From Christensenella sp. (lineage in GTDB: Bacteria; Bacillota; Clostridia; Christensenellales; CAG-917), in assembly GCA_022009775.1 (NCBI GenBank), contig CP091723.1, positions 1,029,121 through 1,093,120 on the forward strand: 64,000 nt of DNA, given 5' to 3'. Made by a program: the position numbers and the translations under genes. This document shows positions 1 through 64,000 of this stretch, piece by piece (position 1 is the stretch's first letter; every line of letters begins with the position of its first letter). The notes under the pieces were generated by a model. It made no database searches and was not told where the DNA came from. It saw nothing but the letters and a program-made list of their open reading frames with translations.

Positions 1-793
1 CGGGGATGAGAATGAAAACCACCCAACCCGGATGCCAGAGATTTGCGAGAAATCCCATGAGTAAATACGTGGCGAGAGAGAGAAACACTATCGGAAATTC
101 GCTTGCGTTGCGGTGAGTTATCGTGTTTGAAATTCCGCCGAGAACGAACGGCGCGAAGAAGAGAATCCAGCCCGGATGCCACAAATTGCAAAGGAAACCG
201 ATGAGAAGATACGCAATCGTTGCAAGAAGGAATGATACGCCCCACACGCAGTCGTTGATTATTCGTGCAGTCTTGTCTTTTTCGCTGACCACGATTTTGC
301 CGTCCGCGATTTCGACGTGCGGAGCGTCTTTGTCGCAATGCGCTTCTTTGTCGGTTACGGTTGTTTTTTTGCCGTCAATATGCACGCTTCCGACAACTTT
401 GTTGACAAATTTTGCAATGCCGCCTTTGATGGTGACCTTCTCGCCGTTTTTGTCTTCGATGTAGATGCCGTCTTCGTCGATATGCACCTTGTCTCCGTCA
501 CTTTCAACGTTTACGGTTGAAGCGTCATCGTTGCCGTCGCTTGCGTCGTCTGACGTTTCATCTTTATTGTCGCATGCGTCGCTCGCTTGTGCGGTGTAAC
601 CGAGAAGTTCGTCAAGGCTTACGCCGTAAAGACGTGCAAGTGCTATGAGATTGTCGGTGTCGGGAGAACTCTCCGAGCGTTCCCATTTTGAAACCGCCTG
701 GCGAGATACGTCAAGCATCTCGGCAAGTTCGTCTTGCGAGTATCCGTGTCGTTTTCTGAGTTCGTACAATCTGTTTGCGGTTTTGATGTCCAT
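1..793 (-). CDS. XRE-family HTH regulator with C-terminal transmembrane repeats (C-terminus runs off the window)
   Basis: Absent from the ORF track (no stop in window). My translation from the reverse-strand ATG at 793 gives MDIKTANRLYELRKRHGYSQDELAEMLDVSRQAVSKWERSESSPDTDNLIALARLYGVSLDELLG (Cro/C1-type HTH). An acidic linker follows, then hydrophobic segments with a repeated LWHPGW motif. Confidence 0.75.
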   Translation of the reverse strand, partial: MDIKTANRLYELRKRHGYSQDELAEMLDVSRQAVSKWERSESSPDTDNLIALARLYGVSLDELLGYTAQASDACDNKDETSDDASDGNDDASTVNVESDGDKVHIDEDGIYIEDKNGEKVTIKGGIAKFVNKVVGSVHIDGKKTTVTDKEAHCDKDAPHVEIADGKIVVSEKDKTARIINDCVWGVSFLLATIAYLLIGFLCNLWHPGWILFFAPFVLGGISNTITHRNASEFPIVFLSLATYLLMGFLANLWHPGWVVFILIP

Positions 794-944
794 AACGTTT
801 ACCTGCCTTGTGTTTTCGTGCCTACATTGTTGCAAATCGGAGTGCGGTTGCGCCACCGATTTTGATTGTCAAATGCGCAACTATCGGTTGCATTTTTCAA
901 AAAACACGAATTTTTAGCGGTTTTCCGACGATTTTGAGCGATTT

Positions 945-2054
945 TTAAGCCAAAAGCACGGTCGCAAATGCGGCAACGGATTTTGAGTTTCCAAGGTCTC
1001 CTACTTGCTCGTTAGTCGTGGCGGTTATGCCGATTTTCTCGCACGGAATGCCGAGAATTGCCGATACGTTGTTGCGCATTGTATCTATAAACGGAGCAAG
1101 TATAGGACGCTCCGCGATTATGGCAACCGATACGTTTTGCACGCTCATACATTTTTCGGAAACTTTGCCCAGCACCGTGCGAAGAAGGTCCGCACTGTCT
1201 GCGTCGTCGTATTTTTCATCGTCGACGGGGAAGAGATGTCCGATGTCTTTTTCTCCTATTGCGGAAAGCATAGCGTCCATAAGCGCGTGAAGAGCAACGT
1301 CGCCGTCGCTGTGCGCGACGAAAGAAAACTCGCAGGGTATAAAAGTTGCCATAAGTTTAATTCCGTTGCCGTTTTTGAAGCGGTGTATATCGTAACCTAT
1401 GCCGCAAAGCGGAGTTTTCAGGTCTTCTTTTGTGGTTATTTTTATGTTTTTGGGGTCGCCTTCAATCATTCTTACGTCGCAAGGAGCGTGTTTTTGAAGC
1501 ACTGCTATGTCGTCGAGATATTCGCCGTCGCACTTGGAATATGCTTTGACGATGACGTCTCTTTTTGCACAAACGGGAGTTTGCACTCTGCGATATTCCG
1601 TTCTGTCAACAGGGTCGACGCCGAATCTTATGCACACGAGCGAGTCGGTGAGCGGAAGAAGGGGAAGGGCCACTCCGCGTTCGACCGCGCCTGCGATTAC
1701 GCTGGCGATGAGCGCTTTGGAAACGTAGGGGCGCGCGCCGTCATGAATGATGACGTAGTCGCAATCGTCGTCGATTGCTCGAAGTCCGTTTTTCACGGTT
1801 TGCGTGCGAGTAAGTCCGCCGTTTGTGAGTATTATGCGAGTGTCTTCGATATGTGCGACGTCGAGCGCGTTGAGAAACTCGTCGCTGAACGACGGATGAA
1901 TCGCAACGATGATTTTGCTTACCCCTTCCGTATCGAGAAAGGGCTTTATTGCTTCTACGAGAACGCAGGAACTTTTGCAGGGAGCGAGAAGTTTGTTTTC
2001 GACTCCGTAGCGTTGGCTCGTGCCGCCTGCCGTGATGATAACGTTGATTTTCAT
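945..2054 (-). CDS. ispDF: Bifunctional 2-C-methyl-D-erythritol 4-phosphate cytidylyltransferase / MEcPP synthase (IspDF)
   Basis: 369 aa. N-terminus MKINVIITAGGTSQRYG is IspD-like. The C-terminal half (GIGYDIHRF...HSDGDVALHALMDAMLSAIGEKDIGHLFP) is IspF-like. Confidence 0.9.
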   Translation of the reverse strand: MKINVIITAGGTSQRYGVENKLLAPCKSSCVLVEAIKPFLDTEGVSKIIVAIHPSFSDEFLNALDVAHIEDTRIILTNGGLTRTQTVKNGLRAIDDDCDYVIIHDGARPYVSKALIASVIAGAVERGVALPLLPLTDSLVCIRFGVDPVDRTEYRRVQTPVCAKRDVIVKAYSKCDGEYLDDIAVLQKHAPCDVRMIEGDPKNIKITTKEDLKTPLCGIGYDIHRFKNGNGIKLMATFIPCEFSFVAHSDGDVALHALMDAMLSAIGEKDIGHLFPVDDEKYDDADSADLLRTVLGKVSEKCMSVQNVSVAIIAERPILAPFIDTMRNNVSAILGIPCEKIGITATTNEQVGDLGNSKSVAAFATVLLA

Positions 2055-2135
2055 AAGACTCCTTGTAAATTACGATTTGCGAAAAATCGCAAAATAATAC
2101 GGTTTAACTTGCTGTTTTTGCAATTAAACCACCTT

Positions 2136-2378
2136 TTACGGCAAAATGCGATACATCGTTTCCGCACTTTGCTTTGTCTGACGCTCGTCGGTGGACAGCA
2201 CTTCAAAGGACATCGAGTTGTTGCCGAAAGTGACGGTCACGACGTCGCCGACTTTCACTTCTTTTGCGGGTTTGACGACTTTGCCGTTGATTTCTATGCG
2301 TCCGCCGTCGCACGCTTCCTGCGCCACGGTGCGCCTTTTGATAACTCTTGATACTTTCAAAAATTTGTCTATTCTCAT
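2136..2378 (-). CDS. Small S4-domain RNA-binding protein (Hsp15/YabO/RqcP-like)
   Basis: 80 aa starting MRIDKFLKVSRVIKRRTVAQEACDGGRIEINGKVVKPAKEVKVGD, a typical S4 alpha-L motif. Confidence 0.75.
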   Translation of the reverse strand: MRIDKFLKVSRVIKRRTVAQEACDGGRIEINGKVVKPAKEVKVGDVVTVTFGNNSMSFEVLSTDERQTKQSAETMYRILP

Positions 2379-2640
2379 ACGAAAATTATACTATGCCGCC
2401 CGTGATTTTTCAATAGAGTGCGCTCATTTTTTAACAAAAACCCGAGATTTGTCTTCACAACAACTTCAAATTTGCAAACAACCATTTCCAAACATTATTC
2501 CCATACTACTATCCCCATACTACAATTTTCACCAACCACCATTTCTCGCGTCACTGTCTTTAATGAAACGCGCGACATGCTCGCGTGTAATAAATATATA
2601 AAATTACTTGAAATTTATTAAAAATATATGCGCGCGACGC

Positions 2641-2669
2641 TTGACAGTCTTGATTTTTCAATATATAAT
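2641..2669 (+). promoter_or_regulatory. Consensus sigma-70/SigA-type promoter for rpoBC
   Basis: TTGACA (2641-2646), 17 nt spacer, TATAAT (2664-2669). It lies ~210 nt upstream of the rpoB ATG. Confidence 0.6.
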
Positions 2670-2878
2670 AGAAAACTGCGCAATAATGCGAATCTCTACC
2701 CCTAAAACAGCACGTTTTTGGGGGTAGGGGGGTTATAAAGACTTATGTTTTTATGGCGAAACTGCACGAAAGCGTAGATTTATGAGAAAATTTTTTGGCG
2801 GTCGGAAAAATTTTTTTCAAAAACCGAAAAGTTTTTTTGCAAATCGCAATCCAAGGCAATTTTTTAAGGAGTGAATAT

Positions 2879-5800
2879 ATGTCCCAAAGAATTCACAATC
2901 AAATGTACGGAACAACTGAAAGACGTGACTTTTCAAGAATTAAAGACGTCTTGCCGATTCCGTATCTCATTGAGGTGCAAAAGAATTCCTACGCAAATTT
3001 CATTGATGCCGGCATCACGGAAGTTTTCAAAGATTATTCTCCGATCGTTGACTTCTCCGGCAGATTGAAACTCGAGTTTTTGTCACACAGATTCGACGGC
3101 GAACCGAAGTACACCGTAAAAGAGTGCAAAGACCGCGACACAACGTATGCTATTCCGCTCAAAGTCAAGGCGCGTCTCACCAACACCGAAACCGGTGAAG
3201 TGGTGGAACAGGAAGTGTTTATGGGCGATTTCCCGCTCATGACGGACTCCGGTTCATTCGTTATCAACGGTGCAGAACGCGTTATCGTCTCCCAACTTGT
3301 CAGAAGCCCGGGCGTTTACAACGACAAGATTCTCGACAAGAACGGCGTGCCGCGTTACGCAACGACGGTCATCCCTAACAGAGGCGCGTGGCTTGAATAC
3401 GAGCAAGACTCCAACGACGTGCAATGGGTGCACGTTGACAGAACGAGAAAGATAACCGCAACCACTCTTCTTCGTGCGCTCGGATACGGAACGGACGAAG
3501 AGATCATAGATTTGTTCGGCGGCGACGAGATGATCGTCAACACCTGCCAGAAAGACGCTCAATGCAAGAACGAAGAACAAGGCAAAATCGATTTGTTCCG
3601 TCGTTTGCGTCCGGGCGAAGTTCCCACCGTCGAAGGTGCGAACATTCTTATCCACAACACTTTCTACGATTACAAGAGATACGACCTTGCAAGAGTCGGT
3701 CGCTATAAATACAACAAGAAACTCGCACTCGGTTCGCGTATTGCGGGATACAAGCTCGCAGAAGACGTCGTGAGCCCCGTCACAGGCGAAATTCTTGCAC
3801 AAAAAGGCGAAATCGTCGACGAAAAGAAAGGTTTTGAAATTCAGAACAACGCAGTCAACGTCGTGTGGCTTTCTTACACCGACAAGGACGGCAAAGCAAA
3901 GAAATTCAAAGTCATCGGCAACAACACGGTTGACCTTGACGCATTCGTCGATTGCAACCCCAGAGAACTCGGAATTCTCGAAAGAGTTTACTATCCGAAT
4001 CTCAAAGCGTTGATGGACGAGTTCGGCGACGACAAAGACCAACTCATCCTTGCAATCAAAGCGTCCGTGGACGAGCTCGTTTACAAGCACATCACGCTTG
4101 ACGACATCGTTTCAATCGAAGACTACAACCTTGGATTGCGTTACGGTTTCGGCACTTGCGACGACATCGACCACTTGTCCAACCGTCGCGTTCGTGCGGT
4201 GGGCGAGTTGCTCCAAAATCAATTCCGTATCGGTATTTCTCGTCTTGAGAGAGTCATTAAGGAGAGAATGGCTTCCGCTCAGGAAAACGCAGAAATCACT
4301 CCGCAAACGCTCATCAACATTCGTCCCGTTACGAGTGCTATAAAAGAGTTTTTCGGCTCTTCGCAGTTGTCCCAGTTTATGGATCAACCCAACCCGATTG
4401 CAGAACTTACGCACAAGCGTAAACTCTCCGCACTCGGCCCGGGCGGTCTCAACAGAGAACGTGCAAGTTTCGAAGTGCGTGACGTTCACCACTCACACTA
4501 CGGTCGTATGTGCCCGATAGAAACTCCTGAAGGACAGAACATCGGTCTTATCACGTCCCTTTCTTCTTACGCAAAGGTCAACGAATACGGATTCATCGAG
4601 ACTCCGTATCGTAAGATCGACAAAGAGACGGGCGTCGTAACCGACGAAGTCGTGTATATGGCGGCGGACGAAGAAGACAAATACGTCATCGCACAGGCGA
4701 ACGAACCGCTCGACGAAGAAAGCAAATTCTTGCGCAACCGTGTCAACTGCCGTATTCAAAAAGATATTCGCGAAGTCCCGAAAGAAAGAGCGGACTACAT
4801 GGACGTCAACCCCAAACAGTTGATTTCAATAGCAACCGCGCTCATTCCGTTCCTTGAAAACGACGATACCAACCGTGCTCTTATGGGCTCGAACATGCAA
4901 CGTCAGGCGGTTCCGCTCCTTAAACCGCAAGCACCGATGATTGCAACCGGCGTCGAACACAAGATTGCGTACGACTCGGGCGTTCTCAAGATCGCAAAAC
5001 ACGACGGCTTCGTGAAGTATGTTGACAGCGACAAGATTGTCGTGGAATGCAACGACGGCACGCAAGATACTTATATTCTCAGCAAATTCGAGCGTTCAAA
5101 CCAATCCACTTGCATCAATCAACATCCGATTGTCAGCAAGGGCGACAGAGTGTACGCTCCGAAGTACAACGAAAAGGGCGATCTCGTCAAGGAAGGCACC
5201 GTTCTTGCGGACGGTCCGGCAACCGATCACGGCGAGCTTGCGCTTGGCAGAAACATGCTCATCGGTTTCATGTCGTGGGAAGGCTACAACTACGAAGACG
5301 CAGTCCTTATCAGTGAAGAACTCGTGCGCGACGATTTGTACACTTCCATCCACATCGAAGAATACGAAATCGAATGCCGCGACACCAAACTCGGTGACGA
5401 GCAAATCACAAGAGATATTCCCAACCTTTCCGACGACGTTCTCAAGAACCTTGACGAAGACGGTATCGTCAGAGTCGGTGCGGAAGTCAAAGCAGGCGAT
5501 ATTCTCGTCGGTAAAGTCACCCCGAAGGGCGAGACGGAACTCACTCCCGAAGAAAGATTGCTCCGCGCAATCTTCGGCGAGAAGGCAAGAGAAGTTCGCG
5601 ATACGTCACTCAGAGTCCCCAACGGCGAAAGCGGTATCGTAGTGGACGTCAAGATCTTTACGAGAAAGAACAAGGACGAACTCGCACCCGGCGTCAACAA
5701 ACTCGTCCGCGTATATATCGCACAAAAGAGAAAAATCTCCGTCGGCGATAAGATGGCAGGTCGTCACGGCAACAAAGGTGTCGTTTCGAGAGTTCTTCCC

Positions 5801-6700
5801 AAAGAAGATATGCCTTTCATGGCAGACGGCACTCCGCTTCAAATCGTGCTCAACCCGCTCGGCGTTCCTAGCCGTATGAACATCGGACAAGTTCTCGAAG
5901 TTCACCTTGGACTCATCGCTCACATGCTCGATTGGAAAGTCGCAACCCCCGTTTTCGACGGCGCGAACGAACAGGACATCAAAGCGTTGTTCCAACAATG
6001 CGGAATCGTCAACGAAGACGGCGAAGTGGACGGCAAGATCCAACTCTACGACGGAAGAACGGGCGAACCGTTTGAAAACAGAACGACGGTCGGCTATATG
6101 TACTATCTCAAACTGCATCATCTCGTCGACGATAAGATCCACGCAAGAAGCACCGGCCCGTACAGCCTCGTGACGCAACAACCGCTCGGCGGCAAGGCGC
6201 AATTCGGCGGACAACGTTTCGGTGAAATGGAAGTCTGGGCTTTGGAAGCATACGGCGCGGCAAACGTGTTGCAAGAAATTCTCACCGTCAAGTCGGACGA
6301 CGTGGTGGGACGTGTCAAGACCTACGAATCAATCGTCAAAGGCACGAACATTTCCGAACCCGGTATCCCCGAATCCTTCAAAGTTCTCGTCAAGGAATTG
6401 CAATCTCTCGCTCTCGACGTCAAAGTGCTCACCGAAGACAGAGACGAAGTCAAACTCCGTGACTATGACGACGACACCGATTTCGATACGCCTGCAACGA
6501 GAAAACACGAAGAACTCAAAGAAATCGATATTCTCGGCGGCGAGAACAACATCTTTGAAAACTTCGGTCAGGACGACAAGGGCGGCGTAGACACCAGCCT
6601 GTTCGACACCGACGACGATGACGAAAGCATATTCAGCGCACTCACCGAAGGAACTCCCGATCTCAGCGATCTCTTCGGCACAGGCTCCGATGAAGAGTAA
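2879..6700 (+). CDS. rpoB: DNA-directed RNA polymerase subunit beta
   Basis: The ORF-track frame opens at 2795. I place the start at ATG 2879 ([23 protein letters not shown]), 7 nt after AAGGAG. Beta-subunit motifs are conserved throughout. The C-terminus carries a ~90 aa acidic tail. Confidence 0.97.
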
Positions 6701-6714
6701 TAGGAGATGACAAT

Positions 6715-9700
6715 ATGTACGAACTCAGCAATTTTGATGCAATTCAAATCGGTATCGCTTCACCCGAAAAGATCAGAGAATGGTCTTACGGTGAAGTGAC
6801 CAAACCCGAAACTATAAACTACCGTACGCAAAAGCCCGAAAAGGACGGTCTTTTCTGTGAAAAGATCTTCGGGCCTACGCGTGACTGGGAATGCCATTGC
6901 GGACGCTATAAACGCATCCGCTACAAAGGCGTCATCTGCGAAAAGTGCGGCGTTGAAGTGACCAAGTCCAAAGTGCGTCGTGAAAGAATGGGACATATCG
7001 AACTCGCTTGCCCCGTCACTCATATCTGGTACTTGCGCGGTGTGCCTTCCAGAATCGCAATTCTTCTCGACGTTTCTCCCAAGGAACTCGAACAAGTGGT
7101 ATATTTCGTGTCTTTCATCGTTCTCGATCCGGGCAACGTGACCGAACTCCACAAGAAACAAGTCATTTCCGATAAGGAATATAGAGAACTTCTCGAAAAA
7201 TATTCTCCGTCCGATTTCAAACTCGGTATGGGCGCGGAAGCGGTGAAGGAACTCCTTATGGAAGTCGACCTTGAAAAAGAAAGCGAACAACTCAAAAACA
7301 TCATCAACAATTCCGTCGGACAAAAACGTATCAAAGCGGTCAAACGCCTTGAAATCGTGGAAGCGTTCCGTCAATCGGGCAACAAACCCGAATGGATGGT
7401 TCTCGACGTTCTCCCCGTGCTTCCGCCCGAACTTCGTCCGATGATTCAACTCGACGGCGGCAGATTTGCAACGAGCGACCTTAACGATTTGTATCGCAGA
7501 GTCATCAACCGCAACAACCGCTTGAAGAAACTCAAAGAACTCGGCGCGCCCGACATCATCGTCCGCAACGAAAAGCGTATGCTTCAAGAAGCGGTGGACG
7601 CTCTCATCGACAACGGCCGTCGCGGCAAAGCGGTGTCCGGTCCCGGCAACAGAGATTTGAAATCACTCTCGGGTATGCTCCGCGGCAAGCAAGGACGTTT
7701 CCGTCAAAACTTGCTCGGTAAACGTGTCGACTACTCCGGTCGTTCGGTTATCGTCGTCGGTCCCGAACTTAAACTTTATCAATGCGGTCTGCCCAAAGAA
7801 ATGGCTCTCGAACTCTTCAAGCCGTTCATCATGAACAAACTTGTCGAGCGCAACCTTTGCCACAACATCAAGAGCGCAAAGAGATTTGTCGATACGGGCA
7901 AGAATCAGGTGTGGGATATTCTTGAAGAAATCATCAAAGATCACCCCGTTCTTCTCAACCGTGCACCGACGCTTCACAGACTCGGTATTCAGGCGTTTGA
8001 ACCTGTGCTTGTAGAAGGCAGAGCAATCAAACTCCACCCGCTCGCCTGCGGCGCGTTCAACGCGGACTTCGACGGCGACCAGATGGCAGTTCACGTACCG
8101 CTCTCCATCGAAGCACAAGCGGAAGCGAGAATTTTGATGCTTTGCACCAACAACATTCTCAAACTTTCGGACGGTAAACCTATCGTTTCACCGACGCAGG
8201 ATATGGTCATCGGTTCATACTACTTGACAATCGTCAAGCCGGGCGCAAAGGGCGAAGGCAACTATTATAGTTCTTTCGACGAAGCAATGATGGCGTATCA
8301 GGACAAAGACCTTACGCTTCAATCTCTCTGCTACATTCGTGTTCCCGTTCAAAACGAAGACGGCACTACTTCCAACAAGTTGTTGCACACCACGGTCGGC
8401 CGTTTCATCTTCAACAATAATCTCCCGCAAGATTTGCACTTCGTTGACAGAGACGTCGAAGCAAACAAGGGGCAACTCGAAGTCGAAGGTATTCTCGGCA
8501 TCAACGCGGCAATCGACGAAAATCAATTCCATGCAATCGTCGACTTGTTCAGAAACAACAACGTCAACGAAGATACGTGCGTGCGCGCGCGTTCCATATT
8601 AAAGAAAGGTTCTCTCACGGACGACCAAATCGGTCAAATCGCAACCGCAATCAAAGAAGCGGGCGATCTCGACCTTTCCAAGACCAAAGAGAATTTGCGT
8701 GAAATCACCGCTCTTCGCGAAAGCATCCAAAAGGTGCTCGGCAAGAAGGCGATGGCAATCGGCAAGAAACAACTCAGCATGATCGTCGACAACTGCTTCA
8801 AATATCACGGAGCAACCGAAACGGCGGAAATGCTTGACAGAATCAAGGCTCTCGGCTACAAGTATTCGACCATCGGCGCAATCACCGCATCCGTCTTCGA
8901 TATGCACATCCCGGGCGACAAGAAACTCATCGTTCACGACGCTGAACAAGAAGTCGTCAAGATTGAAAGACTCCACGCTCGCGGCGTGCTCTCCGAAGAA
9001 GGTCGTTACAAAGAAATCATCAAGATTTGGAAAGACGCGGCAGACAAGGTTGAAGGCGAACTCAAGAAAGGCCTTGACGATTTCAACCCGATTTGGATGA
9101 TGGCAAACTCCGGTGCTCGTGGTAGCATGGGACAAATCCGTCAGCTCGCAGGTATGCGTGGCTTGATGGCAGACCCGTCAGGTCGTACAATCGAGTTGCC
9201 TGTCCGTTCTTCCTTCCGTGAAGGTTTGTCCGTTTTGGAATACTTCATTTCGTCGCACGGCGGCAGAAAAGGTCTCGCGGACACCGCTCTTAAAACGGCT
9301 GACTCCGGTTATCTTACGAGACGTCTCGTCGACGTATCTCACTCCGTCGTCGTTCGCGAACAGGATTGCGGCGACACCAAAGGTACGTTCATCACGGCAA
9401 TCAGAGACGAAAAGAGCGTCATCGAAGCACTTGCAGACCGTATTGCAGGCAGATACACCATCGGCGACGTCGTCGATCCCGCAACCGGCGAAATCATCTG
9501 CGAAGGCGACACGCTCATTTCCACCGACAAGGCGAAAGAAATCGACAACGTGCTCACTTCTTACTGGGAAAAGAACGGCGCAGACATGCACCATCAACCC
9601 GGTGTGCTTATCCGCTCGATACTTACCTGTAAGTCAAAGAACGGCGTGTGCGTGAAGTGCTACGGCAAGAACATGGCGTCGGGCAACCCCGTCAAGATCG

Positions 9701-10581
9701 GTGAAGCAGTCGGTATCATCGCGGCACAATCAATCGGCGAGCCGGGCACGCAGCTTACGATGCGTACCTTCCACTCGGGCGGCGTTGCAACCGACGACGA
9801 TATCACTCAAGGTCTCCCGCGTGTCGAAGAATTGTTCGAAGCGCGCAATCCTAAAGGTAAAGCGGTCATCACCGAGGCAAGCGGTCTCGTCCACATCAGC
9901 GACGATCGCCGTGAAATCACCGTCACCGCTCCCGACGGAGAAACCAAGGCGTACGCAATCCCGTACAATGCAAATATTCTCGTTCAGGAAGGCGAGTCTA
10001 TCGGCGCAGGCGATCCGCTCACCAAAGGTTCTATCAACCCGCAAGACATGCTCCGCGCAAAAGGCGTCAAGGGCGTGCAGGAATACATCGCAAAAGAAGT
10101 TCAATCCGCTTATCGTACCGCGGGCGTCGAAATCAACGACAAACACGTTGAAGTCATCGTCAGACAAATGCTCCGCAAGGTTCGTATCGAAAATCAGGGT
10201 GACACGAACATGCTTCCCGGCACTTTGGTGGACTTGCTCTCCTACGAAGAAGAAAACGAAAAAGCGCTTGAAAACGGCGGCGTTCCCGCAACTGCAAAAC
10301 GTACGTTGCTGGGTATCACCAAAGCCGCACTCGCAACAGAGTCCTTCTTGTCGGCAGCGTCCTTCCAAGAGACTGCAAAAGTCCTTGCAGAAGCCGCTAT
10401 CAACAATCGTATCGACCCGTTGGTCGGCTTGAAAGAAAACGTCATCATCGGCAAACTCATTCCTGCCGGTACGGGTATGAAGTGCTATAAGAATATCACC
10501 ACCGTGGCTGCAAATCAGACGCAACCCGGAGATATCATCGCACCCCATCGCCTTGAAGACGAAGACATCGAAGAAATCTAA
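6715..10581 (+). CDS. rpoC: DNA-directed RNA polymerase subunit beta'
   Basis: 1288 aa. Contains the zinc-binding [23 protein letters not shown] segment and the catalytic [12 protein letters not shown] motif. Confidence 0.97.
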
Positions 10582-11762
10582 TGAAAAGAAAACTTTTTAC
10601 ATCTGAAAGCGTGACGGAAGGACATCCCGATAAGGTGTGTGACCAGATCGCAGACGCAATACTCGACGACATTTTCGCAGACGATCCGTCTGCGAGAGTC
10701 GCCATTGAAGTGTGCGCGACAACGGGTATGGTTATGGTTATGGGGGAAGTTTCCACCAAACACTATTGCGATATTCCCAAAGTCGTGCGCGAAGTCGTAA
10801 AAGACGTCGGATATAACGACTCGTCTCTCGGCTTCGACTACAAGACCTGCGCGGTTTTGAGTTCCATTGACGAGCAATCTCCCGATATCGCACTCGGCGT
10901 TGACAACGCAACCGACACCGACGACGTCGAAGAATTCGACAAAATCGGAGCAGGCGACCAGGGCATGATGTTCGGTTATGCATGCGACGAGACGGAATCC
11001 TTGATGCCGCTTCCCATAACTCTTGCTCACGCGCTCACAAGACAACTCACCGAAGTGAGAAAGAGCGGTGAAATAGAATGGCTTCGTCCCGACGGAAAGG
11101 CGCAAGTCACCGTCGAATATATCGACGACGTTCCCGAAAGAGTGGATACTATCGTCGTGAGTTGCCAACATTCCGAAGACGTCGATATGGACACTCTCGA
11201 AGAAACAATCATCGAAAAGGTTATTGGTCGCGCTATTCCGCAAGAGTATATCGACGACGACACCAAGATTTACATCAATCCGACGGGCAGATTCGTCATC
11301 GGCGGACCTGCAGGCGACAGCGGCGTTACGGGCAGAAAAATCATCGTGGACACCTACGGCGGTTTCTGCGCGCACGGTGGTGGCGCGTTCAGCGGCAAAG
11401 ACCCCACGAAAGTTGACAGAAGTGCGTCTTATATGGCTCGCTATATCTGCAAAAACCTTGTGGCGGCAGGCGTTTGCAAGAGAGCGGAATTGCAGGTTGC
11501 GTACGCAATCGGCATGGCTCATCCCGTTTCGATTTACGTCAATACGTACGGCACGGGCGTAGTGAGCGACGAAGACCTTGCAAAAGTGGTCAGAGAAGTG
11601 TTTGATTTGCGCCCGAAGGCGATAATCAAGAACCTTAAACTCGACAGACCTATTTATCGTGCGACTTCCAACTACGGCCATTTCGGAAGAGACGGCTTCA
11701 CGTGGGAAGAGACGGACAAGGTTGACGAAGTCAAGCAAGCCGTCGCAAAATATCAATTTTGA
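10581..11762 (+). CDS. metK: S-adenosylmethionine synthetase
   Basis: 393 aa with [24 protein letters not shown] and [12 protein letters not shown] motifs. Its ATG shares one nucleotide with the rpoC TAA stop (TAATG). Confidence 0.95.
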
Positions 11763-11774
11763 ATGCTAAAGAGA

Positions 11775-11805
11775 AAAACGGTAGGATAATCCTACCGTTT
11801 TTCGC
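11775..11805 (+). terminator. Intrinsic terminator after metK
   Basis: Stem AAAACGGTAGG / CCTACCGTTTT with loop ATAAT, followed by a T-run. Confidence 0.8.
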
Positions 11806-11953
11806 AACTTTTGAGTGAGAAATCGCTTCTATGCGATGGGAATACGTTCATAGCGACGATAATGAACTTAAAAAGAAACTATTTGAGAAAATAACCGTCA
11901 CGAACTAGGTTTGTGACGTAAAATGAGCCTTATTAAAGGATAAGCGGAGAAAA

Positions 11954-21846: not shown

Positions 21847-23232
21847 ATGTTTTTTGACAATAAAGTTTTTCTTGAAAACGACAAAGCAGTGGAACTTTAC
21901 GAATACGCAAAGTCCCTGCCTATTTTTGATTATCACTGCCACCTTGCTCCCCAAGATATCCTTGGCGACAAGGTTTTTTCAAATTTGACGGAATTGTGGC
22001 TCAACGGCGACCACTACAAGTGGCGCATTATGAGAGCATACGGCGTTGACGAGAAGTTCATCACCGGTGACGGCGACGACAAAGAGAAGTTTTTCCGCTT
22101 TGCTGAGGCTTTGCCTCACTTCATCGGCAACCCTGTCTATCACTGGGCACACCTTGAACTGAAAAAGTATTTTGACCTCACTCTCCCTATTTGCCCTAAA
22201 AACGCAGAGGAGATTTGGACTCGCACCCTTGAAAAGATGGCTGACGGCAGTTTTTCTGCAAAGAAACTGATTGAACGTTCAAACGTTTGTGCAGTTGTCA
22301 CCACAGACGACCCCGTTGACGACCTTTCCGCCCATAGAGCAATTGCAGGTGAAGACAACCCCTTCAAGGTGCTTCCTTGTTTTAGAGCAGACCGTCTCAT
22401 CAACATCGACAAGCCTGACTATGCAGACTACGTCAAGAAACTGGGTGAAGTGGCAGGGGTTGAAATCAAAGGATTCAATGAACTTCTTGAAGCAGTTGAA
22501 AGACGCCTTGATTTCTTTGTGGCAAACGGCGCAACCGCAGTGGACATCGGCATGGAAGATTTCCCCTTTGGATACGGAGACGTCAGTAAATGCGACGACA
22601 TCATTAAAGATAGACTTGATGAAAAATTCATTGATGATGAAGACAAGGCGGAATTCCAGTTTACCCTTATGGCACACATTGCAAAGATGCTTCGTGACAG
22701 AGGCATGGTGATGCAACTGCACGTAGGTGTCATCCGCAACTGCAACACAGTCCTTTTTGACAGATGTGGCGTTGACGTGGGCGGTGACAGTGTGGCAAAC
22801 GTCCTCAACGTCAACAATGCAAGGGATTTCCTTGACTACGTTGAGCAAAACGGAGGCCTTCCTAAGACAATAATCTACACTCTGAATCCCACCGCCTATT
22901 ATCCTCTTGCCACCCTCATCGGGGACTTCCAAGGAGGAGAAAGAGGCAAGATTCAACTGGGTGCAGCTTGGTGGTTTATGGACCATCGTGACGGCATAAA
23001 AGAGCAGATGAGAGTGCTGGCTTCAACAGGCGGACTTGGTCTTTTCAACGGTATGCTCACAGACAGCAGAAGCTTCACCTCATACGCTCGACACGACTAT
23101 TTCCGCAGAATATTCTGCTCACTTGTTGGTGAGTGGGTTGAAAGCGGTGAATATCCCGACGACAAGGAAACCCTTGAAAATCTTGTGAAAAACGTTTGCA
23201 TTGACAATGCAAAAAAATATTTTGGAGTTTGA
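21847..23232 (+). CDS. uxaC: Glucuronate isomerase
   Basis: 461 aa. N-terminus FLENDKAVELYEYAKSLPIFDYHCHL is typical of UxaC. Also contains WWFMDHRDG. Confidence 0.92.
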   Translation: MFFDNKVFLENDKAVELYEYAKSLPIFDYHCHLAPQDILGDKVFSNLTELWLNGDHYKWRIMRAYGVDEKFITGDGDDKEKFFRFAEALPHFIGNPVYHWAHLELKKYFDLTLPICPKNAEEIWTRTLEKMADGSFSAKKLIERSNVCAVVTTDDPVDDLSAHRAIAGEDNPFKVLPCFRADRLINIDKPDYADYVKKLGEVAGVEIKGFNELLEAVERRLDFFVANGATAVDIGMEDFPFGYGDVSKCDDIIKDRLDEKFIDDEDKAEFQFTLMAHIAKMLRDRGMVMQLHVGVIRNCNTVLFDRCGVDVGGDSVANVLNVNNARDFLDYVEQNGGLPKTIIYTLNPTAYYPLATLIGDFQGGERGKIQLGAAWWFMDHRDGIKEQMRVLASTGGLGLFNGMLTDSRSFTSYARHDYFRRIFCSLVGEWVESGEYPDDKETLENLVKNVCIDNAKKYFGV

Positions 23233-23233
23233 T

Positions 23234-24285
23234 ATGAAACTGACTTTTAGATGGTATGGTCTTGGTGACAGAATCCCCCTTGACTACATAAGACAAATCC
23301 CCAATATGTACAGTGTTGTGACAGCAGTCTACGACGTGCCCGTAGGCGAAGTGTGGCCCAGAGAAAGCATTGCAACTCTTGTGAGAGAAGCAGAGGCTCA
23401 CGGACTTAAAGCAGAAGTCATCGAGTCCGTTCCCGTCCACGAAGACATCAAACTTGGCCTCCCCACAAGAGACAAGTATATCGCCAACTACTGCGAGAAT
23501 ATTCGTCGTCTTGGTGAAGTGGGTGTCAAGTGCATTTGCTACAACTTCATGCCCGTCTTTGACTGGACAAGAACACAACTGGACAAGTTGGCAGAAGACG
23601 GCTCAACAAGCCTTGTATACTACGGCGAACAACTCGACGGCAAGGACCCTTTGGTTGATGATATGAACTTGCCCGGTTGGGACGCAAGTTATCAAAAAGA
23701 GGACTTAAAACGTCTGTTTGAGCAATATAAAGCCGTGGATAGTGAAAAGTTGTGGGAAAACCTTGGCTACTTCCTTGAACGCATAATCCCCGTTGCAGAG
23801 GAGTGTGGCATCAACATGGCAATCCACCCCGATGATCCACCGTGGGATATCTTTGGCCTGCCTCGTATCATCACCAACGAGAAGAATATCGACAGATTCC
23901 TCTCCCTTGTTGACAGCCCCAATAACGGTCTCACTTTCTGCACGGGCTCACTGGGTGCAGATAAAAACAACGACCTTGTTGCAATGGTCGACAAGTACGC
24001 AAAGATGGGCAGAATCCACTTTATGCACGTGAGAAATATCCGTGTCTTCGACAATGGATTTGAGGAGTGTGCTCACGACCAATCCGCAGGCACGCTTGAC
24101 ATCCTCGGCATTATGAAAGCCCTCTATGACAACAACTTTGACGGCTATCTCCGCCCCGACCACGGCAGAATGATTTGGGGGAAGAAGGCAAGCCCGGATA
24201 CGGTCTTTACGATAGAGCACTGGGCGCAAGTTATATCAACGGCGTATGGGAAACCCTCAACAGATTCAACAAGCAGTCAAAATAA
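23234..24285 (+). CDS. uxuA: Mannonate dehydratase (frame broken at the G5 run 24177-24181)
   Basis: Starts MKLTFRWYG... After [10 protein letters not shown] the authentic C-terminus ([34 protein letters not shown]) continues in the +1 frame. The ORF-track ORF instead reads through into the next gene. Confidence 0.85.
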
Positions 24286-24319
24286 ATCGAAACAAAACCC
24301 TAAAAGGAAAAGGATAATT

Positions 24320-25163
24320 ATGAAAACACCTATCAGCATCAATTTGAACAATAAAGTTGTGGTCATCACAGGAGCAGGCGGAGTCATCTGCGGATGCCTT
24401 GCAAAGGCCCCTTGCATCAAACGGCGCAAAGGTTGCACTCCTTGACCTCAATCTTGAAGCAGCAGAGGCTGTGGCAAATGAAATAGTCGCAGAAGGCGGT
24501 GTGGCAAAGGCATACAAGACAAACGTCCTTGACAAGGAAAATCTTGAAGCCGTCCGTGAAGAAATTGAAAAGGATTTGGGTGTCACCGACATCCTCATCA
24601 ACGGCGCAGGCGGAAATAACCCTCGTGCCACCACGGACAATGAATACTGCACCTTTGAAAAACAAGTGGACAAGGACTTTTTTGACCTTGACGCAGGCGG
24701 GGTAAGATTTGTCTTTGAACTGAACTTCATCGGCAGTTTCCTCCCCACCCAAGTTTTCTGCAAAGGTATGGTTGGAAGAAAGGGCTGTTCCGTCCTGAAC
24801 ATTTCATCAATGAACGCCTTTACACCTCTCACCAAAATCCCTGCATACAGCGCGGCAAAGGCAGGCATCAGCAACTTTACAGAGTGGCTTGCAGTGCACT
24901 TTGCAAAGGTGGGCATCCGTGTCAACGCAATTGCACCGGGATTTTTTGTGACCAATCAAAACAGAGCATTGCTCTTTGACGCAGAGGGCAACGCAACTCC
25001 CAGAACAAAGAAAATTCTGAACGCAACCCCTATGGAAAGATTTGGCGAAGTTGAGGAACTTGTGGGCGCAACCCTCTTCCTTTTGAGTGAAGAAGCAGCA
25101 GGTTTCATCACTGGTGTAGTCCTTCCCATTGACGGCGGTTTCAGCGCATATTCAGGTGTGTAG
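24320..25163 (+). CDS. SDR-family oxidoreductase, UxuB-like (mannonate/fructuronate reductase type); frame broken at the C4 run 24408-24411
   Basis: N-terminus MKTPISINLNNKVVVITGAGGVICGCLAKA (Rossmann TGxxGxxG) joins LASNGAKVALLDLN... of ORF 24357-25163 after a 1 nt correction. YSAAK catalytic motif is present. Confidence 0.8.
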
Positions 25164-25171
25164 AGGTGACT

Positions 25172-25785
25172 ATGGACTTTTCATTTTTCAACACAAACAA
25201 AAGTAGTGCCCGTTGTGGTGCTTAACAGCATTGACGAAACAATCCCCAAACTCAGCGCATTGAAGCGTGGGGGGCATCAACGTGGCGGAAATCACTTTCC
25301 GTACATCTTGTGCACCCGATTGCCTTGCACTGGCAGTCAAGACTTTCCCCGATATGCTTGTGGGCGTTGGCACAATCATCAATAGAGAACAATGCGTGAA
25401 GGCCCTTGACATTGGGGCAAAGTTTGTTGTGTCCCCCGGCTTTTCAAAGGAAGTGGCAGAAGAGTGTATCTCCCGTGACGTACCCTATATCCCCGGCGTC
25501 ATCACCCCCACAGAGGTTATGATGGCAAAGGCAGTTGGTCTCAACGTCCTCAAGTTTTTCCCTGCCAGTGACTTTGGCGGAATCAAAACAATGAAAGCAT
25601 TGTCAGCAGCATTTCCTGACGTCCGCTTTGTGCCTACAGGCGGTGTTGGTGAAAGCAATCTCCACGAATTCATTGGACAAAAATTTGTCATTGGCGCAGG
25701 TGGAAGCTGGATGATGAAAGGAACTGAAAGCGACATCGAAACCGCATCAAGACGTGCGGTGGAAATCGCAAAGGAGTATATATGA
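25172..25785 (+). CDS. eda: KDPG / KHG aldolase (frame broken at A4 25199-25202 and G6 25269-25274)
   Basis: MDFSFFNTNK / VVPVVVLNSIDETIPKLSALKRG / GINVAEITFRTSCAPDCL... rejoin after two 1 nt corrections. Eda motifs GVGTI and KFFPA are present. Confidence 0.8.
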
Positions 25786-26801
25786 GAGTAATTACGTTTG
25801 GCGAAATTATGTTGCGTTTTGCCCCTGAGGGCTACAACCGTCTTTTCCAAACCCCTGTCCTCAACGGCACTTTTGGCGGCGGTGAAGCAAACGTTGCAGT
25901 GTCCATTGCAAACTTTGGCGGAGATGCCGCATTTGTGACAAAACTCCCTGAAAACGCAATCGCAGAAGCCTGCATCAGAGAGCTTCGTGGCTTTGGCGTT
26001 GACACAAAATTCATCGCACGTGGCGGTGCAAGAATGGGTGTCTATTATATGGAGAAGGGTGCATCTTGCCGTCCTTCAAACGTCATCTATGACAGAGCGC
26101 ACTCATCAATTTCAACAGCAACCGACAGCGACTTTGACTGGGACAAAATCTTCACCGGAGCAGACTGGTTCCACTTCACAGGCATCACTCCCGCCCTCAG
26201 TGATGAACTTGCCAAAGTGACCTTAAACGCACTTAAAGTTGCAAAAGCAAAGGGATTAAGCGTCAGTTGTGACCTTAACTACCGCAAAAAACTTTGGTCA
26301 AGAGAAAAGGCGAAAGAGGTTATGACAAGCCTTATGCCTTACGTTGACCTGTGCATTTGCAATGAGGAAGACGCAAAGGACGTCTTCGGTATTGAAGCGG
26401 ACGGCACCGACATTGAAAAGGGTGCATTGAGCCGTGAGGGATACGTGGGTGTAGCCAAAAAACTCACTGACAAATTCGGATTTAAGAAAGTGGCAATCAC
26501 TCTCCGCGAAAGTTTTTCAGCCAACGACAACGATTGGTCTGCAATGCTTTACGCTGACGGCGTAGCGCACTTCTCAAACAAATATTCACTGCACATCGTA
26601 GATAGAGTCGGTGGTGGTGACAGCTTTGGTGCAGGGCTCATCTACGGCCTCACCAACGGCTACACCAACCAAGACGCGCTCGAATTTGCAGTGGCAGCAA
26701 GCGCACTGAAACACACCATTGAAGGCGACTTCAATCGTGTCGGTGTCAAGGAAGTACAGTCACTCATCAAAAACGGCGGAAGCGGTAGAGTGCAAAGATA
26801 G
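25782..26801 (+). CDS. kdgK: 2-dehydro-3-deoxygluconokinase (PfkB family)
   Basis: 339 aa starting MRVITFGEIMLRFAPEGYNRL, with C-terminal DRVGGGDSFGAGLIYG. Its ATGA start overlaps the eda stop. Confidence 0.9.
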   Translation: MRVITFGEIMLRFAPEGYNRLFQTPVLNGTFGGGEANVAVSIANFGGDAAFVTKLPENAIAEACIRELRGFGVDTKFIARGGARMGVYYMEKGASCRPSNVIYDRAHSSISTATDSDFDWDKIFTGADWFHFTGITPALSDELAKVTLNALKVAKAKGLSVSCDLNYRKKLWSREKAKEVMTSLMPYVDLCICNEEDAKDVFGIEADGTDIEKGALSREGYVGVAKKLTDKFGFKKVAITLRESFSANDNDWSAMLYADGVAHFSNKYSLHIVDRVGGGDSFGAGLIYGLTNGYTNQDALEFAVAASALKHTIEGDFNRVGVKEVQSLIKNGGSGRVQR

Positions 26802-26823
26802 ATTATAATAAAGGAGAGAATAT

Positions 26824-29088
26824 ATGAGCAGAGTACTTATCAACACAGGATGGCGTTTCTTCAAAAACTGCAACAGCATTGAAGAAATGGACGCAATTAA
26901 AAGCATCAAAGTCAATTTGCCCCACACTTGGAACAACCTTGACGGTCAAGACGGCGGAAACGATTATTTCCGTGGCAAGTGTTTCTACAGAAAGAAAATC
27001 GCTCTCACCAAAAAGGAAAACAAGGTGTATTATCTTGAATTCCGTGGTGTCAACGCAATGAGTGAAGTGTTTGTCAACGGCGTGTCCGTTGCATATCACG
27101 AAGGCGGTTTTTCAACCTTCCGTGCCAACATTACCGACCAACTTGTTGACGGCGAAAACACAATCATCGTGTCCGCAGACAACTCCGCAAACGACAGAGT
27201 CTATCCTCAAATGGCAGACTTCACTTTCTTTGGCGGTATCTACAGAAACGTGTATATCATCGAAGCACCCGCAGTGAGATTTGACCTTGACTATCTGGGC
27301 GGAGAAGGCGTTAAAGTGACACCCATCGTCAACGAAGACGGCAGTGCAACAGTCACGGTGGACAGCTATATCACCGGTGCAACCGACGGCGGGACAGTAA
27401 AGTGCGACATCCTCTTTGATGGCGAAGTGGTGGCAACGGCAGAAGCACCTGCAACTGCAAAAACAACCCTCACCTACACCCTTGAAAATCCCATTCTTTG
27501 GGACGGCGTTGAAAACCCTGCACTCTACACAGCAAAAGTCACTCTCACCACAGACAACGACAGCGATGAAAGAGTTGTCCGCTTTGGTGTCCGCACAATG
27601 AAGGCAGACAAAGACGGCTTCTGGCTCAACGGCAGAAAATATCCCCTCCACGGCGTATCCCGTCACCAAGACAGACAAGATATGGGTTGGGCAATCACCG
27701 AAAAGGAACACAAGGAAGACATCGACCTCATCAAAGAACTGGGCGCAAACACAATCCGTCTTGCACACTATCAACACGACCAATACTTCTATGACCTCTG
27801 CGACGAATACGGTATGGTGGTCTGGGCAGAAATCCCCTACATTTCATCACATCTTGCCAACGGCGATGAAAACGCAGTGAGCCAAATGAAGGAACTCATC
27901 ACACAAAACTACAACCACGCATCAATCTTCTGTTGGGGACTGAGCAATGAAATCACCATCACCGGTGAAAGTGAAGAGATGATGGCACTCCACCACAGAC
28001 TCAACGACCTTTGCCACGATATGGACAAAACTCGTCCCACAACCATGGCAAACGTGACAATGCTTGACATAACATCTCCCATCATCGACCTCCCCGACAT
28101 CATGTCATACAACCACTATTTCGGCTGGTATATGGGCGACGTCAACGGCAACGCAGAATGGCTTGACGACTTTAGAGCAGCACGCCCCGACAGAACAATC
28201 GGCATCAGCGAATACGGCTGTGAAGCAATCCTCACTTGGCACAACTCAGACCCCAAGCAAGGTGACTACAGTGAAGAATATCAAGCATATTATCACGAAA
28301 ACCTCCTCCGCATTTTTGCAGAACGTCCTTACCTCTGGGCAACCCACGTTTGGAATATGTTTGACTTCGGCGTTGACGGCAGAAACGAAGGCGGTGTTGC
28401 AGGACGCAACAACAAGGGCCTCGTCACTTACGATAGAAAGATAAAGAAGGACAGCTTCTACATCTACAAAGCATACTGGACCACCGATCCTTTCGTCCAC
28501 ATCACCTCAAAGAGATATTACTACCGTGCAGAAAAGACCACCACAGTCAAGGTGTACAGCAACTGCGACAAGGTGACTCTCTACGTCAATGGCAAGGAAT
28601 TTGCAACTCAAGAAGGCAAGTATATCTTCACCTTTGAAGTGCCTCTCAAGATTCTCGGTGCAACCAAGATCAAGGCAGTCAGCGGTGACGTCAGTGATGA
28701 AGCATCAATCAAGTACGTGAGAAAGCCTTATCAAGGATATATCTTGAAGACAGAAGCAAAGGTGGACAACTGGTTTGACAAAAACAATGAATTTGACTTC
28801 AAGTTCCCCGAAGGATATTTCTCAATCAAGGACAAACTTGGTAACATTATGGCAACCGAAGAAGGCGAAGCCCTCATCAATAGTCTTATAGACAGAGTGG
28901 TCAAAATCATGATGTCAGGCCCTGACAGCCAGTCAAAAGGCGAAGTGAAAATCAGCAAGGGTATGATGAAGCTTGCAAGCAGTATGACCATTGAACGTAT
29001 CGCAGGCTTGGCAGGAGACAAAGTGACAGCCGACATGCTCTTTGAAGTCAACGAAATGCTGAACAAAATCAAGAAGCCCCAAAAATAA
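26824..29088 (+). CDS. GH2 glycoside hydrolase, beta-glucuronidase-like
   Basis: 754 aa. GH2 acid/base region NHASIFCWGLSNE and nucleophile region IGISEYGCEA. An N-x-K motif (GRNNKGLVTYDRK) sits where GUS enzymes bind the uronate carboxylate. The gene is embedded in a hexuronate catabolic cluster. Confidence 0.7.
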   Translation: MSRVLINTGWRFFKNCNSIEEMDAIKSIKVNLPHTWNNLDGQDGGNDYFRGKCFYRKKIALTKKENKVYYLEFRGVNAMSEVFVNGVSVAYHEGGFSTFRANITDQLVDGENTIIVSADNSANDRVYPQMADFTFFGGIYRNVYIIEAPAVRFDLDYLGGEGVKVTPIVNEDGSATVTVDSYITGATDGGTVKCDILFDGEVVATAEAPATAKTTLTYTLENPILWDGVENPALYTAKVTLTTDNDSDERVVRFGVRTMKADKDGFWLNGRKYPLHGVSRHQDRQDMGWAITEKEHKEDIDLIKELGANTIRLAHYQHDQYFYDLCDEYGMVVWAEIPYISSHLANGDENAVSQMKELITQNYNHASIFCWGLSNEITITGESEEMMALHHRLNDLCHDMDKTRPTTMANVTMLDITSPIIDLPDIMSYNHYFGWYMGDVNGNAEWLDDFRAARPDRTIGISEYGCEAILTWHNSDPKQGDYSEEYQAYYHENLLRIFAERPYLWATHVWNMFDFGVDGRNEGGVAGRNNKGLVTYDRKIKKDSFYIYKAYWTTDPFVHITSKRYYYRAEKTTTVKVYSNCDKVTLYVNGKEFATQEGKYIFTFEVPLKILGATKIKAVSGDVSDEASIKYVRKPYQGYILKTEAKVDNWFDKNNEFDFKFPEGYFSIKDKLGNIMATEEGEALINSLIDRVVKIMMSGPDSQSKGEVKISKGMMKLASSMTIERIAGLAGDKVTADMLFEVNEMLNKIKKPQK

Positions 29089-29106
29089 GCAAGGAAGGGA
29101 GATATT

Positions 29107-30700
29107 ATGAAAGAGAAGAAAATCAATACCCCCATTGATAGACCTTTTGGCAATAGAGATAAGATTGGATACATGATGGGCGACTTCGGTTGCAACATGA
29201 GTTTCCAACTTATCAGCAGTTTTTTGATGTTGTTTGTCACCCAAGGTCTTGGACTTACAATGGGACATTGGTCAATCATCGTCATCATTTCAAAGATTTT
29301 TGACGCAATCAACGATCCCATCATCGGCGCGTTGGTTGACGCAAGAAAGCCTGGTAGACGTGGCAAATATATTCCTTGGATTTTCTGTGGCGCCTTTGCA
29401 ATCGCACTTACGACGGTGCTTTTGTTCCTTGACGTCAGAGCACTCTCCTACTGGGGCAGATTTGCATACGTGCTTGTTATGTACTGTGTGTGGTCTGTTG
29501 CATACACCGCTGCAAACGTGCCTTACGGCTCGCTCAACGCAGCCCTCACCGACGATTCCGGTCACAGAGCATCACTTTCATCACTTCGCAGTATTGGCGC
29601 AGGCGTCGCAATGCTTCCTATGATGATCATCGTGCCTAGACTCATTTACGGCGAGGCAGATCCAGTCACAAATATCGAGCCTCTCCTTCCTGAGGTTTTC
29701 GTGTGGGTAGCACTGGCTTGTGGGGTTGCTGCAATCGGCGGATTTATGCTCACTTGCTTCCTTACGAAAGAAAGAAAACAAGTTGAAAAACCCAAAGAAA
29801 AATTCAACTATCTTCAAACGCTCAAAGGCTTTGTCACAAACCGTGCTGCACTCGGTATGTGTCTTGCATCATTCAGCCAACTTGTGTTTGTCATGTCCTA
29901 CGCAACCACTTTGCCTCTCGTGTGTCAACTCTTCTTCGGTGACGCAAAGGCGTCAGGCACGGTCGGCATCGTCATGATGTTGCCTATGATGTTCGTCATC
30001 CCCTTTATGGGCAAACTTACAAGAAAGTTCGGAAAGAAAGAGATTGCAATGTGGCCCAACTTGGTGGCAATCGCCGTGCTTGTGATTATGCTGATCATTC
30101 CTTTCCCCAGAACAAGCGCAGGTATGTGGGCATACGCAGCTTGCCTCGGCGTTGCAATGTTGGCATCAGCTCCCTTGAACCTTGGCACTTGGTCAATGGT
30201 GGCAGACTGTGTTGACGAGCAAGAAGTGAGGACAGCAAAGAAAGACGGCAAAAACCTCTACGCAACCTACCTCACAAAAGAGCAATTCGGCAAGCGTGAC
30301 GAAGCAAGTGTGTACGCAACTTACTCCCTTGCGAGAAAGGCAGCACAAGGGATAGGCTCTGCGCTGGTGGCAGCCCTTGCAGGCTTGGTTGGATTTGACT
30401 CGACAAACGTCCAAGCAACCACTCCTCAAACTTCACAAAACCTGTTGACCCTGTCCATTGTACTTCCTTTGGTTGGTTCAATCCTCATCTTCGTGGCATT
30501 CTTCTGTGTGTACAACCTGAACAAGAAAAAGGTCATCGAGAACACGGAATTCCTCCGCGATAAGAACGCACGTATTGCAATCCAACTTGCAAAGGGAGCA
30601 CAACCAGACGACGGAACGGACGAAGCAGAAGTCATCACTTTTGGCAACGTGATAGAAGAAGTTTCAACTGAAACAGAACCTGCCCCCCGCCCAAGCATAA
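29107..30700 (+). CDS. GPH-family (glycoside-pentoside-hexuronide) cation symporter
   Basis: Multi-TM protein starting DKIGYMMGDFGCNMSFQLISSFLMLFVTQ. The ORF-track ORF (to 30813) reads through a terminator hairpin. A 1 nt correction in the C6 run 30683-30688 gives ...AQA* ending at TAA 30698-30700. Confidence 0.8.
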
Positions 30701-30716
30701 CCAAAAATCAATCAAC

Positions 30717-30748
30717 AAAAAACGGACTGATTTTAGTCCGTTTTTTTG
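30717..30748 (+). terminator. Intrinsic terminator after the GPH transporter
   Basis: Stem AACGGACT / AGTCCGTT with loop GATTTT, followed by T7. Confidence 0.8.
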
Positions 30749-30847
30749 TTGTGCCGATGAATATTAATTTTGATTGTTTTGACAAAACGAATGGTTTATT
30801 TTGTCGGTTTTGACATTTAAAATATTGATTAATCAAACAAGTATTTT

Positions 30848-31134
30848 TGTGGGGGAATAAGTGGATTGTGCGATTTTTCAAAAATCGCACCACGGTTTCA
30901 CCGTGCGAACCCCTTCGGGCTGATAACAAACGAAGAGAGACGCAAGCGCGTAGCATTTGCGGACATCGAGTGCAGTCTCATAGCCAACAAATCAGACACG
31001 AAGTGTCCGCGAAAGGCGCAGTGCAACGCACGATTTGTTGAGCGTAGACGCTCAGAGAAGTGAACAGGTTCACTCTCTTCGCTATTACGGAAGCGTCCAG
31101 GTCGCTTCCTACGAATCCCTTTGTTTCCATCACA
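30848..31134 (+). repeat. Direct repeat R2: second copy of the candidate structured RNA, ending in a degenerate tRNA-Ala 3'-end copy
   Basis: Core 30907-31111 matches R1 with 3 mismatches. The 3' segment CGAATCCCTTTGTTTCCATCA matches the tRNA-Ala core at 17/21 positions, and all four differences are transitions. The 5' part diverges from R1 but keeps a hairpin through a compensatory change. Confidence 0.9.
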
Positions 31135-31136
31135 AA

Positions 31137-31160
31137 AGTCGTGCTTGCACGGCTTTATAT
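31137..31160 (+). terminator. Intrinsic terminator directly after R2
   Basis: Stem GTCGTG / CACGGC (one G.U pair) with loop CTTG, followed by TTTAT. Confidence 0.6.
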
Positions 31161-31173
31161 AAAAGGCGGTATA

Positions 31174-31203
31174 TTGACAAGTGTATAAAATATACTGTAT
31201 AAT
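31174..31203 (+). promoter_or_regulatory. Putative promoter of the flotillin gene
   Basis: TTGACA (31174-31179), 18 nt spacer, TATAAT (31198-31203). Confidence 0.55.
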
Positions 31204-31258
31204 AATTTTGATGTGGGAGTTCGGGCGATGACCCGAACGAAACTAAAGGAGGAACAAA

Positions 31259-32743
31259 ATGATAACAATGACGTTAGCGTCGTCGGCAGCGTGGATAGTC
31301 CCCGTTGCTGTGATCGGTGCTTTGATCGTAGTAGGGGCGTTGGTGTTCTTTATCGGCGGATATATGAAAGCACCGCCGGACACTGCATACATAATTTCGG
31401 GCAGGGGCAAACGCCGTATTCTCATAGGAAAAGCAGGTTGGCGTATCCTATTTTTCGAGCGCGTGGACAAACTCTCTTTGCAAGTCATGCAAGTTGACGT
31501 AAAGACAAGCGAAGCAGTCCCGACGAACGAATTTATCAACGTCAACGTTGACGGCGTTGCAAATATCAAGATATCGTCCGACCCCGTGCTTCTCGACCGC
31601 GCGGCAGAAGCACTTTTGGGCATGGACCAAGAAGAACTCGTGAGTCTCGTCACACAGGTGCTCGAAGGCAATATGCGTGAAATCGTCGGTTCTGTCGGAC
31701 TCAAAGAAATGGTTCAGGACCGTCAGGGAGTTGCAAAGAAAATTACTGAAAACGTCGTTCCCGATATGGAAAAACTCGGCATCGAAGTGGTGAATTTCAA
31801 CATTCAGAACTTCAAAGACAATGCCGGCACGATTGAAAACATGGGTATCGACAACGTCGAGCAAATCCGCAAAAACGCACAAATTGCAAAAGCGAACGCA
31901 CAGCGCGACATCGCAATCGCAACCGCTCACGCCGAAGAAGAAGCAAACGCCGTGAAGGTGGAGACGCAAAAGAAGATTGCAGAACAGAATGCGGAACTCA
32001 CCGTTCAGAAAGCGGAAATGCAAATCAAAGCGGACAACAAACGCGCAGAAGCGGACGCGGCGTATTCTATTCAACAAGAGACGCAGCGCAAGACGATTGA
32101 AATCACAGCCGCAAACGCTAATATCGCAAAGAAAGAGAAAGAAGCGGAAATCGCAGAGCGCGAGATTTCGATCAAGGAAAAACAACTCGACGCCGAAATC
32201 AGAAAACAAGCGGACGCTATGCTTTACAAGACCGAAAAGGAAGCGGAAGCAGAACTTATTCGCCGCCAGAAAATAGCGGAAGCGCAAAAGTTTGAACAAA
32301 TCAAGGCGGCAGAAGCAAAGAAATACGAAGCAATGCAGGAAGCGGAAGCAAAAAGGCTATCGCCGATGCGCAACGCTACGCAATGGAGCAGGAAGCGGCA
32401 GGTATCAAAGCCAAGGGTGAAGCGGAAGCAAACGCAATCGACAAAAAGGGCTCTTGCGCAAAAGAAGATGGGCGAAGCGTCCGTCATCGAAATGTACTTG
32501 CAGGCACTTCCCGAAGTCGTCAAATCCGCCGCTATGCCGCTTGCTCAAACGGACAAAATCGTCATGTACGGAGACGGAAATTCCACGAAACTCATCAAGG
32601 ACGTCATGCAGGGTGCAAATCAGGTCATTGACGGCATGAAAGAGTCTACGGGTATCGATCTCGGCGCACTTTTGGCAGGCGCAATCGCAGGCAAAGCGGC
32701 GGCATCACCAAAAGCAAGCGACAATTCCGACAAAGCGGAATAA
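31259..32743 (+). CDS. Flotillin / SPFH-domain protein (FloT/YuaG-like)
   Basis: 494 aa with an N-terminal TM segment, an SPFH domain and E/A/K-rich coiled-coil repeats. Between ~32350 and ~32450 the flotillin-like sequence (AIADAQRYAMEQEAAGIKAKGEAEANAIDKKG) lies in another frame. This indicates two compensating indels at A-runs. Confidence 0.85.
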   Translation: MITMTLASSAAWIVPVAVIGALIVVGALVFFIGGYMKAPPDTAYIISGRGKRRILIGKAGWRILFFERVDKLSLQVMQVDVKTSEAVPTNEFINVNVDGVANIKISSDPVLLDRAAEALLGMDQEELVSLVTQVLEGNMREIVGSVGLKEMVQDRQGVAKKITENVVPDMEKLGIEVVNFNIQNFKDNAGTIENMGIDNVEQIRKNAQIAKANAQRDIAIATAHAEEEANAVKVETQKKIAEQNAELTVQKAEMQIKADNKRAEADAAYSIQQETQRKTIEITAANANIAKKEKEAEIAEREISIKEKQLDAEIRKQADAMLYKTEKEAEAELIRRQKIAEAQKFEQIKAAEAKKYEAMQEAEAKRLSPMRNATQWSRKRQVSKPRVKRKQTQSTKRALAQKKMGEASVIEMYLQALPEVVKSAAMPLAQTDKIVMYGDGNSTKLIKDVMQGANQVIDGMKESTGIDLGALLAGAIAGKAAASPKASDNSDKAE

Positions 32744-32777
32744 CAAAAATGCCGAATTCAAATTCGAACAAAGAAAA

Positions 32778-32806
32778 AAGCCTTGACTTCGGTCAGGGCT
32801 TTTATT
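32778..32806. terminator. Bidirectional intrinsic terminator
   Basis: AAAAAAGCCTTGAC TTCG GTCAGGGCTTTTATTT, lying between convergent genes. Confidence 0.75.
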
Positions 32807-32898
32807 TCAAAAATTGCCGTTCATCGTATCGATTTTTAAGGATAAAACGTTTGTTTTGCCGTTATGACGTTTATGTAAATTCGCTTTTGTTGATAAAA

Positions 32899-33186
32899 TC
32901 AACCGTACATAGAAACGTAAACGTCGTGGGCGGCTGCAAGCGATTTGTAGGGAATATAAATCTTCTGCGACGAGTTTGCTCTCGTCGTGAGACTGAACCC
33001 GGACGGAATTGAGAAAGCGTCGATTCTTTGAGAGTTCAACGCTTCAAGAAACATCGTTGCGTGAAAATTGCCGAGTTCCACGAAAAAACACAAGTCGTCG
33101 TCGTTGACTTCGCGCAATTTTCTTTTGCCGCAATATACGCAGTTGTTCTTTTCGTTTACGTTTTTACACTTTTCGCAATAATACAT
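32899..33186 (-). CDS. Hypothetical small protein with N-terminal CxxC...CxxC zinc ribbon
   Basis: 95 aa starting MYYCEKCKNVNEKNNCVYCGKRKL. No family recognised. Supported mainly by its isolated position and ORF length. Confidence 0.5.
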   Translation of the reverse strand: MYYCEKCKNVNEKNNCVYCGKRKLREVNDDDLCFFVELGNFHATMFLEALNSQRIDAFSIPSGFSLTTRANSSQKIYIPYKSLAAAHDVYVSMYG

Positions 33187-33431
33187 ATCGATAACCTTCC
33201 ATTAAATATATGTTAGCACATAAAGCGATTTTTTTCAAGGGGGGGAACGACACTCGTTTTCGGTTTTGAATGATTAAATTGCGATTAAATTAAAATATTG
33301 ATAAAATTTTACTTTTATTTGGCGAAAAATAATGTATAATGATAATAGGAATGTTTGCATTCCTTGCACAATATAGTAAAAAATCGTCTGCATTGCAGAT
33401 TCAAAATTTTATTTTAAGGAGATATGATATT

Positions 33432-35036
33432 ATGAAAAATATCGACTTGACAAAGTACGGCATCAGCGGCACGACGGAAATCGTGTACAATCCGTCTTAC
33501 GACCTTCTCTTCAAAGAAGAGACCAACCCCGCACTCACAGGTTATGAAAAAGGTCAAGTGAGCGAACTCGGCGCAGTCAACGTCATGACGGGTATTTACA
33601 CCGGTCGTTCGCCCAAGGACAAATTCATCGTCGTGGACGAAAACTCCAAGGACACGGTGTGGTGGACTTCCGAAGGCTACAAGAACGACAACCATCCGGC
33701 AAGCCAAGAAGCGTGGAAAGCGGTGAAGGACATCGCAGTCAAAGAACTTTCAAACAAGAAACTCTATGTTGTCGACGCATTCTGCGGCGCAAACAAAGAC
33801 ACGCGTATGGCAATCCGTTTCATCGTGGAAGTCGCATGGCAAGCACACTTTGTCACCAACATGTTCATCAAGCCGACTGCGGAAGAACTTGAAAACTTCG
33901 AGCCCGATTTTGTCGTATACAACGCGTCCAAGGCAAAAGTGGAAAACTACAAAGAACTCGGTCTCAACTCCGAGACGGCTGTCGTTTTCAACATCACGAG
34001 CCGTGAGCAAGTCATCATCAACACCTGGTATGGCGGCGAAATGAAGAAGGGTATGTTCTCGATGATGAACTACTATCTCCCGCTCAAAGGTATCGCATCT
34101 ATGCACTGCTCGGCAAACACCGATATGGAAGGCAAGAACACCGCGATTTTCTTCGGACTTTCCGGCACGGGCAAAACCACTCTTTCCACCGATCCCAAGC
34201 GTCTTCTCATCGGCGACGACGAGCACGGCTGGGACGACAACGGCGTGTTCAACTTCGAGGGTGGCTGCTATGCAAAGGTTATCAACCTCGACAAAGAATC
34301 CGAACCCGACATCTACAACGCGATCAGACGCGACGCATTGCTTGAAAACGTCACTCTCGACGAAAACGGCAAGATCGATTTCGCTGACAAGTCCGTCACG
34401 GAAAACACTCGTGTTTCCTATCCTATCGATCACATCAAAAACATCGTGCGCCCCGTCTCCGCAGCACCCGCGGCAAAGAACGTCATCTTCTTGTCCGCAG
34501 ACGCATTCGGAGTGTTGCCCCCGGTGTCCATTCTCACTCCCGAGCAAACTCAATACTACTTCTTGTCCGGTTTCACCGCAAAACTCGCAGGCACGGAGCG
34601 TGGCATAACCGAGCCTACGCCGACCTTCTCGGCATGCTTCGGTCAAGCATTCCTTGAACTCCATCCCACCAAATATGCGGAAGAGCTCGTCAAGAAAATG
34701 CAAAAGAGCGGTGCAAAGGCATACCTTGTCAACACCGGTTGGAACGGCACGGGCAAGCGTATCTCCATCAAGGACACTCGCGGCATTATCGACGCAATTC
34801 TCAACGGTGACATCGACAAAGCACCCACAAAGACCATTCCGTTCTTCAACTTTGAAGTGCCCACCGAGCTCAACGGCGTTGCAACCGAGATTCTCGATCC
34901 GCGTGACACCTACGCAAACGTCGAAGATTGGAACAAGAAAGCGGAAGATCTCGCAGGTAGATTTATCAAGAACTTTGCAAAATACGAGACCAACCCCGCA
35001 GGCAAGGCTCTTGTCGCAGCAGGTCCGCAACTCTGA
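33432..35036 (+). CDS. pckA: Phosphoenolpyruvate carboxykinase (ATP)
   Basis: Start ATG 33432 follows AAGGAG. Motifs [21 protein letters not shown] and [14 protein letters not shown]. Confidence 0.95.
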
Positions 35037-35100
35037 TTTCTGCATCGAACGTATCGCTTGAAAAAGTAGCGAAAACGGCAATTCAACCGATTAGAACATC

Positions 35101-35131
35101 AAAAAGGCTTTCCTTTCGGAAAGCCTTTTTT
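35101..35131. terminator. Bidirectional intrinsic terminator
   Basis: AAAAAGGCTTTCC TTTC GGAAAGCCTTTTTT, lying between convergent pckA and the YbjN-like gene. Confidence 0.85.
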
Positions 35132-35193
35132 GTGTGATTTGTAAGTTTTGGTTATTTGAATCGATTGTGTTTTTGTGTTTTGTGAGAAAAAAA

Positions 35194-35670
35194 TCAATCG
35201 TCTTCAAAAAGATAGAGATATTCAGCAAGCGACAGTTCGCCTTTTGCAAGAAGGTCGAGCTTTTTGTCGTAGAGCGCACACGCGCTGTATGCGCGATGCA
35301 CCATATACAAAAACACGTCGGGGGAGATTATGCTGCCTGCAAAACTTGCGGATATTCTGAAAACCACCGATCCCGTTTCGTAGTCAAAATCGAATCCGCC
35401 CGCAACAAGATTGCAATTTGTCGAGCAAGTTGCGATTGCACCGTCAATGCGACGTTCTTGCGGAAATGTGATCGAATAGCCGGCGATCATGCGTATAAGT
35501 CGGCGTTCGGCGTCTATGACGACGGAAAACACTATGGGTGTATCGTCCGTTTCGATTTGAAAAGCGACTTTCAAGTTTTCGGGTCGCAAAAAAACGTAAT
35601 CTTTGCTTTTTAGCGTCGAGATGATCATATCGTACACGTTTTGAGCGATTTTGTTGTCCGGTTTTTCCAT
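35194..35670 (-). CDS. YbjN-like (type III secretion chaperone-fold) domain protein, paralog 2
   Basis: 158 aa. Clearly paralogous to the upstream 159 aa ORF, sharing the pattern L.V...I...D.P....V..D.ER..I........F.VP..RR......A...IN..L..G.FDFD...G...FR. Confidence 0.55.
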   Translation of the reverse strand: MEKPDNKIAQNVYDMIISTLKSKDYVFLRPENLKVAFQIETDDTPIVFSVVIDAERRLIRMIAGYSITFPQERRIDGAIATCSTNCNLVAGGFDFDYETGSVVFRISASFAGSIISPDVFLYMVHRAYSACALYDKKLDLLAKGELSLAEYLYLFEDD

Positions 35671-35679
35671 ATCTACTCC

Positions 35680-36159
35680 TTAGCGCAAGCATTTCAGCGC
35701 GTCTTCGATGCCCGTTTCGCTTTTTGAGATGAAGAGCAACTTGTCGTTGTATTCGTCAACGGCGTCGAATATGGTGGCAATCAGATATTCAAATGCCTGC
35801 TTATCGATTATGCTGTTTGCAAAACTCAGGAAAATCCTGAAATTTATATTGCCGGTGTGAAAGTCAAAGTCAAAGTGACCGTCGAGAAGGTAGGCGTTTA
35901 TCTCGCTCACTGCGACGGCGATGACATCTCGTCTTTCCGTTGGGACGGTGAAGGGGAGCGGGGATAGGACAAGCACGATCATTTCGCGTTCGTTGACCAC
36001 CGCGTTGACGGCAACGGGCAAATCGTCGCCCTGCAAAATACAGTTGACGGCAAGTCGGTCTTTGTTTTTTGTGTATTTAACGCCTTTTTCGTCAAGAAGT
36101 TCGCAAAAAGCCTTAAAAACGTTTTTTGCGAGTTTCTTTTGTTTGAAATTTATTTTCAT
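35680..36159 (-). CDS. YbjN-like domain protein, paralog 1
   Basis: 159 aa, including ...RLAVNCILQGDDLPVAVNAVVNEREMIVLVLSPLPFTVPTERRDVIAVAVSEINAYLLDGHFDFDFHTGNINFRI. The family assignment comes from my recollection of the YbjN pattern. Confidence 0.55.
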   Translation of the reverse strand: MKINFKQKKLAKNVFKAFCELLDEKGVKYTKNKDRLAVNCILQGDDLPVAVNAVVNEREMIVLVLSPLPFTVPTERRDVIAVAVSEINAYLLDGHFDFDFHTGNINFRIFLSFANSIIDKQAFEYLIATIFDAVDEYNDKLLFISKSETGIEDALKCLR

Positions 36160-36175
36160 AATTTGCTCCGTATCG

Positions 36176-37908
36176 TCAAAAACCGAGTTTTATTTTCTTT
36201 TCGATTTGGAAAGAGAAGTCTTTTTCGCTCGCCGCGTTGTTGAAGTCTACGGCGCAAAGCGTCACGGTTTTTTGACTTTCGAGTTGACTTCTCATAGCCG
36301 CTTTCGCCCACGTTCTTTCAAAAAGATTTCGCACGAAGCGCGCGTTGCTGAATTTCTTTGAGTTCAGAACGTCGTCTGACAGGTTTTCAAAGTATTTTTG
36401 AACGATAGGGTACAAGTCGTCTGCGATTTTGAATTTTTTCGACGACATCGATTTGTATATCTCGAAGAGCTGCTCGCGCGTGAAGTTTGGAAACTCGATC
36501 GTGTAGGGCATTCTGCTTTTTAAGCCCCTGTTGGCGTCCATGAGCTTTTCCATATCGTCGGTGTAGCCTGCCATTATGACTACGAGATCGTCTTTGTGGT
36601 TTTCCATCTCGGATATGAGCGTGTCGATTGCCTCAACGCCGTAGTCGCGCATGTTGTCGTCTCCGCGATAGAGAGAGTACGCCTCGTCGATAAAAAGCAC
36701 CGATCCGTATGCATCGCGGCACATTCCTGACGTTTTGGGCGCGGTTTCTCCGATGTATTGACCGCAGAAATCTCTGCCTTTGTATTCGTATAGATTGCCT
36801 ATGCGCAGCACGCCTTTTTCTTTGAGAATCTTGCCGAGTATTCTCGCAACGGTGGTTTTGCCCGTGCCGGGATTTCCGACAAAGCGCATGTGTAGGCAAG
36901 GGCGGTCAGGTCCGTTTTCCGCCTTGGACAAGCGTATTTGCGCAATGATTTCTTCAATTTGAGCTTTGATTTTTTCGCACCCGACAAGTTGGTCGAGTTG
37001 CGCCATGCCTTCCGATTCGTCTGCAAGAGTGTCGCATATCTTCTTTGCGTCGTTCGTTCCTATGAGCGATGCGTTCTTTGCGCCGTTTGCCACGGCAACG
37101 TATTTTTGTATACGGATTCTTTTACGACTTTCTTTATGGTGTTCAATCCGTAAAATTTGCCGTCGCTTTTTTCCTTGGCGATACGCTTGAAGAAATACTC
37201 CCACGCATTGTCCGACATTTTCATGCCGTATTTTTCAAAGTCGCGTTTTGCGATTTCTTTCGTTTCGGCACGGTCAAAGGGCGGAAAAGACAAAGTCTTG
37301 ATATAAGCCACGTCTTTGAGCGAGTTTTCCACGCGACCGAGCACGTCCTTGTCAACAAAAGGCACTCTGAACACGATGACGTGATTTTCGCTTGCCTTTT
37401 GCACGTCTTTGAGCAACTTTTTGAAGTCTTCGGAGTCGGTCTTGTCAATCCACTTGCTTATATCGAAGCATATCACGCTAGCCTCGTCGTTTTCGATTTT
37501 TCCGATGACGTCGCTTGCGTCGTTCAAATCGTCTTTGGGCTTGTCCGTCATCTTGATTTTGTATTCTTTGACGGGTGCGATAGGTGTCATTTTGGCAAGC
37601 GACAGATCGTTTATGGCAAGCGCAAGTATTTCAAGATATGTTGTCAGTCCGCATCCGTCACCGACAGAGAAGAGATAGCTTTGGGACATAAACACGTCTT
37701 GCGCATTGTTTTTGACCACTTCGGGTGCAATCGCCACAAGTTCTTTTATAAGGCTTTTGAATTCTTGCGCGCCGACAAGCGTGTTGACAAGCTCGAGCGT
37801 GTCGTCAATTGTGTGCGGATCTTGCGACTTGCCGCTGTTGTCGGAATCTTTGTTTTTTGACTCGTCGTTTTCAACGTCCGTATTTGGCTCGCAATCGGAA
37901 AAACTCAA
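36176..37908 (-). CDS. Tandem AAA+ ATPase: degenerate N-terminal AAA-like domain plus CbbX/SpoVK/EccA-type AAA domain (frame broken at a homopolymer)
   Basis: ORFs 37060-37908 and 36176-37204 overlap by 145 nt. They join as ...KKVVKESVYK|KYVAVANGAKNAS... if the A5 run (plus-strand T5 at 37103-37107) gains 1 nt. The C-terminal domain has Walker A GNPGTGKTTVARILGKIL and Walker B VLFIDEAYSL, followed by LVVIMAGY. The N-terminal domain has degenerate equivalents (GDGCGLTT, VICFDISKW). Confidence 0.75.
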
Positions 37909-38141
37909 TGCCGAAAGATTTGTCTTTCCGTATTTTTGCGCAAAGAACGTCGAAATTTTGTTTTTGTTTTTTCGTAGTCGTTTTCGTCGACCGCAAGCGT
38001 CAGGTGAAGATAAGATTCGTTGATTTTTTCGATTTTGCCTTTCACAAACCTGTCTTTCAGCACTTCGACGGGGTATTTTGCGTCGTCAATGCGAGTCAGC
38101 ACCCAGTTGTAGTCGAGTTCTATACGCAACGTTTTTTTCAT
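37905..38141 (-). CDS. Small ORF, possibly the true N-terminus of the AAA+ protein
   Basis: 78 aa. Its stop overlaps the TTG start of the next ORF (TTGA). The downstream frame is open through the A-rich tract (plus-strand T-runs at 37956-37972), so a single homopolymer indel would fuse the two. Confidence 0.45.
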   Translation of the reverse strand: MKKTLRIELDYNWVLTRIDDAKYPVEVLKDRFVKGKIEKINESYLHLTLAVDENDYEKTKTKFRRSLRKNTERQIFRH

Positions 38142-38172
38142 AGTTTACCTTTCAAAAATTTTGATATAAAAC

Positions 38173-38202
38173 ATTATACAATACGATTGCCGACTTTTAC
38201 AA
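38173..38202 (-). promoter_or_regulatory. Putative promoter of the AAA+/YbjN operon
   Basis: Minus-strand TTGTAA (38202-38197), 18 nt spacer, TATAAT (38178-38173). Confidence 0.4.
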
Positions 38203-38312
38203 TATTTTTTTATTGAGAATTTTGCTTTTAGAAATAATGCGCCTTACGGCTGGATGTTTTGATTGCGCTTAGGATGACACGGAGAATTTTGAATTTTACC
38301 GATTATTTCAAA

Positions 38313-38878
38313 TCGGGTGTGGGTGTCCCGCCCGCTTGAATATACCAAGCCGACAATCTTGCGAAATTGTGGCAGGAGTTTTTGTCCGTGATTGAACTGA
38401 TAGCAAAGATTTTCGGCGCGGTTAGAAGAACAAAAGCCTAATGCGGCTCTCAGCGTTGCTTGCTTTCAAGCGATGCCGTTGCCGCAATGACGGCTTTTGT
38501 TCGGGTGTGGGTGTCCCACCCAATCGAAAGTACCAAGCCGACAATCTTGCGAAATTGCGGCAGGAGTTTTTATCCGTGACCAGACTGATAGCAAAGATTT
38601 TCGGCGCGATAGTGGCGGCAAAACCTAGTTTGGCTCTCCGCAATGGGCAGGTGATTGCCCGTTGCGGTTGCCAAAACAACGGCATAAAATCGGGTGTGGG
38701 TGTCCCGCCCGCTTGAATATACCAAGTCGACAATCTTGCGGGATTGCGACAGGAGTTTTTGCCCGTGACTGAACCGATAGCAAAGATTTTCGGCGCGGTT
38801 AGCAGAACAAAAGCCTAATGTGGCTCTCGGCGTTGCTTGCTTGTAAGCGATGCCGTTGCCACAATAACGGCTTTTGTT
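38313..38878 (+). repeat. Tandem array of three ~189 bp units (starts 38313, 38501, 38690), each with four conserved hairpins and an SD-preceded mini-ORF
   Basis: Units share TCGGGTGTGGGTGTCCC...ACCAAGCCGACAATCTTGCGAAATTG.GGCAGGAGTTTTTGTCCGTGA...CTGATAGCAAAGATTTTCGGCGCG. The hairpins are kept by compensatory or G.U-compatible changes. Units 1 and 3 end in a GC stem followed by CTTTTGTT. Confidence 0.9.
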
Positions 38879-39027
38879 CGTGATACACCCAGTGCGTGGC
38901 ACGCGCGTTATTTATATATCTTAACTTATTTAGAGACAAAATTTTAACCATATATACAAGATTTTGGGGTATTTGAAAGAAAAATTGCACAAGATTAAAA
39001 AATATTTATAATTTCATAAAAATTCGC

Positions 39028-39056
39028 TTGACTTTGGTTTTCAAAAATTATATAGT
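39028..39056 (+). promoter_or_regulatory. Putative promoter of the S10 operon
   Basis: TTGACT (39028-39033), 17 nt spacer, TATAGT (39051-39056). An AT-rich UP-like region lies upstream, and a ~95 nt leader with a GC hairpin (CCGTCGC TTTG CGGCGG) lies downstream. Confidence 0.55.
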
Positions 39057-39155
39057 AAACGAGCGTGTCGAAAGGGATACGTGTTTTCCGTCGCTTTGCG
39101 GCGGGTAAAAAATATAAGACACACACGGACAAGTGTTAATATTAGGAGGCTAATA

Positions 39156-39464
39156 ATGGCTGGACAAAAGATCAGAATTAAACTTAAGGCGTATGACCAC
39201 AACCTTATCGACCTTTCTGCAGAAAAGATTGTTGAAACAGTCAAGAAGACGGGTACGAAGGTTTCCGGTCCTATCCCTCTTCCTACGGACAAGGAAGTCA
39301 TCACCATTTTGCGCGCTACTCACAAATACAAAGATAGCCGCGAACAATTTGAACTCAGAACACACAAGCGCTTGATTGATATCTACAACCCCACGAGCAA
39401 GACAGTCGATTCTTTGATGAGACTCGATTTGCCCGCAGGCGTTGACATTTCGATCAAACTCTAA
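39156..39464 (+). CDS. rpsJ: 30S ribosomal protein S10
   Basis: [19 protein letters not shown]... AGGAGG lies 6 nt upstream of ATG 39156. Confidence 0.97.
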
Positions 39465-39491
39465 GGTAAATAAAAGGAGGATGAACTTTAC

Positions 39492-40127
39492 ATGGATAAA
39501 GCAATCATCGGTAAGAAAATCGGCATGAGCCAAATCTTTACTGCAGAAGGCAAAGTGATCCCCGTCACGGTAGTTGAAGCGGGTCCCTGCCCGGTCGTGC
39601 AGATAAAGACGAAAGAGAACGATGGCTACGAAGCAATTCAAGTCGGCTTCGGCGCTATCAAAGAAACAAGAGTCAACAAACCCGTTGCCGGACACTTCAA
39701 GAAAGCGGGCGTGACTGTCAAAAAGTACCTTCGTGAATTCCGTTTCGCAAACTGCGCAAGCTTCGAGCTTGGACAGGAACTGACCTGCGACATGTTCAAA
39801 GAAGGCGACAAAGTTGACGTCACCGGCACTTCCAAAGGTCACGGATTTTCGGGTGTTATCCAAAGATGGAATTCTCAAAGAATCGGTAGCATGACACACG
39901 GTACCGGTCCTATCCACAGAAGCGTTGGTTCTATGGGCGCTTGCTCCTCTCCGTCGAGAGTGTTCAAGAACAAGCACATGGCAGGTCAATGGGGTCATGA
40001 AAAAGTGACTGTCCAAAACCTTACCGTCGCACGCGTGGACGCAGCGAGAAACCTTCTTCTCATCAAAGGCGCAGTTCCCGGTCCGAAGGGCGGAATCGTC
40101 GTGGTGAAGGAATCCATCAAGGGCTAA
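39492..40127 (+). CDS. rplC: 50S ribosomal protein L3
   Basis: 211 aa: [29 protein letters not shown]... Confidence 0.97.
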
Positions 40128-40140
40128 GCGGAGGTAGAAT

Positions 40141-40762
40141 ATGAAACTGAATGTTTTGAATATGGCAGGCAAGAAAGCCGGCACAGTTGAAGTCAGCGAT
40201 TCCATCTTTGCACGCGAGTACAACGAAGCACTTATCCATCAAGTCGTGGTTGCTCAGCTCGCAAACAAGCGCCAAGGCACTATGAGTGCATTGACCAGAA
40301 CCGAAGTTCGCGGCGGTGGCTGCAAGCCTTATCGTCAAAAAGGAACCGGTCGCGCTCGTCAAGGCTCCATCGTTGCTCCCCAATATGTTGGCGGCGGCGT
40401 GGTGTTCGCAAAGAAGCCGAGAGATTTCTCCCAAAAGATCAACAAGAATATGAAGACTGCGGCGTTCTATTCCGCACTCTCTGAAAAACTTCGTCAAAGC
40501 GAAGTCGTGGTTCTCGACAAGTTCGCACTTGCAGAAGTGAAGACCAAACTCGTTGCAAACGCAGTGAAGGCTCTCTCTCTCAACGGCAAAACCTTGTTCG
40601 TTCTCGACGAGTACGATCAAGACGCTCTCAAAGCAAGCAAGAACATTCCGACCGTTGACGTCTGCGAAGCAAGAACGCTCAGCGTTTACGACGTGGTCGC
40701 AACCAAGAACATCGTCATCACGGTTGACGCATTGAAAAAAACTCGAGGAGGCAGCACAATGA
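40141..40762 (+). CDS. rplD: 50S ribosomal protein L4 (appears fused to L23 through an extra A in the A7 run 40735-40741)
   Basis: ORF-track ORF 40141-41049 is an L4+L23 read-through. Removing one A gives ...[12 protein letters not shown] with TGA at 40760-40762, overlapping the L23 ATG (ATGA). Confidence 0.9.
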
Positions 40763-41049
40763 CAGCATACGACATCATTATCGAGCCTATCCTTTCAGAA
40801 AAAAGTTATGACGGCATCGCTGCAAAGAGATACACGTTCAAAGTTGTGAAATCCGCAACCAAGACACAAATCAAAGCGGCAGTTGAACAAATCTTCGGCG
40901 TCAAAGTCGAAAAGGTCAACACGTCCAACTACGACGGCAAAGTCAAGAGAATGGGCAGAAACGAAGGCAGACGCTCTGCATTCAAGAAAGCCATCGTCAC
41001 TTTGACCGACGACAGCAAAGCAATCGAATTCTTCGAGAGCCTGGCATAA
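40759..41049 (+). CDS. rplW: 50S ribosomal protein L23
   Basis: [50 protein letters not shown]... Confidence 0.93.
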
Positions 41050-41063
41050 GGAGAGTAAGCAAT

Positions 41064-41892
41064 ATGGCTATTAAGAAATATAAACCAACGTCTCCTGCAC
41101 GTCGTTTCATGACGGTCTCCGCTTATGAAGAAATCACAAGCACCACTCCCGAGCGTTCACTTCTCGTGTCCCTCAACAAGAGCGGCGGCAGAAACTCCAT
41201 GGGCAGAATCACCGTTCGTCACATCGGCGGCGGCAACAGAAACAAATATCGTATCATCGACTACAAGCGCAACAAAGACGGTATCCCCGCAAAAGTCGCG
41301 ACTATCGAATACGACCCCAACCGTTCCGCAAACATCGCACTTCTGCACTATGCAGACGGCGAAAAAAGCATACATTCTCGCTCCTTTGGGACTTAGCGTA
41401 GGCGACGTTCTCGAAAGCGGTGAAAACGCGGATATCAAAGTCGGCAACGCACTTCCGCTTTCCGCAATCCCCGTCGGTACGATGATTCACAACATCGAGT
41501 TGCAACCCGGCAACGGCGGCGTCATCGCAAGAGCGGCAGGCAATGCGGCACAACTTATGGCTAAAGAAGGCAAATACGCAATCGTGCGTATGCCGAGCGG
41601 CGAAATGAGATATGTTCTCATCAACTGCAGAGCGACAATCGGTCAAGTGGGCAACATCGACCACGAAATCGTTCGCGTCGGTAAAGCAGGTAAGACTCGT
41701 CACATGGGCGTTCGTCCGACCGTCCGTGGTGTCGTTATGAACCCGAACGATCACCCGCACGGCGGTGGTGAAGGTAAGTCTCCTGTCGGTATGCCGTCAC
41801 CTGTCACTCCCTGGGGCAAACCTGCTCTTGGCTATAAGACGAGAAAGAAGAAGAACAAATCTAATAAGTTCATCATTAAGCGCGTGAACTAA
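41064..41892 (+). CDS. rplB: 50S ribosomal protein L2 (frame broken at the A6 run 41362-41367)
   Basis: ORFs 41064-41396 and 41125-41892 join as ...LLHYADGEK|[13 protein letters not shown]... Motif [12 protein letters not shown] is present. Confidence 0.93.
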
Positions 41893-41904
41893 TCGGAGGA
41901 CAAA

Positions 41905-42177
41905 ATGAGTAGAAGTGTTAAAAAAGGCCCGTATGTAGAAGAGCGCCTTATCAACAGAATCAATGCTATGAACGCATCCGGTGAACGCCAATCTGTTAAA
42001 ACCTGGTCAAGAAGTTCGACGATTTTCCCTGAAATGGTGGGTCACACGATAGCAGTTCACAACGGTAAACAACACGTTCCCGTATACATCACGGAAGACA
42101 TGGTCGGCTGCAAACTCGGCGAGTTCGCTCCCACGCGTACTTTCAGAGGCCACGCAGGCGCAAAGACCACGAAATAA
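41905..42177 (+). CDS. rpsS: 30S ribosomal protein S19
   Basis: [15 protein letters not shown]...[29 protein letters not shown]. Confidence 0.97.
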
Positions 42178-42192
42178 TAAAGGAGAATAGCT

Positions 42193-42582
42193 ATGGCAAC
42201 AAGAAGTAAACAAAAAGCCTTGGATCGTCAAGCAAAAGCGGATACAAGACCCTGTGCAACGGCTAAATTCGTCAGAATTTCTCCTTTCAAGGTCCGTATC
42301 GTGCTCGACATCATCAGAGGTAAATCGGTAACAGAAGCACTCGCAATCTTGGAGAACACTCCCAAGTCGGCAAGCGAACCGCTCATCAAGTTGGTCAACA
42401 GCGCGGCTGCAAACGGCGAGAACAATCAAAATCTTGCAAGAAACGATATGTACATCGCAGAATGCTTTGCAAACGAAGGTCCGACCTTGAAGCGTATTCA
42501 AGCGGTCTCCAAGGGCAGAGCGTATCGTATCAACAAGAGAACAAGTCACATCACGGTCATTCTTGACACGGTGAAAGCGTAA
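42193..42582 (+). CDS. rplV: 50S ribosomal protein L22
   Basis: 129 aa: [32 protein letters not shown]. Confidence 0.95.
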
Positions 42583-42595
42583 GGAGGTATATCAA

Positions 42596-43258
42596 ATGGG
42601 ACAAAAGGTTGATCCAAACGGTCTTCGTACCGGCGTTATCAAGGCTTGGAACTCCAAGTGGTATGCCGACAAGGCTCACTTTGCAGACAATATCGTAGAA
42701 GATAACAAAGTCCGCAAGTTCATCAAGAAGAAATACTATGATACGGCTATTTCAAAAATAACCATCGAAAGAGCGGCAGACAAACTCGTAGTCGGCATCT
42801 ACACGGCTCGCCCGGCAGTGCTTATCGGCAAACAGGGCGCAGGCGTTGAAGAAATCAAGAAAGAAGTTGAAAAACTCGTCTCCGGCGACAAGAAAGTCAG
42901 CATCAACATCATGGAAGTCAAACATCCGGATGCAGACGCTCAACTCGTTGCTGAAAACATCGCAAAGCAACTCGAAGGACGTGCATCTTTCCGTCGCGCG
43001 ATGAAACAAGCAATGTCCAAGGCAATGAAAGCGGGCGCAAAGGGTGTCAAGACCATGGTCAGCGGCAGACTCGACGGCGCAGAAATCGCAAGATGCGAAC
43101 AATATCGTGAAGGTTCGATTCCGCTTCAAACCATCCGTGCAGACATCGATTACGGCGTAGCGACCGCAAACACCACTTTCGGTGCGATCGGCGTGAAATG
43201 CTGGATCTACAAGGGTGAAATCCTTGGCAAAAATCCACTTGAAGGAGGAAATCAATAA
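42596..43258 (+). CDS. rpsC: 30S ribosomal protein S3
   Basis: [24 protein letters not shown]... Confidence 0.97.
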
Positions 43259-43694
43259 TGTTAATGCCTAAACGCGTCAAAAGACGTCGCCAAATGCGTG
43301 GCAGAATGAAAGGCAAAGCAAACAAGGGCAATATCGTCGCATACGGCGAATACGGTCTTGTTTCGACCGAGCCGGGCTGGATTACCTCCAACCAAATCGA
43401 AGCAGCCCGTGTCGCTATGACGAGATACATCCGTCGTGGCGGTCAAGTTTGGGTTGATATATTCCCTCACAAACCGGTAACGAAGAAACCTGCCGAAACT
43501 CGTATGGGTTCAGGTAAAGGTTCTCCCGAATACTGGGTAGCAGTAGTCAAGCCGGGCCGCGTGATGTTCGAAATCGCGGGTATCGACGAAGCAGTAGCAA
43601 AGAGGCACTTCGTCTTGCAGCAAACAAACTTCCCGTCAAGTGCAAGTTTGTCAAGGCTGAAGACGTCAACGGTGTCGAAGGCGGTGAACAATGA
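43258..43694 (+). CDS. rplP: 50S ribosomal protein L16 (C-terminus out of frame at the A-run 43599-43601)
   Basis: [19 protein letters not shown]... After ...IDEAVAK the L16-like tail ([30 protein letters not shown]) lies in another frame. It ends at TGA 43692-43694, overlapping the rpmC ATG. Confidence 0.92.
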
Positions 43695-43906
43695 AATCGA
43701 AACAAGTTTTGGAAATGACAGATAAAGAGTTGCAAACAAAACTCAACGAATTGAAGTCGGAATTGTTTTTCCTCCGCTTCAAAAACGCCACCAATCAATT
43801 GACCAACCCCATGGTTTTGGTCGAAACGAGACGTGACATTGCCCGTATCAAGACTGTCATCCGTCAAAGAGAAATTGCTCGCGCGAAAGACGAAGCAAAG
43901 GGCTAA
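43691..43906 (+). CDS. rpmC: 50S ribosomal protein L29
   Basis: 71 aa: [34 protein letters not shown]. Confidence 0.95.
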
Positions 43907-43918
43907 TCGGAGGAACGT

Positions 43919-44176
43919 ATGGAAGAAAGAAATCTCAGAAAAGAAAGAGTCGGTATCGTCGTGAGCGACAAGATGGACAAGACCATCGTCGTCGCAGTCA
44001 GCGAACGCGTTAAACATCCGCTCTACAAGAAGATAGTCAACCGCACCAAGAAGTTCAAAGCGCATGACGAAAACAACGCATGCGGCATCGGCGACAAGGT
44101 GCTTATCCAAGAAACTCGTCCCCTTTCCAAGGACAAGTGCTGGAGACTCGTCGAAATAGTCGAGAAAGCGAAATAA
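43919..44176 (+). CDS. rpsQ: 30S ribosomal protein S17
   Basis: 85 aa: [34 protein letters not shown]. Confidence 0.96.
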
Positions 44177-44189
44177 TAGGAGGAGCGCT

Positions 44190-44558
44190 ATGATTCAACC
44201 ATTGAGTTGGCTTAAAGTCGCTGACAACAGCGGAGCCAAAGAAATTATGTGCATCAGAGTCTTGGGCGGTTCTTTCAGAAGAAGCGGAAACATCGGTGAC
44301 GTCATCGTTGCATCCGTCAAATCGGCTATCCCGGGCGGCAAAGTCAAGAAGGGCGACGTCGTGAAAGCGGTTATCGTTCGCACGACTTTCGGTCTCCAAC
44401 GTGAAGACGGCAGCTACATCAAATTCGACGACAACGCTGCAGTCATCATCGACAACCAAAAACAACCACAAGGCACTCGTATTTTTGGGCCTATCGCAAG
44501 AGAATTGCGTGACAAGGATTACACCAAAATCATCTCTCTTGCCCCGGAAGTGCTGTAA
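44190..44558 (+). CDS. rplN: 50S ribosomal protein L14
   Basis: [27 protein letters not shown]... Confidence 0.97.
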
Positions 44559-44573
44559 GAAGGAGAAAAAGTT

Positions 44574-44978
44574 ATGGCAAAATTGAGTGTTAAGAAAGGT
44601 GACAACGTTATGGTCATCAGCGGCAAAGATTCCGGCAAGGTCGGCAAGGTTTTGAAAGTCTTGCCCGAAAGCGGAAGAATCTACGTTGAAGGCGTCAATA
44701 TCGTATCAAAGAGCAAAAAGCCGAGAAACGCACAAGACAACGGCGGCATCATCAAGCAAGAAGGCACAATCGACGCATCCAACGTGATGCACGTTTGCGC
44801 AGGTTGCGGAGCAGTCGTCAGAGTTAAGCACGAAGTGAAAGACGTCAACGGAAAACAAAAATCCGTTCGCGTTTGCCCCAAGTGCGGCGCATCTCTCGAC
44901 GAGAAGAAACCGTCTGCAAAGAAAGTAGCGAAAAAGGCTGCAAAAAAGAAAGCAGAAAAGTCCGAAGATAAGGACTAA
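44574..44978 (+). CDS. rplX: 50S ribosomal protein L24, with an unusual CxxC...CxxC insertion and a Lys-rich tail
   Basis: 134 aa. The KOW core is [23 protein letters not shown]. The C-terminal part is [62 protein letters not shown]. Confidence 0.93.
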
Positions 44979-45072
44979 TACATCGGAGGTAATATCGTGG
45001 CAGAAAAGAAAAAATCAGGTTGCTAAAGCAGCTGCAACCGATCAAAATGCTGGTAATGCTGAAAGATATCGC

Positions 45073-45603
45073 ATGAGAAAACAGTACACGGAAGAAGTTG
45101 TACCGGCTCTCATCAAACGCTTTGGCTACAAGAACATCAACGAAGTTCCGCGTCTTGAAAAGGTCGTTCTCAACATGGGTTTGGGCGATTGCAAAGACAA
45201 TAGCAAATCCTTGCAACTCGCAGTCGACGAACTCAAAATGATCGCAGGTCAAAAGCCCGTCATCACGACCGCAAAGAAATCAGTTGCGAACTTCAAGGTG
45301 AGAGAAGGAATGAACGTCGGTGCAAAAGTTACCCTTCGCGGCAACAGAATGTACGACTTCCTTGACAAGTTCATCTCCATCGCACTTCCCAGAGTCCGCG
45401 ACTTCCGCGGTATCTCTTCCAAGTCTTTCGACGGCAGAGGCAACTATGCTGTCGGCGTGAAGGAACAACTTATCTTCCCGGAAATCGAATTCGACAAAGT
45501 CGAAAAAGTCCGTGGATTCGATATTTGCATCGTCACGACCGCAAAGACCGATGAAGAAGCACGTGAATTGCTCAAACTTTTGGGCATGCCGTTTGCAAAA
45601 TAA
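45073..45603 (+). CDS. rplE: 50S ribosomal protein L5
   Basis: [36 protein letters not shown]. There is no good SD before ATG 45073. The frame is open upstream to a GGAGG+GTG at 44997, which lies one A-run indel (45009-45014) away. Confidence 0.93.
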
Positions 45604-45613
45604 GGAGTGAACT

Positions 45614-45799
45614 ATGGCCAAAACATCAATGAAAATAAAGCAACAAAGACCACAAAAGTTCTCGACGCGTGAATATACACGTTGCCGTATTTGCGGACGC
45701 CCGCACGCCGTTCTTAAAAAGTACGGCATTTGCAGAGTTTGCTTCAGAAATCTCGCTTACAAAGGCGAGCTTCCCGGAGTGAAGAAGGCAAGTTGGTAA
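45614..45799 (+). CDS. rpsN: 30S ribosomal protein S14 type Z (zinc-binding)
   Basis: 61 aa: [22 protein letters not shown]. Confidence 0.96.
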
Positions 45800-45814
45800 G
45801 AGGAGGCACGAAAA

Positions 45815-46210
45815 ATGACTGATCCAATTGCAGATATGCTTACAAGAATTAGAAATGCCTTGACCGCAAAGCACGAAACGGTTGAAGTTCCGGCGAGCAA
45901 AATCAAGGTCGCAATAGCAGAAATACTCGTCAAAGAAGGTTACGTGAAAGGTTTTGAAATCGTCGAAGGCGCAGTTCAAGACAACATCGTCATCACTTTG
46001 AAATACGCACCCGTCAAAGGACAACACGTCGTTACGGGGCTCAAGAGAGTATCAACACCCGGTCTTCGCGTCTACGCAGGCGTGGATAACCTTCCGAAGG
46101 TTTTGAACGGTATGGGTATTGCCATCCTTTCAACGTCGAAGGGTATTCTCACCGACAAGGAAGCGAAAGCACAACACGTCGGCGGCGAAGTGTTGGCGTA
46201 CATTTGGTAA
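45815..46210 (+). CDS. rpsH: 30S ribosomal protein S8
   Basis: [29 protein letters not shown]. Confidence 0.97.
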
Positions 46211-46221
46211 GGAGGCGCACT

Positions 46222-46764
46222 ATGTCAAGAATCGGTAGAGCACCTGTCCAAATTCCGCAAGGTGTACAAGTTACAATCAACGATCATCTCGTAACGGTGA
46301 CCGGCCCGCTCGGCACGCTCACCCAAAAGATCGACAAATCCATCGACGTCAAAGTTGAAGACGGACACGTTCTTTGCACTCGTCATTCCGACGACAAAGA
46401 CCATCGCGCTTTGCACGGACTTTATCGCGCGCTCATCCACAACATGGTGGTCGGCGTAACCAAAGGTTTTGAAAAGAGCCTTATCGTCAACGGCGTAGGT
46501 TACAAAGTCACTTTGAACGGTAACAACAAGATGACCATGAACATCGGTTTTTCTCATCCTGTTGATTTTACTGCTCCGGAAGGCGTCACCTTTGCACAAC
46601 CGCAACCGCTTGAAATCGTCGTCAAGGGCATCGATCGTCAACTCGTTGGTCAGACTGCTGCAACCATCAAGGCTATCAAACCGGTTGAACCGTATCACGG
46701 ATACGGCATTCACTACAAGGATGAGACCGTCATCCACAAAGTCGGCAAGAGAGCCACGAAGTAA
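46222..46764 (+). CDS. rplF: 50S ribosomal protein L6
   Basis: MSRIGRAPVQIPQGVQVTINDHLVTVTGPLG. GGAGG lies upstream of ATG 46222. Confidence 0.96.
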   Translation: MSRIGRAPVQIPQGVQVTINDHLVTVTGPLGTLTQKIDKSIDVKVEDGHVLCTRHSDDKDHRALHGLYRALIHNMVVGVTKGFEKSLIVNGVGYKVTLNGNNKMTMNIGFSHPVDFTAPEGVTFAQPQPLEIVVKGIDRQLVGQTAATIKAIKPVEPYHGYGIHYKDETVIHKVGKRATK

Positions 46765-46775
46765 TGAGGTGAAGT

Positions 46776-47144
46776 ATGATTTCCCAAAAAGATAAAAACG
46801 CAGATAGAATCATTCGTCACGCAAGAGTGAGAAAGAAAGTCGGCGGCACTGCCGAAAGACCTCGTCTTTGCGTGTACAGAAGCACAAACCATATCTATGC
46901 TCAAATCATCGACGACGTGAAGGGACACACCCTTTGCGCTGCAAGCACTCTCGAAAAAGACGTCGCAGCGAAAGTTGCAGACCTTTCCAAGAGCGAAGCG
47001 GCAAAAGTCGTGGGTGCGGCAATTGCTGAAAAGGCTCAAAATCTCGGCATCAAAGAAGTCGTGTTCGACAGAGGCGGCTATCTTTACACCGGCAGAGTGC
47101 AAGCACTCGCCGACGGCGCAAGAGAAGCCGGTCTTGAGTTTTAA
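46776..47144 (+). CDS. rplR: 50S ribosomal protein L18
   Basis: 122 aa: [34 protein letters not shown]. Confidence 0.96.
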
Positions 47145-47155
47145 TCGGAGGAATT

Positions 47156-47674
47156 ATGGCAGAAAATCGTGATAGAAGAAACGATAGAAACAGAGAAGAG
47201 AACGACGGTTTGACCAAGAAACTCATCGCAGTCAACCGCGTCAGCAAGACCGTCAAAGGCGGCAGAAACATGCGTTTCTCCGCACTCGTCGTGGTCGGTG
47301 ACGGCAACGGCAAAGTCGGTATCGGCACGGGCAAGGCGGCTGAAGTTCCCGAAGCAATCGAGAAAGCAACCCAACTTGCAAAACGCAATCTCGTGGCTGT
47401 TTCTTTGAAAGGCAACACAATTCCCCATGCAACAACCGGCAAGTTCGGTCGTGGACAAGTTCTTCTTCTTCCTGCTGAAGAAGGTACCGGCGTTATCGCG
47501 GGCGGCGCAGTGCGTATCGTTCTCGAAGTCGCAGGCGTCAAAGACATCAGAACCAAGTCTCTCGGCTCGAACAACCCGATTAACAGTGCGAAAGCAACGC
47601 TCGAAGGACTTCTCAGCCTTCGCAACGCAGACGAAATCGCACAACTTCGCGGCGTAGACGTCGTGGCAGACTAA
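47156..47674 (+). CDS. rpsE: 30S ribosomal protein S5
   Basis: 172 aa: [39 protein letters not shown]. Confidence 0.97.
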
Positions 47675-47692
47675 TAAAGGGGGCGTACTACT

Positions 47693-47901
47693 ATGGCAAA
47701 GAAAGCAGCTGCACAAGCAGAAGTAAAATCCATCAAAGTCACTCTCGTGAAGAGCGCCAACGGCATTCTTAAGAACCAAAAGCGAATCTCGAAGCACTCG
47801 GATTGCACAAAATCGGCAATGCGAGAGTCTTCGTTGACGACGCTTGCGTTCGCGGAAAAATCGCCAAAGTTTCTCACCTTGTAAAGGTTGAAGAAGTTTA
47901 A
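47693..47901 (+). CDS. rpmD: 50S ribosomal protein L30 (frame broken at the A4 run 47778-47781)
   Basis: MAKKAAAQAEVKSIKVTLVKSANGILKNQK, then the L30-like continuation ANLEALGLHKIGNARVFVDDACVRGKIAKVSHLVKVEEV* in the next frame, ending at TAA 47899-47901. Confidence 0.88.
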
Positions 47902-47913
47902 GGAGAAAGCCTT

Positions 47914-48360
47914 ATGAATATTCAAGACATCAAGCCCGCAGAAGGTGCAAGAACCGCAACCAAGAGAATCGGTCGTGGCGTCGGCTCCGGAATGGGCAAA
48001 ACATCCACTCGCGGACATAAAGGTCAATGGGCAAGAAGCGGTGGCGGCGTGCGTCCCAACTTTGAAGGCGGACAAATGCCGATGACCAGAAGACTCCCGA
48101 AGATCGGTTTCAACAACAAGAGATTCGCACACGTCTACAATCAAGTCAATATCGACGTCTTCAACAGATTTGAGGACGGAGCAGTTGTCGGTATAGATGA
48201 ACTTGTTGCAAGCGGTATTATCAAGAAGGTCGAGCCTTACGGACTTAAAGTTCTCGGCAACGGCGTACTTGAAAAGAAACTTACAATCAAAGCCAACAAA
48301 TTCACCGCGTCTGCAGTTGAAAAAATCGAAAAGGCAGGCGGCACAGTAGAGGTGCTATAA
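47914..48360 (+). CDS. rplO: 50S ribosomal protein L15
   Basis: 148 aa: [39 protein letters not shown]. Confidence 0.96.
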
Positions 48361-49688
48361 TGTTTGAGACACTCAAAAACGCATTCAAATCGAAAGAGAT
48401 CAGGGTGAAGATTTGGCTCACCCTTGCTCTCATTCTCGTGTACAGAATAGGATGCTACATTCCTGTTCCGACGTTTGACGCGACCGCATTGACAAAGGCA
48501 TTCACCGAGCGAAATTCAGACTTTCTCGGACTTTTGAACATCTTGTCGGGCGGTTCGATGGCGAACGCTACGATATTTGCGCTAGGTGTCTTGCCGTTCA
48601 TCAACTCGTCAATTATCATGCAATTGCTTGCATTGGTCATTCCCGCACTCGAAAGATTGTCCAAAGAAGGCGATGAAGGCAGACAAAAACTTACGCAAAT
48701 CACGAGAATAGTCGCGATTGTGCTTGCAGTCGTTCAAGCAATCGGTATCGTGGTCGGATTCAAATCTTACATCCGCCCGATCTTCCCGTTTGAAAACGGT
48801 CAAGACAACGCAATTCTCACGATGGCTCTCACGATAGTTCTTTTGACGGCAGGCAGCGTCATGGTCATGTGGCTGAGCGAAAGAATTACCGAATACGGCA
48901 TCGGCAACGGCACTTCCATAATCATCTTTATCGGTATCATTGCGTCCGCAGGTACGACGATGGCAAACGCGTTCAAGTTGGTCGGCGCCAACTGGACTTA
49001 TATCTGGAACATTCTCGGATTTATCCTTATCGTCGTCGCGATCTTCGTGTTCATCGTGTTCATGGACGGCGCAGAGAGAAGAGTGCCCGTGCAATACTCC
49101 AAACAAATCAAGGGCAACAAAATGTACGGCGGTCAATCCACCTACATCCCCATTCGCGTCGGCGGAAGCGGCGTTATGCCGATAATTTTCGCAACGTCGT
49201 TGCTCATGTTCCCGCAAATGATCATCCAACTCTTTGCGGCAAACACCAAAGCGGCGGCATGGTACGAAACATACATGGGATCGGGCACGGCGGTATACTA
49301 TGTGCTCCTTGCAGTGCTCATTCTCGGATTCAGCTATTTCTACGCAATGATTCAGTTCAATCCGGACGACGTTGCAAGAAACATTCAACAATACGGCGGA
49401 TTTATTCCCGGTATCAGAGCGGGCAAACCGACCAGCGACTTCTTGAAGAAGGTCAACAACAGAGTGACGTTCTTCGGCGCTGTGTTCCTTATGCTCATCG
49501 CGCTCATCCCGACGTTCCTGTTCCGTGCACTTGCAATCGGCGACGGCACGTGGGTGAGTCCGGCACTTCCGTTTGCAAACTCGTTCTCCGCAACAGGTTT
49601 GCTCATCGTAGTCTCGGTTGCGCTTGAAATCAACAAACAACTCGAATCTCAAATCATGATGAAGCACTACAAAGGCTTCCTTAAGTGA
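48360..49688 (+). CDS. secY: Preprotein translocase subunit SecY
   Basis: 442 aa, 10-TM pattern. Motifs ALGVLPFINSSIIMQLL and GNGTSIIIF. Confidence 0.96.
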   Translation: MFETLKNAFKSKEIRVKIWLTLALILVYRIGCYIPVPTFDATALTKAFTERNSDFLGLLNILSGGSMANATIFALGVLPFINSSIIMQLLALVIPALERLSKEGDEGRQKLTQITRIVAIVLAVVQAIGIVVGFKSYIRPIFPFENGQDNAILTMALTIVLLTAGSVMVMWLSERITEYGIGNGTSIIIFIGIIASAGTTMANAFKLVGANWTYIWNILGFILIVVAIFVFIVFMDGAERRVPVQYSKQIKGNKMYGGQSTYIPIRVGGSGVMPIIFATSLLMFPQMIIQLFAANTKAAAWYETYMGSGTAVYYVLLAVLILGFSYFYAMIQFNPDDVARNIQQYGGFIPGIRAGKPTSDFLKKVNNRVTFFGAVFLMLIALIPTFLFRALAIGDGTWVSPALPFANSFSATGLLIVVSVALEINKQLESQIMMKHYKGFLK

Positions 49689-49746
49689 GAATCGACAAAC
49701 AAACTCAAATTTTTTCGGTGATGGCGCAAATCGTTTTTCGATTTGA

Positions 49747-49775
49747 TTGCCATCACGGTGAAAAAGTGCTATAAT
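49747..49775 (+). promoter_or_regulatory. Putative promoter ending 8 nt before the adk ATG (possible leaderless start)
   Basis: TTGCCA (49747-49752), 17 nt spacer, extended -10 TGcTATAAT (49767-49775). No SD lies between it and ATG 49784. It is preceded by a long hairpin at 49717-49757. Confidence 0.45.
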
Positions 49776-49783
49776 AAATAAAT

Positions 49784-50404
49784 ATGAAAAATATTATATT
49801 ATTAGGCGCTCCGGGCGCAGGAAAAGGTACTCAGGCGGCAATGATTGCCGAAGAATTCAACGTCCCCCATATCTCGACGGGCGATATACTCCGTCGCAAT
49901 ATGAAGGAAGGCACTCCGCTCGGACTCAAAGCGAAGGCTTACGTAGAATCCGGCGGACTCGTTCCCGACGAAGTGGTCATCGGTCTTGTGAAAGACAGAC
50001 TCGAACAAGACGACTGCAAGAACGGTTATATTCTCGACGGTTTCCCCAGAACCATTGCTCAAGCCGAAGCACTTGACAAAGTCGCGAAAATCGATATGGC
50101 AATCAACATTGACGTTCCGTTTGAAGTCATCATCGAGAGACTCGGCGGCAGAAGAGTTTGCGTTTGCGGAGAAACTTACCACGTATCGATGCTTGGCGGA
50201 AAGAACAACTGCTCCCGTTGCGGAAAGGAACTTTTCATCCGTGACGACGACAAACCCGAAACCGTGAAAAACAGATTGAAGGTTTATCAGGAACAGACCG
50301 AACCGCTCATCGAATACTATCGCAATCAAGGCAAGATCGTCGATATCGCCGCAAAAGGCACGAAGGAAGACATCTTTGCCGACATCAAGAAGGTGCTTGA
50401 ATGA
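49784..50404 (+). CDS. adk: Adenylate kinase (zinc-lid type)
   Basis: [18 protein letters not shown]; lid CVCGETYH...CSRCGKEL. Confidence 0.96.
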
Positions 50405-51138
50405 TACACATTAAAAGCCCTGCCGAGATCGAGTGCATGCGTCAATCGGGTGCGATCCTGAGAGATTGCTTGCTTTATCTCGAAGAAAAGGCGAAACCGG
50501 GCGTATCGACAAAGAAACTCGACGAATTTGCTTACGATTACATCAAAAAGCACAATTCAACTCCTTCCTTTCTCGGATACGGCGGATTCCCCGGAACGAT
50601 ATGCGCGTCAATCGACGAAGTCATCGTACACGGCTTTCCGTCAGAGAGAAGACTTAAAGAAGGCGAGATAATCGGAGTCGATTGCGGATTGGTGTTCAAA
50701 GGCTGGCAAGCCGACGCCGCAAGAACTTTTCTCATCGGAGAAGTCAGCGAAGAAAAACAAAGGCTCGTTCAAACGACGAGAGAGAGTTTCTTCGAAGGCG
50801 TGAAACAATTCAAGGACGGCGGACATCTCGGAGACATCTCTCATGCGATTCAAGTGTATTGCGAAGATCGCGGATACGGGATCGTAAGGTCGATGACGGG
50901 ACACGGAATCGGCAAAGAGATGCACGAAGACCCTGCGGTGCCGAACTACGGCAGAGCGGGACACGGACCGAAACTTCAAGTCGGAATGGTGCTTGCAATC
51001 GAACCTATGGTCAATATGGGAACGTGGCAGACGCTTGAAGACGGTTGGAAGTGCGAGACGCTGGACGGACAACCTTCCGCGCATTACGAAAACACTGTTG
51101 CTCTGACAGAAAACGGAGCGGAAATACTCACGCTTTGA
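50401..51138 (+). CDS. map: Type I methionine aminopeptidase
   Basis: 245 aa. Motifs [21 protein letters not shown] and [14 protein letters not shown]. Confidence 0.95.
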
Positions 51139-51140
51139 TT

Positions 51141-51407
51141 ATGGAACTGGGACTAATCGTTTATTCGAAGGCAGGTCGCGACCAAGGCGCATATTATGCG
51201 GTCGTTGAAATCGTGGACGAAAACACGGTGAAAATCGCAGACGGAGATTTGCGTCACATAAAGAACGCGAAACTCAAAAACGTAAAACATTTGCAATCTA
51301 CGGGCGACGTGCTCGAAAAGATTGCTGAAAAACTTAAAAACGGTATGCAGGTGTTTGACGCAGAACTGTTCAGCGCGCTCCGTTTTTACAATGACAATAA
51401 GAACTAA
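51141..51407 (+). CDS. KOW-domain RNA-binding protein (the small gene found between map and infA in Clostridia)
   Basis: 88 aa from ATG 51141: MELGLIVYSKAGRDQGAYYAVVEIVDENTVKIADG. Confidence 0.7.
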   Translation: MELGLIVYSKAGRDQGAYYAVVEIVDENTVKIADGDLRHIKNAKLKNVKHLQSTGDVLEKIAEKLKNGMQVFDAELFSALRFYNDNKN

Positions 51408-51419
51408 AAAGGGGATTCT

Positions 51420-51638
51420 ATGTCAAAAGAAGACGTTATCGAAACCGAAGGCAAAGTCATCGAAGTCTTGCCAAAAACTCAATTCAGAGTTATGCTCAGC
51501 AACGGCCATGAAATATTGGCGTATCTCGGCGGAAAGTTGCGTATAAACAACATACGAATTCTCGAAGGCGACAAAGTGAAAATCGAAATGTCGCCATACG
51601 ACCTGACGAAGGGCAGAATCATCTACCGCAACAAATAA
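51420..51638 (+). CDS. infA: Translation initiation factor IF-1
   Basis: [41 protein letters not shown]. Confidence 0.97.
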
Positions 51639-51677
51639 AGGTCACAAGCAAAACAACGCAAAATAAGGAGTTTAACT

Positions 51678-51794
51678 ATGAAAGTCAGACCAAGTGTAAA
51701 GCCTATGTGCGACAAATGCAAAGTTATCAAAAGAAACGGCAGAGTTATGGTTATCTGCTCAAAGTATCCAAACCACAAACAACGTCAAGGTTGA
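51678..51794 (+). CDS. rpmJ: 50S ribosomal protein L36 (zinc form)
   Basis: Not in the ORF track (38 aa). My translation is [38 protein letters not shown], with AAGGAG upstream. Confidence 0.93.
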
Positions 51795-51965
51795 TTGATG
51801 GGTTTGGCTTTTGACGTTTCAAGGCAACGCTCCGCCGAGGAATTTCAAAAGTTAAAATCGGCAAAAAGCGTAGGGCGGCTGGTTGCTACATTCCACAATA
51901 AAACGGCAACTACCTATGCGTGGCATATATAAAAAACATTTTTTTCACTATTTCGGAGGTAGAAA

Positions 51966-52334
51966 ATGGCAAGAATCGCCGGCGTGGATCTCCCACGCGA
52001 CAAGAGAGTTGAATACGGACTTACCTACATTTACGGTATCGGTCTTGCAACGTCTCAAAAGATTTTGAGCGAAACCGGCATCAATCCCGACATCCGCGTT
52101 AAGGATTTGACGGAAGATCAAGTTTCTCTCATTCGTGATTACATCGAACAACATTTGCACGTTGAAGGCGACCTTAAAAGAGAAGTCGGTCTCAATATCA
52201 AGAGATTGATGGAAATCGGTTGCTATCGCGGTGTTCGCCACAGAAAGGGTCTTCCCGTTCGCGGACAAAACACAAAACAAAACGCCCGCACGAGAAAGGG
52301 ACCGAAGCGCGCAGTTAGCCGCAGCAAGAAATAA
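51966..52334 (+). CDS. rpsM: 30S ribosomal protein S13
   Basis: [26 protein letters not shown]. Confidence 0.97.
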
Positions 52335-52345
52335 GGAGGCGGACT

Positions 52346-52741
52346 ATGGCAGGTATTGCAAGAAAAGCTATTAAGAAAAGAAAAGATATCAAACACGTTG
52401 AAAAAGGTCAAGTGCACATTCACGCTTCCTTTAACAACACCATCGTCACCATCACGGATATGAACGGAAACGCAGTTTCCTGGTCTTCCGCAGGCAAACT
52501 CAAACTTCGCGGCAGTCGTAAATCCACTCCGTTCGCAGCACAAATGGTCAGCGAAGACGCTGCAAAAGTTGCTTACGAACAAGGCATGAGAAGCGTTGAA
52601 GTTTACGTCAAAGGCCCGGGTCAAGGCAGAGAAAGCGCAATCCGCGCACTCGGCAACGTCGGTATCGAAGTTACTCTCATTCAAGACGTTTCTCCGATCC
52701 CCCACAACGGATGCCGTCCGCCCAAGGCGAGAAGACTGTAA
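52346..52741 (+). CDS. rpsK: 30S ribosomal protein S11
   Basis: 131 aa: [30 protein letters not shown]. Confidence 0.97.
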
Positions 52742-52757
52742 GAAGGAGAATTAAGTT

Positions 52758-53381
52758 ATGGCTAAATATACTGGAGCAGATTGCCGTCTTTGCAGACGCG
52801 AAGGTTGCAAACTCTATTTGAAAGGCGAAAAATGCGGTTCCACCAAATGCCCGCTCTTGACCAAGTATGCACCTCCGGGAGATCACGGCAAGGGAAGAAA
52901 GAAAGCAAGCGGATACAGCATCCAACTTCGCGAAAAACAAAAAACCAAACGTTACTACGGCGTCACCGAGAAGCAATTCAAGATGTACTATGACAGAGCA
53001 TCCGAAATGCGCGGCGTCACCGGTGACAACATGCTCGTCTTGATCGAAAGACGTCTCGACAACGTCGTTTATCGTCTCGGTCTCGGCACTTCAAGAGCAA
53101 TGGCTCGCCAAATCGTCAACCACGGTCACATCACCGTCAACGGCAAGACAGTCGATATCCCGTCCTATCTCGTAAAGGCAGGCGACGTTATCGCAGTCAA
53201 AGAAAACAAGAGAGATTCTGCACTTTGGACGGCAGTCAAAGAAACCAAGAATCTCAGCCTTGTTAAGTGGCTTGAATTTGACAACGCAACTTTGACCGGC
53301 AAAGTGGTCGCTCTTCCCCAAAGAGAAGATATCGATCTTGACATTCAAGAACACCTTATCGTCGAGTTGTACTCAAAATAA
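52758..53381 (+). CDS. rpsD: 30S ribosomal protein S4 (Cys-rich N-terminus)
   Basis: MAKYTGADCRLCRREGCKLYLKGEKCGSTKC... Confidence 0.96.
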   Translation: MAKYTGADCRLCRREGCKLYLKGEKCGSTKCPLLTKYAPPGDHGKGRKKASGYSIQLREKQKTKRYYGVTEKQFKMYYDRASEMRGVTGDNMLVLIERRLDNVVYRLGLGTSRAMARQIVNHGHITVNGKTVDIPSYLVKAGDVIAVKENKRDSALWTAVKETKNLSLVKWLEFDNATLTGKVVALPQREDIDLDIQEHLIVELYSK

Positions 53382-53401
53382 TTTGATTGGAGGATACAGT
53401 T

Positions 53402-54358
53402 ATGATGGAAATCAAAAGTCCCAAGATAACTTGCACGGAGAACGAAAGCAGAAACTATGCCAAGTTCGTCGTCGAGCCGCTTGAACGCGGATTCGGCACC
53501 ACTATCGGTAACTGCCTGCGTCGTATTCTTCTTTCCGCACTTCCGGGTGCTGCGGCTGTCGGCATCAAGATTGCGGGAGTAGATCACGAATTCTCCACAA
53601 TCAAGGGCGTAAAAGAGGAAGTGACTGAAATCATCCTCAACCTCAAAACTGTTCGTTTCAAAGCAATAAGCAGTCTCGAAACCGCCGGCAAGCAAGAGTG
53701 CAAACTCTATGCAAACACCGTCGGTGCTGTCACTGCAGGTGACATTCAATGCGCAACCGGCATCGAAGTCATGAATCCCGACCAAATCATCTGCACTTTG
53801 GACGAGGGCGCTGAGATTGATATGTCTATTTTTGTGGACTGCGGCAGAGGTTATGTCCCCGCAGCGCAAAACAAAGACCATCACGAACTCATCGGTTATA
53901 TTCCAATCGATTCTATTTACACACCCGTCGTAAGAGTCAACTATGCTGTTGAAAGCACTCGTGTCGAACAAAGCATCGATTTTGACAAACTTACGCTTGA
54001 AGTGACAACCGACGGTACGACTTCCGCAAAAGAAATCACGTCGCTTGCCGCAAAAATCATGAATGACCACATCAAACTTTTCGTCGATCTCGTCGAAAAT
54101 ATGGGCGACAAGTCCATTCTCGTCGAACCGCAGACCGACAGCAAAGTGAAAGTGCTCGAAATGTCCGTCGAAGATCTCGACCTTTCGGTGCGTTCATACA
54201 ACTGTTTGAAACGTGCAAACATTCACACAGTCGAAGATCTCACGAAGCGTACCGAAGACGATATGCTCAAAGTGAGAAACCTTGGCAGAAAATCACTCGA
54301 AGAAGTCGTCAAGAAACTCGAGGACCTTGGACTTGGTTTGAAAGCCCAAGAGGACTAA
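53402..54358 (+). CDS. rpoA: DNA-directed RNA polymerase subunit alpha
   Basis: MMEIKSPKITCTENESRNYAKFVVEPLERGFGTTIGNCLRRILLSALPG. The C-terminal domain contains LDLSVRSYNCLKRANIHTVEDL. Confidence 0.96.
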   Translation: MMEIKSPKITCTENESRNYAKFVVEPLERGFGTTIGNCLRRILLSALPGAAAVGIKIAGVDHEFSTIKGVKEEVTEIILNLKTVRFKAISSLETAGKQECKLYANTVGAVTAGDIQCATGIEVMNPDQIICTLDEGAEIDMSIFVDCGRGYVPAAQNKDHHELIGYIPIDSIYTPVVRVNYAVESTRVEQSIDFDKLTLEVTTDGTTSAKEITSLAAKIMNDHIKLFVDLVENMGDKSILVEPQTDSKVKVLEMSVEDLDLSVRSYNCLKRANIHTVEDLTKRTEDDMLKVRNLGRKSLEEVVKKLEDLGLGLKAQED

Positions 54359-54376
54359 GAGCACAGGAGGAACAAA

Positions 54377-54880
54377 ATGTCTAAATTAGGAAAACGCACA
54401 GACCAAAGAATGGCTATGCTCAAAAATCAGGTTTCCGAACTTCTCTGGTATGGTCAAATCGAAACGACGGTTGATCGTGCAAAAGCGGTAAGAAGCCTTG
54501 CTGAAAAATATATCACTATCGCAATGAGAGCCTATCAAGACGACGTGAAGGTCACAAAGACCGTCACCGATGCGAAGGGCGCAAAGAAAGAAGTCGTGTT
54601 CACCAACGACGGTGCGAAGAAACTCGCAGCTCGTCGTAGACTTATGGCTGAACTCGTGGACCTTCAAGAAATCAAGGGCGCAAAAGAGTCCAAGAGCGCG
54701 TACAAAGCACGCATCAAGGACACCAAGCATCCCCTTATCGAGAAGATGTTCAAAGAATATGCACCCAAGTACGACGCTCGCAAAAACGAACTCGGACAAG
54801 GTGGCGGTTACACCCGCATTCTCAAGACCGGCACACGTCGCGGTGACGCAGCAGAGACTTGCATCCTTAAATTGATCTAA
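54377..54880 (+). CDS. rplQ: 50S ribosomal protein L17
   Basis: MSKLGKRTDQRMAMLKNQVSELLWYGQIETTVDRAKAVR...GGGYTRILK. At 167 aa it contains an internal insertion relative to short L17 forms. Confidence 0.93.
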   Translation: MSKLGKRTDQRMAMLKNQVSELLWYGQIETTVDRAKAVRSLAEKYITIAMRAYQDDVKVTKTVTDAKGAKKEVVFTNDGAKKLAARRRLMAELVDLQEIKGAKESKSAYKARIKDTKHPLIEKMFKEYAPKYDARKNELGQGGGYTRILKTGTRRGDAAETCILKLI

Positions 54881-54902
54881 TCGAAAGATTGACAACATTC
54901 GG

Positions 54903-54948
54903 AAAACGCCGAAGGATTTTATATCCGTTCGGCGTTTTTCATTTTTTT
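54903..54948. terminator. Bidirectional intrinsic terminator after rplQ
   Basis: 13 bp stem AACGCCGAAGGAT / ATCC(G)TTCGGCGTT, flanked by A- and T-runs. Confidence 0.85.
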
Positions 54949-54993
54949 GTATAGACGGTTGAAACGTTTCGGTGTTCGTTTTGTGGATAAAAA

Positions 54994-55731
54994 CTAATTA
55001 TCTTTGTTCGGCTTTTGCCAAAGATTGTTTCGTTCGGGGTGGTATATTGCACCGAGTATGCGCTGCTTTGCAAACGGAATGTCTTTGCAAATGGTTTTGA
55101 TAAGATTTTTCATATATTCGCGCTGTGAATGGTGGTTCATAGGACAAGGATTGTTGACGATGGGCAAATCAAGTCGTTTTACGGCACACTTTATGTCATA
55201 TTCTTCGAGATAAATAAAGGGGCGAATGAGCGTGACGTCCGAGCGTTCCATGTGTGCGGTCGGCGGAAAGCAAGAAAACCTGCCTTCGTAAAGCAATGAC
55301 AGCAGCATGGTTTCCGCAACGTCGTCCGCGTTGTGACCGAGCGCAAGTTTTCCGCCACCGAGTTTCGAGATTTCGTCGTTGAGCGCACCACGTCTCATTT
55401 TCGCACACAGCGAACACGGATTTGACTCTTTGCGTGCATCGAATATGATTTCCGCAATATCGGTTTTGACGAGATGGTGCACAACGTCAAGATTTTTGCA
55501 ATGCGCAATAAGGGCGTCGAGTTCTTCTTGTTTGGTGTCTTTCAATCCCATATCGACGGTTATTGCTTCAAGCGTGAATTTTTGCGGAGAAAAACGACGA
55601 TAAGCGGCAAGAGCGGTGAGCAACAACGTGCTGTCTTTTCCGCCCGAAAGTCCGACGAAAACTCTGTCCCCGTCCTGAATCATGTCGTAGTCTATGATTG
55701 CGCGTCTCATTGCGCTGAGAATTTTTTGCAT
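54994..55731 (-). CDS. PP-loop ATPase, TtcA-family tRNA 2-thiocytidine synthetase-like
   Basis: Start at ATG 55731 (MQKILSAMRRAI). PP-loop VGLSGGKDS and the CSLCAKMRRGAL Cys motif. Confidence 0.8.
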   Translation of the reverse strand: MQKILSAMRRAIIDYDMIQDGDRVFVGLSGGKDSTLLLTALAAYRRFSPQKFTLEAITVDMGLKDTKQEELDALIAHCKNLDVVHHLVKTDIAEIIFDARKESNPCSLCAKMRRGALNDEISKLGGGKLALGHNADDVAETMLLSLLYEGRFSCFPPTAHMERSDVTLIRPFIYLEEYDIKCAVKRLDLPIVNNPCPMNHHSQREYMKNLIKTICKDIPFAKQRILGAIYHPERNNLWQKPNKDN

Positions 55732-55865
55732 AAAACGCTCCCCGATATGGCATATTATTGTGACAAAATTATAAATAAATCGCACGGGATTTGCAAGCGT
55801 ATCCGTCAAATCGCCTTGACATAAATCTCGCCGTCACTTATACTTTGTATGAAAGCGGAGTCTAT

Positions 55866-56705
55866 ATGATACAAGACCTTATCAATCAAATCAGCAATGC
55901 AATAGGCAATCCCTATCTGACGCTCTACGTGATTTCGATTATACCCATAGTCGAATTGCGCGGGGCTATTTTGACGATGCCGTATATGTTCGACACGATA
56001 GGTGAAATGATGCTGGGAATGCTTTGCTGCATAGCCGGCTCGACCACGGTCATATTGCCGCTTATTTTGATAACGAGACCGCTTCTTCGCAAACTTCGCC
56101 GTTCTAAATGGTTTTCAAAAATCGCAAAAAACATGGAAGCGAACATACAGGACAGGGCGGAAAGTGCCTATAATGCCGAAGAAATTGCGAAAAAAGAAGA
56201 GAAACGCAAACCGCGCAAACCGCTTTCTACGGACGCAAAGAAGTTTTTCGGGCTCTTCATATTCGTTGCGATACCGCTTCCTATGACGGGCGCATGGACG
56301 GGTTCGTGCGTGGGCAGTTTTCTCGATTTCCCCGTGTGGAAAGCGTCTCTTGCCGTGTTTTTAGGCAATATAATCGCAGGACTTATTCTCACGATGATTG
56401 CGTGGTTCATTCCGCAGCAATACGCCGACGTGTTTCTTTACGGATTTGTGATTCTTGCAATCGCAATCGCCGTGACATTGTATTTCACGCGCAACAAACG
56501 CAAAGAACGCAAGGAGAGAGAAGAACTCGAAAAATACCACAACAAGAGCGAATACGAACTCGCCGTGCTCAAAAAAGAAGCCGCCGAAGACGGAAAAGTG
56601 CTTATAAAAAAAGAATACGTCGACGAAAACGGCGATACGCACATCGTCATCGGCAAAGACGAAAAACGAAACAAAAACGTCGTCGACAAAGACGACCCCA
56701 TTTGA
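55866..56705 (+). CDS. Small multidrug export-like (COG2426) membrane protein with a charged C-terminal extension
   Basis: Start at ATG 55866. ISIIPIVELRGAIL... and a second half FVAIPLPMTGAWTGSCVGSFL. K/E-rich tail. Confidence 0.65.
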   Translation: MIQDLINQISNAIGNPYLTLYVISIIPIVELRGAILTMPYMFDTIGEMMLGMLCCIAGSTTVILPLILITRPLLRKLRRSKWFSKIAKNMEANIQDRAESAYNAEEIAKKEEKRKPRKPLSTDAKKFFGLFIFVAIPLPMTGAWTGSCVGSFLDFPVWKASLAVFLGNIIAGLILTMIAWFIPQQYADVFLYGFVILAIAIAVTLYFTRNKRKERKEREELEKYHNKSEYELAVLKKEAAEDGKVLIKKEYVDENGDTHIVIGKDEKRNKNVVDKDDPI

Positions 56706-56809
56706 TTATGCCGCTTTTCAATGACACAACCATTTGATAATAAACGGTTGTGTTTTTCATTGATAGGTTGTATAATATGGGCGAAATAAAATTTTGGGAG
56801 GCAAATACA

Positions 56810-57739
56810 ATGCCATTAGTAACTACAACCGAAATGTTCAAAAAAGCGTATGCAGGCGGTTATGCAATCGGTGCATTCAACGTCAACAACATGGAAATCA
56901 TCCAAGGTATCGTTGAAGCGGCAACCGAAGAACAAGCCCCGCTCATTCTTCAAGTGTCTTCCGGCGCAAGAAAGTACGCAAACACCACTTATCTCACAAA
57001 GATGGTTGAAGCAGCGGTGGAAACCAGCGGTCTTCCTATCTGCTTGCACCTTGACCACGGCGACAGTTTTGCACTCTGCAAAGACTGTGTGGACAGCGGT
57101 TTCACTTCCGTCATGATCGACGCAAGCGCACATCCGTTCGCAGAAAATATCAGCATCACAAAGCAAGTTGTTGAATACGCACACGACCACGGCGTAGTTG
57201 TCGAGGCAGAACTCGGCAAACTCGCAGGCATCGAAGACGCAGTCAACGTTTCCGCAAAAGACGCAGCGTTCACCGATCCCGATCAAGTTCAGGAATTCGT
57301 CGAAAAGACCGGTGTCGACTCTCTTGCAATCGCAATCGGCACGTCCCACGGCGCATACAAGTTCAAAGGTCAACCCCAACTTCGTTTCGACATCCTTGAA
57401 GAAGTCGGCAGACGTCTTCCCGGATTCCCGATCGTTCTTCACGGCGCATCTTCCGTCCCGCAAGAACTCGTTGCAAAGGTCAATCAATACGGTGGCAGCA
57501 TGCCCGGCGCACAAGGCGTCCCCGAAGACATGCTCCGCAAAGCAGCGTCCATGGCAGTCTGCAAGATCAACATCGACTCCGACTTGCGTCTCGCAGTCAC
57601 CGGCGCAATCCGCGAACACTTCGCACTCAATCCGTCTCACTTCGATCCGCGTCAATATCTCGGACCGGCAAGAGATGCGGTGAGAGAAGTCGTTAAGCAT
57701 AAGATTGTGGATGTTCTTGGTTGCGACCACAAAGCATAA
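56810..57739 (+). CDS. fba: Class II fructose-1,6-bisphosphate aldolase
   Basis: MPLVTTTEMFKKAYAGGYAIGAFNVNNMEIIQGIVEAA...LHLDHG...GTSHGAYKF...LVLHGASS. Confidence 0.95.
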   Translation: MPLVTTTEMFKKAYAGGYAIGAFNVNNMEIIQGIVEAATEEQAPLILQVSSGARKYANTTYLTKMVEAAVETSGLPICLHLDHGDSFALCKDCVDSGFTSVMIDASAHPFAENISITKQVVEYAHDHGVVVEAELGKLAGIEDAVNVSAKDAAFTDPDQVQEFVEKTGVDSLAIAIGTSHGAYKFKGQPQLRFDILEEVGRRLPGFPIVLHGASSVPQELVAKVNQYGGSMPGAQGVPEDMLRKAASMAVCKINIDSDLRLAVTGAIREHFALNPSHFDPRQYLGPARDAVREVVKHKIVDVLGCDHKA

Positions 57740-57859
57740 GCCGTCAAATAGCGAATAACTTCGGCAACACCCCATATTCATCAACTCATGTACGTAAGTA
57801 CATTAGGGTTGCTGAATATGGGGTGTTTTCTTGTTCTTCATCTATTTGACGGCTTATGC
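57734..57859 (+). other. 126 nt three-tier inverted repeat that includes the fba stop codon
   Basis: Outer 18 bp stem 57734-57751 / 57842-57859. Middle 15 bp stem 57766-57780 / 57813-57827. Apical ATGTAC GTAA GTACAT at 57788-57803. A second terminator GCCCC AA GGGGC TTTT follows at 57883-57898. Confidence 0.8.
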
Positions 57860-58116
57860 TAACCTACAAGACATTAGGCGATGCCCCAAGGGGCTTTTCC
57901 TTGTTCTTCATCTGCTTTGTGGCGTTAGTTATATATAATAAGTTGAATATGGAGAAAAACATTCCGTCAATAAGTACGCTTCGAATAAGTTTTCTTTCGG
58001 GCGCAACCGAAAAAATTTGTCATTGCGAACGTAAGTGTGGCAATCTCGCGGAAGCGAAATGTCAAACATTAATGCGCTCGTATAGAAATTATTCATCGTT
58101 AATTATTATTAATTGA

Positions 58117-58146
58117 AAAGCCACGGCACGAATTGCCGTGGCTTTG
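58117..58146. terminator. Bidirectional intrinsic terminator
   Basis: AAAGCCACGGCA CGAAT TGCCGTGGCTTT. Confidence 0.85.
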
Positions 58147-58150
58147 AAAG

Positions 58151-59269
58151 TTACATAAGATTTTCGGGATTTAAGCCAAAGAGTTCGGGAAGGACAAATC
58201 GTCCGTCCTTGCGCACAAGAACGTCGTCAAACCAAATTTCGCCGCCTCCAAACTCGGGTGTTTGACAGAGAACCAAATCCCAGTGGACTGCGCTCTTATT
58301 GCCGTTTGGCGCGTCGTCATAGCAACAACCGGGGGTGAAGTGGAACGAGCCGCTTATCTTCTCGTCAAAGAGAATATCGCCGATTGCTTTTGTGACATAG
58401 GGGTTGACGCCGAGAGCAAATTCGCCGACATATCTTGCGCCTTCATCGGTGTCGAAAAGGGCGTTGGCTTTGTCGGAGTTGTTGGCGGTTGCTTTGATGA
58501 TTTTGCCGTCCTTGAATTCAAGGCGCACGTTTTCAAAACGGAATCCGTTTTCGATGGACGGCACGTTGTAACTTATCACGCCGTTGACGCTGTCCTTGAC
58601 GGGAGCGGTGTAGACTTCGCCGTCGGGGATGTTGCAAGCCCCGTCGCATTTGATTGCAGGTATCCCTTTTATAGAGAAGGTCAAATCGGTGTCTTTTGCA
58701 AGAATCCGCACTTTATCCGTCTTATTCATCAGATCAACCAGCGGATTCATCGCATCGCTCATCTTTTTATAGTCAAGACAGCACACCTTGAAGAAGTAGT
58801 CTTCAAAGGCTTCGGTGCTCATGCCGGCGAGCTGGCTCATTGCGGGTGTGGGGTAGCGCAAAATCACCCAACGAGTGTGCGCCACGCGCCTGTCGCTGTG
58901 CACGGGGATGCCGTATCGCTTGTCGTATTCTTGCATAATGCTTTCGGGTACGTCGGACAATTCATAACTGTTGTCGCCGCCGCGTATGCCGATGTAGCAG
59001 TCCATTTTGTCCATAAAATCGGCGTCGCGTTTTGCCCACATATCCAGCATTTCGGGCGTTGCTCCCGTCAAGATCTCGCGCTCGAGTCGCTTGTCGATGA
59101 CGTTGAGAAATGGGATACCGCCCACTTTGTACACTTCGCGAATGATGCAAGCAGGCAATTGCTCGCCGCAACCGATCGCGTCAATCCACACCTTGTCGCC
59201 TTTGCCGACGTGGATGGAGTAGTTGACGAGATTTTCAGCCAATTTTTGTTGTCTTTCATCGATAATCAT
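58151..59269 (-). CDS. M29-family aminopeptidase (AmpS/PepS/aminopeptidase T-like)
   Basis: Start at ATG 59269 (MIIDERQQKLAENLVNYSI). Contains NIPDGEVYTAP and HFTPG...HWDLV. Confidence 0.8.
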   Translation of the reverse strand: MIIDERQQKLAENLVNYSIHVGKGDKVWIDAIGCGEQLPACIIREVYKVGGIPFLNVIDKRLEREILTGATPEMLDMWAKRDADFMDKMDCYIGIRGGDNSYELSDVPESIMQEYDKRYGIPVHSDRRVAHTRWVILRYPTPAMSQLAGMSTEAFEDYFFKVCCLDYKKMSDAMNPLVDLMNKTDKVRILAKDTDLTFSIKGIPAIKCDGACNIPDGEVYTAPVKDSVNGVISYNVPSIENGFRFENVRLEFKDGKIIKATANNSDKANALFDTDEGARYVGEFALGVNPYVTKAIGDILFDEKISGSFHFTPGCCYDDAPNGNKSAVHWDLVLCQTPEFGGGEIWFDDVLVRKDGRFVLPELFGLNPENLM

Positions 59270-59470
59270 ATCGTTCACCTTCAAAAGTTTGTTGAATCTA
59301 TTATACCACAAAATCTCGCCAAGTAAAACAAAAGTCGCCCCTGCGAGCGACTTTATGTGTGAAATGCGGCGAGCCATTTTTTATTTATTGTTTGGCGATA
59401 TTCAAATATGTTGCTTTTTGGCTGGGGTGTGGTATAATTGTGTCAATCAACTCATAAGGATGGATTTTCT

Positions 59471-60832
59471 ATGGAACTCACCTACAAAAGACAAAACGCA
59501 TACGCTTTGGCTGATGAGAAAGAACTCAACGCCATCAGCGATTATGCACAAGGCTACAAAAAGTTTCTCGATAACGGAAAAACCGAGAGAGAAGTCGTGG
59601 CGGAATCCGTCGAAATAGTCGAAAAAGCGGGTTATAAGCCCTACGTGCTCGGTGACAAAATCAGCGCCGGTGACAAACTCTATTACAACAATCGCGGCAA
59701 AGGCTTGTTTATTTTGAGAGCGGGCAAGGCGGACCTTGCAAAGAATGGCGTTCGCATTCTCGTTGCGCACGTAGATAGCCCGAGACTCGATCTCAAACAA
59801 GTTCCGCTTTTTGAAAAGTCAGGTCTTGCATATCTCAAGACGCACTATTACGGCGGCATTAAGAAGTATCAATGGCTCACCATTCCGCTTGCGCTTCACG
59901 GCGTAATCGCGCTCAAAGACGGAAGCAAAGTCACCGTCAGGGTGGGCGAAGAAGAGTCCGATCCCGTGTTCTACATCACAGACCTTCTTCCGCACCTTTC
60001 TCAAGAACAGGTCACGAAGACCATTGCGGAAGGTTTCCCCGCGGAAAATCTCAATCTTCTCGTCGGCGGCATTCCTGTCAAAGACGACGACAAGGACGCA
60101 GTGAAGAAGGGCGTGCTTGAAATTCTCAATGAGAAATACGGCGTGACCGAAGAAGACTTTATCTCCGCAGAACTCGAAGCAGTGCCGGCAGTCAAAGCAA
60201 AAGACGTTGGATTTGACAGAGCGTTTGTCGCAAGCTACGGCCATGACGACAGAGTGTGCACCTATCCCGAAATCACCGCAACTCTTCAAACCGAAACCGA
60301 CCAAACCGTGCTTTGCATCCTTGCCGACAAAGAAGAGATCGGCAGCGAAGGCAACACCGGCATGCAATGCGTGCTTATCAACGACCTTCTCAACGAAATC
60401 GCGAAGAGTTATGGCGTAAATCCGTCCGTGCTCCGTGAACATTCCAAGTGCATTTCGGCGGACGTCACTGCAGGCTACGATCCGGCATACGCATCCGCTT
60501 TTGAAGAGATGAATGCAGGCTTTGTCAACAGCGGCGTGACCATGAACAAATTTACCGGCGCACGCGGCAAGTCCGGCAGCAACGACGCAAGCGCGGAATA
60601 CATCGGATATTTGCGTGGCGTTTTTGCAAAAGAGAACATCGTTTGGCAAACCGGTGAACTTGGAAGAGTGGATCTCGGCGGCGGCGGAACTGTTGCAAAA
60701 TTCATCGCCAAGATGAACATCGACACCGTTGATATGGGCGTACCCGTGCTCTCCATGCACGCTCCGTACGAACTCATTTCCAAGGCGGATTTGTACACGG
60801 CGCACAAAGCGTTCAGCGCATTCGTCAAATAA
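59471..60832 (+). CDS. M18-family aminopeptidase
   Basis: Start at ATG 59471 (MELTYKRQNAY). Contains ILVAHVDSPRLDLK and HDDRVCTY. Confidence 0.8.
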   Translation: MELTYKRQNAYALADEKELNAISDYAQGYKKFLDNGKTEREVVAESVEIVEKAGYKPYVLGDKISAGDKLYYNNRGKGLFILRAGKADLAKNGVRILVAHVDSPRLDLKQVPLFEKSGLAYLKTHYYGGIKKYQWLTIPLALHGVIALKDGSKVTVRVGEEESDPVFYITDLLPHLSQEQVTKTIAEGFPAENLNLLVGGIPVKDDDKDAVKKGVLEILNEKYGVTEEDFISAELEAVPAVKAKDVGFDRAFVASYGHDDRVCTYPEITATLQTETDQTVLCILADKEEIGSEGNTGMQCVLINDLLNEIAKSYGVNPSVLREHSKCISADVTAGYDPAYASAFEEMNAGFVNSGVTMNKFTGARGKSGSNDASAEYIGYLRGVFAKENIVWQTGELGRVDLGGGGTVAKFIAKMNIDTVDMGVPVLSMHAPYELISKADLYTAHKAFSAFVK

Positions 60833-60890
60833 AAACGGAGCAAAACAAGCGGCAAATGTTGCCGAATGAAAACAACATCGCACAAGAAAA

Positions 60891-60917
60891 AGACTTGCAA
60901 ATCGCAAGTCTTTTTTT
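60891..60917. terminator. Intrinsic terminator between convergent aminopeptidase genes
   Basis: AAAAAGACTTGC AAAT CGCAAGTCTTTTTTT. Confidence 0.8.
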
Positions 60918-61000
60918 GATGTTAGATTTTTGTGCAAAAATAGCAATAAATGTGTTTTATATGCTCAAATCGTGCGGATAAAACGTTGATTTGCGCAAAA

Positions 61001-62242
61001 TCAGTCTATTGTCACCGTGCTGCCGTTTCTTGAAAATTTCGTCTCGAAAAACGCTTTGACGCAGTCGTGCATTTTGTCGATGTCTTTCGCGCCCACCGTT
61101 TCCACAGCCGAGTGCATAGCAAGTTGTGCAAGACCTATATCCGCCGCGTTCATAGACAAGTTTGCGCTTGTCATAAGCCCGATCGTGCCGCCGCAACGCA
61201 CGTCGGAGTGGTTGCAGTAGTCTTGACGTTCAACGCCCGCTTTGTCAATGATTGTCTTGACGATTGCGCTTGACAGCCCGTCCGTTGCGTAGTTGACATG
61301 GTGCTTGATCACGATGCCTTTGTTGAGGTACACTCTCTGTTTTGGATCCATTTTTTCGGGGAAGGCAGGGTGTATAGCGTGGGCGTTGTCGATTGAAAGA
61401 ATAAAACCGTTTTCACATGCGGACACAAAGTCGTCTTCGTCCTTGCCGAGCGCGCGGGTTATCTTTCTCAGCACGCGTTCAAGAAGTGCGGAGTTCGCGC
61501 CTTGTTTCGTTTCGCTTCCGATTTCTTCATTGTCGAAACAGCATGCGATAGCAATATTTTTCGGCGTGCAATCGCAAAGAGCAAGCAGAGAAGTGTATAC
61601 GCTTGTCAAATTGTCTATGCGCGGTGATGAAATAAATTCTCCGTTTGCGCCGTTCTTGTACGCTTCGGTGGCAGGCACGACGTAAAGGTCTGCGTCAACC
61701 ACGTTCTCGCTCGTGAGTGTGGAATACACGTCCTTGGCATCGCCCAAAAGCGGCAACATATCCTTTTGCACGCTTACGGAGAATCCGTCGTTGACTGTGG
61801 GGTTGTGGTGTATCGCAAGGGACGGTATCGTGACGAAGTAGTCGCTTTCGACCACTTTTTGAACGAGTTTGCCGTCGTGCTCTTCGATGATTCTGCCTGC
61901 GATTTTGAGCGGCGCGTCGATAAAAGAGTAAAGAATAAGTCCGCCGTATTTTTCCACGTTCACGCGCTTGCCTTCGCACGAGTCGACGAGTTCGTTGCCC
62001 TTGACGTGCAAAGACGGCGAGTCAGTGTGGCTTCCTGCAATGTTGAAGGCAAAATTGTCGCCCACAACAAACGCTATCACGCAAGATCCGTTCTTGGTGA
62101 CGTAATATTTTCCGCCTTTTTGAAGTTTCCACGCATCCGCAAGATTAAGCTCGCAAAATCCGTGCTTTTCAAGAATGAAAACGCTGTGTCTCACCGCATG
62201 GTACGCCGTGTATGATTTTGACAAAAAACTGCAAATATCCAT
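61001..62242 (-). CDS. M18-family aminopeptidase (second, divergent paralog)
   Basis: 413 aa. Contains NIAGSHTDSPSLHVK, CFDNEEIGSETKQGA and MHSAVET. Confidence 0.8.
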   Translation of the reverse strand: MDICSFLSKSYTAYHAVRHSVFILEKHGFCELNLADAWKLQKGGKYYVTKNGSCVIAFVVGDNFAFNIAGSHTDSPSLHVKGNELVDSCEGKRVNVEKYGGLILYSFIDAPLKIAGRIIEEHDGKLVQKVVESDYFVTIPSLAIHHNPTVNDGFSVSVQKDMLPLLGDAKDVYSTLTSENVVDADLYVVPATEAYKNGANGEFISSPRIDNLTSVYTSLLALCDCTPKNIAIACCFDNEEIGSETKQGANSALLERVLRKITRALGKDEDDFVSACENGFILSIDNAHAIHPAFPEKMDPKQRVYLNKGIVIKHHVNYATDGLSSAIVKTIIDKAGVERQDYCNHSDVRCGGTIGLMTSANLSMNAADIGLAQLAMHSAVETVGAKDIDKMHDCVKAFFETKFSRNGSTVTID

Positions 62243-62354
62243 AAATATCGGTCCTTGTTGAGTGTTATGTTATAATAATAATCCGTATTAAAGATAAAAT
62301 CAAGCACGAAACGCCACGAAAATCCGCGACCTTGAAACAACGAGATAAAATTTG

Positions 62355-62383
62355 TTGCAAAATACCGAAAAGTGTACTATAAT
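62355..62383 (+). promoter_or_regulatory. Putative promoter ~130 nt upstream of tRNA-Ser
   Basis: TTGCAA (62355-62360), 17 nt spacer, TATAAT (62378-62383). Confidence 0.5.
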
Positions 62384-62431
62384 AACCGAGCAATATATGT
62401 TGAACGCGTGTCAACGCAACACATAAATAAC

Positions 62432-62453
62432 TTGGAAGTGTATCGAAGTGGTC
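62432..62453 (+). repeat. 22 nt duplicate of the tRNA-Ser 5' end and upstream TT, lying inside the tRNA leader
   Basis: TTGGAAGTGTATCGAAGTGGTC at 62432-62453 is identical to 62515-62536. CGCAACACATAAA is also duplicated (62415-62427 and 62489-62501). Confidence 0.9.
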
Positions 62454-62516
62454 GTGGCAACACGCACGGCGTGCCATTATGCCCACCTCGCAACACATAA
62501 AACGACAAACCTATTT

Positions 62517-62607
62517 GGAAGTGTATCGAAGTGGTCATAACGGCCCGCACTCGAAATGCGGTAACGGGGTAACTCGTTCGTGGGTTCGAATCCCACCGCT
62601 TCCGCCA
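62517..62607 (+). tRNA. tRNA-Ser (anticodon CGA), class II, CCA encoded
   Basis: Manual fold. Acceptor GGAAGTG/CGCTTCC. Anticodon arm CCGCA-CTCGAAA-TGCGG. Long variable arm. T-arm GTGGG-TTCGAAT-CCCAC. Ends GCCA. Confidence 0.9.
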
Positions 62608-62616
62608 TTAGTGAAT

Positions 62617-62659
62617 AATACGAACCCTGACGATAAGTTAGAGTTCGTATTGTTCTTTT
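62617..62659 (+). terminator. Intrinsic terminator after tRNA-Ser
   Basis: 9 bp stem AATACGAAC / GTTCGTATT with a 17 nt loop, followed by GTTCTTTT. Confidence 0.6.
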
Positions 62660-62784
62660 CTAACGAATATTTCGGCATAAAAGTCGATTTGAACGGCAAA
62701 AAGAAGAATCAGCCGGGCGTTTAATCGCCCGCCAAAGTGTCTTGAAGTTTTTCAAGAATTCTACGTTCGCAAACTCAATAGCGG

Positions 62785-62813
62785 TTGAAAAATTTTAAGA
62801 AGTGTGCTATAAT
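62785..62813 (+). promoter_or_regulatory. Putative promoter of the R-M genes
   Basis: TTGAAA (62785-62790), 17 nt spacer, TATAAT (62808-62813). Confidence 0.5.
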
Positions 62814-62823
62814 ATAAAAAAAT

Positions 62824-63786
62824 ATGGAGGCATACGGTGTGTATAATCAATTCATAACAGCGGCGTCGGATTTAGTAACCACGTACGAACAAACAAGGGC
62901 AGGATTTCTTAGCATTGCTCTTGAAAAAAATATGATAAGTGACCCTTATGTAAAACGCGCATTGGCCTTTAAAGCATTAGTTGCAAATACTACCGGACCT
63001 GATGATTTAATTGAGATGACAGAAGTTAGACCTTTTATGCTTACCGCATCGGGTTTATCTGACAAATCTATGCAATATCTTTCGGAGACGGATAAAACAA
63101 ATGCGATAATGGAATTAGTAGAAAAATTCTTAAAACCAGCAGGAACTAATTATATTGATGAGGTAATCTATAGATATCTTTTAATAAAAGGTGATGCTGT
63201 TGGTGGAACTATGCGTAATAGAATTGGAGCTTTAGGACAAGAACGATTAATTAGAGCCTTAATTTCGTGTATGAATGTAATGGGTTTTGATTATAAATGG
63301 TTGTCAAATAGCAGTTGTATTTGGCAGGATAAAAAAGACAATGATTTAGGTATAGAAAAAGATTTAAAAGCGATATATTGGAATAATGGATATGAGGACA
63401 GGGTATTAGGATTTAATCTTAATATCCCCATAGTTTCAAAGAATGTTGATATTTGCCTGTTTAATGCTACAACATCTTTATACAACAAGGGTAAGATAGT
63501 CTCAATGCCGCAATGTACACTTATGTTAGGAGAATTGAAAGGCGGTATTGACCCTGCTGGTGCTGACGAACATTGGAAAACTGCCAATACTGCACTAGGA
63601 CGTATTCGGACTGCATTTCATAATGCAAATTTGCCAATAAAAACCACATTTATAGGAGCAGCAATAGCCACAGCTATGTCAATTGAGATATATCAACAAT
63701 TGTCTGACGGCACATTGGATAATGCCGCCAACTTGACAAATTTAAACCAACTGACGGATTATTGTAACTGGATATTAACAGTATGA
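62824..63786 (+). CDS. Putative type II restriction endonuclease (XamI/SalI-like family, from my recollection of the GELKGGIDPAGADEHWKTA region)
   Basis: 320 aa in a markedly AT-rich segment. Its stop overlaps the start of a methyltransferase-like ORF (ATGA). An alternative in-frame GTG start at 62839 lies 8 nt after GGAGG. Confidence 0.55.
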   Translation: MEAYGVYNQFITAASDLVTTYEQTRAGFLSIALEKNMISDPYVKRALAFKALVANTTGPDDLIEMTEVRPFMLTASGLSDKSMQYLSETDKTNAIMELVEKFLKPAGTNYIDEVIYRYLLIKGDAVGGTMRNRIGALGQERLIRALISCMNVMGFDYKWLSNSSCIWQDKKDNDLGIEKDLKAIYWNNGYEDRVLGFNLNIPIVSKNVDICLFNATTSLYNKGKIVSMPQCTLMLGELKGGIDPAGADEHWKTANTALGRIRTAFHNANLPIKTTFIGAAIATAMSIEIYQQLSDGTLDNAANLTNLNQLTDYCNWILTV

Positions 63787-64000
63787 AAGAGAGTGATATG
63801 CAATTAAGCATTTTTGATAATGATAACTGCGATAATGACGAGTATTTGGTTAATTGTTTTTCTGCGGGGTCGTTTTGTGATGATTCTGAGCGAAAGGCTT
63901 TAGAACGTCGCTACTCTAACAAATTGAAAATAACCACTAAATTTAATCGCCAAAGCGTTAGTTATCAATTAAGTAAAAAAGATGGGTTACACAGCTGGTT
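63783..64000 (+). CDS. Putative DNA methyltransferase, N-terminal fragment (runs off the window)
   Basis: My translation is MKESDMQLSIFDNDN...FNRQSVSYQLSKKDGLHSWF. The SVSYQ.SKK...HSWF pattern resembles the N-termini of R-M methyltransferases. Translationally coupled to the upstream ORF. Confidence 0.45.
   Translation, partial: MKESDMQLSIFDNDNCDNDEYLVNCFSAGSFCDDSERKALERRYSNKLKITTKFNRQSVSYQLSKKDGLHSW

Follow-up and report, generated by a model that had tools for sequence, protein, structure and literature searches.

A dispersed structured repeat of uncultured human-gut Clostridia forms a three-unit tandem array upstream of the S10 operon

The analysed window, a stretch of 64,000 nucleotides, contains a tandem array of an undescribed, dispersed and structured repeat of ~190 nt from an uncultured human-gut Clostridia clade. 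We refer to this repeat as E. Copy numbers are roughly 15 to 40 per genome, and the array is not specific to the S10 operon next to which it lies. The best explanation, to which we assign a probability of about one half, is that the array consists of three tandem copies (A-B-A) of a BOX/SPRITE-like repeat, the core of which is a plus-strand structured RNA module combined with a bidirectional terminator. Transcription arriving from the 5' side would produce the folded 5' domain and end at the 3' hairpin, which might also terminate the gene converging on the copy. We propose that stopping the converging gene is what gathers E copies at gene 3' ends and keeps them out of promoter regions. Copies likely multiply and rearrange through recombination at shared modules (H1 and the homology between units) rather than through a transposase acting on inverted-repeat ends. 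Recombination of this kind could explain why different strains carry one to three tandem units in the AAA+/S10 spacer, where the array would shield the S10 promoter against upstream read-through. A terminator role does not explain the near-invariance of the 5' domain.

A three-unit array between an AAA+ gene and the S10 promoter

The array (38313-38880) comprises three tandem units with a period of 188, and a chance origin is excluded. Tandem Repeats Finder (TRF) reports one array (38310-38871, period 188, 3.0 copies, score 637), and mean column identity across the three aligned units is 89%. An invariant 22-mer has three exact occurrences in the window against 0.00 expected, as does an invariant 17-mer against 0.09 expected. 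An earlier note on this DNA had described three tandem units of ~189 bp, which TRF, the alignment and these repeat-word counts bear out; its unit starts (38313, 38501 and 38690) and its placement of the array between the AAA+ gene and the rpsJ promoter were correct. The spacer holding the array is bounded on one side by the minus-strand AAA+ gene, which starts at 38141, and on the other by the S10 promoter (Table 1). The array is preceded by a remnant of a companion module, M3, an element with inverted-repeat ends, and the leader GAATTTTGAATTTTACCG is the 5' neighbor of many E copies. A search for tRNA and tmRNA genes in the region found none.

Table 1. Features of the array and its surroundings, in window coordinates.
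Feature	Position	Strand	Remarks
AAA+ (SpoVK-like) gene, divergent	36176..38141	-	Two frameshifts here compared with the 655-aa form of relatives
Companion-module remnant	38239..38312	+	Right half of M3 plus leader GAATTTTGAATTTTACCG
Unit 1	38313..38500	+	3'-domain type A; ends in GGCTTTTGT then TC; TRF, alignment, nhmmer (207 bits), covariance model (224 bits)
Unit 2	38501..38689	+	3'-domain type B, "internal" form; outer stem and U tract degraded; ends in GGCATAAAA
Unit 3	38690..38880	+	Type A; ends in GGCTTTTGTTC; alignment, nhmmer, covariance model
H1 GC-rich hairpin	38314..38334 (unit 1), 38502-38522, 38691-38711	+	Optional in the family; junction between units
Long-range helix, 5' arm	38349..38362 (unit 1), 38537-38550, 38726-38739	+	GCCGAC.AATCTTGC
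Hypervariable loop	38388..38397 (unit 1), 38576-38585, 38765-38774	+	GTG-NNNN-RAC, inside the otherwise invariant 5' domain
Long-range helix, 3' arm	38403..38417 (unit 1), 38591-38605, 38780-38794	+	GCAAAGATT.TTCGGC
3' domain, unit 1	38430..38500	+	Three-tier hairpin with A tract and U tract; bidirectional, terminator-like
3' domain, unit 2 (type B)	38617..38689	+	Middle and inner helices kept via compensatory changes; outer stem broken; U tract absent
3' domain, unit 3 (type A)	38807..38877	+	
Extra terminator-like hairpin and T-rich run	38891..38909	+	Directly past the array
S10 promoter	39028-39056	+	TTGACT-17-TATAGT; followed by the leader, then rpsJ
rpsJ	39156-39464	+	Downstream of the S10 promoter and leader

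A multicopy family with a narrow taxonomic range

The suggestion that the units belong to a multicopy family outside Rfam is borne out. An exact 19-mer search of species-representative genomes returned 60 stretches, and the 38 loci among them that hold a unit all come from four related gut MAG species. A second conserved block recovered at least 119 human-gut metagenome stretches, and 135 model matches were found in 104 loci, 72 of them full length. Single metagenome contigs carry at least five copies. A synteny walk through AAA+ homologs (78-68% identity) found the rpsJ linkage lost and yielded one further copy only. A diverged copy is present in a more distant lineage, where the AAA+ protein is just 68% identical. 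The rplA-rplJ spacer of a distant lineage holds a copy. At gathering thresholds, Rfam 15 gave no match to the array; with E-values allowed up to 10, the best hit was CopA-like, on the minus strand, with 18.5 bits against a gathering score of 60. Among 15 related loci, Rfam recognized only SRP RNA, an FMN riboswitch and tRNA, all lying outside the repeat. In viral contigs, a 17-mer had four matches; none of them was profile-confirmed, and they are due to chance. A literature search on the MAG name UMGS1043 found no papers.

An optional hairpin, a near-invariant 5' domain and a long 3' hairpin

E folds into the optional H1, a 5' domain of near-invariant sequence that a long-range helix closes, and a three-tier 3' hairpin of ~75 nt. 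In alignment A2, this nested model is 91% paired and 17 pairs have changed on both sides. When more diverse sequences are aligned to the covariance model, pairing is 92% and both sides have changed in 38 of 48 pairs; none of 500 shuffled controls reached the observed values, and slid controls were ~40% paired. Pairing in the 13-bp long-range helix (38349-38362 with 38403-38417) reaches 99.7%, and divergent copies carry compensatory changes in it. Here GCCGA/UCGGC becomes ACCGA/UCGGU or GCAGA/UCUGU, and AAUCUU/AAGAUU becomes AAUUUG/CAAAUU. A search for covarying column pairs within the 5' domain found none besides this helix. The interior of the domain is almost unchanged, even in the distant lineage, and our guess would be that it binds protein.

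Four conserved hairpins per unit had been proposed from the sequence alone. H1 is real in all three units, including the change from U.G to U-A. H2 has pairs broken in 33 of 45 and in 9 of 45 family members and is mutually exclusive with the long-range helix, which is the supported structure. H3 does form a hairpin, but only as the tip of a 12-bp helix nested within two more helices. H4 together with its U run scored as terminator-like in units 1 and 3 (38475-38494 and 38852-38871), yet it shows zero compensatory changes, one of its pairs is broken in 15 of the 45 members, and it competes with covarying helices. Two of the four, H2 and H4, are not the selected structure. The broader idea survives: each unit is a conserved module with structure, in all likelihood read on the plus strand, and has a terminator-like hairpin at its end.

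The 3' domain keeps its architecture while its sequence is replaced. In unit 1, the three tiers are an outer helix of ACAAAAGCC/GGCTTTTGT, a middle helix of TGCGGC/GCCGCA and an inner helix of 12 bp. At least eight unrelated 3'-domain sequence types share this one three-tier architecture. Among 135 distinct 3' tails, 129 form a long hairpin with a median span of 76 nt, and a tract of four or more U is present in 105. The signature of A tract, hairpin and U tract is found across the family and constitutes a predicted intrinsic terminator, though the hairpin is far longer and more interrupted than in typical intrinsic terminators and the U tract doubles as part of the outer stem. Because the terminators are intact in units 1 and 3 and not in unit 2, the predicted products of the array are one single-unit RNA and one two-unit RNA.

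Copies cluster at the 3' ends of genes

Copies of E are intergenic and form mosaics with other repeat modules. In a gene-context census of 51 distinct loci, which rests on crude longest-ORF calls, 21 loci lie between convergent genes (41% vs 15% background, p = 2e-5) and four between divergent genes (8% vs 21% background, p = 0.02). Between same-strand genes, 18 copies are antisense and eight sense. The 3' hairpin faces a gene's 3' end in 39 of the 51 loci, and in about nine it lies at most 10 nt from the stop codon of the convergent gene. More than 90% of loci are unrelated to ribosomal operons.

Constraint on single copies and the possibility of RNA genes

Orthologous copies of E are kept across species and differ by 4-14%, compared with 15-48% at adjacent fourfold synonymous sites; evolution is thus mostly 3-9 times slower than at those sites. 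Such slow evolution argues for host-level function or gene conversion over a purely parasitic repeat. The units might accordingly be host genes for a multicopy trans-acting sRNA or ribonucleoprotein RNA, with the invariant 5' domain as the functional part and the 3' hairpin as its terminator. The 5' domain would then bind a protein or target RNA, and the copies could raise dosage or diversify the hypervariable loop. In addition to the slow evolution, this explanation would fit the covarying helices, a 5'-domain interior nearly unchanged even in the distant lineage, a 3' domain that changes sequence freely with its structure kept, G.U pairs that favor the plus strand, and the retention of an E copy at rpsJ by every relative examined. 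We consider it possible but unlikely. Purifying selection could be mimicked by gene conversion, conservation of the AGGAG motif and of the loop does not extend to every copy, many copies are truncated or chimeric, strains differ in presence and absence, and the distribution resembles that of parasitic or terminator-type repeats (PMC3049150).

The lack of a conserved promoter also speaks against independent RNA genes. Individual promotion of each unit is unsupported: neither the units nor the sequences upstream of them contain a conserved sigma-70-type promoter. A plus-strand scan with the sigma-70 consensus found no site inside the units or at their starts, and the sequence 5' of the copies falls into several unrelated classes among all upstream classes inspected. 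The minus-strand element TGGTATATT, which had been placed in each unit, occurs in units 1 and 3 but not in unit 2, and the family as a whole does not conserve it. By the usual marks of an independent sRNA, E shows the predicted 3' intrinsic-terminator signature but no own sigma-70 promoter per copy. Without such a conserved promoter, the origin of a plus-strand transcript is unexplained in many contexts.

A more speculative and less probable proposal is that the ~80-nt 5' domain represents a new RNA fold, serving as the RNA subunit of an unrecognized ribonucleoprotein or of an RNA-dependent mobility or defense system, with the copies as working genes. The domain interior is unchanged across lineages more than 30% apart at synonymous sites, and the hypervariable loop is 3-4 nt. 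Small interspersed repeats are usually dismissed as parasitic. E is unusual in three ways: it joins a freely replaced terminator-like hairpin to a near-invariant 5' domain, it shows compensatory helix changes, and its orthologous copies evolve slowly. If the 5' domain is a functional RNA, E would be a new multicopy RNA class in abundant uncultured human-gut bacteria. If not, its model and module definitions still allow E to be annotated as a cleanly delimited repeat, which is useful for genomes with assemblies that break at E, and E would exemplify the repeat-borne spread and sharing of terminators between convergent genes.

Strain variation and mobility

The repeat varies between strains. Relatives with identical rpsJ carry one to three units at the rpsJ locus, and near-identical strains show filled and empty sites as well as a duplicated composite block. 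In one clean pair, L156 and L193, presence and absence are cleanly bounded inside a small palindrome with no obvious duplication. An automated search for filled and empty sites returned mainly noise from repeat-containing flanks, and the clean cases were L156/L193 and L199 against L198 and L200. Truncated and chimeric copies exist, companion modules have inserted beside H1, and H1 itself has been duplicated.

E could be a non-autonomous mobile element. An enzyme encoded elsewhere, such as a single-strand DNA transposase, reverse transcriptase or RNA-guided recombinase, would then recognize its strand-specific structured core or use it as an RNA cofactor. This would be consistent with the strain differences, the many copies within a narrow clade, the conserved 5' domain and strand-asymmetric structure, and the fact that E carries no promoter. 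We regard it as improbable. E lacks terminal inverted repeats, and no clear target-site duplication is seen in the L156/L193 pair; its 5' end (TCGGGTGTGGG, or CCAAGCC in copies without H1) is unrelated to its 3' end (GGCTTTTGTTC). No transposase, TnpB, recombinase or reverse transcriptase recurs among ORFs of at least 100 aa at the 38 loci of the four MAGs, and an all-against-all comparison of 203 flanking ORFs from these loci, made in search of an associated enzyme, recovered only orthologous neighbors. The hypervariable loop has no complementarity to the flanks, with 61 matching 4-mers vs 62.8 in shuffled sequence and 15 matching 5-mers vs 13.3. The 3' end is a variable terminator hairpin, neither a fixed end nor a guide, and orthologous copies are kept across species. 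The earlier note had allowed for a known repeat family or MITE; a dispersed intergenic repeat is indeed what was found, but the family is not a known one and lacks terminal inverted repeats.

Strand preference

Which strand carries the structure was addressed through wobble pairs. The claim that these are all G.U on the plus strand holds as a tendency (102 G.U vs 27 A.C cells in the 3' domain), with three helix positions carrying most of the signal, and H1 is ambiguous. The structure might instead act on the minus strand or as DNA in a REP/BIME-like manner, as a 3'-UTR stabilizer or attenuator or as a protein-binding or cruciform site. The facing of the hairpin toward gene 3' ends would suit such a role, and at the 18 loci where E is antisense to both neighbors the RNA most readily made would be the minus strand. 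The folding z-score is also lower on the minus strand (-4.28 vs -3.34). Pairing is entirely Watson-Crick in the long-range helix and in several 3'-domain types, which therefore fold equally well on either strand. Against this, the G.U excess in the 3' domain favors the plus strand, a minus-strand RNA would have no terminator at its far end, H1 carries neither of the REP tags GTAG and CGTC (PMC3733652), and the sequence invariance of the 5' domain is left unexplained. We consider a minus-strand or DNA-level role quite improbable.

An unlikely role confined to the S10 operon or to a toxin

All relatives examined have at least one unit ~280 nt before the rpsJ ATG, which could point to a cis-acting role, as regulator or insulator, dedicated to the S10 operon or the divergent AAA+ gene. 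Tandem arrays elsewhere are also found just upstream of co-oriented promoters, and a distant lineage has a copy in its rplA-rplJ spacer. Such specificity is nevertheless very unlikely, given that the array is upstream of the S10 promoter and outside the leader, that over 90% of loci have no link to ribosomal operons, and that unit number varies freely between strains. The likeness to type I toxin-antitoxin loci raised in the earlier note, or to small-protein loci, is effectively refuted: type A units do have AGGAG and, 10 nt later, a GTG opening a 17-codon frame, but this only small ORF is conserved in neither start nor frame, as the start is lost in several copies (CCATAA, CCGTTA, CCGTAA, CCCTAT, CCGCGT), type B units are frameshifted by a 1-nt deletion, the invariant stretch of the frame has zero synonymous variation, the peptide is not hydrophobic, and TTGAT replaces AGGAG in several copies.

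Relation to known repeat and RNA classes

Several specific candidates were rejected. Type III toxin-antitoxin systems have ToxI-like repeats of ~36 nt upstream of an endoribonuclease gene; the units of E are 188 nt, the neighbors are the AAA+ gene and rpsJ, and most copies are solitary and located at gene 3' ends. A type II hammerhead was suggested by GAAA...CUGAUAG, in which G8/A9 are swapped and A6 is changed in L113, and no model match was found at E<=10. For guide-RNA mobile elements of the omega-RNA or bridge-RNA type, matches between loop and flanks were at the shuffled level and no enzyme recurred. Ideas of a K-turn, CsrA binding (a single AGGA) or an anti-Shine-Dalgarno function were judged by eye, and the motifs are not conserved.

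Sibling sRNAs such as LhrC1-5 of Listeria and Qrr1-5 of Vibrio come as near-identical copies, partly arranged in tandem, and each copy has a conserved body and a terminator hairpin of its own. They have a conserved promoter per copy and occur as a handful of copies at fixed loci. E resembles them in having several near-identical copies, some of them tandem, and a conserved body followed by a terminator-type 3' hairpin. In contrast to these sRNAs, E has no conserved promoter and occurs in dozens of copies with truncated and chimeric forms and strain-variable presence. MITEs, including Correia elements and the bcr1 repeats of the Bacillus cereus group, are non-coding, multicopy, intergenic, strain-variable and foldable as RNA. 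E shares all of these properties but lacks terminal inverted repeats and, in the L156/L193 pair, evident target-site duplication, and the MITE-like inverted ends belong to M3. BIMEs are mosaic combinations of palindromic intergenic modules. Like REP sequences and BIMEs, E builds mosaics of intergenic palindromic modules near gene 3' ends. REPs are units of 20-40 bp with GTAG or CGTC tags and ties to RAYT transposases; they lie between convergent or co-directional genes, downstream of coding regions, with proposed roles in termination and mRNA stabilization (PMC3733652). E differs in its ~190 nt and two domains, its 21-nt H1 (CGGGTGTGGGTGTCCCRCCCR) is untagged, and no RAYT was seen in its flanks.

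E shows the traits of small interspersed repeats, being non-coding, multicopy, dispersed and variably present among strains. The SPRITE repeat of S. pneumoniae is terminator-like, enriched between convergent genes, and was not found to have inverted-repeat ends; it is characterized by a long stem with a U-rich tract behind it, exceeding normal terminators in length (PMC3049150). Both SPRITE and E are small intergenic interspersed repeats of Firmicutes located near gene 3' ends and enriched between convergent genes, with no target duplication or inverted-repeat ends found, a narrow taxonomic range and a tendency to cluster with other repeats. On this basis E qualifies as a SPRITE-like terminator repeat, a resemblance in function only, drawn from description. 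Unlike SPRITE, E adds a part of ~110 nt (H1 and the near-invariant 5' domain, which has a covarying long-range helix of its own), its hairpin is three-tiered with a sequence replaced many times, and it forms tandem arrays.

BOX elements of S. pneumoniae and S. suis are modular, with an internal module that is tandemly amplified to strain-variable copy number (PMC3049150). They have extensive predicted RNA folding, are clustered and nested with other repeats, and are transcribed in some cases; boxA and boxC at the ends pair like inverted repeats, and the amplified unit is the 45-bp boxB (PMC3049150). E is likened to BOX by description, as a mosaic of modules with tandem amplification (one to three units). 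It differs from BOX in that amplification involves the complete 188-nt unit, no pairing terminal modules are seen, and constraint on orthologous copies is measurable.

An array upstream of the S10 operon and its dispersed relatives

The ~190-nt repeat E is a dispersed family and not a feature local to the array upstream of the S10 operon. Tandem Repeats Finder detects one strong array within the window (38310-38871; period 188, 3.0 copies, score 637), whose three units align with a mean column identity of 89%. A 22-mer and a 17-mer invariant among the units each occur exactly three times in the 64 kb, compared to 0.00 and 0.09 occurrences expected by chance, respectively. A sensitive profile search of the 64 kb recovered no further copy. 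The earlier note had placed the array between an AAA+ operon and the rpsJ promoter. The array call, the alignment and the positions of the AAA+ start and the promoter confirm both coordinates and context. Units 1 and 3 retain an intact 3' hairpin and U tract. Unit 2 is of the "internal" type B form, with the outer stem and the U tract both lost. Contigs encoding an identical rpsJ protein carry one, two or three units at the same site, and there is always a distance of ~280 nt between the end of the last unit and the rpsJ ATG.

Features of the E array, its surroundings and a related intergenic region (window positions)
Feature	Position	Strand	Details
AAA+ (SpoVK-like) gene	36176-38141	minus	start at 38141; flanks the array on one side
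M3 right half	38239-38285		precedes the array; M3 remnant plus leader, 38239-38312
Unit 1	38313-38500
Unit 2	38501-38689
Unit 3	38690-38880
Long-range helix, unit 1	38349-38362 with 38403-38417		GCCGA.C.AAUCUUGC with GCAAAGAUU.U.UCGGC; from folding
Nested three-tier 3' hairpin, unit 1	38430-38500		outer ACAAAAGCC/GGCUUUUGU, middle UGCGGC/GCCGCA, inner 12 bp
Terminator-like hairpin	38891-38909		AGTGCGTGGCACGCGCGTT then ATTTATATAT; just 3' of the last unit
S10 promoter	39028-39056		canonical TTGACT-17-TATAGT, ahead of rpsJ
S10 leader hairpin	39063-39082		followed by GTTTTCC; between promoter and rpsJ
rpsJ	39156-39464
Convergent intergenic region	57740-58150		mosaic modules
Bidirectional terminator-like hairpin	~58118-58146		after the mosaic modules

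A 19-mer from the best-conserved block of E matches exactly in 60 stretches among 185,579 species-representative genomes. An E unit is present in 38 of these loci, and the rest are chance matches. All 38 loci come from four MAG species labeled as uncultured Clostridia/Clostridiales (UMGS1043, H07686-L1_cleanbin_000016, SRR1747033_bin.3 and HGM11452), with copies mostly solitary and frequently at contig ends. A large Firmicute-type SRP RNA gene adjoins one orthologous E locus (L013 3291-3554 and L051 288-551), which agrees with the Clostridia labels and provides a taxonomic hint for poorly classified MAGs. An independent scan with a second conserved block retrieved at least 119 metagenome stretches, nearly all from the human gut. 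Among the matches listed, the profile hit 104 loci a total of 135 times, including 72 full-length hits, and single metagenome contigs carried at least five copies. Overall, 163 solo copies or arrays were collected (149 solo, nine double and five triple). In viral contigs, 17-mer matches were chance only. The earlier note did not recognize the family, and neither E nor its companion modules match any Rfam 15 family; no published description of E was found.

One diverged E copy, in L199, came to light when AAA+ homologs were traced to identities as low as 68%. This copy (1671-1832, minus strand) lies with M2 and modA companion modules in the rplA-rplJ spacer of a lineage with a 68% identical AAA+ protein. 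The close relatives L198 and L200 carry M2 modules in this spacer with E absent, and spacer length ranges from 518 to 1032 nt.

Conserved fold

The earlier note had proposed four separate hairpins per unit (H1 to H4). Single-sequence and consensus folds instead give three parts: H1, a long-range helix and a three-tier 3' hairpin. Inside the long-range helix lie a hypervariable loop (GUG-NNNN-RAC) and a highly conserved stretch of ~40 nt. Across 45 distinct family members, the nested model is 91% paired, with 17 pairs changed on both sides; the outer, middle and inner helices of the 3' domain account for five each. Both H1 and H3 are genuine, although H3 is merely the tip of the 12-bp inner helix of the 3' hairpin. 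Neither H2 nor H4 belongs to the selected structure, as H2 pairs are broken in 33 and in 9 of the 45 sequences, while H4 shows zero compensatory change and has one pair broken in 15. The long-range helix is unvarying in most copies and covaries in divergent ones. GCCGA/UCGGC becomes ACCGA/UCGGU in L113 and L186, a change that disrupts H2, and GCAGA/UCUGU in L199. AAUCUU/AAGAUU becomes AAUUUG/CAAAUU in L113, L156, L186 and L199.

Copies with sequence-unrelated 3' domains (types C to H, and copies using M2) likewise fold into a long three-tier hairpin whose 5' arm is rich in A and whose 3' arm is rich in U. A covariance model with the nested structure aligns such copies as full-length matches. 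The resulting alignment spans more diversity; in it, 92% of cells are paired and both sides have changed in 38 of the 48 pairs, although the alignment was fitted to the model and leans toward it. None of 500 shuffles reached these values, and slid controls were ~40% paired. A long hairpin with a median span of 76 nt is formed by 129 of 135 distinct E 3' tails, and a U4+ tract lies on the 3' side in 105. The excess of G.U over A.C pairs in the 3' domain (102 vs 27) favors the plus strand; H1 is ambiguous.

Genomic placement

Every E copy is intergenic. The context census covered 51 distinct loci, with orthologous and duplicate loci merged on the basis of their flanking proteins, and used crude ORF calls with a spurious antisense ORF at the rpsJ locus discounted. 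E lies between convergent genes in 21 loci, antisense between same-strand genes in 18, sense in 8 and between divergent genes in 4. Compared to E-free intergenic regions of the same loci, convergent sites are over-represented (41% vs 15%, p = 2e-5) and divergent sites under-represented (8% vs 21%, p = 0.02), which makes the divergent site in the window atypical. For same-strand pairs, the preference for the antisense orientation is no more than suggestive (p = 0.08). A distance of at most 10 nt separates the 3' hairpin from the stop codon of the converging gene in about nine loci, leaving scant room for any other terminator. Solo copies, unlike tandem arrays, prefer gene 3' ends. Beyond the rpsJ locus, L164 (1546-1640), L161 and L181 have tandem arrays directly ahead of genes in the same orientation, and L164 has a perfect TTGACA-17-TATAAT promoter immediately after its last unit.

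Companion modules and rearrangement

E sits within mosaics of other repeat modules, namely M3, M2 and modA. M3 (~150 nt; seen in L157, L181, L084 and L156) looks MITE-like, with ~33-bp terminal inverted repeats (CTGTCATCCTGAGCGAAGTCGAAGGATCTAGC...GCTAGATGTTTCGACAGGCTCAACATGACAAG), and its presence varies between strains. M2 is another long hairpin. Relative to L115, H1 is present on both sides of the M3 insertion in L157. L156 carries an E copy and M3, both missing from the near-identical L193, and also holds a second identical E-linker-M3 block. In L033 (5361-5622), an inverted E fragment meets a forward copy head-to-head exactly at the long-range-helix arms (...CTGCTGACCGCGCCGA|CAATCTTGCG...), a junction suggesting that the chimera arose by recombination at the inverted repeat of this helix. 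Neither terminal inverted repeats nor a clear target duplication bounding E were found.

A convergent intergenic region of the window (57740-58150) is occupied by further modules of this mosaic and has no E core. It contains modA, a pair of M2 long hairpins on the minus strand, an AT-rich block and a remnant resembling H1.

Evolutionary constraint and likely nature of E

The E-bearing MAG species differ at ~10% of coding DNA. At four-fold synonymous sites of genes adjoining orthologous E copies, MAG species differ by 32-48% (15% for the closest pair), whereas divergence between the orthologous copies is just 4-14% in both domains. Changes in the 5' domain cluster in a few hot spots. Judged from these sequence comparisons, individual copies evolve well below the neutral rate, which points to purifying selection or gene conversion among copies.

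We suggest, at roughly even odds (about 0.5), that E represents a novel BOX/SPRITE-like family of small interspersed repeats. The core would act as an RNA-level module on the plus strand, ending in a bidirectional intrinsic terminator. Copies might have multiplied and rearranged through recombination between shared modules, and the window array could have tripled by unequal crossing-over. The pneumococcal repeats BOX and SPRITE are the closest described analogues (PMC3049150). BOX is built of modules, one of them an internal unit that is amplified in tandem to a copy number varying between strains. SPRITE combines a long stem with a U-rich tract; it shows the strongest enrichment of any of the repeats between convergent genes and near 3' ends, and neither inverted-repeat ends nor a target duplication could be found for it. 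The host range of both is narrow, both occur nested with other repeats, and they were viewed as parasitic elements, some co-opted as terminators (PMC3049150). E unites traits of both, but has an additional conserved structured 5' domain. This constrained, covarying domain is what makes E of interest.

A terminator role leaves the invariant 5' domain unexplained, and orthologous copies evolve slowly, which speaks for a function at the level of the host. From the earlier reading, plus-strand modules that are structured, present in many copies and equipped with terminators are supported. Individually promoted small RNAs are not, as neither the units nor the sequence before them contain a conserved sigma-70-type promoter. 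Given these three misfits, two alternatives stay serious rivals of a terminator-bearing repeat. The stronger, if unlikely, is a true family of multicopy small RNAs or ribonucleoprotein RNAs. A non-autonomous mobile element, with the core recognized by an enzyme encoded elsewhere, is less probable still; no recurrent transposase-like gene or other candidate enzyme was found among 203 ORFs flanking E copies in the 38 MAG loci, and the hypervariable loop is not complementary to the flanks. REP-like action on the minus strand or at the DNA level matches the orientation census but is at odds with the G.U bias, and we consider it improbable. An S10-specific regulator is poorly supported and very doubtful for a family this dispersed, and a type I toxin-antitoxin, also raised earlier, is hardly credible, since the only small ORF is conserved in neither start nor frame.

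Neighborhood of the array

The AAA+ gene is broken into three overlapping ORFs in the window. Compared to the intact 655-aa protein of relatives, it carries two frameshifts (in a T-run at ~37956-37971 and at ~37105), reflecting either a pseudogene or homopolymer sequencing error. The first split is also found in L011. The hairpin in the S10 leader has no match to an Rfam leader family and could be an attenuator. The extra terminator-like hairpin just 3' of the last unit is also present in rpsJ loci of relatives.
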